Under the pieces are notes generated by a model, which worked only from the letters and a program-made list of their open reading frames with translations, did no database searches and was not told where the DNA came from. This document shows, piece after piece, positions 1 through 64,000 of a DNA stretch of 64,000 bases; position 1 is the first letter of the stretch, and each line of letters opens with the position of its first letter. The DNA is taken from positions 10,636 through 74,635 of the forward strand of contig JAXFQY010000045.1 of assembly GCA_034178705.1 (NCBI GenBank). The letters are read 5' to 3'. Source of the stretch: Eubacteriales bacterium. GTDB lineage: Bacteria; Bacillota; Clostridia; Oscillospirales; CAG-272. The translations under genes were made by a program, and so were the position numbers.

Positions 1-131
1 CTACGAAATATCTTCCAAGCTTCTGAGAAAGGTAGAAAGTGAAACACTGAACGTAAGCGACTCCCTGTACGACATCGGCGGTGTTGAATATGTCAACATT
101 GTCATGCAGAATGAAGAGATATCCAACTGAG

Positions 132-1574
132 ATGAAAAAACACCTTCTGACGGTTCTGCTCTGTGCATTCTTGATCTCTCTTGCGGGATGCTCCGGTAAA
201 ACACCTGAGCCGCCGGATAATATAACCGCCGTCCCGGAAGGAGAAACGGTGAAAATCAGCTGGACCCCCTCCGACAATGCCGTTTGCTACAGACTATACC
301 GCAAAACCGAACGGGCATCGGATTACAAATATCTGTGCGATCTGCAGAACACGGAGTATACGGATACCGATGTCCTTCCCGGAGACTCCTATCGGTATAA
401 AGTCGAGATTGTTTACTCCGACTGCATTTCCGCCGGTGCTGAAACGGCGATCGTTACCGTTCCCATGCCGACATCAAACACCGAATGTCCTGCACTGACT
501 CAGCCGGTGATTACCTCTGTCACCCGCATGGACAAATACACAGTCGTTCTCCAGATTGCGGAACAGGATCCGGAATGCGAATACGAGATCCTCCGCGCTG
601 CCGCCCCGGACGAAGAATACTCCGTGATCGATCGCGTCGATGAAAACATATATTATGACATTACCGCCGAGGACCGGGACTATACCTACACGGTTCGGGC
701 CATAACCGAGCAGCGGGAAAGCCCCGTTTCCTCTCCGGTAACGGTCGGGACGAATGCCAAAAGCGTATTCGGCGTCCCTGTACTGATGTATCACGAATTT
801 GTAACGCCCGAAGACCTTGCAAACGGAATTGATTTTGATAAATATGCCATTTTCAAAAGTGAGTTTGAAAGCGACCTTGCCTGGCTTCGGGATAACGGCT
901 ACACAACAATTACAACAAGGCAGTTGACAGATTATCTGAACGGCATAGGAACAATGCCTCCAAAGCCGATTCTGCTTACCATTGACGACGGTAAACTGGG
1001 CGTTTATAAAAATGCTTATCCGCTTCTGAAAGAATACGGAATGCAGGCGGTGCTCGCGGTGATCGGCTCTCGGATTGACCTTGCTACTCAGAAGCCGGAG
1101 TCAAGAGTCGATGATCCCGCGCCCTATTGCACTTGGAGTGAAATTGCGGCAATGTCCGAGTCGGGTGCGGTGGAGGTGATCAGTCATACTTACGGACTGC
1201 ATGTTTTCCAGCACAGCGGCAGGCAGGGAGCAAACTGTGCAGACGGAGAATCTCTTGAAAGCTTTCTCCCGATCGCGCAGAAGGATCATGCCCAAATCAT
1301 CAGCAAAGTTTTTTCTGCAACCGGGATAAGACCCGTCGCAATGTCGTATCCCTACTCCAAGCGCTCCGAAACCGCCGACTTGGCATGGCTGAAAAGCGGG
1401 TATCAGCTTCTGCTCGGCGGGGATAGTCCTAATGAGCGCCGGAGTTATATCAACTATTTCGTACAGGAAGCAGGAATTAACAGCAAATCTTCGGTTCTTC
1501 GCCGTCTTGTACGCATGACCGAAACCCCCGCGGCGGATTTGCTTGAAGAGGCAATCCGGCATGATGCCTATTGA
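132..1574 (+). CDS. Lipoprotein polysaccharide deacetylase (NodB/CE4-like) with N-terminal FN3-like repeats
   Basis: ORF 81..1574. The start at 132 gives a lipoprotein signal, MKKHLLTVLLCAFLISLAGC, with lipobox LAGC. There are two FN3-like repeats ('ISWTPSDNAVCYRLYRK', 'ECEYEILRAA'). The C-terminal half carries deacetylase-type motifs 'VPVLMYHEF', 'LLTIDDG' and 'ISHTYGLH'. Starts at 81 or 111 are not excluded. Confidence 0.8.
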   Translation: MKKHLLTVLLCAFLISLAGCSGKTPEPPDNITAVPEGETVKISWTPSDNAVCYRLYRKTERASDYKYLCDLQNTEYTDTDVLPGDSYRYKVEIVYSDCISAGAETAIVTVPMPTSNTECPALTQPVITSVTRMDKYTVVLQIAEQDPECEYEILRAAAPDEEYSVIDRVDENIYYDITAEDRDYTYTVRAITEQRESPVSSPVTVGTNAKSVFGVPVLMYHEFVTPEDLANGIDFDKYAIFKSEFESDLAWLRDNGYTTITTRQLTDYLNGIGTMPPKPILLTIDDGKLGVYKNAYPLLKEYGMQAVLAVIGSRIDLATQKPESRVDDPAPYCTWSEIAAMSESGAVEVISHTYGLHVFQHSGRQGANCADGESLESFLPIAQKDHAQIISKVFSATGIRPVAMSYPYSKRSETADLAWLKSGYQLLLGGDSPNERRSYINYFVQEAGINSKSSVLRRLVRMTETPAADLLEEAIRHDAY

Positions 1575-1598
1575 ATTTCAGGGAAGGGAGTACAGAAC

Positions 1599-3074
1599 AT
1601 GAAGTACAAAGCAGCAGGTGCCGCCGCATGCCTCTGTGCGATGCTTCTGTCGGCGGTGCTCGCGGTCTTTGCCGGGCAAACGGAAACCCGTTACCATCAG
1701 CATATGGAGGCGACGGAAAAAGCGCAATGTACGCACGGAGAAGATGTTTTCTGTACCCATCTGCCGTTGGTTCAAATCAATACGAACGATGCGGAAATTC
1801 CGGGCAGATCGGTTTTTGATCAAAACGGCTATCTGACGGGATATACGCAGACCCCCGACGGACAAGACAGCATCTTTGCCGAGATCACGATCACCGATCA
1901 GAAAAATACGAACAATCACATCGGGGATCTTGCCGCGCTCAACAGCAGAATCATCATTCATGTTCGGGGCAATTCCTCCAGAAGCTTTGACAAAGCAAGC
2001 TATGCCGTCAGGCTTGTGACCGACAGCGGAGAAAACAATCCGCAGAGCATAATGGGGATGGATGCTCACCACGAATGGGTACTGCACGGACCTTTTCTGG
2101 ACAAAACCCTGATGCGCAACTACATGTGGTACAATATCGCCGGGGAGATCATGGATTACGCTCCCAATGTCCGATTCTGTGAGGTCATGCTGAACGGAGA
2201 CTATCAGGGCATATATGTGATGGCGGAAACCATTACCGCCGGAAAAAACGGCGCCAGGCTGAATCTCTCGGTCAACAAAAAAAGCAATACCTTTTCTGGA
2301 TATCTGCTCCAACTGGATCGCGGCAGCACCGATCCGCTCAAAAACATCAGCCAATTCTCCGATTATACGCAGCGCGCCCAAAGCCTTCTCAACATTGAAT
2401 ACCCTGGGGCAGATAATCTGACCGAGGAATTGAGCGAAGCGATCCGTCAGGACTTCTCCCGGTTTGAGAAAGCGCTGTATTCCTATGATTTCGACGATCC
2501 CAAGTACGGCTATCGTAGCTTTCTTGATATGGAATCTTTCGCGGACTACTTCATCCTCAATGAGCTTACCTGCAACTATGACGCAGGCTCGCTGTCTACT
2601 TATATTTATAAGGACACCGACAGAAAACTCCGTCTCTGCATCTGGGATTTCAACTCCGCCTGTGATGCCTATCAGGATACCATCATTCTGCCGCAGCACT
2701 TTGAAATGCAGAATTGTCTGTGGTATGTGATGCTGATCAAGGATGAAGCTTTTGTGGAAAAAATCATTTCCCGCTATCAAAGTCTCCGGAAAACCTATCT
2801 CAGCGATGAATATCTGAACGATTACATAGACGGAGTGATTTCTTATCTCGGTCCGGCAATAGAACGCAACTATGAAAAGTGGGGATACACCTTTGGAGAG
2901 GAGTATGACCTGCTCAAACCGACAGAGCGAAATCCCCGGACCTACGAAGAAGCAGTGGAAAAAATGAAAAGCTTTTTGGAAGCACGAACGGCGTGGCTGG
3001 ATGAAAATATTGAATCCCTGCGTCAGTATTGCGCCGAGTCAAGGGTCAAAAAATTCAACGAAAATGCCAACTGA
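1599..3074 (+). CDS. CotH-family (atypical kinase) protein with N-terminal signal/anchor
   Basis: ORF 1599..3074 with GGGAG upstream. The hydrophobic N-terminus is MKYKAAGAAACLCAMLLSAVLAVFAG. CotH-family-like blocks are present: 'IIHVRGNSSRSFDKASY', 'MRNYMWYNIAGE', 'NELTCNYDAGSLSTYIY' and 'CIWDFNSA'. Confidence 0.8.
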   Translation: MKYKAAGAAACLCAMLLSAVLAVFAGQTETRYHQHMEATEKAQCTHGEDVFCTHLPLVQINTNDAEIPGRSVFDQNGYLTGYTQTPDGQDSIFAEITITDQKNTNNHIGDLAALNSRIIIHVRGNSSRSFDKASYAVRLVTDSGENNPQSIMGMDAHHEWVLHGPFLDKTLMRNYMWYNIAGEIMDYAPNVRFCEVMLNGDYQGIYVMAETITAGKNGARLNLSVNKKSNTFSGYLLQLDRGSTDPLKNISQFSDYTQRAQSLLNIEYPGADNLTEELSEAIRQDFSRFEKALYSYDFDDPKYGYRSFLDMESFADYFILNELTCNYDAGSLSTYIYKDTDRKLRLCIWDFNSACDAYQDTIILPQHFEMQNCLWYVMLIKDEAFVEKIISRYQSLRKTYLSDEYLNDYIDGVISYLGPAIERNYEKWGYTFGEEYDLLKPTERNPRTYEEAVEKMKSFLEARTAWLDENIESLRQYCAESRVKKFNENAN

Positions 3075-3088
3075 CGGGAAGCAGATAA

Positions 3089-5275
3089 ATGAAAAAGTTT
3101 ATTATAATTGTTTCCGTAATCGTTGCGGTGATCATCCTTGCCGACACCGCTTTCTACCGGTGGGGCGTCTATCTTGATTTTCAGCCGAACAAGCCGGTCA
3201 CGACCTTTGTTAAGACCGATGAGGATCAGCTCTATATCAACCGAGGAAACGGCTATGAGCCTTTTGAAATCAAAGGCGTCAATCTCGGCTCCGGAGAACC
3301 GGGGGAATGGTCTACGGATTTTGCCATTGACAAAAGCACTTATCTGCGCTGGTTCCGTTACATACAGGAAATGGGAGCCAATACAATCCGCGTTTATACC
3401 GTACAGGCGGATGATTTCTATAACGCCTTTTACGAATACAACAAGGATAACCCCGATCCTCTTTGGCTGATACACGGTGTCTGGGTAAATGATTACATCC
3501 AGAACTCTCGCCGCGACGCTTACGACAGTGATTTCTACGACGCTTTTCTGGAGCACTGCAAAACCGCGGTGGATGTAATCCACGGGAACAAAAAGATCTC
3601 CAACGGTCGCGCGGCATCCCAAGGTTCCGGAACCTACAACAAAGATATTTCCGCCTGGGTAATCGGCTATATTCTGGGAGTTGAATGGGAAGATGTCACC
3701 GTTGCCTACACCGATGAAAAATTCAAGGAAAAAAACGGCTATAACTCTTATGAGGGAGAGTACATGTACACAACGCAGGAAGCCTCCCCTTTCGAAGCCA
3801 TGCTTGCCCGTGTAGGGGATAAGGTTATTGCCTATGAATCCAAGCGCTATAAGCAGCAGCGGCTGGTTGCCTTCTCCAATTGGCCGACAACAGACCCTTT
3901 TGAATACCCCGATAATATCGAGAAGTTCTTTATGAAGTGTGCCGCGGTTGATGTCGAGCATATCCAAACCACAGAGGCTTTTTTATCCGGGCAATTTGCA
4001 TCTTACCATGTATATCCCTATTATCCGGACTATCTGAACTACATAGAAGATTGGACTTTCTTCGGAATTACCGACCTATCAGAGTTTCTGACCGAGGACG
4101 GAAAGATAAACACCTACCGCGCTTATCTCTCTCTGCTTACCGCACATCATACCATGCCCGTCGTCATTTCGGAATTCGGTGTCTCAACCGGCAGAGGAAT
4201 GGCACAGAAGGATCAGAACACCGGGCGCAATCAGGGAAACATGTCCGAAACCGAACAGGGGCAGGCACTGATCGACTGCTATGCCGATATCAAAGCGGTC
4301 GGCTGTGCAGGCTGCTGTGTCTTTTCCTGGCAGGATGAGTGGTTCAAGCGCACCTGGAACACGATGTATGCCGTGGATCTGACCCGAACTCCTTACTGGT
4401 CGGATTATCAGACAAACGAACAGTATTTCGGGCTCCTCTCGTTTGACCCCGGAAAGGAAACCAGCATCTGTTATGTCGACGGGAATGTCTCGGAATGGTC
4501 GGACGACGATCTTGTCTGGCAGAGCGATAACTGCAGTCTTTCGATGAAATATGATGAAAAATTCCTATACTTTCTGATCCGCAAAGACGGACTTGATTTT
4601 GAAAAAGAAACGCTCTATCTTCCGATTGATACCACAACAAAAAGCGGCAGCAGCTATTGTCGGAACTATGATCTGCTGTTTGACCGAGCCGTGGATTTTC
4701 TGCTGGTAATCGACGGTTCGGATAACAGCCGTCTGCAGGTGCAGGAACGTTATGAAAGTCTGCGCTCCACTTACTCGCAAAACGTATGGGCATTTGATAC
4801 CTATATCCAAGGTCATATCCCCGACATTGATTCTCCGTTGTTTGTCAACATTGATATGATTCTGCAAACAGCAACACCGCTGCTCTACCTGGACAACACT
4901 GCACCCGCCGAGGTATACGAAACCGGCAAGCTTACCTACGGGAATGCCAATCCCGACAGCAGTGACTATAATTCTCTTGCGGACTTTATTTGCAGCGGCA
5001 ACTATATTGAAGTCAAGCTTCCTTGGCAGCTGCTCAACTTCTCGGACCCGTCCAGAATGATGATTCATGACGACTATTACAGCGGAAATTACGGCGTGGA
5101 ATTCATCTCCCTTGACGAAATGTATGTCGGTCTTTCCTGCGGCAAGGAGAACGGGAGGATCTCGCTTTCCGCCGTGCCGCTGAAGGGATGGGGAAACCGG
5201 GTTCGCTATCATGAACGGCTGAAGCCCTCTTACTACATACTGCAAAGCGTCTGGAGTCAACCAAGTGAAAATTGA
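3089..5275 (+). CDS. Membrane-anchored TIM-barrel (clan GH-A-like) glycoside hydrolase/transglycosylase-like protein
   Basis: ORF 3089..5275, 14 nt after the CotH stop. One N-terminal TM helix (IIIVSVIVAVIILADTAF). Clan-A-like pattern: 'FEIKGVNLG', 'GANTIRVYTV', 'VVISEFGVSTG', 'FSWQDEWFKRTWN'. A long C-terminal beta-rich region follows. The GH family cannot be assigned by eye. Confidence 0.6.
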   Translation: MKKFIIIVSVIVAVIILADTAFYRWGVYLDFQPNKPVTTFVKTDEDQLYINRGNGYEPFEIKGVNLGSGEPGEWSTDFAIDKSTYLRWFRYIQEMGANTIRVYTVQADDFYNAFYEYNKDNPDPLWLIHGVWVNDYIQNSRRDAYDSDFYDAFLEHCKTAVDVIHGNKKISNGRAASQGSGTYNKDISAWVIGYILGVEWEDVTVAYTDEKFKEKNGYNSYEGEYMYTTQEASPFEAMLARVGDKVIAYESKRYKQQRLVAFSNWPTTDPFEYPDNIEKFFMKCAAVDVEHIQTTEAFLSGQFASYHVYPYYPDYLNYIEDWTFFGITDLSEFLTEDGKINTYRAYLSLLTAHHTMPVVISEFGVSTGRGMAQKDQNTGRNQGNMSETEQGQALIDCYADIKAVGCAGCCVFSWQDEWFKRTWNTMYAVDLTRTPYWSDYQTNEQYFGLLSFDPGKETSICYVDGNVSEWSDDDLVWQSDNCSLSMKYDEKFLYFLIRKDGLDFEKETLYLPIDTTTKSGSSYCRNYDLLFDRAVDFLLVIDGSDNSRLQVQERYESLRSTYSQNVWAFDTYIQGHIPDIDSPLFVNIDMILQTATPLLYLDNTAPAEVYETGKLTYGNANPDSSDYNSLADFICSGNYIEVKLPWQLLNFSDPSRMMIHDDYYSGNYGVEFISLDEMYVGLSCGKENGRISLSAVPLKGWGNRVRYHERLKPSYYILQSVWSQPSEN

Positions 5276-6398
5276 AACGCTGATTTATGCCTATCTGGCG
5301 ATTTGCGCGGCCATGATTGTATTCAATCTCGTTTGTATTTTTATTTTCCGCCGCAGAGAGAAAAAAATAACCAAACGCAGCAAGGACTTTACCGAGAGAA
5401 TCACAAATCAGATAAACTCCTGTGAATCCGATCCGGAAGCCGAACCGGACGCCTCCTTCCGAAAATATCTTGCAAAAAAACTGCGGCATGTCAATCATCT
5501 TATGGCGTTTGATGAAGCGCTGGATGCACTTTATGCCGAAAATCCGGAGGTCATTAAGCGGTTTTTGGAATCTCTGACCCCGGTCTTTATCTACCTGACT
5601 CTTGAATATCGCAAGAAAAACGCGCTCAAGGCAGCATACTTTCCCTATATTATCAAAAAATACGGCGTCTTTCGCGGGAAAAACATCGCTGTCATTTCCG
5701 ATATCATGCTGGATCTTGTAAAGGAACCCAGTCTTTACTGCCGGGAAAACGCCCTGCAGGTTCTTTACTCCATCGGCAACAGCGAAGGTGTTCTCAGCGC
5801 GCTGGCGATTCTGGACAGCGGAACCCGCTATCACCATCACAAGCTGATCACCGACGGACTGCTGAACTTTGCTGGAGACTCAGAGAAGCTCGGAGAGCTT
5901 CTCTGGCAAAAGCTCTCCGATTTCTCGGTTCCCATGCGTGTTGCCATTCTGAACTATTTCCGTTTTTCCTCTTCCCGTCACTGCGCGGCGATGCTGCGTC
6001 TTATGACCGAACCGCAGCAGAACGATGAGGTTTGTTACAGCTGCATCCGCTATTTCGGGAAATATCCATACGAACCTGCCTTCCCGTATCTGCTGGATTA
6101 TGTCGGGAATGAGGATTCGGAAAACTGGGAATATGCAGCGATTGCTGCCTCGGCGCTGGCTCTCTATCCCTCGAAAAAAACCGAAGAGCTGCTGATCGAA
6201 AAACTCTCCAGCCCTAACTGGTATGTACGGTTCAATGCGGCAAAAAGTCTGGAGCTGCTTGGACTGGACTATACGCAGCTCATCGATGTATTTGAGGGAG
6301 AGGACAGGTATGCCGGAGAAATGATGCGCTACCGATTTGATCGAAAAAAACTGCGAGAGGAGGAAAAAATGCACTCCCATGAATCCATCCCTGTTTGA
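5265..6398 (+). CDS. Membrane-anchored HEAT/ARM-like repeat protein
   Basis: The GTG start at 5265 overlaps the upstream stop by 11 nt. N-terminal TM helix (LIYAYLAICAAMIVFNLVCIFIF). The remainder is helical repeats, including HEAT/PBS-lyase-like 'NWYVRFNAAKSLELLG' and 'CRENALQVLYSIG'. Confidence 0.7.
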   Translation: MKIETLIYAYLAICAAMIVFNLVCIFIFRRREKKITKRSKDFTERITNQINSCESDPEAEPDASFRKYLAKKLRHVNHLMAFDEALDALYAENPEVIKRFLESLTPVFIYLTLEYRKKNALKAAYFPYIIKKYGVFRGKNIAVISDIMLDLVKEPSLYCRENALQVLYSIGNSEGVLSALAILDSGTRYHHHKLITDGLLNFAGDSEKLGELLWQKLSDFSVPMRVAILNYFRFSSSRHCAAMLRLMTEPQQNDEVCYSCIRYFGKYPYEPAFPYLLDYVGNEDSENWEYAAIAASALALYPSKKTEELLIEKLSSPNWYVRFNAAKSLELLGLDYTQLIDVFEGEDRYAGEMMRYRFDRKKLREEEKMHSHESIPV

Positions 6399-7794
6399 AA
6401 TTGTAAAAGCCTTTCTGGACGGAGCCAACACGTTTTTTGTGATCTACCTGATCGGCTATTCCTCCTTTCTTTTTCTCGCGGTTGTAATCGGGTCCTCAGA
6501 GCTTTATAAAAAGCGTCAACAGGAACAGCTGAAAAACACGCTCTTACAGGATTACTTTATTCCCGTCAGCATTATTGTCCCTGCCTATAACGAAGAGGTT
6601 ACGGTTGTCGAAACCGTGCAGTCATTACTCGCACTTGACTATACTTTGTATGAAATTGTTGTAGTGGATGACGGTTCCAAGGATACAACCTCTCAAAAAC
6701 TGATTGAAGCCTTTCATATGCACCCCATCCGCAGACCGATCCGGAAACTGCTCTCCTGTCAACCGGAGGAATTTGTATATGAATCCGCGGAGCAAAAGGT
6801 TCCCCTGACCCTGATCCGGAAAAAGAACGGAGGAAAAGCAGACTCCCTCAACATGGGTATCAATGCCTGTCAGTACCCCTATTTCATCTGTATGGATGCC
6901 GATTCGGTTCTGCAATATGACTCTTTAAGCAAAATTGTGCACCCAATCATTGAACAAGAAAATATTGTCGCCGTCGGCGGCGCGGTCCGCCCTTCCAACA
7001 GCGTTGAGCTGGAAAACGGCAGAGTCGTGAATTACCGGCTTCCCAAAAACCTTCTCGCCTGTATGCAGGTACTGGAATATGACCGGTCTTTCCTTGCTTC
7101 CCGCATTCTCTTCGATAAATTCAACGGGTCCCTTATTATTTCCGGCGCATTCGGCTTATTCAAGAAGGAGACGGTGATTGCGGCAGGCGGTTATGACCCT
7201 TCAACCATGGGGGAGGATATGGAGCTTGTTGTTAAGCTTCATGAATACTGTGTTGCCAATGATATTCCCTATTCGATCCGTTACGCGCCCGACGCGATCT
7301 GCTGGTCACAGGTGCCCGAACGTCTTCGGGATCTTTGCAAGCAACGCAAACGGTGGCATCTCGGTCTGTTTCAGAGCATGTGGAAACATAAAAAAATTCT
7401 CGGGAACCCGAAATTCGGTGCGGTGGGCTTTATATCCTATATTTATTTTCTGCTTTATGAGCTGCTCTCCCCCTTCATCGAGCTTTTCGGAATCTTTACC
7501 ATGGTTGTCGCTTTTGCGGCGGATCTGATCAATGTTCCGTTTATGCTGTTGTTTTTCTTAACCTACGCTGTATTCGGCTGCGTTCTGACCCTTACCGCTT
7601 TTTTTGCGCGAATACAGACAATTGATTTGAAAGTTTCCTTTAAGGATGCTCTGAAAGCAATTCTCCTTTGCTTTTTTGAAATATCCTGTCTTCGGTTCAT
7701 TATGGCAGCGGTAAGAGCCACCGCTTTTATCGGATACAAGAAGAAAAAACTGAATTGGGGCAGAATTGAACGAAAAAAAATCAATTTGAAATAA
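6379..7794 (+). CDS. Processive family-2 glycosyltransferase (PgaC/IcaA/BcsA-type polysaccharide synthase)
   Basis: ORF 6337..7794 (TTG). ATG 6379 is preferred, with GAGGAGG upstream; it overlaps the HEAT gene stop. D,D,D,QxxRW signature present: 'VVVDDGSKD', 'CMDADS', 'GEDMELV', 'QRKRWHLG'. TM helices occur at the N-terminus and several at the C-terminus. No PilZ domain is visible. Confidence 0.88.
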   Translation: MNPSLFEIVKAFLDGANTFFVIYLIGYSSFLFLAVVIGSSELYKKRQQEQLKNTLLQDYFIPVSIIVPAYNEEVTVVETVQSLLALDYTLYEIVVVDDGSKDTTSQKLIEAFHMHPIRRPIRKLLSCQPEEFVYESAEQKVPLTLIRKKNGGKADSLNMGINACQYPYFICMDADSVLQYDSLSKIVHPIIEQENIVAVGGAVRPSNSVELENGRVVNYRLPKNLLACMQVLEYDRSFLASRILFDKFNGSLIISGAFGLFKKETVIAAGGYDPSTMGEDMELVVKLHEYCVANDIPYSIRYAPDAICWSQVPERLRDLCKQRKRWHLGLFQSMWKHKKILGNPKFGAVGFISYIYFLLYELLSPFIELFGIFTMVVAFAADLINVPFMLLFFLTYAVFGCVLTLTAFFARIQTIDLKVSFKDALKAILLCFFEISCLRFIMAAVRATAFIGYKKKKLNWGRIERKKINLK

Positions 7795-7804
7795 GGAGTC
7801 TAAA

Positions 7805-8278
7805 ATGGAAAAACCAACCTTGAAAAGTGCCTTCTTCGGATATTCCAAGACCAGTGTCTGCGAATACATTGCCCGTATCAGCGAGGAATTCAGCAAAAAA
7901 CTGATGGAGGTGAATGCGGACCACAAAAAAGAGCGGGAAGAGCTTAACGCAAGAATTGCCACGTTGGAGCAGGAGCTTGCTGAATACAGACGCGCTCATG
8001 CGAACATATCCGCTACCCTTCTGGAAGCACAGGAGCATGCGGAAGAATTAAAAACGCAGGCAGAAGCGGAGAACCAAAGATTGCGCGCAGAAAATGCAGA
8101 ACGGAATGCCGCGCAGCAAAAAAGAATGGAAGCCTATAAAGCAGAAGTCAATGAACTCCGAATTGGACTCTCCCTCTTTGCGGAGGAAACGGATCTGAAG
8201 CTGCAAACCCATCTGAACAAAATGGAGGAAATTCGAAGCAAATATGCGCCGGAAGAAGAAGGAGAAGAAGACTTATGA
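7805..8278 (+). CDS. DivIVA-like coiled-coil protein
   Basis: AAGGAG RBS 7 nt upstream. The N-terminus 'FFGYSKTSVCEYIARISEEF' resembles the DivIVA N-domain motif (F-x-GY-x-x-x-x-V-x-x-[FY]). The rest is charged heptad-like coiled coil with an acidic tail, EEEGEEDL. Confidence 0.65.
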   Translation: MEKPTLKSAFFGYSKTSVCEYIARISEEFSKKLMEVNADHKKEREELNARIATLEQELAEYRRAHANISATLLEAQEHAEELKTQAEAENQRLRAENAERNAAQQKRMEAYKAEVNELRIGLSLFAEETDLKLQTHLNKMEEIRSKYAPEEEGEEDL

Positions 8279-10200
8279 AAAGGCGTCTGTCTGCAGCCGC
8301 CCTTACATGGATTCTCCTGCTTCTCTTTCCGGTTTGCATATCAGCCCAGGTGAACACCGTTAAAGAGCCCACCGCAGGCAACAGCATTTATATTGCCGGG
8401 AATCCGGATCTGTATCCGTTTGAATACTATGATTCCTCATCGAAACGCTACCTTGGGATACTTCCGGAGCTGTATACACGCCTTTCCGAGGAAACGGGAA
8501 TTACTTTTTCCTACATCAGCGCCGGGAAAGAGAACCGGCAGCAGCAAATCGCAAAGAACAATCAGGCTGAGCTGATTTCAGCACATTTGGCGGGAGAAAT
8601 TGAGAATCTGCGCGAGGACTACCCTCTTCTTTCCTTTACTTCGGACGGAAAAGAACAAACCGTGTGTATCGGATTTACCGGAATTGCATCCCAGCAACTT
8701 ATAGACCGGTTGCTGGAAGAGCTTGAAAGGATTGACAACAGCGTTCTTCTTTCAATAACCCTTGCCCAAACGGCCTCCTTCCGATCGGAGTTTCCCATTC
8801 ATCTTCTGGTTGCGCTTTGTCTCCTTCTTGCCCTTGCCGTTGCGGTTCTCACGATTCTTTTGATTCAAAAACGGAGAGCGGAAGGCAGGCGCCGCAGGGA
8901 TCAGCTGATCGATCCCCTGACCGGTATCGGAAATGAGGAATACTACCGATACAGCTTTGATCATTATCTGTCCCCCGCTTCGCGGAGTCTCTATTATGTA
9001 GCTTATATTTCTCTCGAAATACGGCGAATTGAAGAATACGTAGGCTCTGCGGAAGCCGAGGAGCTACAGCGATACACAGCGGACATTCTCTCCTCTTCCG
9101 CATCAGACTACGACTTTACCGCCCGTATTACCGACGGTGTGTTTGCCTATACCTTCCAATGTCCGAGCCGAGAACAAGCCGAAATCCGAATCAGCGAGCT
9201 GTTGAAGCGCCTGAACGAAGGGGAAAAAACACTCCTGGAGGAATACCGCGAACAGTTCCGTGCAGGCCTTTTCAGCCTTGAAACTGCAAACACGCCCTGT
9301 GAAACGGCATTGAATCATGCCAGACAGGGATACCTTTATGCCGTGCAGAACAAAATGTCCTACTGTTTCAGCGATGACCGTATTCTGAACCGAGAAGCAC
9401 AGAAAAAACGTCTGCAGAAAAAAATTTCCGACGCAGTGAGCAATCATGAGTTCAAGCTTTATCTGCAGTTTGTTGTAAAAAGTAAAACCGGGAAAATCTG
9501 CGGCGCTGAGGCGCTTTCCCGCTGGCAGAACCCTGAGGAAGGGCTGCTGACGCCGGATCGCTATATCGAGACCATGCAGAACGCCGGAATTATTGACCGA
9601 CTGGACTTTTATATTCTGGAGGAAGCCTGCCGTCAGTTGGAAGCCTGGAAAACAACCGACAAAAAAGAATTGTGGATTTCCTGTAATTTTACCCGAATCA
9701 CGGTATCCTCCACCGATTTTTTACAGCGTTTTCGGGAGATCACGGAAAAATATCGGTTTGATCACAGCAATCTGATTCTTGAGCTTACCGAGGATTCCCT
9801 CTCAGACAATCATACAGCAGCTTATCTGAATATTCTTGCCTGCAAAAAAGAAGGATATCGCATTGCCCTCGACGACTTTGGAAGCGGCTATACCTCATTC
9901 AGCGATCTTTGTGACTATCCGATTGATCTGATCAAAGTGGATCGCCACATTATAGCGAAAGCCACAACCGAGCGAGGCAGCGTACTTCTCAACGGAATCT
10001 GCAAACTGGCACGCTATCTGGATGTGCTTGTTCTCTGCGAAGGGGTGGAAACCGCAGAAGAAAATGCTGTCGTACAAACAGTGAACTGTGACTTCGTTCA
10101 GGGGTATTTTTATTCACGGAGCTATCCTCTCTATGAAGCATTGGAATACTGTTCCAAGCAATTGCACGAGTACGAACGGGCAGACACGGAAAAAAAGTAA
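8275..10200 (+). CDS. Sensor c-di-GMP phosphodiesterase: periplasmic SBP-like domain, TM, degenerate GGDEF, EAL
   Basis: The start overlaps the upstream stop (ATGA). A signal sequence and SBP family-3-like segment are present ('IYIAGNPDLYPFEYYD'), followed by a TM helix (LLVALCLLLALAVAVLTILLI). The GGDEF-domain start is 'DPLTGIGNEEYY', but the signature position reads 'ARITDGVFAY' (TDGVF instead of GGDEF). The EAL catalytic set looks intact: 'EALSRW', 'ELTE', 'DDFGSGYTS', 'KVDRH', 'EGVET', 'QGYFY'. Confidence 0.85.
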   Translation: MKRRLSAAALTWILLLLFPVCISAQVNTVKEPTAGNSIYIAGNPDLYPFEYYDSSSKRYLGILPELYTRLSEETGITFSYISAGKENRQQQIAKNNQAELISAHLAGEIENLREDYPLLSFTSDGKEQTVCIGFTGIASQQLIDRLLEELERIDNSVLLSITLAQTASFRSEFPIHLLVALCLLLALAVAVLTILLIQKRRAEGRRRRDQLIDPLTGIGNEEYYRYSFDHYLSPASRSLYYVAYISLEIRRIEEYVGSAEAEELQRYTADILSSSASDYDFTARITDGVFAYTFQCPSREQAEIRISELLKRLNEGEKTLLEEYREQFRAGLFSLETANTPCETALNHARQGYLYAVQNKMSYCFSDDRILNREAQKKRLQKKISDAVSNHEFKLYLQFVVKSKTGKICGAEALSRWQNPEEGLLTPDRYIETMQNAGIIDRLDFYILEEACRQLEAWKTTDKKELWISCNFTRITVSSTDFLQRFREITEKYRFDHSNLILELTEDSLSDNHTAAYLNILACKKEGYRIALDDFGSGYTSFSDLCDYPIDLIKVDRHIIAKATTERGSVLLNGICKLARYLDVLVLCEGVETAEENAVVQTVNCDFVQGYFYSRSYPLYEALEYCSKQLHEYERADTEKK

Positions 10201-10289
10201 GCGCAATAGTTTTTTGCCGTTAATAATTACTTTTCACAGATTCAGTGATATCATAATCATCCAACAGAAATCGGAAGGGGGGAAGGATC

Positions 10290-11609
10290 ATGAACGCAAA
10301 GCACGGCAACATAATCAAAAGAACGGTTCTGACGGTTGTTCTTTTTCTTGCTGCCACGCTGATTCTTTCGGGAAGCATTCCGATTCTTCCTTCCTCCAAG
10401 CCCGTTCCCGAAAACAGCTTCCTCCCTGAAATTCTCCAGTACCTGACAGCAAATCTTTTTCCTATTGTTTTCTTTATTGCTTCCTTGATTATCGGTTTTC
10501 TCCTTGTGATTTACGGTACCTTTGTGCGCCGCATTCCTGATTTTTCCGGTGTCGGCAACACCAATATTTTGCTCGGGCTGTTTGTTTTGGTTTCCGGAAT
10601 ATGGGTTCTGACGGATTCTCAGGCACTTGCTGTTTTTGCGGATAATCGCAGCGGTATCCTGAATACAAGGATGATCTCCTTCGTTTCTCAGTTTTATGCT
10701 TCTCTCCATCATTTTCTTAGCCTTTCTTCAGCATATTATCCCGGTGGGGAAAACAACACAGATTTTCAGCACCGGTTTTCTCTTGAACCTTACCGTGTTT
10801 GTTCTGCTCTGTCCCTTTCAGCTTCCCGGAAAGTATTATCTGATCTTTCTCCTGATTCATCATGTGCAGATTTATGCGCTGATGATCATGGGAACTCTTT
10901 ACTGTATACGAAACTACTGGCATACAAAGGACAAAGAAAAGCGGGAAAAAACTTATGTCATGCTTTTGTTCATGCTTTTCAGCGGAACAGCCTTGCTGTT
11001 TTTCCTTCTCGGGGAGCCGCATTGGTACGCCGTCATATTCAGTGCAGGATTTGTGATTCTGGTGTTGTATATGATCAGATTGGCAATCAAAAATATGCTG
11101 TCAACCTATAAAAAGGCCGTAAAATTCGAGCTCTACCAGTCCATGGCATATACGGATCTGCTTACAGGGATCAAAAACCGTAACGCTTTTATCAACGATC
11201 AGGAACATCTGTGTCCGGATCAGAACACCTGCTGCATCATCCTGGATCTCAATGGGTTGAAGCAGATCAATGACACGCGCGGGCATCTGCAAGACGATGA
11301 GCTGATTTGCAGAACAGCACAGGTGATACAGGATTTCTTCTCCTCTGTGGGGGGTGCTACCGCATCGGCGGTGATGAGTTTGCGGTTATCTGCAAAAATG
11401 TCGAAAGCGCAACGATCGAAAGTGCAATATCGGAGATGAGGCGCCAAGTTGACTCTGCCAACGTCAAATCAGATCTGAAAATTGATCTTGCCTGCGGATA
11501 TGCTTTCGGCGGAGAGGGCAACAAGACCGCAAAGGAGCTTTTCGCTGCCGCGGATAAGGAAATGTATCGGAATAAATGTCAAACGGAAACGACTCTGGCA
11601 CAGCAATAG
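10290..11609 (+). pseudogene. Membrane GGDEF diguanylate cyclase interrupted by two frameshifts (or two assembly errors)
   Basis: Three ORF pieces make up one protein: 10290.. in one frame, 10696.. shifted by one nt, and 11307..11609 back in the first frame. Together they give multi-TM, then 'YTDLLTGIKNRNAF...ILDLNGLKQINDTRGH', then 'YRIGGDEFAVIC...ADKEMYRNK'. The frame changes coincide with a T4 run (10692-10695) and a G6 run (11349-11354). Confidence 0.8.
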
Positions 11610-11632
11610 CGCAGTGTCCGTAAAACGACTTC

Positions 11633-11669
11633 GCATCCGTATCCTTCGTGGATATGGATGCTTTCTTTT
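11633..11669 (+). terminator. Rho-independent terminator after the GGDEF pseudogene
   Basis: Stem GCATCCGTATCC / GGATATGGATGC (one mismatch), loop TTCGT, followed by TTTCTTTT. Confidence 0.6.
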
Positions 11670-11974
11670 GACCGAAAGGCAAGGCGCTCAATCGTGCCGC
11701 GCCGCAAAAGCGGTGGGGGTGCCTTTCCGCGATACTCTTTGGCGGTTTGTGCTTTTCCCGTGCAAACGGCTCGGCTCATTTTTTCGGCGCGAAGCGGTTA
11801 AAGAGGTTTCGGTTTTGCCTTTTCGTGATCTCCTTTTGGGGAGATGAGTATAAAAAATCCGTCCACTTTTGCTCAAGCTACTGATAATTCCCTTTTTAAA
11901 CAGAAGCCCGGAAGCATCGGGGCTTCCGGAAAAACACAGGACTCCCAAGGGCGCGCACCTGCGACAAAAGAAAG

Positions 11975-12030
11975 CTAAAAAATATCCCCTTCTCCTCAAA
12001 GCTCCGCAGACTGAGGAGAAGGGGATATTC
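11975..12030 (-). terminator. Rho-independent terminator of the minus-strand diguanylate cyclase gene
   Basis: An 18-bp perfect stem, AATATCCCCTTCTCCTCA (11981-11998) pairing with TGAGGAGAAGGGGATATT (12012-12029). On the minus strand it is followed by a T-run (plus-strand A-run 11977-11982). It lies ~45 nt downstream of the stop at 12076. Confidence 0.8.
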
Positions 12031-12075
12031 TCAGAATCAAATCCAATGATCAATCAGTTTCCATACCGCCCAAAT

Positions 12076-13689
12076 TCAGGAAATCGCGGGATGTTCCTTG
12101 TACCACCGTTGCTTATTCTGATACATAAGCTCATCGGCTTTTTCAAAAAGCTGCTGACGGGAAAAGTCGGGGAAGTCGCTTGACAGGGCATAACCGGAGG
12201 CAAAGTAAAGCTCAGGAGAGGCTCCGGAATCGTTGTATGCCTTTGTTGCCGTCAGAAGAGAGGCAAGATATTTTTCAACCTTCTCACGATCGGCGGAGGT
12301 TACCAGAACGGCAAACTCATCCCCGCCCCATCGGCAAACCAGTTCATTGTTTGAAAAGGTGTTGCACAGAATATCCGCAAAAGCAGACAGCAGCTTGTCT
12401 CCGGACTCGTGCCCCATTGTATCATTGATATACTTCAGACGGTTCAAATCCATCATGATGATCCCGGTCGGCTTTGTAAAGGGAGCATCGTTGCTGATCT
12501 CCTCATCCCACCGTCTCTTATTCTGCAAACCCGTATGCTCATCAATATAAGCACTTTTCCGGATAACAAAAATTGTCTTGAAAAACCGAAAGAAAGTATA
12601 AATCAAGAGTGCGATAATCGTAAACAGGATGCCCGATGAGGATACTTTTAAGTAAAAATGGAACAGGTCAGACAACGTTCCCACAACAAGAAGAAGCAGC
12701 AGAAGATAGGAATCCCAGATATCCGTCTTTTTTCTGCGGAAAAAGAGCAATGTCACGACCGATGCCGCAAGATCCATCACAATCATTACATGACTCAGAA
12801 GCAGGATTTCACGCAATTCCGCCCAACCGAAGACCTGGCAAATCAAGGCGGCAAGAGCGCCAAAGCAGCTGAGCAACGCCGGAATCAGCAGGATCAATCT
12901 GCCCTTCTCCGAGCATTGTTCCCGTATGAAAAGGAGGAAAGGAATGCCGGCAAGGAATAAAGCGCCGAGCGTAATGTATCCGAGCGCCATCGGATTTTTC
13001 CCGAACATCAAAGGAGAAAAGCGGGTATCGGTAATCCTCCAGAGTCCGATCAGGAAGGCAAAGAAGCCAAGATAAAAAATATCCCAGGATAAGGTTTTTT
13101 TGCGAAAAACAAAATAGGGCTGGATCCCCATCAGCAAAAGCCCCATAATAATACACAGGGCAGACAGCACAAGCTGCGGAAGATCTGCCTTCAGTCGAGC
13201 CATCACAATGGCATAGCGGGAACCGATCAAAAACTCTGTATTTCGATTCACCACGCTCTGGAAAACAGGAGTTACGGTTATCCGAACTGCCCTTCCGCGG
13301 TCGGAGGGATATACAGGAATCATAACCCAGTTACTGCTCGGAGAATTTCCGACGCGGTTGCCTGCTCCGGGCTCCAAACTGTACATCAGTTCATCATCGA
13401 ACCAAACCTCCGCATAATGATGAACCAAATAAAACGCAAGATAGCTTCCTCCCGGAGAAATATCCTCCATGGTCCATGTATACTCCTTACGGAGTCCGAG
13501 CGGTGCGGAGGGATCTGCCACTTCCTTTTCGGAATAGCCTGCTACCGTTTTATAAGAAAGACTGTCACGGGCACTGTAAATTGTATTGCTCTCAAAAAAG
13601 CACATATAAATCGCAAATAAAACAAACAGCGCCGCTACAACAGCAAAAACTGCCACGGTCACAATTTGCATACCGGATTTCTGCCTCAT
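12076..13689 (-). CDS. Membrane sensor diguanylate cyclase (extracytoplasmic domain, multi-TM, GGDEF)
   Basis: ORF 12076..13752. ATG 13689 is preferred (GAGGGG 9 nt upstream; MRQKSGMQIVTVAVFAVVAALF is a TM helix). There is a ~170-aa extracytoplasmic segment, then ~7 TM helices, then an intact GGDEF domain: 'DEHTGLQNKRRW', 'MMDLNRLKYINDTMGHESGD', 'RWGGDEFAVL', 'ADELMYQNK'. Confidence 0.88.
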   Translation of the reverse strand: MRQKSGMQIVTVAVFAVVAALFVLFAIYMCFFESNTIYSARDSLSYKTVAGYSEKEVADPSAPLGLRKEYTWTMEDISPGGSYLAFYLVHHYAEVWFDDELMYSLEPGAGNRVGNSPSSNWVMIPVYPSDRGRAVRITVTPVFQSVVNRNTEFLIGSRYAIVMARLKADLPQLVLSALCIIMGLLLMGIQPYFVFRKKTLSWDIFYLGFFAFLIGLWRITDTRFSPLMFGKNPMALGYITLGALFLAGIPFLLFIREQCSEKGRLILLIPALLSCFGALAALICQVFGWAELREILLLSHVMIVMDLAASVVTLLFFRRKKTDIWDSYLLLLLLVVGTLSDLFHFYLKVSSSGILFTIIALLIYTFFRFFKTIFVIRKSAYIDEHTGLQNKRRWDEEISNDAPFTKPTGIIMMDLNRLKYINDTMGHESGDKLLSAFADILCNTFSNNELVCRWGGDEFAVLVTSADREKVEKYLASLLTATKAYNDSGASPELYFASGYALSSDFPDFSRQQLFEKADELMYQNKQRWYKEHPAIS

Positions 13690-13742
13690 GATACAATTCC
13701 CCTCAATTGCAGATATAATTCTAAAATATTCTCTATTAGTAT

Positions 13743-13771
13743 AGTATATCATGCGGTTTCCTTATTTTCAA
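13743..13771 (-). promoter_or_regulatory. Sigma-70-type promoter for the diguanylate cyclase gene
   Basis: Minus strand reads TTGAAA (13771-13766), a 17-nt spacer, then TATACT (13748-13743). It lies ~55 nt upstream of ATG 13689. Confidence 0.6.
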
Positions 13772-14097
13772 GTAAAAGGAAAAAGAAAATCCGGTCTTTA
13801 TCCACCGGCAAGAAGAAATTGATCGATATAAATCAATATTTTTAATGCATTCTGCCTCAACGCCGTCTGATCATTTTGAGTGACTCCGGCTTGAAAATCC
13901 AGGAACAGCGATAAATACCGTATTCGTCTGCCTCATCAAAACAGATCTTTGTCATTTCTGGCGATTCTTATCCTCTCCCCGAGGTTACAGGGGCACAGGA
14001 AGAAAAAGCAGAATCCCTTTAATATTACAATCCCCATAGAGCAGCCAAAAGGAGCAAGGCCACACTATGGGGATTGAATCTTAGTAACGCCCACGCG

Positions 14098-14129
14098 TTT
14101 CCGATTGGTTTCGATTGGTTTTCGATTGG
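14098..14129. repeat. Three tandem 10-11 bp repeats T(3-4)C(1-2)GATTGG
   Basis: Direct reading gives TTTCCGATTGG TTTCGATTGG TTTTCGATTGG. The repeats lie in the non-coding gap between the BNR hydrolase stop (14195) and the diguanylate cyclase promoter. Confidence 0.7.
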
Positions 14130-14194
14130 ATGATACACGCCTCACCGGCAAAGCAAAAAGCTCTTTGCCGAACTTTCTCAGAAGAAAGCGGAGG

Positions 14195-16291
14195 TTATTT
14201 TTTCTTTCTGACGGTAAGGACAGCGGCAATAACAGCAATCGCAGCGGCAGCACATGCGGCTGCGCAAACCGCAAGCAACGAACGGTTCGAGGAGGAATCC
14301 GACGGGGCGGGAAGGTCCGTCGACACTGTTGCAGACTCAGAGGGATCGCTTGTCTGCAGCATTGACGTTGTCTGCGAAAGATCAGCAGAAACCTCAGAAG
14401 AATCCGTTACAAGCGGAAGGGGATCGGCAGCGGCAGTATCCACAAGACGGACACGCAGCCATGTCGTCTTATCGGATTCATTTGTGCCGTCAAAGGTATC
14501 AAACTTTGCTGATGCACCCTCGTCAACATTCTGAAGCTTGACAAATACGGCAAGCTCCTCTTCCGCTGTGATGTTCAGCAATTCCCGCGGCAAAGAAAGC
14601 TCATGTACAATTCCTTCATCGGTATCGGAGGAATTGTTCAAAGTGCCATATACCCGTGTGGCACAGGGAATGGTATCCGCATCCAATGCGCTTCTCTTTC
14701 CGTCGGAATCGGTATACTGGGCACTCTCTATCCCCTCGGCAGAGAGCACAAGCTTGATCTGTTCTTTCCCGCCCGTACGGGCAAGGGTTACTGTTATTTT
14801 ATCGGTTTTCTGCAGATCGTAATCAAGGCGTTCGGAAAGCAAATAAATGCTTTCGGTGTCATGGGCAAAGCGAAGCGATGCCTGCGCCTGAGAGTCACTG
14901 CCGACGAACAGTGCGTCTGTATTGTCCCACCAATCGTTTGTCCTTCCGTCCAGAGTAACAGCGGCCCGTTTGGCATCAACCCTGTGGTTCAAAACCACCT
15001 CGGCAATCGCAAGTCCGTTCGTTCGGAGGTTATTGACAACATTCGGCTCGACAATCACATCTCCGGCCGATATCAGAGCCGTATGTGTTCCCGTAATCTC
15101 AATGGAGCCCCACAACCCGGCAACATCCTTCCCCAAGGGGAGAAACGTCCGGTTTGTGTAAAGCTCTGTCGCGGTTTCATTCCCCAAGAAAACCTTCATT
15201 TGCTTGGAAGCAAAAAGCGAAACCAGGATCTCCCCGGAGGGGAACTGCGCCAGATACGGACCGGCTGCGGTCACTATATTGTTGGTGCGGTCTGAGGGAC
15301 CGTACTCATCCATGGCCAGCTCGGTTGCAAAAAAATCATGAGAACGGATCAGGGTCAGGCGGTGTCCCCCCGCAGGCCACTTGCTCTCCGCTGCCATGGC
15401 AATCGTTTTCCCATCATGCAGCAGAATGGCAACCGGCATCTGATCGGTCATGATGGCAATGCCATTATAATCATAGATCTTCTGCTGGGCAATCCGAGTT
15501 GCCTCATACGGATAGGAAAGTGCATCCGGCTCCCAGGTCACGCCGTTATCCTTCGAAACAAGCATCGCGATTCCGCTTGAAACCTCGCTGCCCATCTGGG
15601 TCTTGAAAATAGCATCCTTCGGTCCGCTGTGGGTCAGATACATCTGAAGATCGCCGTTCGGAAGCTGAAGGAAGCTCGGTTCCCAGACACGGCTGTGATA
15701 GACAATGTTTTCCTCCGTCCATGTCAGCCCCTTGTCATGGGAAATTTTCACTGCGATTCCGCGCTCCTCCATATTGAAGCGGCTGGGTGCCTGTGTTCCT
15801 TCCAGCGGTCTGAAAATTGCCGCCGCAACAAGATCACCGTTTTCCAGTAAGATAGCATCGCAGGTGGCATAGGCGCGTTTATATTTCCCATCCTGCACCA
15901 GTTTCTGCTTGAAAAGGACAACCGGCTCTCCCCAATTTCGTCCGTCTGTGCTTTTCGCATAGTAGACATTCGGTCCCCATCTGCCGTTCTGGAAGAAAAG
16001 AATATAATCGTCCTCGGCAAGCTTTTTAATGCGGGGATACCAAAGATATCCGGTAAGTAGCCCCATATCCTTTGCGGTCATCGTATAGGAATTCCGGAAA
16101 TTCGTTTCAATTGTGCTTTGCTCCGTTTCCCCCGCATGGTCATCGGTCAGAGTATTCGTATCGTTCAGCTCTCCGATCGAATGAAGCCCGCCGTTCGGCT
16201 TCGTCCCCTCCTGCGCTACGGCAGGAAAGGCGGAAGAGAGGGCGGCAACACCGAGAAGAAGGGAGAGAATGGCCCGCAGTCGTCTTTTCAT
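14195..16291 (-). CDS. Cell-surface BNR/Asp-box beta-propeller glycosidase (sialidase superfamily) with CBM9-like domain and C-terminal TM anchor
   Basis: ORF 14195..16312. The second ATG (16291) gives a signal peptide, MKRRLRAILSLLLGVAALSSAFPAVA. Three Asp-boxes are present: 'STDGRNWG', 'SHDKGLTW', 'SKDNGVTW'. Later come 'LDGRTNDWWDNTDALFVG' (CBM9-like), a Ser/Thr/Asp-rich linker, then the hydrophobic tail LLAVCAAACAAAAIAVIAAVLTV followed by RKKK. No LPXTG is seen. Confidence 0.75.
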   Translation of the reverse strand: MKRRLRAILSLLLGVAALSSAFPAVAQEGTKPNGGLHSIGELNDTNTLTDDHAGETEQSTIETNFRNSYTMTAKDMGLLTGYLWYPRIKKLAEDDYILFFQNGRWGPNVYYAKSTDGRNWGEPVVLFKQKLVQDGKYKRAYATCDAILLENGDLVAAAIFRPLEGTQAPSRFNMEERGIAVKISHDKGLTWTEENIVYHSRVWEPSFLQLPNGDLQMYLTHSGPKDAIFKTQMGSEVSSGIAMLVSKDNGVTWEPDALSYPYEATRIAQQKIYDYNGIAIMTDQMPVAILLHDGKTIAMAAESKWPAGGHRLTLIRSHDFFATELAMDEYGPSDRTNNIVTAAGPYLAQFPSGEILVSLFASKQMKVFLGNETATELYTNRTFLPLGKDVAGLWGSIEITGTHTALISAGDVIVEPNVVNNLRTNGLAIAEVVLNHRVDAKRAAVTLDGRTNDWWDNTDALFVGSDSQAQASLRFAHDTESIYLLSERLDYDLQKTDKITVTLARTGGKEQIKLVLSAEGIESAQYTDSDGKRSALDADTIPCATRVYGTLNNSSDTDEGIVHELSLPRELLNITAEEELAVFVKLQNVDEGASAKFDTFDGTNESDKTTWLRVRLVDTAAADPLPLVTDSSEVSADLSQTTSMLQTSDPSESATVSTDLPAPSDSSSNRSLLAVCAAACAAAAIAVIAAVLTVRKKK

Positions 16292-16350
16292 TTTTTCCCA
16301 ATTACCTTTCATATTTTTTACAACCGTCAGACTATTTCAGCCTATTATTG

Positions 16351-16379
16351 ATTATACCGGATTTTCCGCTGCTTTACAA
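16351..16379 (-). promoter_or_regulatory. Sigma-70-type promoter for the BNR hydrolase gene
   Basis: Minus strand reads TTGTAA (16379-16374), a 17-nt spacer, then TATAAT (16356-16351). It lies ~40-60 nt upstream of the candidate starts. Confidence 0.65.
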
Positions 16380-16503
16380 GACAATCTCAACAAAGACTGA
16401 GGACAAATATTGCGGATATTTTTATCCGTTTTTTTGTCTTTTTTGAAAAATCAGATTTTGGCAAATCCTTCGGAAAGGCAAAATCCGAATTACGGATTAT
16501 CAA

Positions 16504-17106
16504 TTATTTAAGGAAAACGAAAATTTCTGCCAGATCCGGGTCAAACTGTTTTCCGGCTTCCCTGCAGATTTCCTCCAACGCCTCTTCGACGGTCAGCTTT
16601 TTCTTGTACGGCCGATCCTCAATCATAGCATCATAAGCATCGGCAACGGCAATAATCCGAGCATATAGAGGGATCTCCTCTCCTTTCAGCTGAAAGGGGT
16701 ACCCTGTTCCATCCCAGCGTTCATGATGGTACAGACAGCATGACGCCATCACATCCCCTATATCCGGGCTGCTCTTCAACGCGCACACACACAGCTTTTC
16801 CTTCACCATACCGGCACCGAGCACGGTATGAAGGCGGGCAAGCTTTCTTTCCTCATCGCTGAAAACGGCAGGACTTAACCACAATTCATCAACGATTGCC
16901 GATTTCCCGATATCATGATACCGACCGAGAAAGCCGGCATGATCATAACCGGGCAGATCCCATTGCAAAAAAAGTCCTTTTCTCTGAAGTTGCCGGATTC
17001 TTTCAACCATAATCCGGACATACTTTTCAACATCCTTCCCATGTTCTTTGAGAAACTGCGGCAGTCTATCAAAATATGTTTCCAGTGCATCCATGCTGTA
17101 CTGCAT
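16504..17106 (-). CDS. Stand-alone HD-GYP domain protein (putative c-di-GMP phosphodiesterase)
   Basis: ORF 16504..17160. ATG 17106 is preferred, with AGGAGG 6 nt upstream. Motifs 'RYHDIGKSAI', 'HTVLGAGM' and 'HHERWDGTGYP' match the HD...HHExxDGxGYP pattern. No receiver or other sensor domain is present. Confidence 0.8.
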   Translation of the reverse strand: MQYSMDALETYFDRLPQFLKEHGKDVEKYVRIMVERIRQLQRKGLFLQWDLPGYDHAGFLGRYHDIGKSAIVDELWLSPAVFSDEERKLARLHTVLGAGMVKEKLCVCALKSSPDIGDVMASCCLYHHERWDGTGYPFQLKGEEIPLYARIIAVADAYDAMIEDRPYKKKLTVEEALEEICREAGKQFDPDLAEIFVFLK

Positions 17107-17360
17107 ATTTCTCCTCCTGTCTTCAAACGGAATCAATTCCACTGAAATCCACCATAGCACAATCCCGGAATTCTGTTTGCCAATCCATAACGAAGTTTCC
17201 TGTTTTATAAAAAGAAACAGGGGCCCGTCATCACGCTCATTTCATGCGCTTGAATTTATAATAAAACAATATACCATGTTTTGGCAAAAAAATCAATATG
17301 GATTTTCATAAAAAAGCAAAAAATCCCCAATTTTTTTCACAGCTTTTTTTCATAAAAATA

Positions 17361-17389
17361 TTTACAAATCCCTCCTTATCGTATAAAAT
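17361..17389 (+). promoter_or_regulatory. Sigma-70-type promoter upstream of pyrH
   Basis: TTTACA (17361-17366), a 17-nt spacer, then TAAAAT (17384-17389). It lies ~37 nt upstream of ATG 17426. Confidence 0.55.
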
Positions 17390-17425
17390 ATAGAATGTAT
17401 AATTATGTTCGGAGAGGAACAAAAA

Positions 17426-18148
17426 ATGCAGAAAGATCTGAAATACAAACGCATTCTGCTGAAACTGTCCGGGGAAGCGCTGTCTGCCGGGGCAGGCGGA
17501 ATTCTCGATCACGCCTTTATCGGACGGATTGCCACTGTCGTGAAAAAGTGCACAGATTCCGGCGCGGAGGTTGCGATTATTGTCGGTGCGGGAAACATCT
17601 GGCGCGGCAGACAGGGGTTGGACATGGACCCGGTCCGTGCGGACCATATGGGTATGCTTGCCACCGCGATCAATGCCCTCGGACTTCAGGACGGCTTTGC
17701 TCACGCAGGAATCGACTGCCGTGTGATGACGGCGGTGGAAATGCCGCAGTTCGCGGAACTGTATGTACCGCGTAACGCCATTGCTCACCTTTCTGCGGGT
17801 AGAGTTGTGATCCTCGGATGCGGAACCGGACTTCCCTTTTTCTCCACAGATACGGCGGCTGCGCTTCGCGCTGCAGAGCTTAAGGCCGACATGATTCTGA
17901 TGGCGAAAAACATTGACGGAATCTACACCGCAGATCCGAAGCTTGATCCGAGCGCACGCAAACTGAACAGAATCTCCTATGCTGAAATCATGGAGCAGAA
18001 TCTCAGGGCAATCGACACAACCGCAACCGTATTCTGCCGCGAGCACGCCATTCCGTTGCTGGTTTTCGGTCTATCCGATCCGGAAAATATCTATCGCGCC
18101 GTCATGGGCGAAGAAATCGGTACCGTTGTTTACGAATCCAATCATTGA
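17426..18148 (+). CDS. pyrH: UMP kinase
   Basis: 'YKRILLKLSGEAL', 'IVGAGNIWRG' and 'GTGLPFFSTDTAAALRA' are diagnostic. GGAGAGG lies 8 nt upstream of ATG 17426. Confidence 0.95.
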   Translation: MQKDLKYKRILLKLSGEALSAGAGGILDHAFIGRIATVVKKCTDSGAEVAIIVGAGNIWRGRQGLDMDPVRADHMGMLATAINALGLQDGFAHAGIDCRVMTAVEMPQFAELYVPRNAIAHLSAGRVVILGCGTGLPFFSTDTAAALRAAELKADMILMAKNIDGIYTADPKLDPSARKLNRISYAEIMEQNLRAIDTTATVFCREHAIPLLVFGLSDPENIYRAVMGEEIGTVVYESNH

Positions 18149-18168
18149 TCATAAAAGGAGGAAACATC

Positions 18169-18723
18169 ATGAGCTACGATACAAAAGAGCTGGAAGCGAA
18201 AATGAAAAAGACAATTGAGAATTATAAGGAGGAACTTGTCGTGATTCGTGCCGGCAGAGCAAATCCCGAAATTCTCAACCGGATCACCGCCGACTATTAC
18301 GGGACACCGACACCGATTCCGCAGATGGCCCAGGTCAGTATGCCCGACGCGCGCACGCTTGCCATTCAGCCCTGGGACACGCAGTCCGCAAAACTCATTG
18401 AAAAGGCAATCCTTGCGTCCGACATCGGCATCACTCCGATCAGCGACGGAAGAATTATCCGCTTAACCTTCCAGCCGCCCACGGAGGAGCGCCGTCGCGA
18501 AATGCAGAAAGAAATTGCGAAGCTCGGCGAAGAAAAGAAAGTTGCCATCCGCAATATCCGGCGTGAAGGAAACGATAAGGCACAGAAGCAAAAGAAAAAC
18601 GGCGAGCTGACCGAGGATGAGTTGAAAGCCGCAGAAAAAAGCATTCAGGACGTCACCGATAAATACATCAAGCAGGTCGACGAGCTTACGGCAGCAAAGA
18701 ACAAAGAGATCATGTCCATCTGA
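18169..18723 (+). CDS. frr: Ribosome recycling factor
   Basis: AAGGAGG RBS. Diagnostic blocks 'LVVIRAGRANPEILNRI', 'IRLTFQPPTEERRRE' and 'VAIRNIRREGND'. Confidence 0.95.
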   Translation: MSYDTKELEAKMKKTIENYKEELVVIRAGRANPEILNRITADYYGTPTPIPQMAQVSMPDARTLAIQPWDTQSAKLIEKAILASDIGITPISDGRIIRLTFQPPTEERRREMQKEIAKLGEEKKVAIRNIRREGNDKAQKQKKNGELTEDELKAAEKSIQDVTDKYIKQVDELTAAKNKEIMSI

Positions 18724-18733
18724 CAGCCGCAGG

Positions 18734-18765
18734 ACGGGGCGGGAAATCCGCCCCGTTTCTCCATT
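18734..18765 (+). terminator. Terminator/attenuator hairpin after frr
   Basis: Stem ACGGGGCGG / CCGCCCCGT, loop GAAAT, followed by a T-rich tract TTCTCCATTT. Confidence 0.55.
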
Positions 18766-18792
18766 TCATGACAATGCGCAGGGGGTATCGCA

Positions 18793-19554
18793 ATGGGGAT
18801 ATTCAGAAAAAAAACAGTCTTGCCGGCAGCAGAGACACAATCCGTCAGGGAATCGCTGATTCTTGACGGGAAACTGCGTCACATTGCCTTCATTATGGAT
18901 GGAAACGGCAGATGGGCCCAGCATCGCGGCAAGCAACGCCCCATGGGGCACGTCGAAGGAATGAAGACCTTTGACCGGATCATGAACCACTGTTCGGACC
19001 TCGGAATACCGCACGTAACCGTATATGCTTTTTCCACAGAAAACTGGAAGCGGCCGCAAGCGGAAATCGATACAATCATGCGCCTGCTTTCCTCCTACAT
19101 TGACCGCGCGATCAATGAGCTGGAGGCGCACAGAACCGAGTATCATTTTATCGGAGACAAAGCCCCGCTCTCTCCGGCGCTCAGGGAAAAGGCAGAATAC
19201 CTGGAACGGATATCAAAAGGGCTTCCGCTGACGCTGAATATCGGGTTAAATTACGGAAGCCATGCGGAGCTGGTGATGGCGTATAACCGGTTGCTTGCGG
19301 AAGGGAAAACCGAAGTAACCGAAGAAGATATCGCCGGAGCGCTTTACACCGCGCACAGTCCCTATCCGGATCTTCTCATCCGCACCGGAGGGGAATACCG
19401 GTTATCGAATTTCCTTCTCTGGCAGCTTGCGTATACAGAGCTGTATTTCACAGACATTCTCTGGCCGGATCTTACAAACGACCGGCTTGACGATATCATC
19501 CGCGAATTTCTGCATCGCCACCGTACCTACGGCGGCGTAAAAAAAGGCACATAA
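18793..19554 (+). CDS. uppS: Isoprenyl transferase (undecaprenyl diphosphate synthase)
   Basis: 'HIAFIMDGNGRWA', 'VTVYAFSTENWKRP' and 'RTGGEYRLSNFLLWQLAYTELYF'. Confidence 0.95.
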   Translation: MGIFRKKTVLPAAETQSVRESLILDGKLRHIAFIMDGNGRWAQHRGKQRPMGHVEGMKTFDRIMNHCSDLGIPHVTVYAFSTENWKRPQAEIDTIMRLLSSYIDRAINELEAHRTEYHFIGDKAPLSPALREKAEYLERISKGLPLTLNIGLNYGSHAELVMAYNRLLAEGKTEVTEEDIAGALYTAHSPYPDLLIRTGGEYRLSNFLLWQLAYTELYFTDILWPDLTNDRLDDIIREFLHRHRTYGGVKKGT

Positions 19555-19567
19555 GGAAGAACCCGCC

Positions 19568-20401
19568 ATGTTGAAAAGAATTATTACCGGGACTTGTCTC
19601 GTCCTTTTTCTGCTGATTCCCTCTTTTTTGTTCATGGACACCCTGTTTCTGCCCGCTATGCTGGCACTTCTCAGTGCCATCGGCGTTTTTGAGATGCTGC
19701 GGTGTATCGGTCAGCAGAAAAACTATCTTCTTGCGATTCCGGCCTATCTTGTTGCCCTTGCCGCCCCCTTCGGTGCTTACTATGCAGATATTCAGAAGCA
19801 ATTCTTCCCCGCCGCGCTGATTACCGTTGTTCTTTCCATGTTTTTTCTGCTTTCCCTCTGCGTTTTTCTGCCGGAAAAGAATACCCCGAACAGCGTTGCT
19901 CTTACCTTTCTGCTCTGTACTTATGTTGTGGTCGGTTTCTGTTCTGTCGGATTTCTCGCGAAAAACGAGGACGCAAAGCTGATTTATCCGATGATTTTTC
20001 TCGGCTCCTTTGTTACCGACGTCTTTTGCTACTTTACCGGTATCCTGTTTGGCAAGCACAAGCTCATTCCCCGCATTTCCCCCCATAAAACAATCGAGGG
20101 CTCAATCGGGGGAACGGTTTGCTGTATGTTCGCCTTCCTCCTTTACGGATTTGCCATCTCCCGCTTTTTTGACTGCAAAGCGGATTATTTTGCTCTTGCC
20201 GTCACCGGTTTTATCCTTGCACTGATTTCTCAGCTCGGAGATTTAATCGCATCTTCCGTTAAACGCTGCTTCGGTGTAAAGGATTACGGAAAGATTTTCC
20301 CCGGTCACGGAGGAGTAATGGACCGTTTTGATTCTTTCATTGCGGTTGCCGGCTTTCTTGCGATTATCAGCACACAGCTGAAAATCGACTTTTTCCATTG
20401 A
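19568..20401 (+). CDS. cdsA: Phosphatidate cytidylyltransferase
   Basis: Multi-TM protein with the CDS signature 'SSVKRCFGVKDYGKIFPGHGGVMDRFDS'. Confidence 0.92.
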   Translation: MLKRIITGTCLVLFLLIPSFLFMDTLFLPAMLALLSAIGVFEMLRCIGQQKNYLLAIPAYLVALAAPFGAYYADIQKQFFPAALITVVLSMFFLLSLCVFLPEKNTPNSVALTFLLCTYVVVGFCSVGFLAKNEDAKLIYPMIFLGSFVTDVFCYFTGILFGKHKLIPRISPHKTIEGSIGGTVCCMFAFLLYGFAISRFFDCKADYFALAVTGFILALISQLGDLIASSVKRCFGVKDYGKIFPGHGGVMDRFDSFIAVAGFLAIISTQLKIDFFH

Positions 20402-20442
20402 ACGGAGATTGGATGCCATTCGTGCATCCGGGGTATTCTATT

Positions 20443-21597
20443 ATGTTGAAAACAGCTATTCTCGGTTCCACCGGCTCTGTCGGCACGCAGGCGTTGGAGG
20501 TTGCCCGCGCACATCCGGGAATCCGCGTCACCGCGCTGACCGCTCACCGGAATGTTCGGAGAATGGAAGCACAAATCCGGGAGTTTTCGCCCGAGTTTGC
20601 TGCTTTGGAAGATGAGGACGCCGCATGCGAGCTTGCGCTGCGAATTCGTGACACGGACACAAAAGTTCTCGCAGGCAGACAGGGTGTGACGGAATTGATT
20701 GCCCGCTGCGGAGCAGAAACCTTTGTCAATTCGGTTACCGGGTTCGACGGACTGCATTCCACACTTGCTGTTATCCGGCAGGGAGCGCGTCTGGCCCTTG
20801 CAAACAAGGAATCCATCGTTGCCGCCGGTGAACTTGTCCTTCCGATGGCCAAGGAAACCGGAGCGGAAATTCTTCCGGTCGACAGTGAGCATTGCGCAAT
20901 TCATCAATGTCTTCGCTGCGGTACACATGACGAGGTTAAAAGCCTGATCATCACAGCGTCCGGCGGTCCTTTCCGCGGCTTTACGCAGCAACAGCTGGAG
21001 CAGGTTACCCTTGAACAAACCCTGCACCATCCGACCTGGTCCATGGGCAGGAAAATCACGGTTGACAGCGCTACTCTGATGAACAAGGGCTTTGAGGTAA
21101 TTGAAGCAGCACATCTTTTTGCCCTCGATGCAGACCGGATCCGTGTCGTTGTGCATCCGGAAAGTATAATCCATTCCATGGTAGAATATATTGATCATGC
21201 AATCCTTGCCCAGATGTCGGTTCCGGACATGCGCCTCTGCGTCCAGTACGCACTGACCTTTCCCTCCCGCTTGGAAGGACTGACCGCACCGCTTGACCTG
21301 ACCGCAGTCGGCAGTCTCCGCTTTGAAAAACCGGACACGGAATGCTTTCCGCTGCTTCCGCTCGCCTTTCGCGCCCTGCGCGAGGGAGGTACTCACCCGG
21401 CTGTTCTCAACGCTGCCAATGAAATAGCAGTAGGAGCCTTTCTGCGCGGAGAACTGTCCTTCCGCGGCATAGCAGAGCTTGTTCTGCGTGCCTATGAAGA
21501 TACACCGGACTTTCCTCTCACGGTTGAAGGTATCTGTGAGGCAGACGGCGCCGCGCGGGAAACGGCGGAGCGCCTTGCCGAATCCATGAAAAAATAG
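20443..21597 (+). CDS. dxr: 1-deoxy-D-xylulose 5-phosphate reductoisomerase
   Basis: 'ILGSTGSVGTQALEV', 'LANKESIV' and 'ILPVDSEHCAI'. ORF 20398..21597; ATG 20443 gives the typical N-terminus, and 20413 is an alternative. Confidence 0.93.
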   Translation: MLKTAILGSTGSVGTQALEVARAHPGIRVTALTAHRNVRRMEAQIREFSPEFAALEDEDAACELALRIRDTDTKVLAGRQGVTELIARCGAETFVNSVTGFDGLHSTLAVIRQGARLALANKESIVAAGELVLPMAKETGAEILPVDSEHCAIHQCLRCGTHDEVKSLIITASGGPFRGFTQQQLEQVTLEQTLHHPTWSMGRKITVDSATLMNKGFEVIEAAHLFALDADRIRVVVHPESIIHSMVEYIDHAILAQMSVPDMRLCVQYALTFPSRLEGLTAPLDLTAVGSLRFEKPDTECFPLLPLAFRALREGGTHPAVLNAANEIAVGAFLRGELSFRGIAELVLRAYEDTPDFPLTVEGICEADGAARETAERLAESMKK

Positions 21598-21610
21598 AAA
21601 AGAGAGCAAA

Positions 21611-22660
21611 ATGATTTTTCTTTATATTCTTTTGGCGGTTCTGATTTTCGGAGTGCTGGTGATCGTGCATGAGTTAGGACACTACGCTTTCGCGCGGCTC
21701 TTCAAAGTCAGCATCAATGAGTTTTCGATCGGCATGGGTCCGAAGCTTCTTCAGCGCAAAGCAAAAAAGACCGGTATTCTCTGGTCCCTGCGTCTGTTGC
21801 CTATCGGCGGCTATGTCAGTATGGTCGGGGAGGACGGAGAAACCGATGATCCCAATGCCCTTCAGCGCAAACCCGCCTGGCAGCGGCTCATCATTATGGC
21901 TGCCGGCGGTCTGACCAATATTTTGATCGGCTTTCTGCTGATGGTTGTACTCATCGTTTCCACACGGAATCAGCTCGGCTCAACCGTAATTGCGGAATTC
22001 CGTCCCCCGGAAGGAACGGAAGTTGCCGCTTCCGAAGCGGCAGGACTGCAAATAAACGACCGCATTGTGAAAGTAGGCAACGTCGGTGTACACACCTCAA
22101 ACGATCTTCTTTATGAGATCATGCATCAAGGTTATCGTCCGGTGGATCTCACCGTGATCCGTTCCGGCGAACGTCTGGTAATCCGTGATGTGGAATTTCC
22201 CACCTTTACCGAAAGCGGAACTGTTTTCGGAGACTACGATTTTGCCGTTTATAAGGAAGAGGCAACCTTCGGTGCAATCGTAAAACACAGCTATTTCCGT
22301 TCTCTTTCTACCGTGAAAATGATCTGGGACAGTCTTGTTGATCTGCTCACCGGTCGTTACGGAATGGAGGCGCTTTCCGGGCCGGTCGGCGTGACTGAGG
22401 TCATTGTTGAAACCGCACAGTCCCGCCAGACAGCCAACCTTCTCTATCTTACCTGTGTCATTGCCATTAACCTCGGTGTTGTCAATCTTCTTCCCATTCC
22501 CGCTCTTGACGGCGGCAGAATTCTGTTCGTTCTCATTGAAATGATCTTCCGCAAACCGGTAAACCGCAAGGTGGAAGGGTATATTCACGGAGCCGGTATG
22601 CTTCTCCTGCTCGCGCTGATTGCCTTTATCACCCTGAAGGATATTATTAAACTGTTTTAG
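21611..22660 (+). CDS. rseP: RIP (site-2) zinc metalloprotease, M50 family
   Basis: 'HELGHYAFA' zinc motif, a central PDZ-like segment, 'NLLPIPALDGG' and multiple TM helices. Confidence 0.92.
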   Translation: MIFLYILLAVLIFGVLVIVHELGHYAFARLFKVSINEFSIGMGPKLLQRKAKKTGILWSLRLLPIGGYVSMVGEDGETDDPNALQRKPAWQRLIIMAAGGLTNILIGFLLMVVLIVSTRNQLGSTVIAEFRPPEGTEVAASEAAGLQINDRIVKVGNVGVHTSNDLLYEIMHQGYRPVDLTVIRSGERLVIRDVEFPTFTESGTVFGDYDFAVYKEEATFGAIVKHSYFRSLSTVKMIWDSLVDLLTGRYGMEALSGPVGVTEVIVETAQSRQTANLLYLTCVIAINLGVVNLLPIPALDGGRILFVLIEMIFRKPVNRKVEGYIHGAGMLLLLALIAFITLKDIIKLF

Positions 22661-22671
22661 CGGAGGTTCCT

Positions 22672-23784
22672 ATGTCTTCCTATCCGCGCAGAAGAAGCCG
22701 CGCTGTTTGTGTCGGCTCCCTTACCATCGGCAAAGACGCCCCGATCCGCGTTCAGTCGATGACTAACACCGACACACTTGACCGCGAGGCAACGCTCCGG
22801 CAGGTCAGGGAGCTGACAGCCGCAGGCTGTGAGATTATCCGAATTACGGTTCCGACCCCGGAAGCAGCACAAACAATCGCTTATATTAAAAAAGAAGGGA
22901 TCCTCACCCCGCTTGTTGCCGATATTCACTTTGATTATCGTGCCGCGCTGGCCGCGATTGACGCAGGGGCAGACAAGATCCGCATAAACCCGGGAAACAT
23001 CGGCGGCAAGGACCGCGTGAAAGAGCTGGCCGGTGCCGCCCGCAGCGCCGGCGTTCCCATTCGCATCGGCGTCAATTCCGGCTCTTTGGAACGCTCCCTG
23101 CTGGAGAAATACGGTGCTCCGACTCCCGAAGCACTTGTTGAGAGCGCGCTGTATCATGCCTCGCTGCTGGAGGAGTTTGCTTTTTCCGATATCGTGATTT
23201 CCCTGAAGGCGTCTGATGTCATGACGACAATCAAGGCAAACCGTCTTCTCGCGGAGAAATGCGACTACCCGATCCATATCGGTGTCACCGAGGCGGGAGG
23301 AGAACGTTCCGGTCTGATCAAAGGGGCAATCGGAATCGGAACGCTACTGGCCGAGGGGATCGGAGATACTGTCCGCGTCTCGCTTACCGCAGACCCGTTA
23401 AGGGAAGTCGATGCCGCCTATGCGATTCTCAACGCCGTCGGGCTTTCCGCCCGTCCCGCGCTGAATATCGTTTCCTGTCCGACCTGCGGAAGAACGCGTA
23501 TCCCGCTTATTTCTCTGCTCGGTGAGCTTGAGAAAGCGGTAGACCGCGCTGGACTGAAAGATACTCCGATCACAGTCGCGCTCATGGGCTGCGCCGTCAA
23601 CGGTCCCGGAGAAGCCAGGGAAGCGGATGTCGGCATTGCAGGAGGGGATGGAGATGCCCTTCTCTTTTACAAGGGGAAACCGGCAGGAAAAATCCCGCAG
23701 AACGAGATTATTCCCCGCCTGATCGCAGAGATTTCCCGTTTTTCTTCAGGAAGAGAAAAGCAGGAAAAAAACAATCCAGCCTGA
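22672..23784 (+). CDS. ispG: 4-hydroxy-3-methylbut-2-en-1-yl diphosphate synthase
   Basis: 'VQSMTNTDT', 'IRINPGNIG', 'RIGVNSGSL' and the Cys ligands 'SCPTCGR...GCAVNGPGE'. Confidence 0.95.
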   Translation: MSSYPRRRSRAVCVGSLTIGKDAPIRVQSMTNTDTLDREATLRQVRELTAAGCEIIRITVPTPEAAQTIAYIKKEGILTPLVADIHFDYRAALAAIDAGADKIRINPGNIGGKDRVKELAGAARSAGVPIRIGVNSGSLERSLLEKYGAPTPEALVESALYHASLLEEFAFSDIVISLKASDVMTTIKANRLLAEKCDYPIHIGVTEAGGERSGLIKGAIGIGTLLAEGIGDTVRVSLTADPLREVDAAYAILNAVGLSARPALNIVSCPTCGRTRIPLISLLGELEKAVDRAGLKDTPITVALMGCAVNGPGEAREADVGIAGGDGDALLFYKGKPAGKIPQNEIIPRLIAEISRFSSGREKQEKNNPA

Positions 23785-23845
23785 TTTTCCCCGCAACGGG
23801 CCGATACCGCCGCGGGGATTCTCTCTTTTGCGAAGAAGCCTTTAT

Positions 23846-23892
23846 AAAAACAGGAGGAGCCTCCCGAAAGGAAGCTCCTCCTGTTTTCGTTT
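23846..23892. terminator. Bidirectional terminator between convergent ispG and the ABC permease
   Basis: Stem ACAGGAGGAGC (23850-23860) / GCTCCTCCTGT (23874-23884), flanked by an A-run upstream and TTTTCGTTT downstream. Confidence 0.8.
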
Positions 23893-23904
23893 AAGTCTGT
23901 TCCT

Positions 23905-25080
23905 TTATTTTCCGAACATGATCTTCTCACTGTCGAACATTTTTGTCAGCAGATAAATGAGAAGCACAAGGCAAAGTGCATTCGTGGCACAGGTCACGGC
24001 AATATGGAGCGGATTCATTGAGAAGGAGAAAATGGCTGCCATAGACTGTACGCTGTTGTAAAGCGGAATGAAATAATAGCCCATTCCGGTTTTTGCTTTC
24101 CCAAACATGGCCAGAACGCCGAGAAGCATGGTCAGAACCATCAACGGGGAAAGCGTAGTTGACGCTTCCTTCACGCTGCGGGCATAAGCAGAGATGCAGG
24201 AAATAATCGCCACCAAAAGCAGCACGGTCGACAGGATCACACAGCCAAGGGCGAGATAATCGGAGACACGGTAAGACGCGGCGCCCATATCAATTCCGCT
24301 TCTCTCCATATTCATCAGCTTTGGAAGAGAGAGCACGGTTCCCACCGTGCTGGAAATCCCGGAAAGCATGGCAATAATACCAAGGCTGAAAACCTTTCCG
24401 AGTGCAAGCTCTGAACGGCGAAGCGGTGTGACAAGGAGCGTTGCAATGGTTCCGCGCTCCTTTTCTCCCGCAATTGATTCAGGGGCAACCGCCATACATC
24501 CGGAAAACATGAACATCATCAGAAGCATCGGCATCATCATGGAGAAAATCTGCCCAACGGTCGCCTTCGCGGTGGCAAGATCTTCAGGGGGGCCGTCATA
24601 AATCTTCAGAAGACTGTCCTTATATCCGTCAAGAACCGCGGATGCAGCGCTGTAAGCGGCGGCGGACTCGGTTCTGGCAGAATTAAAACAGATCTTAATT
24701 TGACCGGAAACATCCTCTTCCGGGACGGTTCCGGAAAATAATTTATCGGCATTCTCCCCGAACACAAGCAGAAGATCCGCTTCCTCGTTCCGGATTTTAT
24801 CCTTATAGGTCTCCACCTCGGTGCTGTCAATGGGGTCAAAGGAAAGAGAGGCAGCCTCAAACAGCTGACGGGCCCCCTCAGGCATGTTGACGGCAGCGCA
24901 AACGGGAATGTAGTCCTCATCAGGAGCAAAGAGGCTGCCCATCGCACCTCCCATGAGGGAATAGAGCAGATAGATCATCAGACCGGGCAGCAGAATCGTT
25001 GTCAGTACCAGGCGTCTGTCCCCGAAAAAGCGGGAAAACTCCTTGCACATCACCGCGCGGATGTTGCTTTTCTTCTTCAT
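23905..25080 (-). CDS. ABC-2 type transporter permease (NatB-like)
   Basis: An N-terminal TM helix, a large extracytoplasmic loop, then 5 C-terminal TM helices. The start overlaps the ATPase gene stop by 4 nt. Confidence 0.8.
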   Translation of the reverse strand: MKKKSNIRAVMCKEFSRFFGDRRLVLTTILLPGLMIYLLYSLMGGAMGSLFAPDEDYIPVCAAVNMPEGARQLFEAASLSFDPIDSTEVETYKDKIRNEEADLLLVFGENADKLFSGTVPEEDVSGQIKICFNSARTESAAAYSAASAVLDGYKDSLLKIYDGPPEDLATAKATVGQIFSMMMPMLLMMFMFSGCMAVAPESIAGEKERGTIATLLVTPLRRSELALGKVFSLGIIAMLSGISSTVGTVLSLPKLMNMERSGIDMGAASYRVSDYLALGCVILSTVLLLVAIISCISAYARSVKEASTTLSPLMVLTMLLGVLAMFGKAKTGMGYYFIPLYNSVQSMAAIFSFSMNPLHIAVTCATNALCLVLLIYLLTKMFDSEKIMFGK

Positions 25081-25862
25081 TTCTTTTTCTCCTCCGATGC
25101 GTCATACAGCTCGAAGAAACGATCCTCAAGCGTCTGATTTCCGCAAAGCTCCGGCAAAGTGCCGCACGCAGCCAAGCGTCCTCCGATAATCACTCCCACA
25201 CGGTCGCAGATCTTTTCCGCAAGGCTGAAAATATGAGTGGAAACGATCACGGTCTTATGCTCCTGCTTAAGATCCAGAAGAAAATCGGTCACGGTTTTGG
25301 CCGTGATAATATCGAGACCGTTTGTCGGTTCATCGAAGATAATCACATCCGGAGAATGGACGAGGGAAATGACAAGAGAAGCACGCTGCTTCATGCCGGT
25401 TGAGAGATTCGCAACCTTAATGCCGGCAAATTCGTTTATGCCGAAACGCTCGAAAAGCTCTTTTTTCCGTTCGCGTGCCATGTCCTGCGGCACCCCGTGC
25501 AACTCTGAAAAAAAGTCGTAAAGATAATCCGGAGTAAAGAAGTCCTCAAGCTTCAGCTCGCTTGTCAGAAATCCGATTTTTGAGCGAACCGCCGCAGGAT
25601 CGGAAACAATGCTTGAACCGTCAATCCGTGCATCACCGGAGGTTGGCTTGATCAGGGTGGCAAGCATACGCAGGGTTGTGGTTTTTCCGGCTCCGTTCGG
25701 ACCGAGCAAACCGAAAACCTCCCCCTCTTTAGCGGTAAAAGAAAGACAGTCGACAGCGGTAACAGTCTTTTTGTCCGTATGGTCGAGCTTTCGCTGTTTC
25801 GCGGACAAAGAGAAAACTTTGGTCAACTCCCGTACCTCAATCAGCTCCTTCATGTCCATCAC
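25077..25862 (-). CDS. ABC transporter ATP-binding protein (NatA-like)
   Basis: Walker A 'GLLGPNGAGKTTT', signature 'LSTGMKQR', Walker B 'IIFDEPTNGLD'. Confidence 0.92.
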   Translation of the reverse strand: MMDMKELIEVRELTKVFSLSAKQRKLDHTDKKTVTAVDCLSFTAKEGEVFGLLGPNGAGKTTTLRMLATLIKPTSGDARIDGSSIVSDPAAVRSKIGFLTSELKLEDFFTPDYLYDFFSELHGVPQDMARERKKELFERFGINEFAGIKVANLSTGMKQRASLVISLVHSPDVIIFDEPTNGLDIITAKTVTDFLLDLKQEHKTVIVSTHIFSLAEKICDRVGVIIGGRLAACGTLPELCGNQTLEDRFFELYDASEEKKK

Positions 25863-25863
25863 C

Positions 25864-27222
25864 TCAGTTTTTCAAACTATGAATGGGGGCAGGAATTCTG
25901 CCTCCGCGTGCGATGAATTTTGCTGCGGAAGGGGTACGCAAGGGCATAATCGGTGCGTGTCCGAGCAATCCTCCGAATTCTACCGAATCCCCGACTCCCT
26001 TCCCGGGAGCGGGAATGACACGAACCGCTGTGGTTTTGGTATTGACGACACCGATTGCGATTTCATCGGCGATCAGTGCGGAAATTGTCTCTGCCGGTGT
26101 ATCGCCCGGAACGGCAATCATGTCAAGTCCGACCGAGCAGACCGCCGTCATCGCCTCGAGTTTTTCAATCGAAAGCGCGCCGATCTCTGCGGCATGAATC
26201 ATTCCGGCATCCTCGGAAACCGGGATAAAAGCCCCGGATAATCCGCCGACATGAGAGGAGGCCATCACGCCGCCCTTCTTCACGGCGTCATTGAGCAAGG
26301 CGAGCGCCGCGGTTGTTCCGTGTGTTCCGCAGACCTCAAGACCCATCGATTCCAATATGTAAGCAACCGAATCTCCGACCGCAGGAGTCGGGGCAAGAGA
26401 GAGATCCACAATTCCGTAAGGGATACCGAGTCGCTTAGACGCCTCATAGGCAACAAGCTGCCCGACACGGGTAATTTTGAATGCAGTCTTCTTGATCACA
26501 TCGGCAAGCTCGTCAAAGCTGCAGTCCCCTGCCCGCGCAATCGCATGAGCCACAACACCGGGACCGGAAACGCCGACATTGATCGCCGTATCGGGCTCGC
26601 CCATGCCGTGAAATGCGCCCGCCATAAACGGATTGTCCTCAGGCACATTGGAAAAGACGACAAGCTTCGCGCATCCGATTCCGTCGCGGTCGGCAGTCCG
26701 TTCTGCTGTCGCCTTGATAATTCTTCCCATCTTTGCAACCGCATCCATGTTGATGCCCGCCTTGGTAGAGGCAACATTCACAGAGGAACAGACAATCTCC
26801 GTCTCGGACAGCGCCTCCGGAATCGCATCAATCAGGGAAGCGGCTCCGCGGGTCATTCCCTTCTGCACCAAAGCACCGAAGCCGCCAACGAAATTAACAC
26901 CGACAGCGCGGCCTGCGCGATCCAGTGTCTTTGCCAGCTCCACACAGTCCTCCGGAGACGCGGAGCCGCAGACAAGGGAAATCGGGGTAACGGAGATCCG
27001 GCGATTCACAATCGGAATACCGTACTCCTTTTCAATCCCCGCCGCGACCGGTACAAGGCGCTCGGCGGTATGGGTAATCTTATCATAGATTTTTGCCGAA
27101 AGCCGTTTGCGGTCATCCGACACGCAGTCCAAAAGAGAAATTCCGACCGTGACGGTGCGCACGTCGAGATTCTCTTCCCGGATCATATTAATAGTTTCCA
27201 AAATATCGCCGGTGTTGATCAT
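25864..27222 (-). CDS. UPF0210 (DUF711, PFL-like) family protein
   Basis: The N-terminus '[27 protein letters not shown]' and the overall 452-aa length match my recollection of the UPF0210 family. Confidence 0.85.
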
Positions 27223-27231
27223 ATCTTCTCC

Positions 27232-27501
27232 TTAAATGTGATGCATCGCATCGAAAATATCCTCGTGCATGGCACGAATCTCCAGCCCCTTTTCCCTGCC
27301 AAGCACGGTCAGGGCATCAGCGAATTCGGAAAACGGACGGTTCAGCCCAGAAATCTCCACAAGCATGATCATGGCAAAATACTGATCCAGAACGCTTTGT
27401 GTGATTTCGGTGATATTGGCTCCGTATTCGGCGCACTTGCCGCTGACCGCGGCAATAATGCCGATCGTATCCTTCCCGATAACGGAAATGACTGCTCTCA
27501 T
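27232..27501 (-). CDS. ACT domain protein (UPF0237 family)
   Basis: An 89-aa protein. 'MRAVISVIGKDTIGIIAAVSGKCAEYGANI' is typical of the ACT-domain partner of UPF0210. Confidence 0.85.
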   Translation of the reverse strand: MRAVISVIGKDTIGIIAAVSGKCAEYGANITEITQSVLDQYFAMIMLVEISGLNRPFSEFADALTVLGREKGLEIRAMHEDIFDAMHHI

Positions 27502-27521
27502 GTTGTTCTCCTTTTCGGAAG

Positions 27522-28358
27522 TTATTTCAAAAGCACCGGTTCTGTACCGATACCTGTGATATCATAGGTAAACTGCTTTGTCTGCATCCGGACGATTGTT
27601 TTATCCGCCCGCAGGCTTTCATAGGACAAAAGGTATCCGCGGTCAATATCCAAAAGATAAACCTCCGTACGGTCAGAATACCCAAGCGTGATGCGCGCCA
27701 TATTGACACTCTCCTGACGGAGGGATTCGAGGGTACAGGTCTGCACTGTGCCGAATTTCCATTCGGACGGCGAGCCGTCCTTGAAATTGATAACAAAATT
27801 AACAAGATCCAGTGCGGATACCGTTCCGGTCATTTGTTCAAAATAGGAGGAAGCCGTCACTTCCTGAGCAGCTCTCACCCCGGAATCGGCGTCGGCAAAC
27901 TCTGCCTGTCCTTTGCTGTACAGAATTTCCCGTATGGTTACACCGTTTCTGGTAACCAGCAAATGAAAATCCGCATTCCGGCGAAGAACACTGAAGCTTT
28001 CCGCCGCAACTGTCGTATCCCCATACGTGATTGTATACTCGTGGAGATAACTGTTGCTGAGGGTTCCCGTCGCAAGAATGTGGCGGATTGCCGAAGGGGC
28101 AAGAGCCTCATAGCTGACCGTTTCCTGCGCGTCGACCCCGGCAAGCCGATCCAGCAAAGCGGAAACCTCTCCGCTGTCTTCCGGCACCTCGGAGGAGTGA
28201 CTTTCCCCAAAGGGAAGTGTCACGATTCCGGCAGAGGATAACCCCCAAATTCCAAGGAAAAGCAGAACAAGCATTCCCAGAACAATCGGGATAAAAGAGA
28301 GAAAAGTACTTCCTTGAATCTCCTTGTCGCGCATAGCTTTGCCTTTCCGGCCCCTCAC
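27522..28358 (-). CDS. Membrane-anchored hypothetical protein
   Basis: One N-terminal TM helix (FLSFIPIVLGMLVLLFLGIWGL) followed by a ~230-aa extracytoplasmic domain with no motif I recognise. GTG 28358 overlaps the upstream stop (GTGA). ATG 28334, with GGAAAGG upstream, is an alternative. Confidence 0.6.
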   Translation of the reverse strand: MRGRKGKAMRDKEIQGSTFLSFIPIVLGMLVLLFLGIWGLSSAGIVTLPFGESHSSEVPEDSGEVSALLDRLAGVDAQETVSYEALAPSAIRHILATGTLSNSYLHEYTITYGDTTVAAESFSVLRRNADFHLLVTRNGVTIREILYSKGQAEFADADSGVRAAQEVTASSYFEQMTGTVSALDLVNFVINFKDGSPSEWKFGTVQTCTLESLRQESVNMARITLGYSDRTEVYLLDIDRGYLLSYESLRADKTIVRMQTKQFTYDITGIGTEPVLLK

Positions 28359-29491
28359 GGTGCCTGTCCGTCCGGATTCTGCGGAGATTTCTGAGAGAGT
28401 TTCTCCGTATCCTCAGAGACTATATCCTCCGGATGCGGATCGATATTCTCAAGACCGGTCAGGCTCCGGAGCGCCTTATTCTTCATAATAAAGTAGAGGA
28501 CAATATACAGCCCGACTGCTGCCGTGATCAGGCACAAAGCGGGCAGGTGAGACTCCTCGGTCAGCAGAACGGCGGCAATGCCAAGCAAGCCGCTGATCGA
28601 ATAAAGAATCCGCACGCTTTGCTTATGACCGAAGCCCATATCGACAAGACGATGATGCAGGTGCCCGCGATCCGCCGAAAAGGGATTTTTCCCCCGCACG
28701 ATACGCCGGACAACGGCAAAGCAGGTGTCAAAAAGAGGCAGCCCGAAAATAGACAGCGGGATCAAAAAGGACAGAACCGCGTGAACCTTGAAGACGCCGC
28801 CGATCGAAAGAACGGAAAGCGTATATCCGAGGAACAGCGATCCGGTGTCCCCCATGATAATCTTCGCAGGGTTTGCATTAAAAGGGAGAAACCCGATACA
28901 GCTTCCCGCAAGCAATGCGGCCAGCAGCGCATAATAGGTGTTGCCGTTCAGCAGGGTAACCATCGCAAGAGAGATTGAACCGATCATCGAAACACCGCAG
29001 GCAAGCCCGTCCAAACCGTCGATCAGATTTACCGCATTGGTCAGCGCAACAATCCACAGGACCGTGACGGGAATGCTCCATCCGCCGAGCGGGGTCGGGA
29101 CGCCGCCCCAGTTAAAAAAGGAGATCCGCACGCCGAGACAAACGGGGATAAAGGAAACAGCGATCTGAACCAACGCCTTCATCCATGCTTTAAGGGCAAA
29201 AACATCATCGAAAATACCGAGCAGAACCAGAATCACTCCCCCAATCCAAACGGCAACAAGATCGTGCGTCAGATCGCAGAAAACAAGCGTCGAAATGAAA
29301 AAAGCAAAAAACATGGCAAGACCGCCGATTCGGGGAATCGGATTCCGATGCATGCGCCTGCCGTCCTTCACGCGGTCCACCGCATTAATCTTAAAGGCAA
29401 GCACGCGCACAGCCGGCGTTGCAGAAAATGCGAGCAGAGCTGCACAAACGACAGCGGCCACGGCATAAATCCATTCGGTTGAGATCATCAT
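28355..29491 (-). CDS. Glycosyltransferase family 4 polyprenyl-phosphate HexNAc-1-phosphate transferase (WecA/TagO/MraY-like)
   Basis: A ~10-TM protein with 'NAVNLIDGLDGLA', 'IIMGDTGSLFLGY' and 'HLHHRLV'. Confidence 0.88.
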   Translation of the reverse strand: MMISTEWIYAVAAVVCAALLAFSATPAVRVLAFKINAVDRVKDGRRMHRNPIPRIGGLAMFFAFFISTLVFCDLTHDLVAVWIGGVILVLLGIFDDVFALKAWMKALVQIAVSFIPVCLGVRISFFNWGGVPTPLGGWSIPVTVLWIVALTNAVNLIDGLDGLACGVSMIGSISLAMVTLLNGNTYYALLAALLAGSCIGFLPFNANPAKIIMGDTGSLFLGYTLSVLSIGGVFKVHAVLSFLIPLSIFGLPLFDTCFAVVRRIVRGKNPFSADRGHLHHRLVDMGFGHKQSVRILYSISGLLGIAAVLLTEESHLPALCLITAAVGLYIVLYFIMKNKALRSLTGLENIDPHPEDIVSEDTEKLSQKSPQNPDGQAP

Positions 29492-29502
29492 TCGGAATCC
29501 TT

Positions 29503-30525
29503 TCAGCGGGGCAGCTCAGTAAACCCCATTTTTCTTTTGACCTTTGCGAGCGTTCTGCGGGCGGCATGGGAGGCGCGCTCTGCGCCCATACGCATCACGC
29601 TCTCAAGATATCCTTTGTCCGCCATCAACCGTTTATACTCTTCCTGCACAGGGGTAAGGGTATCCGCACACAGCTCCCCGACAGCAAGCTTGAAGTCTCC
29701 ATAGCCCCTTCCGGCGAACTCCCGCTCCACCTCTTCCGGCGTCTTTCCGGAAAGCACGGAATAAACCGTGATCAGGTTGTTGATCCCGTCCTTGCCTTCT
29801 CCGCGGACAATCTCGCTGCCCGAATCGGTCACGGCCCGGCGGAATTTGCGAATCACAGCATCGCGCGGGTCAAGAATATACACAGTCGCATTCACGTTCT
29901 CATCCGATTTCGACATTTTCTGGGTCGGCTCTGCCAAGGACATGATTTTCGCCCCGTTTTCGGGAATATAGCCCTCAGGCATCCGGAAGGTTTCTCCATA
30001 AAGATTGTTAAAGCGAGCCGCGATGTTGCGCGCCAGCTCCAGATGCTGTTTCTGATCCATACCGATCGGAACAATATCCGTCTGATACAGGAGAATATCC
30101 GCCGCCATCAATACAGGATAGGTAAAAAGCCCTGCATTGACATTATCGGAATGCTTGCGGCTTTTATCCTTGAACTGCGTCATACGGGAAAGCTCCCCGA
30201 ACATTGTGTTGCAGCCAAGCAACCAGGAGAGCTCCGTATGTTCATGCACATGGGACTGTACATAGAGCGTGTTCTTTTCCGGGTCGAGCCCGCATGCCAT
30301 GTAAAGTGCCAGCGTCTCATAGGTATGCCGCCGCAGCTCAGCGGGAACCTGGTGAACCGTAACCGAATGCAGATCGGCAACACAGTAATAACAGTCACCA
30401 AGCTCCGAGAAGGTTCCGAAATTCCGGAGCGCACCGAGATAATTTCCGATCGTCAGGTTTCCGGACGGCTGAATGCCGGAATAAACGATCTTTCTTTTTT
30501 CATTGTTTACCATGCTGTTTTCCAT
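29503..30525 (-). CDS. trpS: Tryptophan--tRNA ligase
   Basis: 'SGIQPSGNLTIGNYLGA' (HIGH region) and 'KMSKS'. Confidence 0.95.
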   Translation of the reverse strand: MENSMVNNEKRKIVYSGIQPSGNLTIGNYLGALRNFGTFSELGDCYYCVADLHSVTVHQVPAELRRHTYETLALYMACGLDPEKNTLYVQSHVHEHTELSWLLGCNTMFGELSRMTQFKDKSRKHSDNVNAGLFTYPVLMAADILLYQTDIVPIGMDQKQHLELARNIAARFNNLYGETFRMPEGYIPENGAKIMSLAEPTQKMSKSDENVNATVYILDPRDAVIRKFRRAVTDSGSEIVRGEGKDGINNLITVYSVLSGKTPEEVEREFAGRGYGDFKLAVGELCADTLTPVQEEYKRLMADKGYLESVMRMGAERASHAARRTLAKVKRKMGFTELPR

Positions 30526-30542
30526 CTTGGCTTTTCCTTTCG

Positions 30543-31733
30543 TCAGTCAAAAAGCTCATGTGCGACGCCGCCGATCAGCTCCGCGCCGCGCAGAATCTGC
30601 TCGTCACTCGGGGTGGAGTAGTTCAGACGGAAGCCGGAGGAAGGCTTTGCGGGGTCGCAGTTAAAGGTAACACCGGGCACAACCGCCACCTTGCGGCGCA
30701 TACACTCCGCGGCAAACGGCGCGCTGTCCGCACCGTCCGGCAGCATCCCCCAAAGGAACAGACCTCCCTGCGGGCGGGTAAAGCGGATGCATTTCGTGAG
30801 AAAGCGATCGAGAGCCGAAAGCATCAGCGCGGACTTCCGCCGATAAAGAGCGCGGATTTCTTCGATATGCGCATCCAGATCGCATTCGGTCATGTATTTG
30901 TGGCAAAGCATCTGAAAGAAAATATTCGTATGAACGTCTTCACTCTGCTTCGCTACGGTCATTTTCGATACAATCCGACTGTCGGCAATGACAAAGCCGA
31001 CCCGCATCCCGGCAGAAAGAATCTTCGAGAAAGAGGAGCAGTAAATCACCCGTCCGTCCTCATCCAGGGATTTCAGAGTAGGCAGCTCCTCTCCGCCGAA
31101 ACGCAGTTCTCCGTACGGATTGTCCTCAAAAATAACGATATCATGCTTTGCGGCAACGCGAAGAATCGCCTTCCTTTTTTCAAGGGAAGTTGTGATTCCG
31201 CAGGGGTTGTGAAAGGTCGGAATCAGATAGAGCAGTTTCGCATTCGGGGTATCCCGGAGAACCCGATCCAGCTCATCGGGGTCGATGCCGTCCTCCCGCA
31301 GCGGGACGCCGACCGTCTCCGCTCCGCAGGAGCGGAACGCATTCAGTGCGCCGATAAAGGTCGGATCTTCGCAGAGGACAGCGTCCCCCTCGTTGGTGAA
31401 AACCTTTGCCGCCAATTCAATTCCCTGCTGTCCGCCGCTGACAATCAGAACCGCATCGGGTTCCCGCAGAACCCCGAAGCGCTCCTTCTGGCGCTTTGCA
31501 ATCGCGTCACGCAAAGGGGCATAGCCCTCCGTGATGCTGTATTGCAGGGCAGAAACCGCGTTCTGATCGAAAATGTCCTCGGAAAGACGCTTCAGCTCCG
31601 CAACAGGAAAGGATTCCGGAGAGGGATTCCCTGCCGCAAAAGAGATTACTTCCGGATCAACAAGCGATTTGAACATCTCTCGGATGGCAGAAGGCTTCAG
31701 ATTTTTGATTTTATCGGAAAAATTATAATTCAT
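30543..31733 (-). CDS. PLP-dependent aminotransferase, class I/II (LysN/2-aminoadipate transaminase-like)
   Basis: 'PSAIREMF', 'YLIPTFHNPCG' and 'SSFSKILSAGMRVGF' (PLP lysine). The specific substrate cannot be told from sequence. Confidence 0.85.
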   Translation of the reverse strand: MNYNFSDKIKNLKPSAIREMFKSLVDPEVISFAAGNPSPESFPVAELKRLSEDIFDQNAVSALQYSITEGYAPLRDAIAKRQKERFGVLREPDAVLIVSGGQQGIELAAKVFTNEGDAVLCEDPTFIGALNAFRSCGAETVGVPLREDGIDPDELDRVLRDTPNAKLLYLIPTFHNPCGITTSLEKRKAILRVAAKHDIVIFEDNPYGELRFGGEELPTLKSLDEDGRVIYCSSFSKILSAGMRVGFVIADSRIVSKMTVAKQSEDVHTNIFFQMLCHKYMTECDLDAHIEEIRALYRRKSALMLSALDRFLTKCIRFTRPQGGLFLWGMLPDGADSAPFAAECMRRKVAVVPGVTFNCDPAKPSSGFRLNYSTPSDEQILRGAELIGGVAHELFD

Positions 31734-31760
31734 AAATCATCACTCCGTTTCTTTTTCTGC

Positions 31761-32345
31761 TTACGGAAGAGAGAGTTCCACAGAATCTGTCGGCGCCTCG
31801 GCGGCATAAATCAGCATACTGCCGTACGGCATGTCACAGGATGGATCTGCATCTCCAAAATATACATCAAGATAAAGATAATTGCATTGGGTTGCGTCAA
31901 TACCGTCAAAAACAAGACGGCGGTAGCTGTAAATCAGCTTATGGCAATAACTCCCCTCCGTCAGCGTGTAAACCGTTCCTGCGTCATCGCGCAAATAAAA
32001 ACAGAAACGTTCGTCTGTTCCTTCAGGAGAAAGGGCCAGCCCGAAATCCGCGGCAATATCCTGAAGCGTGCTGTCATTGTAGCGAAGCGCCACCTGCACC
32101 TCCTTTATCTCCGGGATCGCAAGAAAATGGTTAAAAAAGAAGTGTCCCTTGTCCTTATTATCATAGGGTGTGATCGGCTTCTGCGTAAAGCCGCTGAGTG
32201 TACCCGACGCCGTGCGCAAAGCGGCACTGTTATAGACCTCCTTGACCTCAGCCGGCCACCAGGAGGCCAAAGCGATCCGTGCAATCAACATGCCGCAGAC
32301 CAGAAATATTCCGCAAACAACAACGATTTTCAATATTTTCTGCAT
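31761..32345 (-). CDS. Membrane-anchored hypothetical protein
   Basis: N-terminal TM helix (ILKIVVVCGIFLVCGMLIARIAL) plus a ~160-aa soluble domain. Tightly spaced downstream of polA. No recognisable motif. Confidence 0.55.
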   Translation of the reverse strand: MQKILKIVVVCGIFLVCGMLIARIALASWWPAEVKEVYNSAALRTASGTLSGFTQKPITPYDNKDKGHFFFNHFLAIPEIKEVQVALRYNDSTLQDIAADFGLALSPEGTDERFCFYLRDDAGTVYTLTEGSYCHKLIYSYRRLVFDGIDATQCNYLYLDVYFGDADPSCDMPYGSMLIYAAEAPTDSVELSLP

Positions 32346-32354
32346 AAATCCCCC

Positions 32355-34856
32355 TCAATGGCACGCAAGCCAGGTATTTCCCGTTCCGCTCTCCGCCGGG
32401 AGCGGAACCGTAAGCTTGACCGCGTTTTCCATCTCCTCGGCAAGGATCTTTGCCGCAAGATCAATATCTGACGCCGGTGCCTCCGCGAGCAGCTCGTCAT
32501 GAACCTGAAGCAGAAGGCGTGCCGTGGGCAGCTCACGCTCGAAGCGGCGCGTCACCCGGATCATCGCCAGCTTGATGATATCGGCAGCGCTTCCCTGGAT
32601 CGGACTGTTCATCGCAACCCGCTCCCCGAAAGCCTGAAGATTACGGTTGCCGGACTTCAGCTCGGGAATGGAGCGCCGACGTCCGAATACGGTTGTAACA
32701 TAACCGTTCTCCCGAGCCTGCGCAACAATCTCCTCGAGATACCGGCTGACGCCCGGAAAGCGCGCCTTGTAGCTGTCGATATAAGAGCGTGCCTCCCGCC
32801 GGGAAATATGAAGATCCTCGGAAAGAGAAAATTCCCCGATACCATAGATAATTCCGAAGTTGACCGCCTTGGCACGCTTCCGCAGCTCCGGCGTTACCAG
32901 TTCCTCCGGCACACCGAAAACGGCAGCCGCCGTGGAAGTATGGATATCTTCCCCGGACAAAAACGCATTTTTCAGGTTTTCATCCCCGCTGATATGTGCC
33001 ATGAGTCGCAATTCAATCTGTGAGTAGTCGGCATCCGCCAGAAGATAGCCCTCAGTCGGAATAAAAAACCTTCTCAGCTCCCTGCCGAGTTCCGTGCGAA
33101 TAGGAATATTCTGCAGATTCGGATCGGTCGAGGAAAGCCGGCCGGTCGCAGTAACACTCTGATGGAAGGTGGTATGCACACGCCCGTCCTCATCCGCTGC
33201 ATGACACAGCCCCTCCACAAAGGTCGAATTCAGCTTGGTCACATGGCGATATTCCAGGACAAGCGAAACGATCTCATTCTCCGGTGCGAGCTTTTCCAAT
33301 ACATCGGATGCAGTAGAGTAGCCGTTCTTCGTCTTTTTCGGCGCCTTCAGCTTCATCTCATCAAACAGAACCGTTCCGAGCTGCTTTGGGGAATTGATGT
33401 TGAATTCCCGTCCGGCAAGAAAGCAGATGCGCTTCTCAAGATCCCCCGCATAAGCTGAGAGGTTTTTCCCGAAAGCGGTCAGCCCCGCGATGTCGACCCG
33501 GGAACCGATCTGCTCCATCTCATAAAGAATCTCTGCAACGGGAATCTCTATATCGGTCAGCAGGCTCAGGGCCCCGATTTTCTCAAGTTCTGCGCGGAGT
33601 GTTTTTTCCAGTTCGGACAGATAGACGACCGCGCATCCGTCGGACGGCGGATACTTTGCCGCAAGCGCGTCAAGCGAGTAATCCGATGCGGCGGGATCAA
33701 GAATATATGCCGCCAGCATGGTATCAAACACACAACCGCGCACGCGGGTGTGCAGTGCCGTGCAAAGCGCCTTCAGATCGTGGCAGATCAGCCGGCAACT
33801 GCCGTCAAATAGCGGAGCGGCATCCGGAAGGACATCCTTTGTCAGGATCCGGCATATACCGTCTGTTCTTACGGCAAGCGAACCGTCCTGCAGGAGAAAC
33901 AGAACGCTGACTCCGGTGCGGGCAGCGGCCAGAACATCAGACGGTGACGTGCATACAGCGTCCGCAGGGGGCTCCAAAGAAAGCTTGTCCGCGTGGAGCG
34001 CAAGTCTCTCGGTAAGCTTGACAAAGCCCAGCTCAGAGAAAATTCTGCGCAGAGCGCGGTCATCCCGCTTGACACGCTCCGCATCCGCAAGCGAGAAGCC
34101 AAGTGCGGCATTCCGGTCAATTGCCGCAAGCGTCCGGGAAAGATAGGCGGATTCCCGCCCAGCAGTCAGCTTTTCCTTCTGACCCGCAGGAATATCCCCG
34201 GCAGAGGGGAGCGCGGCATAAAGCGCATCCAGGGTTCCATAGGAGGAAATCAGCTTCAGCGCGGTTTTCTCCCCGATTCCCGGAACGCCCGGAATGTTGT
34301 CGGAGGAGTCCCCCATCAACGCCTTTACATCAACAAACCGATCCGGAGATACGCCGTACCTTTCCGTAAAGGCAGGAATGTCCATTACTGCCGTTTCCCG
34401 GTTTCCCGCAAGCAGAACGGTCGTGCGGTCATCGATCAGCTGAAGGCTGTCGCGGTCTCCCGTAAGCAGATAGGTCAAATAATCCCCGCGCTCCCCCGCC
34501 TCTCGGGCAAAGGTTCCGAGAATATCATCCGCTTCAAACCCGGGGCACTCGGCGACATAGAAACCGAGGGCCCGCAGGCAGTCCTTTGCGACAGGAAACT
34601 GCGCAAGCAGCTCCGGAGGAGCCGGACGACGCCCGGCCTTATAGGCATCATACATCTGATGCCGGAAGGTCGGTGCTTTGACGTCAAATGCCGCAACCGC
34701 GGTATCCGGAGCCAAAGCCTCCCATTGGGACAAAACCGAGTTGAGAAGGCCGAAAACCGCATTGGTGGGCACCCCGGACGGGGACGTCAGCGGCGCGACA
34801 GCGTAAAACGCGCGGTTCAGGATGCTGTTTGCGTCGATAACAAGCAGTTTCTTCAT
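32355..34856 (-). CDS. polA: DNA polymerase I
   Basis: 5'-nuclease N-terminus ('LLVIDANSILNRAFYA', 'GDSSDNIPGVPGIGEKTA'). Pol motifs 'DYSQIELR', 'RRSIPELKSGN' region, 'AKAVNFGIIYG' and 'QVHDELL'. Confidence 0.95.
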   Translation of the reverse strand: MKKLLVIDANSILNRAFYAVAPLTSPSGVPTNAVFGLLNSVLSQWEALAPDTAVAAFDVKAPTFRHQMYDAYKAGRRPAPPELLAQFPVAKDCLRALGFYVAECPGFEADDILGTFAREAGERGDYLTYLLTGDRDSLQLIDDRTTVLLAGNRETAVMDIPAFTERYGVSPDRFVDVKALMGDSSDNIPGVPGIGEKTALKLISSYGTLDALYAALPSAGDIPAGQKEKLTAGRESAYLSRTLAAIDRNAALGFSLADAERVKRDDRALRRIFSELGFVKLTERLALHADKLSLEPPADAVCTSPSDVLAAARTGVSVLFLLQDGSLAVRTDGICRILTKDVLPDAAPLFDGSCRLICHDLKALCTALHTRVRGCVFDTMLAAYILDPAASDYSLDALAAKYPPSDGCAVVYLSELEKTLRAELEKIGALSLLTDIEIPVAEILYEMEQIGSRVDIAGLTAFGKNLSAYAGDLEKRICFLAGREFNINSPKQLGTVLFDEMKLKAPKKTKNGYSTASDVLEKLAPENEIVSLVLEYRHVTKLNSTFVEGLCHAADEDGRVHTTFHQSVTATGRLSSTDPNLQNIPIRTELGRELRRFFIPTEGYLLADADYSQIELRLMAHISGDENLKNAFLSGEDIHTSTAAAVFGVPEELVTPELRKRAKAVNFGIIYGIGEFSLSEDLHISRREARSYIDSYKARFPGVSRYLEEIVAQARENGYVTTVFGRRRSIPELKSGNRNLQAFGERVAMNSPIQGSAADIIKLAMIRVTRRFERELPTARLLLQVHDELLAEAPASDIDLAAKILAEEMENAVKLTVPLPAESGTGNTWLACH

Positions 34857-34899
34857 CTTTTCCTCCGTTTCGAGTTACAAAATCCCCATATGTCCGGAA

Positions 34900-35799
34900 T
34901 CAGGCGTTGCTTCCGGTCTCATTCTCTTTTTCTGCTTCCGGCGGATTGCCTCCGCGGCGCATCGTCAGAAGAAGAACCGCTGTATAAAGGGAAAAAGCAA
35001 TCATCAGAATATCAAAAATCACATGGATCAGCAATGCATCTCTGCGGACCAGAAACCAAACCAGACCGGGAACGCCCGAAAACAGACCGAGGGTAATCAC
35101 ACCGAGTCCGGAAACCGCAAACAAAGTCGGATGGGGGATTGTACCGAAAAACCGACAGCGCAGGACAAGGAAAAGCGCACAGATGCAGGCAGCCAGCGTA
35201 AAGATCGGCTTATTCGGGCAGTTGATCACAAGCGTTTCATCAAAATACACCTCAAAGCAGAGCAGCACAAGCGCAGCAGCCGGAACAAGCGCAGCAAGCG
35301 CGCGTCCGTAACGGATGCCGGAAACCGGCAGTACCGCATCGGTCAGCGTAACAAGAGCGGCCAGAACCGAAAAGACCGCGGTCACAATCGCAAGATTCCT
35401 GTTAACCGTGCCGCTGCTGCGCAGAGAAGACTGTTCAAACATCACGGCAATCCAAACGCACGCCATCAGCAAGGAAGGAAGGACAGCCGAAATTCCTGTG
35501 GAAAAAGGGGAAGAATTCGCCAACACAGGGGACAGCCGAAGCGCCGTCCAAACAGAAAGCAAAAGGCCAAGCAAAACCGTCAGCCACATAAAATACGGCA
35601 CAATTCCCGGCTCTGCGGCGTCATAATAGCCGCTTTGCGGGTTATAACAATTGAACAGGAGAAAACAACGCAGCAAAGCGGCAATCAAGCCGAAAACCGC
35701 TGCCGCCGCTACGGGGATTCCAAGGCGGAGTCCGACCCGGGTTCCGGGTGCCGGCATGTTCTCCGCTCTTTCAGTAGACGTGTTTTTTTTCAGTATCAT
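34900..35799 (-). CDS. Polytopic membrane protein, unknown function
   Basis: About 8 predicted hydrophobic helices. The opposite-strand ORF (34822..35850) is low-complexity R/K/Q-rich and was rejected. Confidence 0.6.
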   Translation of the reverse strand: MILKKNTSTERAENMPAPGTRVGLRLGIPVAAAAVFGLIAALLRCFLLFNCYNPQSGYYDAAEPGIVPYFMWLTVLLGLLLSVWTALRLSPVLANSSPFSTGISAVLPSLLMACVWIAVMFEQSSLRSSGTVNRNLAIVTAVFSVLAALVTLTDAVLPVSGIRYGRALAALVPAAALVLLCFEVYFDETLVINCPNKPIFTLAACICALFLVLRCRFFGTIPHPTLFAVSGLGVITLGLFSGVPGLVWFLVRRDALLIHVIFDILMIAFSLYTAVLLLTMRRGGNPPEAEKENETGSNA

Positions 35800-35827
35800 G
35801 ACCTTCCCTCGTACGATTTCTATTCTT

Positions 35828-36331
35828 TCACTCTTTTGCCAGATTTATAACGGGAATCCCCTCTCGGCGGGCATAAGTCACGGTGTAAAAAGTACCGCCG
35901 TGAGGATGTGTCAAATAGGCGATACACACACAGGAAGCATCGACAAGCTGACGATTACGTGTCAGCATACAGTGCTCCGTATAAGCCTCGCTTGCATAAC
36001 TGACGGCATCAGCAGCGCGAAGGATTTCCTCATAAACGTGCCGATCAGAGATGCTCCAACGCTCAGACTGCGCAGGATACGGCAGAAACAGAAGCAAACG
36101 GATGCGCGAATCGGTACGGCGTGCCTCCAGCACACACTGTGCCGCCAGCGTGTCAAAGCCGAGTGCTCCGCCGCAGCAAAAGCAGAAAACACCGTCCGCC
36201 GTCAAACGCATAATGCTTTCTAAGATTCGTGCGCGCAGCCGGTCCCGTTCCGATGAGGGAATCACACGGTGTCCGGTAAAGCAGCAGGAAACCTCTCTCC
36301 CGCTCTTCCGTCCCGCGGCTTCCGCGCTCAC
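35828..36331 (-). CDS. DUF1273/YpsA-like SLOG family protein
   Basis: 'SCCFTGHR' near the N-terminus, then 'CCGGALGFDTLAA' and 'GGTFYTV'. The ORF extends to 36427, but GTG 36331 overlaps the pgeF stop (GTGA) and gives the typical ~170-aa length. Confidence 0.7.
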   Translation of the reverse strand: MSAEAAGRKSGREVSCCFTGHRVIPSSERDRLRARILESIMRLTADGVFCFCCGGALGFDTLAAQCVLEARRTDSRIRLLLFLPYPAQSERWSISDRHVYEEILRAADAVSYASEAYTEHCMLTRNRQLVDASCVCIAYLTHPHGGTFYTVTYARREGIPVINLAKE

Positions 36332-37131
36332 GGCAGCCCCACGACACTCATCATAGTGCCGCGCCTCCCGCCGCTTGCGCGGTGCGAATAAAACAAATCT
36401 CCCCGACAGTGTGTACACAGCGGACAAACATCAATATGCTCCGGAAGAATCTCTGCGGAAAGGAGAAGCAAACGATTTGCCTCCTTCAGATCGCAGAGAA
36501 ACCTTCCCTCCCCGTTTTCGCGAAACGCCGCTAACGGAACTGCTCCCAAGCGGCTTTCCGCCGCCCGGCGCACCTCTGCTCCAACCTCATAGCACGGCCC
36601 CGAGATGGCAGGACCGATAGCGGCGAGGATATTTTCCGGTCTGCTTCCGAGCTTGCAAAGAGCGGCAACAGCGGCAGGAACAATCCCCGCAAAAGTCCCC
36701 CGCCACCCGGCATGGAGCGCGGCGGCAGCCCGGCACACCGGATCATATAACAGAACCGGAACACAGTCTGCGGTTTTGACCGCGGCAAACACGCCGGATT
36801 CAGTGAGAAGATAACCGTCCGCTGTCTCCCTGCTCTCCCAGAGCACTCCCTCTCCCGCTCTGTCTGCCGTTACCGGAAGAATCCGGTCGGAATGCACCTG
36901 CGGAAGGGAAACAAGCTGCTCGGGTCGGAACCCGACAGCTTCACCGAATCGGCGGATATTTTCGAGGACTGTCCCGTCGTCATCTCCCCTGCCGCGGGAC
37001 AGATTGAGTGACGCGGTATGCTCCGCGGTACTCACCCCTCCGACACGGGTGGAAAAACCGTGCCGCACCTCGGAAAGCAGGGTGCTACGCAGAAAAACTA
37101 TGCCGTTTTCCGCAGTCTGTAACAGGAACAT
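36328..37131 (-). CDS. pgeF: Peptidoglycan editing factor PgeF / YfiH (DUF152, laccase-domain) family
   Basis: 'VRHGFSTRVGGVS', 'QVHSDRI', 'TADCVPVLL', 'HAGWRGT' and 'CTHC'. Confidence 0.88.
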   Translation of the reverse strand: MFLLQTAENGIVFLRSTLLSEVRHGFSTRVGGVSTAEHTASLNLSRGRGDDDGTVLENIRRFGEAVGFRPEQLVSLPQVHSDRILPVTADRAGEGVLWESRETADGYLLTESGVFAAVKTADCVPVLLYDPVCRAAAALHAGWRGTFAGIVPAAVAALCKLGSRPENILAAIGPAISGPCYEVGAEVRRAAESRLGAVPLAAFRENGEGRFLCDLKEANRLLLLSAEILPEHIDVCPLCTHCRGDLFYSHRASGGRRGTMMSVVGLP

Positions 37132-37141
37132 GTGTATTACC

Positions 37142-38059
37142 TCACAGTCTGATCTGCCTGACCGGCTTCAGGGCACTCCCTTCCGGAAAGGAACGCACCT
37201 CCGCAAAGGCAAAAAATCCGGTTCCGTCAAACAGAAGAACCCGCGTGTTCTCCGCAAGGTCCGTCCCGATCTTTTTCTGATAAATCTCGCTGCCGTTTTT
37301 TGCAAGCGCAGCAAAAAAATCCGTGAGAACCACGCGCGGCAATTCAGGGAAAGCATCTTCAATCGGAAGAAGCGCTGCAAAACGTTCCTGCTCCGTCATG
37401 CTTTCGAGCCGCTCCAGGGTAACGCAGCGGGGGTCGGCCAAAGAAAGAGAACCGACATCTGTCCGCCGCAAGCGGCTCATCACCGCGCCGCAGCCGAGCG
37501 CAGCACCGATATCCGCACAGAGCGTACGGATATAGGTTCCTTTCGAACAAAGAACCGTAAGCGCATATTCCTCTTCGGTGATCCGCTGAACAGACAGAGA
37601 ACGGATCCGGATTTCCCGTTTTTCACGTTCCACGGTAATTCCGCGCCGAGCCAGATCGACAAGCTTTTGTCCGTCCCGCTTCAGCGCGCTGTACATGGGC
37701 GGAACCTGACCGATGACACCGAGAAAGGTTTCCGCCGTTCTGTACACGGTTTCTTCGTCCGGTATCGGCGCTCCGGTCGGCACAATCGTCCCCCAGACAT
37801 CCTCTGTATCGCTTGTCAGTCCGAGCCGGAAATGTGCCTCATAGCGTTTTTCCCCGTCCGCGAAGAACTCCGCCGCCTTTGCCGCACGCCCGACCAGCAC
37901 GGTAAGCAGTCCGGTCGCCATCGGATCGAGGGTTCCGGCGTGCCCGACGCGCCGCAAACCGTAGAGGCGGCGGACACGTGCAATCACATCAAAGGAGGTA
38001 AAGCGCTCCGGCTTATCCAGCAGAAGTACGCCGCACGGCTCCGTGCTCTCGGGAATCAA
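37142..38059 (-). CDS. truB: tRNA pseudouridine(55) synthase
   Basis: 'GVLLLDKPERFTSFDV', 'GHAGTLDPMATGLL' and 'QVPPMYSALK'. Confidence 0.95.
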   Translation of the reverse strand: MIPESTEPCGVLLLDKPERFTSFDVIARVRRLYGLRRVGHAGTLDPMATGLLTVLVGRAAKAAEFFADGEKRYEAHFRLGLTSDTEDVWGTIVPTGAPIPDEETVYRTAETFLGVIGQVPPMYSALKRDGQKLVDLARRGITVEREKREIRIRSLSVQRITEEEYALTVLCSKGTYIRTLCADIGAALGCGAVMSRLRRTDVGSLSLADPRCVTLERLESMTEQERFAALLPIEDAFPELPRVVLTDFFAALAKNGSEIYQKKIGTDLAENTRVLLFDGTGFFAFAEVRSFPEGSALKPVRQIRL

Positions 38060-39855
38060 GCGTCATCCTCACTCTTGGTTACAGCAATCGACAGCTCCTC
38101 CAGTCCCTTCGGATCCGCAGGCCCCGGTGCACCGGACATCAGCTCGGATGCATTCTGCACCTTGGGGAAGGCAATGACATCGCGAATATCCTCCTGTCCG
38201 AGCAGAAGCGTAACCAGACGGTCAAGACCGAAGGCCAGTCCCGCATGCGGCGGCACGCCGTAACGGAAGGCTTCAAGGAGGTATCCGAATTTCTCCTGGG
38301 CGTCTTCTCGGGAAATCCCGAGGATATCAAACATATGCGCCTGCAGGGCATTGTCGTGAATTCTGACAGAGCCTCCTCCGAGCTCAGTGCCGTTCAGCAC
38401 AATGTCATACGCTTTTGCGCGGACTCTGCCGGGATCACTGTCAAGATACGGAAGGTCTTCATCCATCGGAGCCGTAAAGGGATGGTGCATCGCCGTAAAG
38501 CGTCCCTCTTCCTCGCTCCACTCCAGCAGCGGGAACTCGGTAACCCACAAAAAGCGGAAATCGGTCGGATCGAGAAGACCGAGCTTTTTGGCACACTGAC
38601 GGCGCAGCGCGCCGAGGGAATCAAAGACAACCTGATTTTTGGCATCGGCAATGATCAGCAGGAGGTCACCCGGCTCCTCCCCGAGCGCGGCGGCAATCGC
38701 CGCGTTTTCCTCTTCCGTCAGGAATTTTGCGTAAGATGAGGAAATCTCCCCTGCTTCGGTATGCTTTCTCCAGGCAAGTCCCTTTGCCTTATAGGACTTG
38801 ACGAACTCACCGAGCGCATCGATTTCCTTGCGCGGGAAGGCAGCTCCGCCCTTAACACAGATACCGCGAACCGAGCCGCCTGCTTCCAGGGCGCCGCGGA
38901 ACACCTTGAATTCGGTACCGGAAAGAACGGAAGAAAGGTCATGCAGCTCAAAACCGAAGCGGATATCCGGTTTATCGGAGCCGTATCGCTCCATCGCCTC
39001 TTTCCAGGGCATGCGCGGGAAAGCATAATCCAGTTCCTTATGGAAAAATTCCCGGAAGAGATATTTGAGGAACCCCTCATGAACCTCCATCACATCGTTT
39101 GCCGTAGCAAAGGACATTTCGGTATCCAGCTGGGTAAACTCCGGCTGGCGGTCTGCACGCAGATCTTCGTCCCGGAAGCAGCGCGCAATCTGAAAATAGC
39201 GGTCAAAGCCCGCAACCATCAGCAGCTGTTTATAGAGCTGCGGTGACTGCGGAAGCGCATAGAATTTTCCCGGATGAACACGGGAAGGGACAAGATAGTC
39301 GCGCGCCCCCTCCGGCGACGGCTTGATCAGGCACGGTGTCTCAATATCAAGAAAACCGTTTTTCATATAATATTCGCGCGCAACACGGGTAATTTCACTG
39401 CGGGCGATGATATTGCGCTGCAGATCCGGGCGGCGCAGATCAAGATAACGGTAACGAAGACGGAGCTCGGGACGAACCTGGCTGTTCTCCGTAATCTCAA
39501 AGGGCGGAATCTCCGCGCGGGACAAAACGCGCAGTTCACACACAGCCACCTCAATTCTGCCGGTCGGAAGCTTGGGGTTGACCGCCCCCTCTCCGCGGGA
39601 ACGAACGGTTCCGCGGGCAAGAAGCACCGTTTCGGCACGGACACCGAATGCGGTGTCAAAGCTCTCCCGATCGGTGTTTTCGTCAACCGACAGCTGAATA
39701 ATTCCGCTGCGGTCACGAAGGTCAATAAAGATCAGTTTGCCGAGGTCACGCTGTCTCTGCACCCATCCCATCAGGGTAACTTCCCTGCCGATATCCTGCT
39801 CGGTCAGCTCCGCGCAAAGACAGGTTCGTTTATCTTTCTCAGTCAGATTAGCCAT
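38056..39855 (-). CDS. aspS: Aspartate--tRNA ligase
   Basis: OB-fold N-terminus ('VTLMGWVQRQRDLGKLIFIDLRD') and class II motifs 'FRDEDLRADRQPEFTQLD' and 'GLAFGLDRL'. 4-nt overlap with truB. Confidence 0.95.
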   Translation of the reverse strand: MANLTEKDKRTCLCAELTEQDIGREVTLMGWVQRQRDLGKLIFIDLRDRSGIIQLSVDENTDRESFDTAFGVRAETVLLARGTVRSRGEGAVNPKLPTGRIEVAVCELRVLSRAEIPPFEITENSQVRPELRLRYRYLDLRRPDLQRNIIARSEITRVAREYYMKNGFLDIETPCLIKPSPEGARDYLVPSRVHPGKFYALPQSPQLYKQLLMVAGFDRYFQIARCFRDEDLRADRQPEFTQLDTEMSFATANDVMEVHEGFLKYLFREFFHKELDYAFPRMPWKEAMERYGSDKPDIRFGFELHDLSSVLSGTEFKVFRGALEAGGSVRGICVKGGAAFPRKEIDALGEFVKSYKAKGLAWRKHTEAGEISSSYAKFLTEEENAAIAAALGEEPGDLLLIIADAKNQVVFDSLGALRRQCAKKLGLLDPTDFRFLWVTEFPLLEWSEEEGRFTAMHHPFTAPMDEDLPYLDSDPGRVRAKAYDIVLNGTELGGGSVRIHDNALQAHMFDILGISREDAQEKFGYLLEAFRYGVPPHAGLAFGLDRLVTLLLGQEDIRDVIAFPKVQNASELMSGAPGPADPKGLEELSIAVTKSEDDA

Positions 39856-39899
39856 GTTTCTATCCTTTCTTCGGGCAAGGGCCCTTGTCTGTTCTTTTC

Positions 39900-41396
39900 T
39901 TATTCGTTTGCTGTCGTATTCTCTGCCGTGACTTCTTCTGTGGGTTTTGAAGCATAATTCAGCTGCTCCTGACGGATAGCATCCAGAACGAGGTTAGCGA
40001 GCTCTGCCTGCATGGCTTGCACCGAAGCATCAATGGAAAACTGCATCAGCACGCTCCGCCGGGACAGAAGCTCGGAAAAATTCTCTTCCTCCTCAACCAG
40101 GTCGGAAAGAGTCGCACGGAGCACCTCTCCGAAGCCGAAGGAGGACAGCACGGAAATTCTTCTGTTCCGGGTAATCAGGCGCATTGCGGCAAGACTGTTC
40201 TCGTCAGAACCGCAGACATCCCTGCCGTTTTCCCCCGCAAAGAGCTTTGCCGTTCGGTCGGTGAGATAATAGGCAATCAGCGCGCTGCGCTCCGGTTCGT
40301 CGCAGAAAGAGGTTACGGCAAATCCCGTGGCCTTTTCCGGGCTGACATAGGAAAGATAAGTCCCGCTCTCAGACGCCTTCGGCAGCGGAAGCAGTCCCGT
40401 CTTCTCCGGATCGGAGGCGGCATAGCCGGCAAGGCTTGTGAGAGAAAAAACAGTCTTCTCCGTCCCCGCCGTATCGGTATCGGAAAGATCGCCGTATATC
40501 GTCTTTTTCAACAAGGCAAGCGCGTGTCTGCCGTCAGCACTCCCGAGTGTCACGGTAAATCCGTCTTCCTTCCCAGCAGCATCGGTCCCGCCCGCGGCAA
40601 GCCACCAGGAGACCGCCTCGCCGGTTCCGGAAGGCAGCGCCTGCACGCCTTCCGATGTATCCAGCTGCCGGGCAAGAACGGCAAGCGCATCCAAGGTCCA
40701 CTTACCGTCGGTTACCAGGCCGTAAAGCTCCGTGACGTCAACCGGCGCACCTTTTTCAAAGGTCATAACCGTGAGGGAGTCGTCCATTCCGAGCGTCCCC
40801 TTGCCGAAAAGCAGAAAACGCTCCCCGCAGACGGCAAGGGAATCGGTCAGAACGCGATCGAAAATATCCTTATCCAGATTCAGTGTCGGAAAGAGGGTAA
40901 GATCCGCAAGGCGCCCCACAGACATCAGTCCGACTCCCTCCGGGGCAACGGTCAGCACCAATAGATCTGCGGTATCGCTCTCGCCGGCGGCATACGCTGT
41001 ATTGACGTAGCTTTCCGGAGAGGAAAGCCGCACGGCACGCAGCTGTACATTCAGCTCCTTTGCGAGAGCCTGACCCTCCTGCGCATCCACCCGGCTGAGA
41101 ACGGTCGGCGCCGTATCCTCTTTCCGGAAGGAGGTATTCCGCTCCTGCTCGCTGACAAGAATCTTAAAAGTCGCACCTCCGAGATCGACAGAGCCGACTC
41201 CGTTGTTGTCTCCGTCAATAATAATCTGCGACATTTCCGGCGGTTTCAGATCCCCGTTTGTGTCATCGTCCAGGGTTTGCTTCATATTCCGTCTGCCTGC
41301 GGCAAAAGCCGTGGCAGCGGTGATACACAGCAGCAGAATCAGTGCGAGAACCCTCAGCCACCCCCTGCCGTGCGTCAGATAATATTTCTTTTCCAT
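39900..41396 (-). CDS. Secreted/anchored hypothetical protein (498 aa)
   Basis: Hydrophobic N-terminus (LRVLALILLLCITAATAFAA). The body is vaguely reminiscent of extracellular solute-binding folds, but no motif is confidently recognised. It sits between alr and aspS. Confidence 0.55.
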   Translation of the reverse strand: MEKKYYLTHGRGWLRVLALILLLCITAATAFAAGRRNMKQTLDDDTNGDLKPPEMSQIIIDGDNNGVGSVDLGGATFKILVSEQERNTSFRKEDTAPTVLSRVDAQEGQALAKELNVQLRAVRLSSPESYVNTAYAAGESDTADLLVLTVAPEGVGLMSVGRLADLTLFPTLNLDKDIFDRVLTDSLAVCGERFLLFGKGTLGMDDSLTVMTFEKGAPVDVTELYGLVTDGKWTLDALAVLARQLDTSEGVQALPSGTGEAVSWWLAAGGTDAAGKEDGFTVTLGSADGRHALALLKKTIYGDLSDTDTAGTEKTVFSLTSLAGYAASDPEKTGLLPLPKASESGTYLSYVSPEKATGFAVTSFCDEPERSALIAYYLTDRTAKLFAGENGRDVCGSDENSLAAMRLITRNRRISVLSSFGFGEVLRATLSDLVEEEENFSELLSRRSVLMQFSIDASVQAMQAELANLVLDAIRQEQLNYASKPTEEVTAENTTANE

Positions 41397-41401
41397 TTCC
41401 G

Positions 41402-42589
41402 TTATCCGTTGTTTTTATTGCTGAGTTCCTTTTCTCTCCGGTTGATGACACGGTGCACCCGTTTTCCGACGAGGCAGAGCAGCTCGTAGCTGATCGTCTG
41501 CGCAGTTTCTGCAAGCGCTTCGATATTTTGCCCGGAGGGATCAAATATGTAAGCCGTGTCCCCGACGTGTACATCGGCGTCCCCGATATCAACCATGCAT
41601 TGGTCCATGCAGACCCTGCCGAGGATCGGTGCCCTTCTGCCTTTGATCAGAACCGCTCCTCCCGCGGAAAAAGCCCGCAGAAAACCGTCTGCATACCCAA
41701 CACCAAGGGTTGCTATTCTCCTGTCCCGGTCTGCGGTAAAACAACTGCCGTAGCTTACGCTCTCTCCGGCTCTCAGGGTATGAATATGGGTGACGGTCGT
41801 CTGGAAGGTCATCACCGGAGAAAGCCGCACAGGAAGCGGAAAATCCCGAGCCGGGGAAAGCCCGTAAAGAATAATGCCGGCGCGTACCATATCATGACGC
41901 ATATCCGGGAAGCGGAGAGCCGCTGCACTGTTGCAGCAGTGAACGCAAAGTGCGTCCGCGTCAGATCCGAGAGCATCCAGTACGGCAAGAAACCGATTAT
42001 GCTGTGTGATCACAGATGCCGCGTCCGTGGCATCTGCGTTTGCAAAATGGGTGAAAATCCCCTCCGGCTTCAGTCCCGGCAGGCGCATGGCCGAACGCAC
42101 GGCAGCAGCGCTTGCGACGGGATCCTCCGAAGGGAAACCGATCCGGTTCATCCCGGTGTCGATTTTCAGATGAATCCGTACAGTTCCGCCCGCCCGGCAT
42201 GCCGCGCAGGAGAGCATCGCGGCATATTCCGAGGAATAAACAGTCTGAAGATACCCATCCGCCGCAAGCTCCTCCGCGTTCTCCGGCGGCGTGTAGCCCA
42301 ATATAAGAATGTCACTTCCCGCCGGTGCGCAGGCACGGACGGCACGCGCTTCCTCAATACAGGAAACGCCGAAGGAATGCACCCCCAAAGAGGCAAGCAA
42401 AGGAACACAATTCTCCACCCCGTGACCGTAGGCATCCGCCTTGACAATGCAGAGAAGCTTTACCTCCGGCGTGCCGCGCCGGACTGCATCCGCAATGACA
42501 CGGTAGTTATGCTCCAAAGCATCGAGATTGATCTCCGCATAGGTTTTATAAGTTTCCTGTGTCTGGTGTGTATTTTTCATATTATGCAC
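41402..42589 (-). CDS. alr: Alanine racemase
   Basis: 'VKADAYGHG' (PLP lysine), 'HLKIDTGMNRIG', 'SYG' and 'GRVCMDQ'. Confidence 0.95.
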   Translation of the reverse strand: MHNMKNTHQTQETYKTYAEINLDALEHNYRVIADAVRRGTPEVKLLCIVKADAYGHGVENCVPLLASLGVHSFGVSCIEEARAVRACAPAGSDILILGYTPPENAEELAADGYLQTVYSSEYAAMLSCAACRAGGTVRIHLKIDTGMNRIGFPSEDPVASAAAVRSAMRLPGLKPEGIFTHFANADATDAASVITQHNRFLAVLDALGSDADALCVHCCNSAAALRFPDMRHDMVRAGIILYGLSPARDFPLPVRLSPVMTFQTTVTHIHTLRAGESVSYGSCFTADRDRRIATLGVGYADGFLRAFSAGGAVLIKGRRAPILGRVCMDQCMVDIGDADVHVGDTAYIFDPSGQNIEALAETAQTISYELLCLVGKRVHRVINRREKELSNKNNG

Positions 42590-42599
42590 CGTGTTTCCG

Positions 42600-43172
42600 T
42601 CAGCGCCGAAGAGCGGACGGACAGTAGAATCTTGCTGCTTTCATAAACTTTTCCCCGCCGTCGAAGAGCAGCAGGGTCAATCTGCCGCGCTTGTCGGAAA
42701 AAAGCATAGCCGACGCCTCCGGTGAATCCGCCACGGAGCGCGTGTCAATCGTTACGGCAGGACGCGCTGTCTCCATGCGGCGAAGGACATCGTCATCAAG
42801 CGGGGCGACACTGTCAACATTCCGGAGATCAACCTGCGCACGCACACGGCGGCGCCTCCTGCCGAAAATCGCCGCAACGGTAAAAACTCCGTCGCTGATC
42901 TCATAATCATACTCAAGGATAAAATAGGGGACCGTAAACAGGATCACGGCGGAAAGGAGCATTGCTGCAAGCAGCCACGCGGCAGGAACCGCACCCCCGA
43001 GCCAAAGAGAAAGCGCCGCGGCTCCCGCAGCACCGATACCGCCGAAAAGCAACCAGAGCAGAACAATCCCAATGCAACGGCGCAGCTGTCTGCCGCGTGT
43101 TGCCGCCCTGCGGCTGTATCCGATCATATCCACTCTGCGATCCATTCCGCTCCCGTTTGTATACCTTTCCAC
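42600..43172 (-). CDS. Small membrane protein, unknown function
   Basis: Two TM helices (IGIVLLWLLFGGIGAAGAAAL; AAWLLAAMLLSAVILFTVPYF) and a soluble tail. The start is ambiguous because of several in-frame Met codons. Confidence 0.55.
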   Translation of the reverse strand: MERYTNGSGMDRRVDMIGYSRRAATRGRQLRRCIGIVLLWLLFGGIGAAGAAALSLWLGGAVPAAWLLAAMLLSAVILFTVPYFILEYDYEISDGVFTVAAIFGRRRRRVRAQVDLRNVDSVAPLDDDVLRRMETARPAVTIDTRSVADSPEASAMLFSDKRGRLTLLLFDGGEKFMKAARFYCPSALRR

Positions 43173-43246
43173 AGTACTGTTTTATTCTGTAATTGTACCA
43201 TAGTCTTTCCGCCTTTTCAATCCTTTTCGCTTATTTTCTTTTTTGG

Positions 43247-43276
43247 TTGACATCTCCTGACCTTCTGTGATAAGAT
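43247..43276 (+). promoter_or_regulatory. Sigma-70-type promoter (extended -10) for proS
   Basis: TTGACA (43247-43252), an 18-nt spacer, then TGaTAAGAT (43268-43276). It lies ~45 nt upstream of ATG 43322. Confidence 0.65.
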
Positions 43277-43321
43277 AGATGCATCATTACAGTATATTGA
43301 TTGATATAAAAGGGGTTACCT

Positions 43322-44764
43322 ATGGCTGACAACAAAAAAATGGTGGAGCAGATTACCTCAATGGATGAGGATTTCGCAAAATGGTACACCGATATCGTTA
43401 AAAAGGCAGAGCTTGCCGAGTACACCAGCGTAAAGGGCTGCATGGTTATCCGTCCGTACGGCTATGCGATCTGGGAGAATATTCAGAAAATTCTTGATGC
43501 CCGCTTCAAGGAGCTGGGACACGAAAATGTCTGCATGCCGATGTTCATTCCGGAAGGACTGCTGAACAAGGAAAAGGAGCATGTCGAAGGATTCGCTCCC
43601 GAGGTGGCCTGGGTCACCCACGGAGGCAGCGAAAAACTGGAGGAACGGCTCTGCGTCCGTCCGACCTCCGAAACCCTTTTCTGTGAGCATTATGCCAATA
43701 TTGTTCACTCCTACCGTGATCTTCCGAAGCTTTACAACCAATGGGTCAGCGTTGTCCGCTGGGAAAAAACGACCCGCCCCTTCCTGCGCACGCGCGAATT
43801 CCTCTGGCAGGAGGGGCACACGGTTCATGAGACCGCAGAGGAGGCAATCGCGGAAACCGAGCAGATGCTCAATGTGTACGCCGACTTCTGCGAGAAAGCG
43901 CTGGCCATCCCGGTTGTCAAGGGCAAGAAAACCGAGAGCGATAAATTTGCCGGAGCCGTCTCAACCTACGCAATCGAGGCAATGATGCATGACGGCAAGG
44001 CGCTTCAGGCAGCGACTTCCCATTATTTCGGAGACGGTTTTGCCCGTGCCTTCGGCATTGAGTTTACCGACCGCGAAAACAAAAAGCGCGTTCCCCACCA
44101 GACCTCATGGGGCTGCACTACCCGTCTGATCGGCGCGATTATTATGACGCACGGCGACAACAACGGTCTGGTTCTTCCTCCGGCAGTTGCGCCGGTTCAG
44201 GCAATTGTCATCCCGGTCGCACAGCATAAGCCCGGCGTTCTCGAGGCGGCGGAGCAGCTCCGTGCCGCTCTTGCCGCCGCCGGAATCCGCGCAAAGCTCG
44301 ACGCCAGCGAAAACAGCGCCGGCTGGAAGTTTGCCGAATATGAGATGAAGGGCGTTCCCGTCCGGATCGAGATCGGTCCGCGCGATATCGAAAACGGCTG
44401 TTGTGTCGCCGTTACCCGCCACAACGGGGAGAAAACCGTTCTCCCGCTTGCCAATATAGGGGATGCCGTCAAGGAAAAACTCACCGAGGTACGCGACGCC
44501 CTGTATGAAAAGGCTTTGCAAAACCGCGAAAGCCGTACCTACGACTGCTGCAGTCTGGAGGATATCCGCTCTGCTCTTGCCGAGCACGGAGACAGCTTTA
44601 TCCGTGCAATGTGGTGCGGTTCTCCGGAGTGCGAAAAGAAGGTCAAGGAGCTGACAGGGGTAGGTTCCCGCTGCATCCCGATGAACGCAGAGCCGAACGG
44701 AGAGACCTGTGTCTGCTGCGGCAAAAAAGCCGATACCCTCGTCCTCTGGGCCAACGCCTATTAA
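43322..44764 (+). CDS. proS: Proline--tRNA ligase (archaeal/eukaryote-like type)
   Basis: '[14 protein letters not shown]', 'RPTSETLF' and '[13 protein letters not shown]', with the characteristic C-terminal Tyr. Confidence 0.95.
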
Positions 44765-44788
44765 TCCCGCAAAATAACAGGAAGCGTA

Positions 44789-45910
44789 ATGAAACCGTTT
44801 GTCGCAACCATTCGCTCACGTTTGCGCGGGCTTGACTGGATTGTTCTCGGTTCGGTGCTCGCGCTTTCCGCTATCGGGCTTCTTACCCATTACGGAGCGC
44901 GCAGCGTCTATGGAACCTCGCGTTTTCTTATTCAGGCGTGCACGACGCTTTTCGGCATTGTCTGCATGCTCGTTATTTCCCTTTTTGATTATCAGGACAT
45001 CTGCGACAAGCTTTCCGTTCCCCTTTTTCTCTGTGGCGTCGGAGCATTGGTTCTCACCCTGCTGCTCGGCAGTGCCGGAGATTACGGAGGAAAAAGCTGG
45101 ATCCCCATCGGCCCCCTGACAATCCAACCTTCGGAATTTGTCAAGCCGATTCTGATCATGACGCTGGCAAAGCACATTGAGGTGCTGCGCCCGAAAATCA
45201 ACCATCCCTTGTCGGTACTCCGGCTGGCGGTTCATGCGGGTACGCTTTTCGCATTGGTAGTTCTGCAGGAGGACCTCGGCACGGCGCTGGTCTATCTTGC
45301 CATCTCCATCGCGATGATTTTCTCTGCCGGCCTGAGTCTTTGGTATTTTCTGATCGGGGGCGGGATCTGTGCTGTTGCCTTTCCCTATATCTGGCCGCGG
45401 CTCGGTGAATATCAGCAGAAAAGAATTCTTGTCGGCTTCAACCCGGAGCTGGATCCTACCGGCAAAGGACTGCAGCCTCTGATGAGCCGGAAAGCCATTT
45501 CCGCCGGCGGTTTTTTCGGACAGGGACTTGAGGGCGGCTCCCTCTTTGAAAAGGTTCCGATGGCAAACAACGATTTTGTCCTTTCGATCATTGGGGAAAA
45601 GTTCGGCTTTCTCGGCTGTATGATCGTCCTTCTGCTTTTCACCGTACTGATTATCCGCATTCTTGTCATCGCAATGCGCGCACGCAAGGACTGTGCTGCC
45701 TACATTGCCGTCGGTATTGCCGCGCTCTTCTTTGTACAGGTCACGGAAAACATGGGCATGGCGCTCGCCATGCTTCCGGTTATCGGTATCACGTTGCCCT
45801 TTCTCAGCTCGGGAAGCTCCTCCGTCCTTTCTCTTTATCTGACGATCGGCGTGCTGCAGAGCATCTGTACGCACGCGAAAAAATACCACTTTGAACGGGA
45901 AGCGGCATAG
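44789..45910 (+). CDS. SEDS-family peptidoglycan glycosyltransferase (FtsW/RodA/SpoVE)
   Basis: A ~10-TM protein with 'IQPSEFVKP', 'QEDLGTALV' and 'GITLPFLSSGSSS'. Which paralogue it is (FtsW, RodA or SpoVE) cannot be decided. Confidence 0.9.
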   Translation: MKPFVATIRSRLRGLDWIVLGSVLALSAIGLLTHYGARSVYGTSRFLIQACTTLFGIVCMLVISLFDYQDICDKLSVPLFLCGVGALVLTLLLGSAGDYGGKSWIPIGPLTIQPSEFVKPILIMTLAKHIEVLRPKINHPLSVLRLAVHAGTLFALVVLQEDLGTALVYLAISIAMIFSAGLSLWYFLIGGGICAVAFPYIWPRLGEYQQKRILVGFNPELDPTGKGLQPLMSRKAISAGGFFGQGLEGGSLFEKVPMANNDFVLSIIGEKFGFLGCMIVLLLFTVLIIRILVIAMRARKDCAAYIAVGIAALFFVQVTENMGMALAMLPVIGITLPFLSSGSSSVLSLYLTIGVLQSICTHAKKYHFEREAA

Positions 45911-45930
45911 TGCTCCCCGGGAAGGCAGCT

Positions 45931-46200
45931 ATGAAAATCAAAGAGGACTTTCTTCTCCGGGAAATCGCCGGTGAGCAGGTTGTGATCGCCGTCGGAAAAA
46001 CGGCAAAAAGTTTTAACGGGATGATCCGTCTGAATGATACCGGAGCATTTCTGTGGCAGCTCCTTGAGAAAGGCGCAAAGGAAGAAACGCTTGTCGCCGC
46101 CCTGCTTGACCGCTATGACACCGACAAAGAAACGGCACATCGTGATCTTGCCTCCTTTCTTGAAGCCGCCCGTGAAGCAGAGCTCCTTTGCGATGAATAA
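45931..46200 (+). CDS. PqqD-family protein (RiPP recognition element-like)
   Basis: An 89-aa product from ATG 45931 (GGGAAGG upstream). 'FLLREIAGEQVVIAVG...MIRLNDTGAFLWQLLEKGAKEETLVAALLDRYDTDKETAHRDLASFLEAAREAELL' fits the PqqD pattern: beta strands, 'LN-tg--iw', then a three-helix bundle. Confidence 0.8.
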   Translation: MKIKEDFLLREIAGEQVVIAVGKTAKSFNGMIRLNDTGAFLWQLLEKGAKEETLVAALLDRYDTDKETAHRDLASFLEAAREAELLCDE

Positions 46201-46660
46201 CGGATTCGACACGCCGGAAAGCCTGAATGACGCGCTCGACCGAGATGGCCTTGTCCTGATTTCCGGAAAAGGAACCAGCATGCTGCCGCTGATCCGTAAT
46301 TCCCGTGACCGGATCTGCATCCGGCGTCTCCCCCGTGAGCCGCGCCGCTACGATATTCTTGTCTACCGCACCTCCCGCGGACTGGCCGCACACCGTCTTC
46401 TTGCTTATTCTGCCGATGGCTGTCTGCTCTTATGCGGGGACAATCAGCTTCGGCCGGAACGGGTTTCCCGCGATAAAATTGTCGCCTATCTGCCCGGAAT
46501 GCTCCGGGGCGATACCTATCTTGATTTCGCAACCTCCCGCAAATACGCGCTTTATTGCCGTGTGTGGTGCTGCTCGCTCCTCCTGCGCCGCTGTTTTCTT
46601 TTCTTCCTCCGGCAAAGCCCCCTGTATAAAAGAGAAAAAAGCGCAGCATGCGCAGACTGA
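46193..46660 (+). CDS. S24/S26-family serine peptidase, Ser/His (SipW/Sec11-like) type
   Basis: ATG 46193 overlaps the PqqD stop by 8 nt. 'GKGTSMLPL' carries the nucleophile Ser, 'YDILVYR' follows, and 'AAHRLL' has His where LexA/SPase I have Lys. The C-terminal tail is Cys-rich and hydrophobic (YALYCRVWCCSLLLRRCFLFFL). No N-terminal TM helix. Confidence 0.75.
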   Translation: MNNGFDTPESLNDALDRDGLVLISGKGTSMLPLIRNSRDRICIRRLPREPRRYDILVYRTSRGLAAHRLLAYSADGCLLLCGDNQLRPERVSRDKIVAYLPGMLRGDTYLDFATSRKYALYCRVWCCSLLLRRCFLFFLRQSPLYKREKSAACAD

Positions 46661-46690
46661 CCGGTCTGCGCATGCTTTTTCTTTTGTTTC
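46645..46690 (+). terminator. Rho-independent terminator after the peptidase gene
   Basis: A 12-bp stem, GCATGCGCAGAC (46646-46657) / GTCTGCGCATGC (46664-46675), followed by TTTTTCTTTTGTTT. The stop codon lies inside the stem-loop. Confidence 0.8.
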
Positions 46691-46749
46691 AGGAACTTTC
46701 TTCCGGTTCCAGCGTCTAACAAACAGAAAACACACGAAAGGAGTCTTCC

Positions 46750-49700
46750 ATGAAACTTCTCAGACTGACAGCGATGCTGCTTTGCACCGCTATTCTCTGC
46801 CCCTTTCTGTTTGCCTGCGGGACAAAGCGCACACCCGTGCTTCTGCAGCACGGAGATGGCTTTCCCCTTCAGGGGAAACTGACCGGCTCGGGAACGCCCG
46901 GTTCCTCTCTGCCTGCAGAACTGTGCAACGTAACCGTAACGGCAGACAACGCATCCGGTCGCACGGTTCCCTGTGACACAGCATTTTCCCTGAAATTTGC
47001 TTCCCCCACAACAGAGAAAACCGTCGCGGAATATCTCCGTCTTTCACCCGATACCGCACTGAAGGTTACACGACTCTCTGACACCGAATACCGCGCTGTT
47101 CCGGAAGGAAAACTGGATCCCGATACGGTTTACCGGCTGTCGCTCGGCAAAGCAAATGCGCCGCAGATGTCCTTTGCTTTCCAGACCGAAAGTGTTTTCC
47201 GACTCCGCTCCACTCTTCCCGCCGACCTTGCAACCGCAGTCCCGGTCAACACGGGAATTGAACTCGATTTTTCCTCCGCACTTGCCACCGGAACCGATCT
47301 TTCCGATTATATTACCATCGAACCGGCATTATCTTTCCGTGCAGAGCTTTACCCGAACGGAAGAACACTTGCCCTGATTCCGTCGGACTATCTGAAAGAG
47401 AATACGGAATACACGGTTCGTATTGCTTCCGGGCTTCTCTCCGCTGCCGGGGAAACACTCGCGGAGGGAAAAACCATCCGTTTCCGCACCGAAGCGAAAT
47501 CGAAACTGATCCAGACCGAATCCTACTACCTTTCCCTGGAGCCGGATCAAACCACGGTTACCCCCGGAAACGCCGCTCAGTACAGCTTTTATTTCCGTTC
47601 GCGTGATGACGCAGTTCTGAAAAACGTCACGGCGGAAATTTACCGCTACCCCTCTCCGGAGAGCCTTGCCGACGCAATCCGAACCTATCTTGCTACCGGA
47701 ACAGAGCTTTCCGGCAATAATGCCTACTATGTCTACCCCACCGCAGGGCTGACGCGCGTAGCTAAAGAAAAACTGATCCCTCAGGCAGAAGCGGGAAGCC
47801 GCCTGCAGGTTCTGACCATGCCCCTTCTCGAAAGCGGTGCGTATCTCGTCAATCTGACCGTGGAAATCCGCTCCGGGCTGAAAACCTATACCGAAAAAAC
47901 ACAGCAGCTGATTCAGGTCACCCCCCTTTCCGCGTATACCGAGTACACCCAGAACGAGCTGCTCATTTGGACAGAAGAGGAGCAGACCTCGGTCAGCGCG
48001 GACTTCTTCCGGATGGACCGCGGCTTCTCCGTCAAAAACGAAGCGGCATCCTACACAACGATCTCGGCAGAGTGCGATGAAAACGGAATTGCCAAGCTTT
48101 CCTGCCCCGAAAACACCAGCGCGGCTCTGCTTACGGTATCAAAAGGCGAATCCACCCTCCTTCTCCCCGTCGGCTCCCTGTCGGAGACAAAGGGCGAAAG
48201 CCGCCGCACTTATGTCTTTACCGACCGTGAGGTCTATTTCGGAGATGATGTGATCCGTTTCAGCGGGTTTCTTCTTCCCGGGATCGGAGAGCTTCCGTTT
48301 CCGGATAAGCTCTGGCTTCAGGTATCGGAAAGCGGAGCAAAGTATCCGGTGAAAATTGAGCCGGACGGTTCCTTCTCCGGCAGCTATACGCTGGAGGGAA
48401 TCCGCTCATACAGTCTGCTGCTGCGATTCGTTGATGCGGACGGGAACACCGTAGCTTCCCGCTATGTCAGTATCACCGCAGACAGCAAGCCTGTTTACAC
48501 AGCCGCCCTCTCCTTTGACCGGCTTTTCTACCGTACCGGGGATACCGCCGTCATATCCGTCAGTGCTTCTTTCTTTGACGGTACTCCCGCGCCCGGACTT
48601 ACCTTCCGTATCCGCAGCCGGATCAGCGGCGGCAGCACAACCTCCTTTGATATCGTCACAGACGAAACCGGTGTTGCAAGCATTTCCTATCGTCTTCCGG
48701 CGGCCAATGCCGGCTCAACCGCTCCGATTTCCGTTTCGGCAGTGGCGGAGCTGATCGGAAACGAAACGACAACCCTTTATCTCTCTGCCAGTGCTCCCTA
48801 TCTCCATTCCGATTTCTATTTTACCGCCGGACGCACAGAGGACGGAAAAGCGCCGGAGCTTCGGTTAAACCGCGTGGACACCTCCGCGCTTCAAAGCAGC
48901 TCGGATCTGCTTTGGTCCGTGTTCCCGCAGAATACCGTCGGCACTGCGATGGAGGGCACAGCATCGGTTAAACTGTATAAAGTTTCTTATGTCAGGCGTT
49001 CGACCGGCACAACATACGATGCGGTTTCCAAGCTCTTCCGCGAAAACTATACCTATGACCGGCTTGAGGAATTGGTCAGCACGGAAATTCTTGCCTTCCG
49101 CGACGGAAAAATCCGACTGAAATCTGTCACGGCAGACAAGGATTTCAATGGGTATTACTACTACTCCGCAAGCTTTGGAAGATACACGCTTACAGTTTCC
49201 GCCGACGGCGGCAATATGTATCGGCAGGTTATCCCGGGCAATGTCTCTCTCGCCTCCGACAAGGAGCTGTACCGAACCGGGGAAACCATGACACTCTCCC
49301 TGAACGACGGACCGGAACCGGTCAGTGACCGCCGATGCCTTGTTACCGTGACCTGGAACGGAGGAAGAACCGTTCTGTTTACCGATGACGGGACCGTCCG
49401 CATTCCCTACGAAGCGAAATACATCAACGGGCTGAATATTTATTTCACTTTCCGGGAGGGGGCGGCCTACCGTTCTTACAATATCTCTCCCGGCTACGAA
49501 TATGCCGATGACACGATCACCCTTACCCTGACAACCGACAAAGACTCCTACAAGCCGGGAGAAACCGTCAGCGTCCGGCTGAGCGCGCGCCGTTCCGACG
49601 GCTCTCCGGCGGCAGGTATCCGTATTTGCCTTGCGGTCGTTGACGAGGCCTGCTTTGCCCTCGGTGATCAGCTCGTGGAAATTCAAAGACAGCTCTATGA

Positions 49701-51801
49701 GAGCGCGGTGAGACAACCTGCCGTTGCTGCAGACAGCCGGTTCTCCCTGTTCTGCAATCATGATTTTCTTTACGAGACCTATGCTCTTCGCACCGAAGCT
49801 GAGTGTGCAGATATAGCTTCGCCCTGCGAAACAGGCGGAACAAACGGAGAAAACTCCGGGGAAATCCGGATACGCAGCCTTTTCTCCAACACACCGGTCT
49901 TTGAAGGGATTCGTCCGGATCAAAACGGGCAGGCTGTTTTCACCTTTACCGCCCCCGATAATGTAACAACCTGGCGTCTGACTGCAATCGCAGTGGATAC
50001 CGCCGATCTGGAAGACGGCATTCCGGATTCAGGCTGCACAACCGGAAGCGTCGTTTCCACACTTCCCTTCTTTCTGAATGTCTCCTGTCCGGATACCTAT
50101 ATTGTCGGAGACGACATCACCGTGTCCGCGCGTGTGTACGGAAGTGAAGCGACCTCCGGAACGCAACTCAGCTGCACCGCTGAGCTGCTTGATGAAAACG
50201 GAAAGATTCTTGCACGGGACACCGCTTCCGGAAAGGTCGGTACCTTCCTCTTCTTCTCCTTTGGCAAACAGGAGGAAGGCAGTTATCGGATCCGTGTTAC
50301 CGCGCGTACTGCAACGAATGCTGACGCTGTGGAAACCGGTGTAACCGTGGTCCGATCCGCTGTGCTGGCAAAGATCACAAAGCTTCTGACCCTTGAAGAA
50401 ATCGGAAGCATCACACCGGCAAAGTATCCCGTCTCCCTTACCTTCTTCAGCGAACGCCAGAAAGGCTTCCTTGAGCTTGCCGGCAGACTCTCCCGCGGAG
50501 GGGAAAGCCGGTCCGACATACAGGCAGCAGCATACGTTGCCTCGATGCTCTTCAAAGCTTACTGCGGAACCGACGCAGCCGACAGCGCCGATTCGGTGCA
50601 ACGGAAAAGCACACTCAACAGTTCCTATGTCAACGGCGGACTGATCAGTCTTCTCCCGTACAGCCAGGGGGATCTGAAGCTTTCCGCTCTGCTTGCCGCC
50701 TGCTGTCCTGATGCCCTCACAGAGTCTACCAAGGACACCCTGCGTGCCTCCTTTGAAAACACGCTGAAGCAGAAGGACTGCACCGAAGAGGAGCTGGTCT
50801 ATTCCCTGCTCGGTCTTGCCGGCGTCGGTGCGCCCGTACTGACCGATCTTTGTGCCGTTGCCTCTGCCTGCTCCGCTTTCTCAACGGAAGGCAAGCTTAT
50901 CCTTGCTGCTGCCTTTGCCGTCATCGGAGATTATCCGGCAACAGAGGAAGTTTACAGCACACTCCGCGGTGAGCTGTTCCATCCCTCTGCCGCAGAACAC
51001 GAGGCGTATTTTGCGCCCGAAGCCTCCTCCACCGAGGATCGGCTGTCTCTGACTGCTGCCGCGCTTCTCTCTGCCTCTGTCGTGGCCCGGGAGGACGCCG
51101 CTCTCTATGTTCGATACCTCTCCGCTCACACTTCCCGTCTGGACTCCTATAACGCACAGCTTGCCTTCTATCTCTCCCGCTACATTCCTTCCGACTCCGC
51201 AGAGCTCACCTTTTCCTGTGTACTCGGCGATGAGGAAAAAACCGTAACGCTCCGGGCGGGAGAGGCCTGGAACATCACGCTGACAAAGTCTGAGCTTGCT
51301 TCCTTTTCCGTCCGGACAGACAGCAAGGATCTGCGCGTTCTCGCGGGATATACCGGAGATATCGAAGAAGCGGTGGCTGACACCGAGGAATCGGAGGAAT
51401 TGGAAATCACGAAAACAACCGTCTCCCGGGGCAACGGAATCTATCTGGTCACGGTTTCCTATCGAATCACCACGGATCGCACCAACGCGTGCTTCACAAT
51501 CAGCGACACAATCCCAAGCGGTGCCCGTTACCTGCGAGAGAACACCTCACGGACAGGCGACAAGTATTCCTGCCTCTGGCTTTCCAACTCCGGACAGACC
51601 ATGAGCGGTGTGCTCTGCTGCTGGAATCCGAACAGTGAAACAGCGATCACAGGGTTAACCAGCCGCACCTACTCCGGCAGCTTCTCCTATTCAATCCGAA
51701 CAGCAATTCCGGGTGAATACATTTCCGAGGCTGCCGTGGCACGCAATACGGCAAGCGGCAGTTATGCGGTAAGCCAGCGGGAAACGCTTATCCTGAAATA
51801 A
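46750..51801 (+). CDS. Alpha-2-macroglobulin-family lipoprotein (1683 aa), no thioester motif
   Basis: Lipoprotein signal MKLLRLTAMLLCTAILCPFLFACG. Repeated MG/Ig-like beta domains. 'ICLAVVDEACFALGD' and 'SLFSNTPVFEGIRPDQNGQAVFTFTAPDNVTTWRLTAIAVD' are classic A2M-domain blocks. I scanned all Cys residues by eye and found no CxEQ. Confidence 0.8.
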   Translation: MKLLRLTAMLLCTAILCPFLFACGTKRTPVLLQHGDGFPLQGKLTGSGTPGSSLPAELCNVTVTADNASGRTVPCDTAFSLKFASPTTEKTVAEYLRLSPDTALKVTRLSDTEYRAVPEGKLDPDTVYRLSLGKANAPQMSFAFQTESVFRLRSTLPADLATAVPVNTGIELDFSSALATGTDLSDYITIEPALSFRAELYPNGRTLALIPSDYLKENTEYTVRIASGLLSAAGETLAEGKTIRFRTEAKSKLIQTESYYLSLEPDQTTVTPGNAAQYSFYFRSRDDAVLKNVTAEIYRYPSPESLADAIRTYLATGTELSGNNAYYVYPTAGLTRVAKEKLIPQAEAGSRLQVLTMPLLESGAYLVNLTVEIRSGLKTYTEKTQQLIQVTPLSAYTEYTQNELLIWTEEEQTSVSADFFRMDRGFSVKNEAASYTTISAECDENGIAKLSCPENTSAALLTVSKGESTLLLPVGSLSETKGESRRTYVFTDREVYFGDDVIRFSGFLLPGIGELPFPDKLWLQVSESGAKYPVKIEPDGSFSGSYTLEGIRSYSLLLRFVDADGNTVASRYVSITADSKPVYTAALSFDRLFYRTGDTAVISVSASFFDGTPAPGLTFRIRSRISGGSTTSFDIVTDETGVASISYRLPAANAGSTAPISVSAVAELIGNETTTLYLSASAPYLHSDFYFTAGRTEDGKAPELRLNRVDTSALQSSSDLLWSVFPQNTVGTAMEGTASVKLYKVSYVRRSTGTTYDAVSKLFRENYTYDRLEELVSTEILAFRDGKIRLKSVTADKDFNGYYYYSASFGRYTLTVSADGGNMYRQVIPGNVSLASDKELYRTGETMTLSLNDGPEPVSDRRCLVTVTWNGGRTVLFTDDGTVRIPYEAKYINGLNIYFTFREGAAYRSYNISPGYEYADDTITLTLTTDKDSYKPGETVSVRLSARRSDGSPAAGIRICLAVVDEACFALGDQLVEIQRQLYESAVRQPAVAADSRFSLFCNHDFLYETYALRTEAECADIASPCETGGTNGENSGEIRIRSLFSNTPVFEGIRPDQNGQAVFTFTAPDNVTTWRLTAIAVDTADLEDGIPDSGCTTGSVVSTLPFFLNVSCPDTYIVGDDITVSARVYGSEATSGTQLSCTAELLDENGKILARDTASGKVGTFLFFSFGKQEEGSYRIRVTARTATNADAVETGVTVVRSAVLAKITKLLTLEEIGSITPAKYPVSLTFFSERQKGFLELAGRLSRGGESRSDIQAAAYVASMLFKAYCGTDAADSADSVQRKSTLNSSYVNGGLISLLPYSQGDLKLSALLAACCPDALTESTKDTLRASFENTLKQKDCTEEELVYSLLGLAGVGAPVLTDLCAVASACSAFSTEGKLILAAAFAVIGDYPATEEVYSTLRGELFHPSAAEHEAYFAPEASSTEDRLSLTAAALLSASVVAREDAALYVRYLSAHTSRLDSYNAQLAFYLSRYIPSDSAELTFSCVLGDEEKTVTLRAGEAWNITLTKSELASFSVRTDSKDLRVLAGYTGDIEEAVADTEESEELEITKTTVSRGNGIYLVTVSYRITTDRTNACFTISDTIPSGARYLRENTSRTGDKYSCLWLSNSGQTMSGVLCCWNPNSETAITGLTSRTYSGSFSYSIRTAIPGEYISEAAVARNTASGSYAVSQRETLILK

Positions 51802-51823
51802 TCATACAACATCCCTGTTCTTC

Positions 51824-51880
51824 CGGAACGCCGGGCGAATGCGCACGAAAAGCCGCATCGCCCGGCGTTCCGACTTTTGT
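51824..51880 (+). terminator. Rho-independent terminator after the A2M-like gene
   Basis: A 15-bp stem, CGGAACGCCGGGCGA (51824-51838) / TCGCCCGGCGTTCCG (51858-51872), followed by ACTTTTGTT. Confidence 0.75.
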
Positions 51881-51913
51881 TGGGCAGATCGGAGAGCTTT
51901 TCACTTTTACCTA

Positions 51914-51942
51914 TTGACAAAGTAGGTTGAACATGCTACAAT
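51914..51942 (+). promoter_or_regulatory. Consensus sigma-70 promoter of the nifS operon
   Basis: TTGACA (51914-51919), a 17-nt spacer, then TACAAT (51937-51942). It is followed by a ~230-nt leader before ATG 52179. Confidence 0.75.
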
Positions 51943-52178
51943 GAGTCCGGTTACCGGATATGCGTAAAGCATATTTCCGGATGAACTTAATAAAAAACAA
52001 AAAAACCTTTTAACAGCGAATGAAAAAGCCGTCGGAACGGGAAAAATGATTAGCGGAAGCAGGACGCGCCAAGCCGTCTTTTGCAGCGCGCCTCTGCCGG
52101 AAAAGCGGGAAGCGGCACGGGAGATTCTGCCCAAAGCCAATCCCCTCTCCGCCGATTGACAAACCGAAAGGAGAAAAA

Positions 52179-53366
52179 ATGACGATCTACGCAGACAACG
52201 CCGCAACAACAAAAATGAGTCGAGCGGCAATTGATGCCATGCTGCCGTTCTTCGATGAGAATTACGGCAATCCATCAAGCCTTCACAGCATCGGGCAAAG
52301 AGCAAACGAAGCGCTGACAACAGCGCGTGAGCAGATTGCCTCCTGCCTCGGCTGCTCCGCGAAGGAAATCACCTTTACTTCGGGGGGAAGTGAGGCGGAC
52401 AATCAGGCGATTCTTTCCGCCGCTGTCCTTGGTGCCCGAAAAGGAAAAAAGCACATACTTTCCACTGCTTTTGAGCATCACGCCGTCCTGCACACGCTGG
52501 AAAAGCTGAAGCGGGAGGGGTTTGACATAGAACTGCTGGATGTGGGAGCCGAAGGAAACATTTCCCCCCGGCAGGTTGCGGAGCATATCCGGGAGGATAC
52601 CTGCCTTGTGACCGTAATGTATGCCAACAATGAGATCGGCTCAATTCTGCCGATTCCGGAGATCGGACAGCTCTGCCGGGAGAAGGGGGTTCTGTTCCAT
52701 ACCGACGCCGTGCAGGCGGCGGGGCATCTGCCGATCCATGTCGGGGAGCAGAACATTGACATGCTGTCGCTTTCCGCGCATAAATTTCATGGTCCGAAAG
52801 GAATCGGCGTTCTGTATGTGCGTAAGGGTATCCCGCTTACCGCGCTGATTGAAGGCGGTGCCCAGGAGCGCGGCAAACGCGCAGGCACCGAGAACATCCC
52901 GGCAATTGTCGGAATGGCTGCGGCACTGAGCGAGGCGTGCGCCAAAATTCCCGAGAACACCGTGAAACTGTGCCACATGCGGGACAGACTGATTGCCGGG
53001 CTGTCCCAGATTCCGCACTCCATTCTGAACGGAGATCCGGTCCGCCGACTCCCCGGAAATGTAAACTTCTGCTTCGAAGGAATCGAGGGCGAGAGCTTGC
53101 TGCTTCTTCTCGATGCCAAAGGAATCTGCGCCTCCTCCGGCTCTGCGTGCACCTCCGGATCTCTCGACCCGAGTCACGTTCTGCTTGCAATCGGAAGACC
53201 GCATGAGGTGGCGCACGGCTCACTGCGGCTTTCCCTCAGCGAGGGAAACACCGAAGAGGAAATTGACGTTATCCTCCGGGAAGTTCCGCGTATCGTTGAA
53301 TATCTGAGAAGCATGTCCCCTCTTTGGCTGGAAAAAGTAAACGGAGAAAAGAATTTCATACTCTAA
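52179..53366 (+). CDS. nifS: Cysteine desulfurase NifS
   Basis: 'IYADNAATT', 'SLSAHKFHGPKGIG' (PLP lysine) and 'SSGSACTS' (catalytic Cys). AAAGGAG RBS. Confidence 0.93.
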   Translation: MTIYADNAATTKMSRAAIDAMLPFFDENYGNPSSLHSIGQRANEALTTAREQIASCLGCSAKEITFTSGGSEADNQAILSAAVLGARKGKKHILSTAFEHHAVLHTLEKLKREGFDIELLDVGAEGNISPRQVAEHIREDTCLVTVMYANNEIGSILPIPEIGQLCREKGVLFHTDAVQAAGHLPIHVGEQNIDMLSLSAHKFHGPKGIGVLYVRKGIPLTALIEGGAQERGKRAGTENIPAIVGMAAALSEACAKIPENTVKLCHMRDRLIAGLSQIPHSILNGDPVRRLPGNVNFCFEGIEGESLLLLLDAKGICASSGSACTSGSLDPSHVLLAIGRPHEVAHGSLRLSLSEGNTEEEIDVILREVPRIVEYLRSMSPLWLEKVNGEKNFIL

Positions 53367-53379
53367 AAAGGAGAAAAAA

Positions 53380-53814
53380 ATGGCACTGTACAGTGAAAAA
53401 GTAATGGATCATTTTCTGCATCCGCGCAATGTCGGATCCATCGAAAATGCAGACGGCGTCGGGGAAGTCGGAAACGCCAAGTGCGGCGATATTATGAAAA
53501 TCTATCTGAAGATCGACAACGGCGTCATCACCGATGTAAAATTTGAAACCTTCGGATGCGGATCAGCGATCGCGTCCAGTTCAATGGCAACCGAAATGAT
53601 TAAGGGGAAGCCCCTCTCCGAAGCACTGACCCTGACAAACAAAGCGGTAACCGAGGCCCTTGACGGACTGCCGGCGCACAAGCTGCACTGCTCCGTTCTT
53701 GCCGAGGAAGCAATCAAAGCAGCAGTCAAAAACTACTACGACAAAAACGGCATTGCGTACGATCCGTGTCAATTTGCTTCCTGCGACACCTGCCCGCACT
53801 GCCACGTGAACTGA
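53380..53814 (+). CDS. nifU: Fe-S cluster assembly scaffold NifU/IscU-like
   Basis: 'YSEKVMDHFLHPRNVG', 'GNAKCGD', 'FETFGCGSAIASSS' and 'LHCSVLAEEA'. Confidence 0.92.
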   Translation: MALYSEKVMDHFLHPRNVGSIENADGVGEVGNAKCGDIMKIYLKIDNGVITDVKFETFGCGSAIASSSMATEMIKGKPLSEALTLTNKAVTEALDGLPAHKLHCSVLAEEAIKAAVKNYYDKNGIAYDPCQFASCDTCPHCHVN

Positions 53815-53815
53815 T

Positions 53816-54727
53816 ATGACGGTACGTGAATTACAGGACAGAATCCTTGAGGAAAAGAAAAAACGGGATTTCTGTATCCTTGCACACAGCTATCAGGCAA
53901 AGGAAATCACCGAAATCGCCGATTTTACCGGAGATTCCTTTGCCTTAAGCAAGAAAGCCCAGACAGTAGCAAATCAAAATGTTCTGATGTGCGGCGTCCG
54001 CTTCATGGCGGAAACCGTCAAGATTCTCTCTCCCGAAAAGCGTGTTTTTCTTTCCAACCCGCAGGCAGGCTGCCCGATGGCGGAGCAAATGGACCGGGAT
54101 TTGATTTCCGAAGTCAAAAAAGAATATCCCGATTACACGGTTGTTGCTTATATCAACACAACCTCGGAGCTGAAAACCGTCTGTGACGTCTGTGTTACTT
54201 CCTCCTCAGCCGTGGATATCGTGCGGAAGCTGGAAAACGACAAAATTCTCTTCATTCCGGACTGCAATCTCGGCAGCTGGGTCGCAGAACAGGTACCCGA
54301 AAAAACATTCAAGCTTCTCTCCGGCGGATGTCCGATTCACGCGCGTGTCAGTGCGGAGGACGTCCGGCGCGAGAAGGCGCTGCACCCGGACGCCCTTCTG
54401 CTGGTCCATCCGGAATGCAAGCCGGAGGTCGTGCGGTTAGCGGATTATGTCGGCTCCACATCGGGGATTGTCAACTATGCAAAAGCATCCGACAGCCGGG
54501 AGTTCATCATCGGTACCGAGGTCAGCATTGCGGAGGAGCTGCGCTATGCCTGCCCGGACAAACGCTTTTACCCTCTCTCCAAAAATCTCATCTGTCCGAA
54601 CATGAAACTGACAACACTTCCGGATGTCCTTGATGCCATTACCGGCGGAGGCGAGGAAATTATCCTGCCGGAGGAAACCCGATTGGCGGCTCGCCGCTGT
54701 ATCGATCGGATGATCGAGCTTGGATGA
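53816..54727 (+). CDS. nadA: Quinolinate synthase
   Basis: 'ILAHSYQ', 'DFTGDSFALS', 'VRFMAETVKILSP', 'YINTTSELK' and 'VHPEC'. Confidence 0.92.
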   Translation: MTVRELQDRILEEKKKRDFCILAHSYQAKEITEIADFTGDSFALSKKAQTVANQNVLMCGVRFMAETVKILSPEKRVFLSNPQAGCPMAEQMDRDLISEVKKEYPDYTVVAYINTTSELKTVCDVCVTSSSAVDIVRKLENDKILFIPDCNLGSWVAEQVPEKTFKLLSGGCPIHARVSAEDVRREKALHPDALLLVHPECKPEVVRLADYVGSTSGIVNYAKASDSREFIIGTEVSIAEELRYACPDKRFYPLSKNLICPNMKLTTLPDVLDAITGGGEEIILPEETRLAARRCIDRMIELG

Positions 54728-55791
54728 AAGAAAAAATACTGATTGCGATGAGCGGCGGCGTTGATTCCTCCGTTGCCGCTTATCTTATGCAACGGCAGGG
54801 CTGCGACTGCATCGGTGTCACCATGCGGCTGTTTCTGAACAGCGATGCCGGAATGGAAAAAGGAAGGACCTGCTGCTCTCTTGACGATGTGGAGGACGCA
54901 CGCAGTGTTGCCTGCCGGCTCGGAATTCCGTACTATGTGTTCAACTTCACGGAGGACTTCCGAGAACAGGTCATAAAACGCTTTGCGGATGCATATGAGC
55001 ACGGCGCCACCCCCAATCCCTGTATTGACTGTAATCGCTTTCTGAAGTTTGCACGGCTGATCCGCCGCGCGCGGGAACTTGGCTACGATGCCGTCGCGAC
55101 CGGTCATTACGCGCGCATTGAGCAAAAGAACGGGCGTTTTCTGCTGAAAAAAGCAGTGGACCCCGGCAAGGATCAAAGCTACGTTCTGTACAGTCTTACG
55201 CAGGAGCAGCTTGCCTATCTGCGCTTTCCCCTCGGGGAGAAAACCAAAGCGGAAGTTCGCGAAACGGCGGAGGCCCTTGGATTTTCCAACGCACGGAAGC
55301 CGGACAGCCAGGACATCTGCTTTGTGCCTGACGGAGACTATGCGGCGTTCATCCGCCGCTATACCGGCAAAAACTATCCGGACGGACCTTTGACCGTCCG
55401 GGACGGAAACCGGCTCGGAACTCATCACGGAATTATCGGCTATACCGTCGGGCAGCGGCGGGGGCTGGGAGTGTCCTCTTCAACGCGGCTGTATGTAACC
55501 GATATTCTTCCGGAAGAGAACCGCGTGATTCTCGGTCCGGCAGACGCCCTGCTCCGGAGAGAGCTTGACGTGGGCAATGTCAACTTTATTGCATGGAACA
55601 CCCCTCCGCGGGAATTTCGCGCCTGTGTGAGGCTCCGCTACCATCAATCGGAGCAATGGGCTGACATTACCGTCACGGAGCCGACGCGGATACATATTCG
55701 TTTTGACGAACCGCAGCGGGCCGTTACCCGCGGACAGGCAGCAGTTCTCTATGACGGAGATATCGTGCTCGGGGGCGGCGAAATCCTTTAG
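54724..55791 (+). CDS. mnmA: tRNA 2-thiouridine(34) synthase
   Basis: PP-loop 'IAMSGGVDSSVAA', 'TPNPCIDCN', 'ATGHYAR' and 'KDQSYVL'. 4-nt overlap with nadA. Confidence 0.95.
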   Translation: MKEKILIAMSGGVDSSVAAYLMQRQGCDCIGVTMRLFLNSDAGMEKGRTCCSLDDVEDARSVACRLGIPYYVFNFTEDFREQVIKRFADAYEHGATPNPCIDCNRFLKFARLIRRARELGYDAVATGHYARIEQKNGRFLLKKAVDPGKDQSYVLYSLTQEQLAYLRFPLGEKTKAEVRETAEALGFSNARKPDSQDICFVPDGDYAAFIRRYTGKNYPDGPLTVRDGNRLGTHHGIIGYTVGQRRGLGVSSSTRLYVTDILPEENRVILGPADALLRRELDVGNVNFIAWNTPPREFRACVRLRYHQSEQWADITVTEPTRIHIRFDEPQRAVTRGQAAVLYDGDIVLGGGEIL

Positions 55792-55849
55792 GTTCTGCTT
55801 TTTGCGTCTTTTCAGCACAGCAGCATTTAAAAAACGCCGGGAGGAAACC

Positions 55850-56254
55850 ATGATCGTATCTACACGCGGGCGCTATGCTCTCCGGGTTCTTCTGGATCTC
55901 GCCGAGCACAGAAGCGCCGCCTATATTCCCATGAAGGATGTCACTGCCCGACAGGGCATTTCGCAGAAATACATTGAGCAGATTATGCCCGTGCTTGTGA
56001 AAGCGGGATTTGTCGAGGGAGTACACGGCAAGGGCGGCGGCTATCGCCTTGCACGGGCGCCGGAGGATTGTCCGGTCGGTGAGATTCTCCGCCTCACAGA
56101 AGGGGATCTGGCCCCTGTCGCCTGCCTTTCCTGCGGTGCTGCCCCCTGTGAGCGTTCAGCCGACTGCCGTACCATCGGTATGTGGACCCGCTTCAACGAA
56201 ATCACGAATGAATATTTCGATGCAATTTCTCTTGCCGATCTTCTCAGACAGTAA
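55850..56254 (+). CDS. Rrf2-family transcriptional regulator with Cys cluster (IscR/CymR-like)
   Basis: ORF 55703..56254; ATG 55850 gives the typical N-terminus 'MIVSTRGRYALRVLLDLA'. wHTH segment 'ISQKYIEQIMPVLVKAGFVEGVHGKGGGYRL'. Cys-rich 'CLSCGAAPCERSADC' is compatible with Fe-S ligation. Confidence 0.88.
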   Translation: MIVSTRGRYALRVLLDLAEHRSAAYIPMKDVTARQGISQKYIEQIMPVLVKAGFVEGVHGKGGGYRLARAPEDCPVGEILRLTEGDLAPVACLSCGAAPCERSADCRTIGMWTRFNEITNEYFDAISLADLLRQ

Positions 56255-56302
56255 AATCTCTTTTCGGAATTTGCGCAAGTCTGTAGTCTTTGTTCATCAT
56301 TG

Positions 56303-56331
56303 AAAACGGCGGTCGAAACGACCGCCGTTTT
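56303..56331. terminator. Bidirectional terminator between convergent rrf2 and rsgA
   Basis: Perfect AAAACGGCGGTCG (56303-56315) / CGACCGCCGTTTT (56319-56331) with an AAA loop. The A and T runs are built into the stem ends. Confidence 0.85.
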
Positions 56332-56399
56332 CCTATGTTCCTTCCGAACACGGATGATTTTGACTATTTTCTTGCCCGCCCCTCTTTGAAAAAAGGAGG

Positions 56400-57365
56400 T
56401 TATTTCCAACGATTCCGGCGCAGTTCATCCCGAAGCAGTACATAGCTTCCATGCCGTGACGGAGCGATTTTCCCCTCCTTCACAGCGGCGAGGATGGCAC
56501 ACCCCTCCTCCTTTGTATGCGTGCATTTTGTATAGCGGCAGCAGGTGAGATACGGTTCAAACTCCGGAAAGGCCCAGATCAGCTCGTCCTCTCCGAGAAA
56601 ATCGTAGTTCTCGAAATCGAGCAGTCCGAAACCGGGCGTATCGGCGAGAAAACATTCCGCTCCGTTCTCCAGTTCGAGGGGAAGAAGAGAAACCGCCCGA
56701 GTAGTATGTCTTCCCCGTCCGGTGCGCACGCTTACCGTGTTGGTCTGCAGCCTGAGCTGCGGAAACAGCATATTCAAGCAGCTGGATTTTCCCACACCGG
56801 AGGCACCGGCAAATGCCGCTGTCTTTCCGGGAAGAAGCGAGGAAAGAGCATCGCGCAGAGCGTCTTCACCGACTCCTTCCTTGGCAGAGACAAGAAAAAC
56901 CGGATACCCGACACCGGCATAAACAGCATACAGCAGCTCCGCTGTTTCCGGGGACAGATCGCATTTGTTAATGATGATCATCGGTGTGACCTTCTGCGCC
57001 TCGCACGCTGCCGTGAGCTTATCAAGAGCAAGCGTGGAGGGGGCGGGAGAAGCCGCGGCAGCCGTGATCAGAAGATAGTCAAGGTTTGCCATGGGAGGAC
57101 GGATCAGCTCATTTTTGCGGGGAAGCAGACTCTCCATGAGAATTCCGCGTTCGCGATCCGGGTTGCCGTTCTCATCCGTTTCCAAGCGGAGAATGGCAAG
57201 ATCTCCGACCAGAGGGCTTGTCCCCTGGTGGCGGAAAGCACCTCGCGCCGAAAGAGCAAATCGATCTCCCCTGCGAACGGCGCCGGAAGGATCATCCTCC
57301 TCCGCCCGGACACTGTAAAGACCGCCGGAGCTGCCGAGAAGGCGCACCCTGCAGTGTAGCGTCAT
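56400..57365 (-). CDS. rsgA: Ribosome small-subunit-dependent GTPase A
   Basis: 'IINKCDL', 'GASGVGKSS' and the zinc motif 'CRYTKCTHTKEEGC'. The ORF extends to 57608, but ATG 57365 overlaps the pknB stop (ATGA) and gives the normal length. Confidence 0.92.
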   Translation of the reverse strand: MTLHCRVRLLGSSGGLYSVRAEEDDPSGAVRRGDRFALSARGAFRHQGTSPLVGDLAILRLETDENGNPDRERGILMESLLPRKNELIRPPMANLDYLLITAAAASPAPSTLALDKLTAACEAQKVTPMIIINKCDLSPETAELLYAVYAGVGYPVFLVSAKEGVGEDALRDALSSLLPGKTAAFAGASGVGKSSCLNMLFPQLRLQTNTVSVRTGRGRHTTRAVSLLPLELENGAECFLADTPGFGLLDFENYDFLGEDELIWAFPEFEPYLTCCRYTKCTHTKEEGCAILAAVKEGKIAPSRHGSYVLLRDELRRNRWK

Positions 57366-59050
57366 TGCGTTGTCCGTCCTGTTTCTGCCGGAATCGTATC
57401 CTGTGCCGACGGACCGATATAATCGGGACCGCCACTGATCAGAAAATCCACCTTCGTCAGCGGGACAGGAACCCGTTCCCCGGTTTCGACACTCTGATAA
57501 AGGACGGTTCCTGCAGGCTTCGGGGAATTGACATAGGTCACAACCCCAATACCGATATTCGCGGTAAGAAGGCGTGCATAGGCATCCTCCTGCGTTTTCC
57601 CGGTACACTCCGGCATATAACTGTACTTCACATCCTCTCCGGTACTGACATAAAGAGTAATAATCTCCCCGATATCCACGGTTACACCGGCAATCGGATA
57701 GGTGCTGATCACACGTCCGTCCGGAATTGTGTCATGGTTTTGCTCCTTGATTTCAACCCCGAAGCCCGCTTTGCGAAGCTCAATTTCCGCTTCACGTGCG
57801 TCAAACATCATATAATTCTTCAAAACCGTCTGCTCGGGGCCGCGGCTGACTGTCAGCACCAAATGAACCGTCTGAGAACCGGCAATCCGCCGCTCCTCAC
57901 CCGCCGACGGGGACTGGGATATAATAAACCCTTTTTCAATGCTGTTCTCATAGGTTTCAACAATGCTGACAGTATAATCTGTTCCGAGAGACTGCACAAA
58001 TTCCTCCGTGCAGATCTTACCGACACACTGCGCAACGTTGATCACGCGCGCGTCCCCCCTTCCGGAGAAAAAGAGCGTTTTGATAACCACGATTCCGGCA
58101 ACAATCAGCGCAAGAAGGAAGGCGGAAAGAACGCCGAGAATAATCGGGGTCATCGTGGAGGCAGCATGCCGTCCCCTTTTTGCGGAATCCTCCTTCAGGT
58201 TGATCGCGCGGTTCGGATGCTTCTCCACCTTTTGCAGATAGCGGAGCATCTGCGCAGCAGAATCAAAGCGATCCGCCGGATTTTTCTCCATTGCGGTAAG
58301 AATCAGGGATTCCAGTCCCGCTGGAATATCATGTTTCAGCTCGCGCGGACGTTTCGGTGTATTGTTGATCTGCATCAGAGCAATGGAAACGGTGTTTTCA
58401 TTGTCAAAGGGCAGCGTTCCCGTTGCCAGCTCATAAAGCACCGCGCCGAGGGAATAGATGTCCGACCGGGCGTCGACCTTTCTGCCGCTTGCCTGCTCCG
58501 GACTGATATAATACACGGTTCCGATCGCACGGTCGCTTTCGGTCGCTGTCTGAGCGCTTGGAAGCTTGGCAATCCCGAAATCGGCAACCTTCACCCTGCC
58601 GTCTTTCAGAATCATAATGTTCTGGGGCTTGATATCCCGGTGAATAACGCCGCGGCTGTGCGCATGATCCAAAGCAGCAAGGATCTGCTCGGTAATGCTG
58701 CAGATTTCCGTAAAGGAAAGAGCACCGTGCTCGGCAACATAATTCTTCAGGGTAATCCCCTCAATAAACTCCATCACGATGTATTTCAAATTGTCGCTGA
58801 CCGATACATCGTAAATGTTGACAATGTTCTCATGGGAGAGCATGGCAACCGCCTTTGATTCGTTGATGAACCGGCGTACAGCCGCCTCATCGTCCGCAAA
58901 TTCCTCGCGAAGCATTTTGACCGCGACCGTGCGATCCATCAAAGTGTCCAGCGCTCGGAAAACCACTGCCATGCCGCCGTTGCCGATTACTTCCTCTATT
59001 TTGTAGCGCCGGTCGAAAAGCCGACCGACATAATCCTCATATTTTGCCAT
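57362..59050 (-). CDS. prkC: Ser/Thr protein kinase with PASTA repeats (PknB/PrkC)
   Basis: 'GNGGMAVVFRALD', 'HRDIKPQNIM', 'DFGIA', a TM helix (IILGVLSAFLLALIVAGIVVI), then repeated PASTA-like units. Confidence 0.93.
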   Translation of the reverse strand: MAKYEDYVGRLFDRRYKIEEVIGNGGMAVVFRALDTLMDRTVAVKMLREEFADDEAAVRRFINESKAVAMLSHENIVNIYDVSVSDNLKYIVMEFIEGITLKNYVAEHGALSFTEICSITEQILAALDHAHSRGVIHRDIKPQNIMILKDGRVKVADFGIAKLPSAQTATESDRAIGTVYYISPEQASGRKVDARSDIYSLGAVLYELATGTLPFDNENTVSIALMQINNTPKRPRELKHDIPAGLESLILTAMEKNPADRFDSAAQMLRYLQKVEKHPNRAINLKEDSAKRGRHAASTMTPIILGVLSAFLLALIVAGIVVIKTLFFSGRGDARVINVAQCVGKICTEEFVQSLGTDYTVSIVETYENSIEKGFIISQSPSAGEERRIAGSQTVHLVLTVSRGPEQTVLKNYMMFDAREAEIELRKAGFGVEIKEQNHDTIPDGRVISTYPIAGVTVDIGEIITLYVSTGEDVKYSYMPECTGKTQEDAYARLLTANIGIGVVTYVNSPKPAGTVLYQSVETGERVPVPLTKVDFLISGGPDYIGPSAQDTIPAETGRTTQ

Positions 59051-59856
59051 TATTCCTCCGATCCGGTCGCGCGCTCCGCGTCTGTTTCCGCCGCGGCTGC
59101 GGTGATGTTGTCGGTTCCGCCCGCTTCGTTTGCAAGCGTCACAAGGGTAAGCAGTCCGTCCTCCAGCGTCATGGTGAAGTCGGAAAGAATTTTTGCGATA
59201 GCACTGTCGTCAAGGTGAGCGGTAAGACCGTCAGAGCAGATCAGCACACGACTGTGCTGGGCAACTGCGGTAAAGGTGTCCGGCTCAACCTCTTCCTCCA
59301 CGCCGATCGCGCGGGTAATGATATTGCGCCTCTCATTGTACTTTGCCTCATCCTCGGAGATTTCCCCCATGTCTACAAGATATTGTACATAGGAGTGATC
59401 GCGGGAAAGACGCCGGAGTGTTCCGTCCGCTGTGCAAAGATAGACGCGACTGTCCCCGACATTCACGCCGTAAAGCAGATCGTGGGTTACCAATGCTGCG
59501 GCAAGGGTTGTTCCCATACCATGCAGTTCCGGACGGGCCGCGGCGGTTGCATGAACCGAACGGTTTGCCTCCCGTGCCGCAGCGGCAAGCGCCTGTCCGA
59601 CTTTTTCCGCAGGAACGGTAAAACACCCTTCCTCACTGTCAAAATGCTGCTCGGCAAAGGAAGCAGCCGCCGCAGAGAAAGCGCGCACGGCAAGGCTGCT
59701 TGCCTCTGCCCCTCCGACTGCTCCACCCATCCCGTCACAAACGCAAAGCAGGACAAGACCGGGGCAGAGCTCACGCGCAAGGAAGCTGTCCTGATTTGCG
59801 GTGCGCTGTCGTCCGATGTCTGTCGTTCCGAAAATGACCATATCGGTTCCTTTCAT
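59050..59856 (-). CDS. stp: PP2C-family Ser/Thr phosphatase (Stp/PrpC)
   Basis: 'TDIGRQRTANQDS', 'CDGMGG' and 'GGTDNITA'. 1-nt overlap with the kinase start. Confidence 0.92.
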   Translation of the reverse strand: MKGTDMVIFGTTDIGRQRTANQDSFLARELCPGLVLLCVCDGMGGAVGGAEASSLAVRAFSAAAASFAEQHFDSEEGCFTVPAEKVGQALAAAAREANRSVHATAAARPELHGMGTTLAAALVTHDLLYGVNVGDSRVYLCTADGTLRRLSRDHSYVQYLVDMGEISEDEAKYNERRNIITRAIGVEEEVEPDTFTAVAQHSRVLICSDGLTAHLDDSAIAKILSDFTMTLEDGLLTLVTLANEAGGTDNITAAAAETDAERATGSEE

Positions 59857-59893
59857 AAAGTGTTATAGAATACTGTATGAAACCGGCTGAGTT

Positions 59894-60940
59894 TTATGCG
59901 TCCTCTGACGGTTCCGTTCCCTGAGGAACTTCCCGGTTGCGTCGGAGCTGCCCGCATGCGGCATCGATGTCCCGCCCCAGCCGGCGACGCACCGTCGCGT
60001 TGATTCCGAGGCGCTCAAGCTCCTGACGGAATGCAAAGGCACGGCGGTCATCCGGCGGTCGGAAACCGCGCTCTGTAACCGGATTCAGTCGGATCAGATT
60101 AACGTGAAGCGGCGTTCCGGCCGGAAAATAGCGGCGCAAAAGGGTACAAAGACGCGCGGCATCCTCCGGACGGTCATTCTTCTCCTCAATCATTGTATAT
60201 TCAAAGCTGATACGGCGCATGGTCGCGTCATAATAGTCGCGGCACGCCGACAGCAGGGTATCCAGCGGAAATTTTCGGTTAATCGGCATGATTGCACTGC
60301 GCGCACGGTCGCTTGAGGCATGCAGAGAAATCGAAAGAGTAATCGGAAGATTTGCTTGTTTCAACTCCGGTATTTTATCGGCCACTCCGCAGGTAGAAAG
60401 GGAAATATGCCGGTAACCGATGTTCAGACCGGCAGGATCATTTACCAATCGGAGAAAACGAAGAACATTCGGCAGGTTGTCGAGCGGCTCCCCGATTCCC
60501 ATCATAACAACACCGCCGATCCGTTCCCCGCAGTCCCGTCCGGCGGCAGCAACCTGACCGCAGATTTCAGACGCTGTCAGATCACGGACCTTTCCGCCGA
60601 TTGTGGAAGCACAGAAGGCACAGCCCATACGGCAACCGACCTGTGAGGAAACGCAAACGGTGTTGCCATGCTCATAACGCATCAGGACGCTTTCAATATG
60701 CTCCCCGTCCGGGAGACGAAAAAGATATTTTACGGTTCCGTCCTCGTGCGAAACCTGCTTTGTCTCAATTGCCGGCATCCGGTACTCCGCACAGTCTGCC
60801 AGACGTGCGCGAAGGGATGCGGAAAAATTCGTGATTTCGGAAAGCTGTTTTCCCGCAGAGAAAGCGGAAAAAAGCTGGCGTGCCCGGTATTTTGGCTCTC
60901 CGATGGATAGGAAAAACTCCTCAAGCTCCGGAATCGTCAT
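59894..60940 (-). CDS. rlmN: 23S rRNA/tRNA (adenine-C2)-methyltransferase, radical SAM
   Basis: 'YRARQLF', 'SSQVGCRMGCAFCAS' and 'MGIGEPLDN'. Confidence 0.94.
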   Translation of the reverse strand: MTIPELEEFFLSIGEPKYRARQLFSAFSAGKQLSEITNFSASLRARLADCAEYRMPAIETKQVSHEDGTVKYLFRLPDGEHIESVLMRYEHGNTVCVSSQVGCRMGCAFCASTIGGKVRDLTASEICGQVAAAGRDCGERIGGVVMMGIGEPLDNLPNVLRFLRLVNDPAGLNIGYRHISLSTCGVADKIPELKQANLPITLSISLHASSDRARSAIMPINRKFPLDTLLSACRDYYDATMRRISFEYTMIEEKNDRPEDAARLCTLLRRYFPAGTPLHVNLIRLNPVTERGFRPPDDRRAFAFRQELERLGINATVRRRLGRDIDAACGQLRRNREVPQGTEPSEDA

Positions 60941-60986
60941 CGAGCCGAGATCCGGACGACGTGTGCTGTCTGCTTCAAAAATGGGA

Positions 60987-62309
60987 TTATTCCCCCTTTC
61001 TTCGGAACCGGGAAAGGAAGAAACCGTCCGTTCCGGTGATATGCGGCAAAAGTGTCAGCATGCCGTTCTCAGAGCGCAGCTCCCGTCCGTCCTCCGCACG
61101 GAAAACAAAATCCTCCGGCTGAAAATCGGGATGCTCGCGCAGAAAGCGCTCCGCTACCTCCTCGTTCTCCGCACGTCGCAAAGTACAGGTAGAGAAAACC
61201 ATTCTTCCCCCTGCACGGAGGTAAGCGGCGGAAGCATCAAGAATCGCGTAGGAAAGCTCCGGCAGTTCCTTTACCTCTTTCTCCCCTTTTCTGCGGACAT
61301 CCGGCTTTTTTGCCGCAACACCCAGACCGGAGCAGGGTGTGTCGCAGAGGAGAAAGTCCACCTTTCCCCGAAGCTTCGCACGGGGCTGAAGAGCGTTTTG
61401 AACAGCCGCCTCGATGATAGTGCAGCCGAAGCGACGCGCCCCCTCCTCGATAAGCGGAAGCTTGGAACGGTGAAGATCAAATGCCCACAGCTTTCCTTCA
61501 TTTGCCATGCCCATGGCGACCGCCAAGCTTTTGGAGCCGGGAGCGGCACAGACATCGCATGCAGTACTGCCGGGGACAGCTCCGAGAAGCTCGGCAGCCA
61601 GCTGAGAGGCCTCGTCCTGAATCAGGTAATCCCCGCTGTCAAAGCCGGGAAGAAAGGACGGAACCAGATCTCCGCGCAGCAAAATACCGTTCGGAGAAAA
61701 GGGCGTCTTTTCCGGAGAATATTCTGCAAGGCGCGCAAGCAGGGCTTCCCGGGTGGTTCGGAGGGTGTTGACGCGCAGCGTCAGGGGGGCGCGACAGCAA
61801 AGCGCGGCAAGCAGCTTTTCTGCCTTCTCCTCACCGTAATCCTCCACAAAGGACCGGCAGATCCATTCCGGGAAGGAGTATCGGACAGAAAGATACGGGA
61901 TCACCCCGTCCTTTTTTTCCGGGAGAGCAACCTCTGGCGCGCGCAGATACGCGCGGAGCACAGCATTGACAAAGCCGCGTTCGCCCGTCTGACGGGCAAG
62001 GGACACCGTCTCATTGACGGCGGCATGACTCGGCGTGTTCAGATAAAGAATCTGATAAAACCCCAGGCGAAGGATATATTTCGTAAACCGCTCCAGCTCG
62101 CCGAGCGGGCGGGAGGAAAACCGTTCAATATAATAGTCCAGTGTAATCGCCCGTTCGGTTACACCGTAAACGAGCAGGGTGAACAGCGCCCGGTCACGTG
62201 GATCGGTAAACTGCGCCAGTCCGGAAGGAAGCGCGAGATTGATATATTTCCCGTCCCGCTCCGCATCGCAGAGAAAACGGAGTGCAGCGTCTCTGACCTT
62301 GTCCTTCAT
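60987..62309 (-). CDS. rsmB: 16S rRNA (cytosine967-C5)-methyltransferase
   Basis: NusB-like N-domain. 'DVCAAPGSKS', 'LLCDTPCSGLGV' and 'MVFSTCTL'. Confidence 0.93.
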   Translation of the reverse strand: MKDKVRDAALRFLCDAERDGKYINLALPSGLAQFTDPRDRALFTLLVYGVTERAITLDYYIERFSSRPLGELERFTKYILRLGFYQILYLNTPSHAAVNETVSLARQTGERGFVNAVLRAYLRAPEVALPEKKDGVIPYLSVRYSFPEWICRSFVEDYGEEKAEKLLAALCCRAPLTLRVNTLRTTREALLARLAEYSPEKTPFSPNGILLRGDLVPSFLPGFDSGDYLIQDEASQLAAELLGAVPGSTACDVCAAPGSKSLAVAMGMANEGKLWAFDLHRSKLPLIEEGARRFGCTIIEAAVQNALQPRAKLRGKVDFLLCDTPCSGLGVAAKKPDVRRKGEKEVKELPELSYAILDASAAYLRAGGRMVFSTCTLRRAENEEVAERFLREHPDFQPEDFVFRAEDGRELRSENGMLTLLPHITGTDGFFLSRFRRKGE

Positions 62310-62318
62310 ACAGTATCC

Positions 62319-63020
62319 TCAGTTCTTGCGATTCCTGCCCCCTGCAATAATAATCAGACGCAGAAGCTGCACAAGCGAAACCGCAAGAGCGGCAACATAA
62401 GTGAGAGCAGCGGCAGTCAGTACCTTTTTTGAAGCTTTCAGCTCATTGTCGGAAAAGCGGTCGCTGTCCCCGAGCGCGGCAAGCGCCCGACGGCTTGCAT
62501 CAAACTCCACCGGAAGTGTGACCGCCTGAAACAGCATGGCAAGCGCAAAGAAAATGATACCGGCGTAGCAAAGCGATGGGAAAGAAAAAAGCAGGCCGAG
62601 CAAAAACAAAGGCATTGCCAGCTGTGAACCGATTCGGGAAACGGGAATAATGGCGGCGCGCAGCTTCATCGGGGTGTATTGCTCCGCATATTGAACGGCA
62701 TGCCCCGCTTCATGTGCAGCAACGCCGACGGCAGCGGCACTGTCAGAGCCGTATACGGATTCAGAAAGGCGCAGAACATTGGAGGAGGGATCGAAATGAT
62801 CGGTCAGCTGTCCCGCAATCCGCTCGATACGGACCCCGTAAAGACCGTGACTGTCAAGAATCATCCGCGCGGCCTCCTCCGCCGTCATGGAATTCTGCAA
62901 ACGAATCTTCGCGTATTTTTTATAGGTGGTCTGCACATTGATCTGCGCCCAGAAGGCGAGCAGCACAACCGGCAGCACAAGCACAAGATAGGTCCAGTCA
63001 AAAGCGTAATAGCCCGGCAT
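62319..63020 (-). CDS. Membrane zinc metallopeptidase (Zn_peptidase_2-like)
   Basis: ORF 62319..63272; ATG 63020 is preferred (GGAAAGGA 6 nt upstream, 2 nt after the fmt stop). 'VAAHEAGHAVQ' is an HExxH motif. Flanking TM helices are present. Confidence 0.85.
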   Translation of the reverse strand: MPGYYAFDWTYLVLVLPVVLLAFWAQINVQTTYKKYAKIRLQNSMTAEEAARMILDSHGLYGVRIERIAGQLTDHFDPSSNVLRLSESVYGSDSAAAVGVAAHEAGHAVQYAEQYTPMKLRAAIIPVSRIGSQLAMPLFLLGLLFSFPSLCYAGIIFFALAMLFQAVTLPVEFDASRRALAALGDSDRFSDNELKASKKVLTAAALTYVAALAVSLVQLLRLIIIAGGRNRKN

Positions 63021-63022
63021 AA

Positions 63023-63967
63023 TCAATCCTTTCCGCCGCGGAGCAAATCTCCGTCGGCAAGCTTCCTTCCCCGCAGGTAATCGGATGCATTCATTTTCTG
63101 TTTTCCTTCCGGCACAAGCTCGGAAATGCCAAGTAGGGATCCGCCGCCGCAGGCAACGGAAAGCTGTCCGTCCGAGCAACATACCGTACCGCAAGGTGCG
63201 TTTATGCTCCCCCCAGGCAGATAAGAGGCGGCAATTTTGATGAGCGATCCGCCCGGCAGATAGGCCCGGCACATCGGAGACGGGGAAAGCGCGCGGATCC
63301 GGTTGTGAAGTGTATCCGCGGGAAGCGAGAAATCAAGCATCTCCTCTTCCTTTCCGATCTTCGGAGCAAGGGTCGCACGGGAAGAATCCTGCGGAATGCG
63401 GACCAGCTTCCCTTCTGCTGCCAGACGCACGGTTTCGGTCAGAAGCGCCGCACCGATCCCGGAAAGCTTTTCGGTCAGCTCCCCGCAGGTCTCATTCTTC
63501 CCGATCGGGCATCGGCGGGTAAGCAGCATATCACCGGTATCCATCCCCTCATCCATATACATGGTCGTAATGCCGGTTTCCTTCTTCCCGTCCATCACAG
63601 CACGCTGAATCGGTGCTGCTCCCCGATATTCCGGAAGAAGACTGCCGTGAACGTTGATACAGCCGAAAGGCGGATAATCCAGAACGTTCTTCGGCAAAAT
63701 CCTTCCGTAAGCAACAACCGCGATCAGGTCAGGGTCAAGCTGCCGGAGAAGCAGGGCAAAATCGTCTCCCCGTAGCGTATGCGGTTGAAAAACGGGAATT
63801 CCCATTGCCAGCGCCGCTGTCTTGACGGGAGGCGGGGTAAGTATCATTTTTCTCCCCTTCGGCGCATCCTCCCGCGTAATACAGCCGATAATTTCGTGTC
63901 CGTCGGCGGCAAGGGCACGCAACGGCGGCACAGCGAAATCCGGAGTGCCCATATACAGTATTCTCAT
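63023..63967 (-). CDS. fmt: Methionyl-tRNA formyltransferase
   Basis: 'MRILYMGTPDFAVPPL', 'NVHGSLLPEYRGAAPIQ' and 'TGITTMYMDEGMDTGD'. Confidence 0.95.
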   Translation of the reverse strand: MRILYMGTPDFAVPPLRALAADGHEIIGCITREDAPKGRKMILTPPPVKTAALAMGIPVFQPHTLRGDDFALLLRQLDPDLIAVVAYGRILPKNVLDYPPFGCINVHGSLLPEYRGAAPIQRAVMDGKKETGITTMYMDEGMDTGDMLLTRRCPIGKNETCGELTEKLSGIGAALLTETVRLAAEGKLVRIPQDSSRATLAPKIGKEEEMLDFSLPADTLHNRIRALSPSPMCRAYLPGGSLIKIAASYLPGGSINAPCGTVCCSDGQLSVACGGGSLLGISELVPEGKQKMNASDYLRGRKLADGDLLRGGKD

Positions 63968-64000
63968 GGCTTTCCTTTCGGTCAGTCTATCAGTCCGGCT

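Follow-up and report, generated by a model that had tools for sequence, protein, structure and literature searches.

Two overlapping genes on the forward strand of a 64-kb stretch of DNA from a gut Clostridia lineage (the window, here meaning the whole stretch analyzed) encode a protein pair that, judged from its sequence and by analogy with a characterized system, is probably (roughly 75%) a functional RRE-guided leader peptidase of the LppB/LppS type, with its substrate encoded elsewhere. The reference system comes from the LPP (linear polyphosphorylated peptide) clusters of Paenibacillus alginolyticus DSM5050, in which LppB is the RRE and LppS a SipW-like leader peptidase (Popov et al., Nat Commun 2026; PMC13381572). 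A full cluster holds the kinase LppK, the NTP transferase LppN, the exporter LppD, and the precursor LppA beside LppB and LppS. RRE-dependent leader cleavage by LppS was shown experimentally, and cleavage was lost in the S29A, H68A, and D93A mutants (PMC13381572). RRE-dependent leader peptidases resembling signal peptidases (SpI-like) were first recognized in this work, published in May 2026, from 199 proteins, mostly of Bacilli; the analysis centered on the main similarity cluster, and a few clostridial sequences fell into small, unanalyzed clusters (Supplementary Data 1 of PMC13381572). A preliminary description of the window had considered the module undescribed, a view superseded by the characterization of LppB/LppS (PMC13381572). 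The pair is a reduced variant of this known module.

The putative lppB-like gene, coding for a discrete RRE of the PqqD family (89 aa), extends over positions 45931..46200 on the + strand (ATG at 45931, stop at 46198-46200). It is followed on the same strand by a gene for a putative lppS-like leader peptidase of the SipW/Sec11 (Ser/His) type (46193..46660; ATG at 46193; 155 aa). The genes share 8 nt (ATGAATAA, 46193..46200, + strand), as read directly off the sequence, and the overlap ATGAATAA suggests translational coupling of RRE and peptidase. Upstream on the + strand are the prolyl-tRNA synthetase gene proS (43322..44764), the 480-aa counterpart of which in relatives has the domains tRNA-synt_2b, HGTP_anticodon, and ProRS-C_1, and a SEDS gene of the RodA/FtsW family (44789..45910; Pfam FTSW_RODA_SPOVE, E 4.1e-77), which ends 20 nt before the RRE gene. 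An intrinsic terminator (46645..46676, + strand) with a 14-bp stem containing 8 G-C pairs, a 4-nt loop, and then TTTTTCTTTTG closes the operon. The overlap, the 20-nt gap, and the strong terminator noted earlier were all verified by coordinates. In a promoter/terminator scan, this was the sole strong terminator on the + strand, and the sole promoter-like site on that strand was at 43247-43276. Judged from this layout, proS, rodA, and the lppB-like and lppS-like genes are probably cotranscribed, with proS as the first gene of the unit. An Rfam search of the window, prompted by the possibility of a T-box or similar RNA leader of the proS operon, gave no match. The RodA/FtsW-family gene is regarded as operon context for the pair, with at most a possible functional link. 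Downstream of the pair lies a gene for an alpha-2-macroglobulin (A2M)-like lipoprotein (46750..51801, + strand; 1683 aa; Pfam Big_5, MG2, A2M, A2M_BRD, and MG4).

The assignment of the 89-aa protein to the PqqD/RRE type, proposed earlier, was borne out by Pfam PqqD (PF05402), which it matched over the full domain (profile positions 1-67 of 67) with 68.6 bits (E 5.9e-19), well over the gathering threshold of 23.4. A profile of the RRE family matched crystallized LppB (PDB 9x8z_B) with an E value of 3.9e-6 and TbiB1 with 3.1e-10. The lone window sequence matched LppB weakly (E 0.14) and the lasso B1 protein TbiB1 better (E 1.9e-7), an observation that counts against the LppB-type reading. The NCBIfam lasso_PqqD models gave 36 bits (E 5e-9), under their cutoffs of 70 to 80. 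In the family alignment, N35, Y62, and D72 were invariant and F76 was conserved; these residues align with N33, Y60, D70, and F74 of LppB, which bind the YxxP leader motif. Thus, as in LPP clusters, the peptidase is adjoined by a discrete RRE that has the Asp for binding the Tyr and the Asn for fixing the Pro.

Profile searches alone were weak for the peptidase: Pfam Peptidase_S24 gave 15.1 bits (E 0.019; cutoff 23.3), and the NCBIfam signal peptidase I model sigpep_I_bact gave 13 bits (cutoff 47). In an alignment of 26 family members, however, the motifs KGTSMLP (with S29), H67-R68, and CGDNQ (with D83) as well as E89 were all invariant, so that the boxes of MEROPS family S26B (the SM.P Ser box, His-Arg, and GDN) are present. 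An AlphaFold2 model (pLDDT 84.8) had SipA, LexA, UmuD, the lambda cI C-terminal domain, and SpsB as its top Foldseek matches in the PDB, all of them clan SF peptidases. A PDB sequence search with the family profile yielded nothing beyond human SEC11A (7p2p_A), which was aligned over the HRV...GDN boxes at a nonsignificant E value of 1.3, and homology was therefore established via LppS. Alignment with LppS (WP_029196374.1) by hhalign gave a probability of 98.1% (E 1.1e-13), and BLASTP gave an E value of 1e-7 at 22% identity. S29, H67, D83, and E89 were paired with S29, H68, D87, and D93 of LppS, respectively, which agrees with the catalytic Ser and His claimed before and marks the protein as an SpI-like (SipW-type) homologue of LppS with the catalytic Ser and His and an acidic residue. 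From the alignment, E89 may serve as the third catalytic residue. The low identity to LppS and the Glu in place of Asp at this position are points against assigning the pair to the LppB/LppS type. Taken together, the family alignment, the AlphaFold2/Foldseek comparison, and the homology to LppS secure the predicted LexA/signal-peptidase fold, in line with the S24/S26 assignment made at the outset.

No N-terminal hydrophobic anchor was found in the peptidase: residues 1 to 25 have a mean Kyte-Doolittle hydropathy of -0.29, and residues 8 to 18 are predicted to form an amphipathic helix in the AlphaFold2 model. The transmembrane anchor typical of S26B and SipW/Sec11 enzymes is thus lacking. The C-terminal tail, rich in Cys and Arg (basic), is predicted to form two helices, and its maximum 19-residue hydropathy of 1.32 is under that of a classical transmembrane segment. 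Both features, the missing anchor and the Cys-rich tail, had been recognized in the preliminary description. The predicted location of the protein is cytoplasmic or peripheral. Since the fold resembles those of LexA, UmuD, and signal peptidases, and since NCBI names the homologues "S24/S26 family peptidase," the enzyme might be an ordinary SipW-like type I signal peptidase or a self-cleaving LexA/UmuD-like protein that has a PqqD gene beside it by chance. This is extremely improbable. A signal peptidase for exported proteins needs the anchor missing here and would hardly score 13 bits against a cutoff of 47; the general base is His, in contrast to Lys in LexA and UmuD; and a DNA-binding domain and an internal cleavage-site region are both missing. 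Moreover, an RRE gene is overlap-coupled to the peptidase gene in 60 of 80 loci, and in L036 the peptidase is fused to the kinase. The identities of a LexA-like autoprotease and of a general signal peptidase were rejected because of the His base, the missing anchor and DNA-binding domain, and the coupling to the RRE.

None of the remaining features of LPP clusters, namely LppK, LppN (PF14907-type), the MsbA-like exporter LppD, and a precursor with a YxxP...S leader, was found in the window. In tblastn searches, four ScmC/HprK-like proteins revealed no kinase in the 64 kb (best E 0.075), and NTP_transf_5 and ABC exporter proteins of relatives had no match at an E value of 0.01 or less. For radical SAM enzymes, too, tblastn or HMM searches of the 64 kb with queries from relatives were negative. 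The lasso features (B2 protease, cyclase C, and a B1 protein over the lasso_PqqD cutoff) were lacking, too, and the single Asn_synthase match in the window was a weak secondary match on MnmA. Some 25 further open reading frames of the window were scanned with Pfam; most coded for housekeeping or signaling proteins, and 3 had no Pfam match. A canonical HprK gene near the A2M gene in two related loci (L097 and L099) was considered as a kinase partner and rejected as coincidental synteny, being absent from the window. An HMM of the LPP leader (hmmsearch --max, E of 10 or less) detected no precursor in the window or in the related loci of the same clade; it recovered 15 precursors at other loci. 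A regular expression for YxxP, applied with all start codons to the window and six clade loci, returned out-of-frame noise and no credible or conserved candidate. A 219-aa membrane protein, conserved 5' of kinase-RRE-peptidase genes in 15 loci, was examined as a long precursor and discarded, having neither an N-terminal YxxP leader nor a homologue in the window. That neither the window nor the ~10 kb around the pair in clade relatives contains a precursor of the YxxP or LPP type is an argument against the main reading, as is the lack of a kinase in the window. In the model system, unphosphorylated precursor was a poor substrate of LppS in vivo (PMC13381572).

The arrangement of ProRS, RodA, the pair, and A2M is conserved at six species-level loci, comprising the window and L001, L017, L097, L098, and L099; the order of RodA/FtsW and pair also recurs at L001, L097, L098, and L099. 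A neighborhood survey had been suggested beforehand, and it showed that the position of the pair beside the SEDS (RodA) and A2M genes is maintained among clade relatives. In every clade locus, the A2M-like gene follows the pair as a kept neighbor; a link between them would be hypothetical. Assemblies with the orphan pair include GCA_052839385.1, SVSB01, and JAZQJQ01. The clade loci hold only the pair, and no LPP partner genes adjoin it: within ~10 kb there was no HprK-like kinase (LppK), and within ~10 kb on either side precomputed Pfam annotations listed no Asn_synthase or transglutaminase genes. The proteins of the clade are 46 to 52% identical to the window copy, with intact frames, the 8-nt coupling, and the operon position kept. 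For unsaturated pairs within the clade, dN/dS was 0.07 to 0.09 for the RRE gene and 0.09 to 0.16 for the peptidase gene (0.07 to 0.16 overall), indicating purifying selection.

These data bear on the possibility that the pair is a functionless, decaying leftover of an LPP-like cluster that has lost its kinase, transferase, exporter, and precursor genes. Gene loss does appear to be frequent, as the architectures of relatives are highly variable (among 44 well-flanked loci, 16 BK only, 5 B only, and 4 BKNDA). Nevertheless, we consider decay highly improbable, as it conflicts with the low dN/dS of both genes, with the invariance of all catalytic and leader-binding residues, and with the preservation of frames, coupling, and position at this level of divergence. 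The preliminary description had named, as one more ground for refutation, constant membership of the pair in a known RiPP cluster, with nothing but a split in the window. This held by half: the family does correspond to a known RiPP type, but the clade consistently has the pair by itself in a housekeeping operon, not as the product of an accidental split.

Such stable vertical synteny is unlike that of LPP clusters, whose reported distribution is patchy and marked by horizontal transfer (PMC13381572), and speaks against a typical LPP-type role. It would suit a pair recruited from natural-product biosynthesis in the Oscillospiraceae-like clade for processing a housekeeping or envelope protein, e.g., one linked to RodA or A2M, or a secreted or regulatory peptide. 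The strict conservation at six loci, the strong purifying selection, the probable cotranscription with proS and rodA, and the lack of a kinase, exporter, or precursor nearby speak for this recruitment. However, the RRE retains exactly those residues that recognize a YxxP leader, no neighboring protein has a YxxP motif near its N terminus, adjacency alone is weak evidence, and the cytoplasmic or peripheral location predicted for the peptidase contrasts with that of the A2M protein, an exported lipoprotein; overall, we judge the recruitment rather unlikely. A broader version, in which a pair split from natural-product biosynthesis and fixed beside proS-rodA and A2M works without phosphorylation, either as a trans-acting leader peptidase for dispersed YxxP peptides or as a processor of envelope or regulatory proteins, is unlikely as well.

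Among 80 species-level loci, 60 have a PqqD gene directly 5' of the peptidase gene, mostly with the 8-nt overlap kept. In relatives from gut and rumen Clostridia, an HprK-like kinase usually accompanies the pair, and an NTP transferase, an ABC exporter, and YxxP-leader precursors sometimes do so as well; among more distant relatives, about half have a kinase beside the pair. The earlier statement that the pair lacks RiPP partners thus held for the 64 kb of the window, but not for the family, as in most relatives the pair belongs to a RiPP cassette that includes the kinase (K, N, D, and A genes). The kinases match ScmC (TIGR04249, E down to 5e-11) and, weakly, HprK_rel_A, under the cutoffs, and further neighbors are NTP_transf_5 proteins and MsbA-like ABC exporters. 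Many of the 44 well-flanked loci carry partial sets. The leader of the relatives' precursors, MKKYxxPEIEIxxFxTEDIITxS, parallels the LPP leader YxxPxVLxHQxIxFETxxS (PMC13381572). In an NCBIfam scan, ten clostridial precursor peptides belonged to no family and gave only weak Cys-repeat and lasso_cyano matches. Gut and rumen Clostridia contain the module in great abundance: the family profile matched no fewer than 5,694 clusters formed at 90% identity. Forms outside the published analysis include kinase-only sets, radical SAM hybrids having Cys-rich cores, the kinase-peptidase fusion (a single open reading frame in L036), and the bare pair.

Returning to the leader-peptidase reading, we infer that the pair is active on a substrate with a YxxP leader encoded in trans. 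By analogy, the leader of a ribosomal precursor would have a [Y]xxPx[V/I/L] motif that binds to the PqqD-fold RRE by adding a beta-strand to it; Asp72 would hold the leader Tyr, and Asn35 and Phe76 the Pro kink. The RRE would then offer the leader's end to the SipW/Sec11-like peptidase, a soluble or peripheral protein, which may dock via its N-terminal helix. Cleavage of the leader would use Ser29 as the nucleophile and His67 as the general base, with Glu89 as a third, acidic residue. Such a hand-over to a Ser/His protease with a substrate elsewhere had been put forward in the preliminary description and is supported as an idea by the homology to LppB/LppS, the retained catalytic and leader-binding residues, and the stand-alone architecture conserved at six loci under purifying selection. 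Because the clade appears to have kept the pair without adjacent LppK, LppN, LppD, and LppA, probably within a proS-rodA unit, its substrate or substrates would most likely be precursors from other parts of the genome. A bare pair under selection offers a simple system to ask whether the protease needs phosphorylated substrates and to find substrates encoded in trans. An orphan pair of this kind could reveal the reuse of RiPP machinery for a housekeeping task; if separation and fixation of the pair hold true, it would be the first RRE-protease pair in a housekeeping role. For annotation, the label LppS-like leader peptidase can replace the names "S24/S26 family peptidase" and "hypothetical protein" that these genes now bear.

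Compared with known systems, the pair shares with the SynChlorMet, GeoRSP, and HPr-rel-A cassettes (TIGR04248-9, TIGR04302, and TIGR04352-5) the association of a PqqD-family chaperone with an HprK-related/ScmC protein; all scores were far under the cutoffs, however, and those cassettes are centered on radical SAM/SPASM proteins and have no S26-like peptidase. In split lasso systems, too, a discrete RRE (B1) binds a YxxP leader and hands it over to a separate protease (B2), and lasso B1 proteins are what the window RRE matches best in the PDB and NCBIfam. In contrast, the window protease is a Ser/His enzyme of clan SF, whereas B2 is a transglutaminase-like Cys protease; a lasso cyclase is missing from the window, and the lasso_PqqD score falls far short. 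With SipW, Sec11, and SPC18 (MEROPS S26B, the "archaeal/ER-type" signal peptidase I), the peptidase has in common the G-x-S-M-x-P Ser box, His-Arg, and G-D-N. Sequence similarity alone is nonsignificant in this case; without a transmembrane anchor, the catalytic domain does not come to lie on the outer side of the membrane, and, by analogy, the window-type enzyme would rely on an RRE adapter rather than on the h-region of a signal peptide. From the LPP system, the pair differs in the distant relationship of its peptidase (only 22% identity to LppS; Glu89 where LppS has Asp93), in the absence of LppK, LppN, LppD, and LppA from the window (64 kb) and the clade loci (~10 kb), in its conserved proS-rodA operon as opposed to a mobile cluster embedded in capsule loci, and in its host, a lineage of gut Clostridia. 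Both systems nonetheless comprise a discrete PqqD-fold RRE adjoining a SipW-like peptidase of ~150 aa without an N-terminal anchor. The placement of the catalytic Ser29 and His is shared with LppS, and the acidic third residue is aligned; the YxxP-binding residues of LppB are kept in the window RRE, and the relatives of the pair carry the set of kinase, NTP transferase, exporter, and precursor.

The pair occupies the + strand. Its RRE gene (89 aa) runs from ATG 45931 to a stop codon at 46198-46200; an upstream GTG at 45910 was rejected as the start, since all homologues of the protein open with MKIK. The peptidase gene (155 aa) extends from ATG 46193, within the RRE gene, to 46660, giving an overlap of 8 nt (ATGAATAA). 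A gap of 20 nt separates the pair from the preceding RodA/FtsW-family gene (Pfam E 4e-77), and 3' of the pair lies a + strand terminator with a 14-bp stem (46645-46676), followed by the gene for a 1683-aa alpha-2-macroglobulin-like (A2M) lipoprotein. Upstream on the + strand, scanning revealed a single promoter-like site (43247-43276), ahead of proS, and the only strong + strand terminator was that at 46645, which suggests that proS, rodA and the pair are likely transcribed as one unit.

The 89-aa protein represents a full-length PqqD/RRE domain (PF05402, E 5.9e-19); among curated families it comes closest to the B1 chaperones of lasso peptides, with scores well under their cutoffs. The Pfam Peptidase_S24 match of the 155-aa protein was marginal (E 0.019), and 152 homologues were found at E <= 1e-3. 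An alignment of 26 sequences revealed invariant K26-G-T-S29-M-L-P, H67-R68, C-G-D83-N-Q and E89. We take the Ser, His-Arg and GDN boxes to be the SipW/Sec11-type pattern (MEROPS S26B), a reading supported by a weak alignment of the family profile to SEC11A. In the AlphaFold2 model (pLDDT 84.8, pTM 0.73), a beta-barrel core is preceded by an N-terminal helix (residues 8-18) and followed by two C-terminal helices; its top Foldseek matches in the PDB were SipA, LexA, UmuD, the lambda cI C-terminal domain and SpsB. However, the N-terminal anchor is absent, the general base is His and the protein is tightly coupled to an RRE, so that a generic signal peptidase or LexA-like protein is hardly credible. 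The tail is basic and Cys-rich, but its hydropathy (at most 1.32 over 19 residues) does not make it a classical transmembrane segment.

Both proteins have counterparts in the linear polyphosphorylated peptide (LPP) clusters defined in Bacillota by Popov et al. (Nat Commun 2026; PMC13381572). There, LppA is the precursor (leader YxxPxVLxHQxIxFETxxS), LppK an HprK-like kinase whose polyphosphorylation target is core Ser3, LppB a discrete RRE, LppS a SipW-like leader peptidase, LppD an MsbA-like exporter and LppN an NTP transferase; leader cleavage by LppS requires LppB, and the S29A, H68A and D93A variants of LppS are inactive (PMC13381572). Against the LppS sequence from Supplementary Data 1 of that study, our peptidase family profile aligned over 113 columns (probability 98.1 %, E 1.1e-13), matching S29, H67, D83 and E89 of the window protein to S29, H68, D87 and D93; BLASTP gave 22 % identity (E 1e-7). 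The RRE family profile matched LppB (PDB 9x8z_B) with E 3.9e-6. In the LppB-leader crystal structure (PDB 9X8Z; PMC13381572), an offset of 18 converts construct to published numbering, with all eleven named pocket residues coinciding. By this mapping, LppB N33, Y60, D70 and F74 correspond to window N35, Y62, D72 and F76, the first three being invariant among 20 clostridial RREs. Since the equivalent of D70, which hydrogen-bonds the leader Tyr (PMC13381572), is kept, the window RRE is predicted to bind a YxxP-type leader. The PF05402 match, the invariant boxes, the fold and the LppS homology confirmed the RRE and Ser/His S24/S26-fold peptidase pair of the preliminary description.

The same bare pair recurs in the other loci of the window's own clade (L001, L017/L018, L097, L098 and L099), whose peptidases show 46-52 % identity to that of the window. 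One arrangement is common to the whole clade, with TruB, AspRS, a ~480-500-aa lipoprotein, alanine racemase and a small membrane protein on one strand, and ProRS, RodA, RRE, peptidase and A2M on the divergent strand. No kinase, NTP transferase, exporter or recognisable precursor was detected within ~10 kb of the pair in these loci, nor in the 64 kb of the window, where ~25 further ORFs scanned with Pfam were mostly housekeeping or signalling genes (including PolA, PASTA kinase, RsmB, NifS/NifU, NadA and MnmA), three lacking a match. Purifying selection acts on both genes: among pairs with unsaturated dS (0.57-0.97), the RRE has a dN/dS of 0.07-0.09 and the peptidase one of 0.09-0.16. This selection contradicts a decaying remnant, which we regard as quite improbable; together with the shared arrangement, it indicates that the bare pair is a maintained, putatively functional state rather than the product of misassembly or of a recent deletion. 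A domesticated housekeeping role for such a maintained pair seems unlikely, if less so than decay.

In every locus of this clade, a SEDS glycosyltransferase (RodA/FtsW family) and the A2M lipoprotein flank the pair (window 44789-51801), recalling the A2M-PBP1C pairing of Gram-negative bacteria. Just downstream of A2M, L097 (15980-16921) and L099 (16600-17541) encode a canonical 313-aa HPr kinase/phosphorylase (Hpr_kinase_N plus Hpr_kinase_C) not found in the window; this is probably coincidental synteny, notable since the missing LPP kinase is HprK-like. The window also contains a 728-aa ORF (3089-5275) with no Pfam match at E <= 1e-5, and L001 likewise encodes a 728-aa protein without Pfam match (18260-20446, minus strand).

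We favor, with a probability of roughly 75 %, a leader-processing role on a substrate encoded elsewhere. The RRE would capture the YxxP leader of the precursor and present its C-terminal end to the peptidase, which would cut via Ser29, His67 and, by alignment, Glu89. By analogy with the T(-1) site of the LPP model system (PMC13381572) and with clostridial leaders, the cut would fall after the conserved ...I-I-T, just ahead of x-S. Kinase-less working is plausible, because the model system showed detectable cleavage of unphosphorylated precursor in vitro, although cleavage in vivo was poor (PMC13381572).

Exact-protein look-ups and a scan of 185,579 species-representative genomes, which yielded 106 loci (80 retained), placed related peptidases almost exclusively in entries labelled gut or rumen Clostridia MAGs (Oscillospiraceae, Lachnospiraceae, Ruminococcus and Ruminiclostridium). 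A PqqD gene lies directly upstream of the peptidase in 60 of the 80, mostly with the 8-nt overlap kept, and in about half PqqD is preceded by a ~235-aa GxGKST P-loop protein with weak similarity to ScmC and HprK-related kinases (TIGR04249, E values as low as 5e-11). NTP_transf_5 (PF14907) occurs in 21 loci and an MsbA-like ABC exporter in 11. Further evidence for a functional kinase-peptidase link is a single 385-aa ORF (L036:7242-8399) fusing an HprK/ScmC-like domain (HMM E 3e-83) to an LppS-like peptidase domain (Pfam S24 match at residues 253-329). Of the 44 loci flanked by 4 kb or more on both sides, 16 have only the RRE and kinase-like genes, 5 the RRE alone, and 4 the full set with NTP transferase, exporter and precursor (other combinations, 19); reduced sets are thus common in Clostridia.

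In some lineages the HprK-like gene overlaps the peptidase gene directly, without an intervening PqqD gene (L005/L024:9289-10471, L072, L082, L084, L087 and L093); these lineages either carry an RRE gene at another site or recognise the leader without an RRE. A conserved ~219-aa protein, whose N-terminal region is hydrophobic and probably spans the membrane, directly precedes kinase, RRE and peptidase in 15 species loci (L009:4282-4938, L005:8648-9289 and 13 more); it has no Pfam or NCBIfam match and no homologue in the window. Aminoacyl-tRNA synthetase genes or paralogues repeatedly adjoin the cassette: ProRS in the window (43322-44764), GluRS/GlnRS-type (L012:803-4140), ArgRS (L015:3292-4992) and HisRS-like (L009:7565-8692).

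Small-ORF clustering followed by HMM searches identified 15 precursor-like peptides beside cassette genes in relatives, including L044:11304-11486, L052:3936-4118, L054:3748-4038, L055:12004-12216, L060:5032-5214, L061:695-880, L070:26-298, L075:1943-2140, L078:962-1186 and 1476-1616, L080:760-924 and L095:4030-4197. Their leader consensus is MKKYxxPEIEIxxFxTEDIITxS, their cores vary, some being acidic and Gly/Thr-rich and the others Cys-rich, and no NCBIfam model matched the family. The two Cys-rich precursors of L078 adjoin a radical SAM gene, which is truncated, and an ABC transporter with a probable peptidase domain, judged from its N-terminal sequence; because of these neighbours, the MKKYxxPEIEI-type leader may be common to several pathways. 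The genes of a hybrid cluster in Lachnospiraceae MAGs (L067:4348-7530 and L074:5299-8423) are ordered as follows: NTP_transf_5, on the opposite strand; PqqD; a PF04055 radical SAM enzyme (E 3.6e-13); a conserved Cys-rich precursor of 47 aa (MDSKKKYVAMDMEILEIDERDIITKSNCYDCGCNEPGECEKDYQYNP) with the leader type of the other clostridial precursors; an HprK-like protein; and, last, the LppS-like peptidase. Radical SAM enzymes go unmentioned in the LPP paper (PMC13381572).

The window locus is a reduced LPP leader-processing module, kinase-less and precursor-less, fixed in a housekeeping operon. The RRE-guided leader-protease mechanism guessed in the preliminary description matches in essence the mechanism shown experimentally in 2026 (PMC13381572), and such a module can therefore no longer be called undescribed, LppB/LppS having been published by Popov et al. 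(PMC13381572). The pair provides a clean orphan case and reveals no new principle. The LPP study analysed 199 proteins (PMC13381572); our peptidase profile, built from 26 homologues, matched no fewer than 5,694 clusters (90 % identity) from gut and rumen metagenomes (E <= 1e-3; a lower bound from 8,000 scored candidates). This extends what is still a very new discovery to a far larger family in Clostridia.
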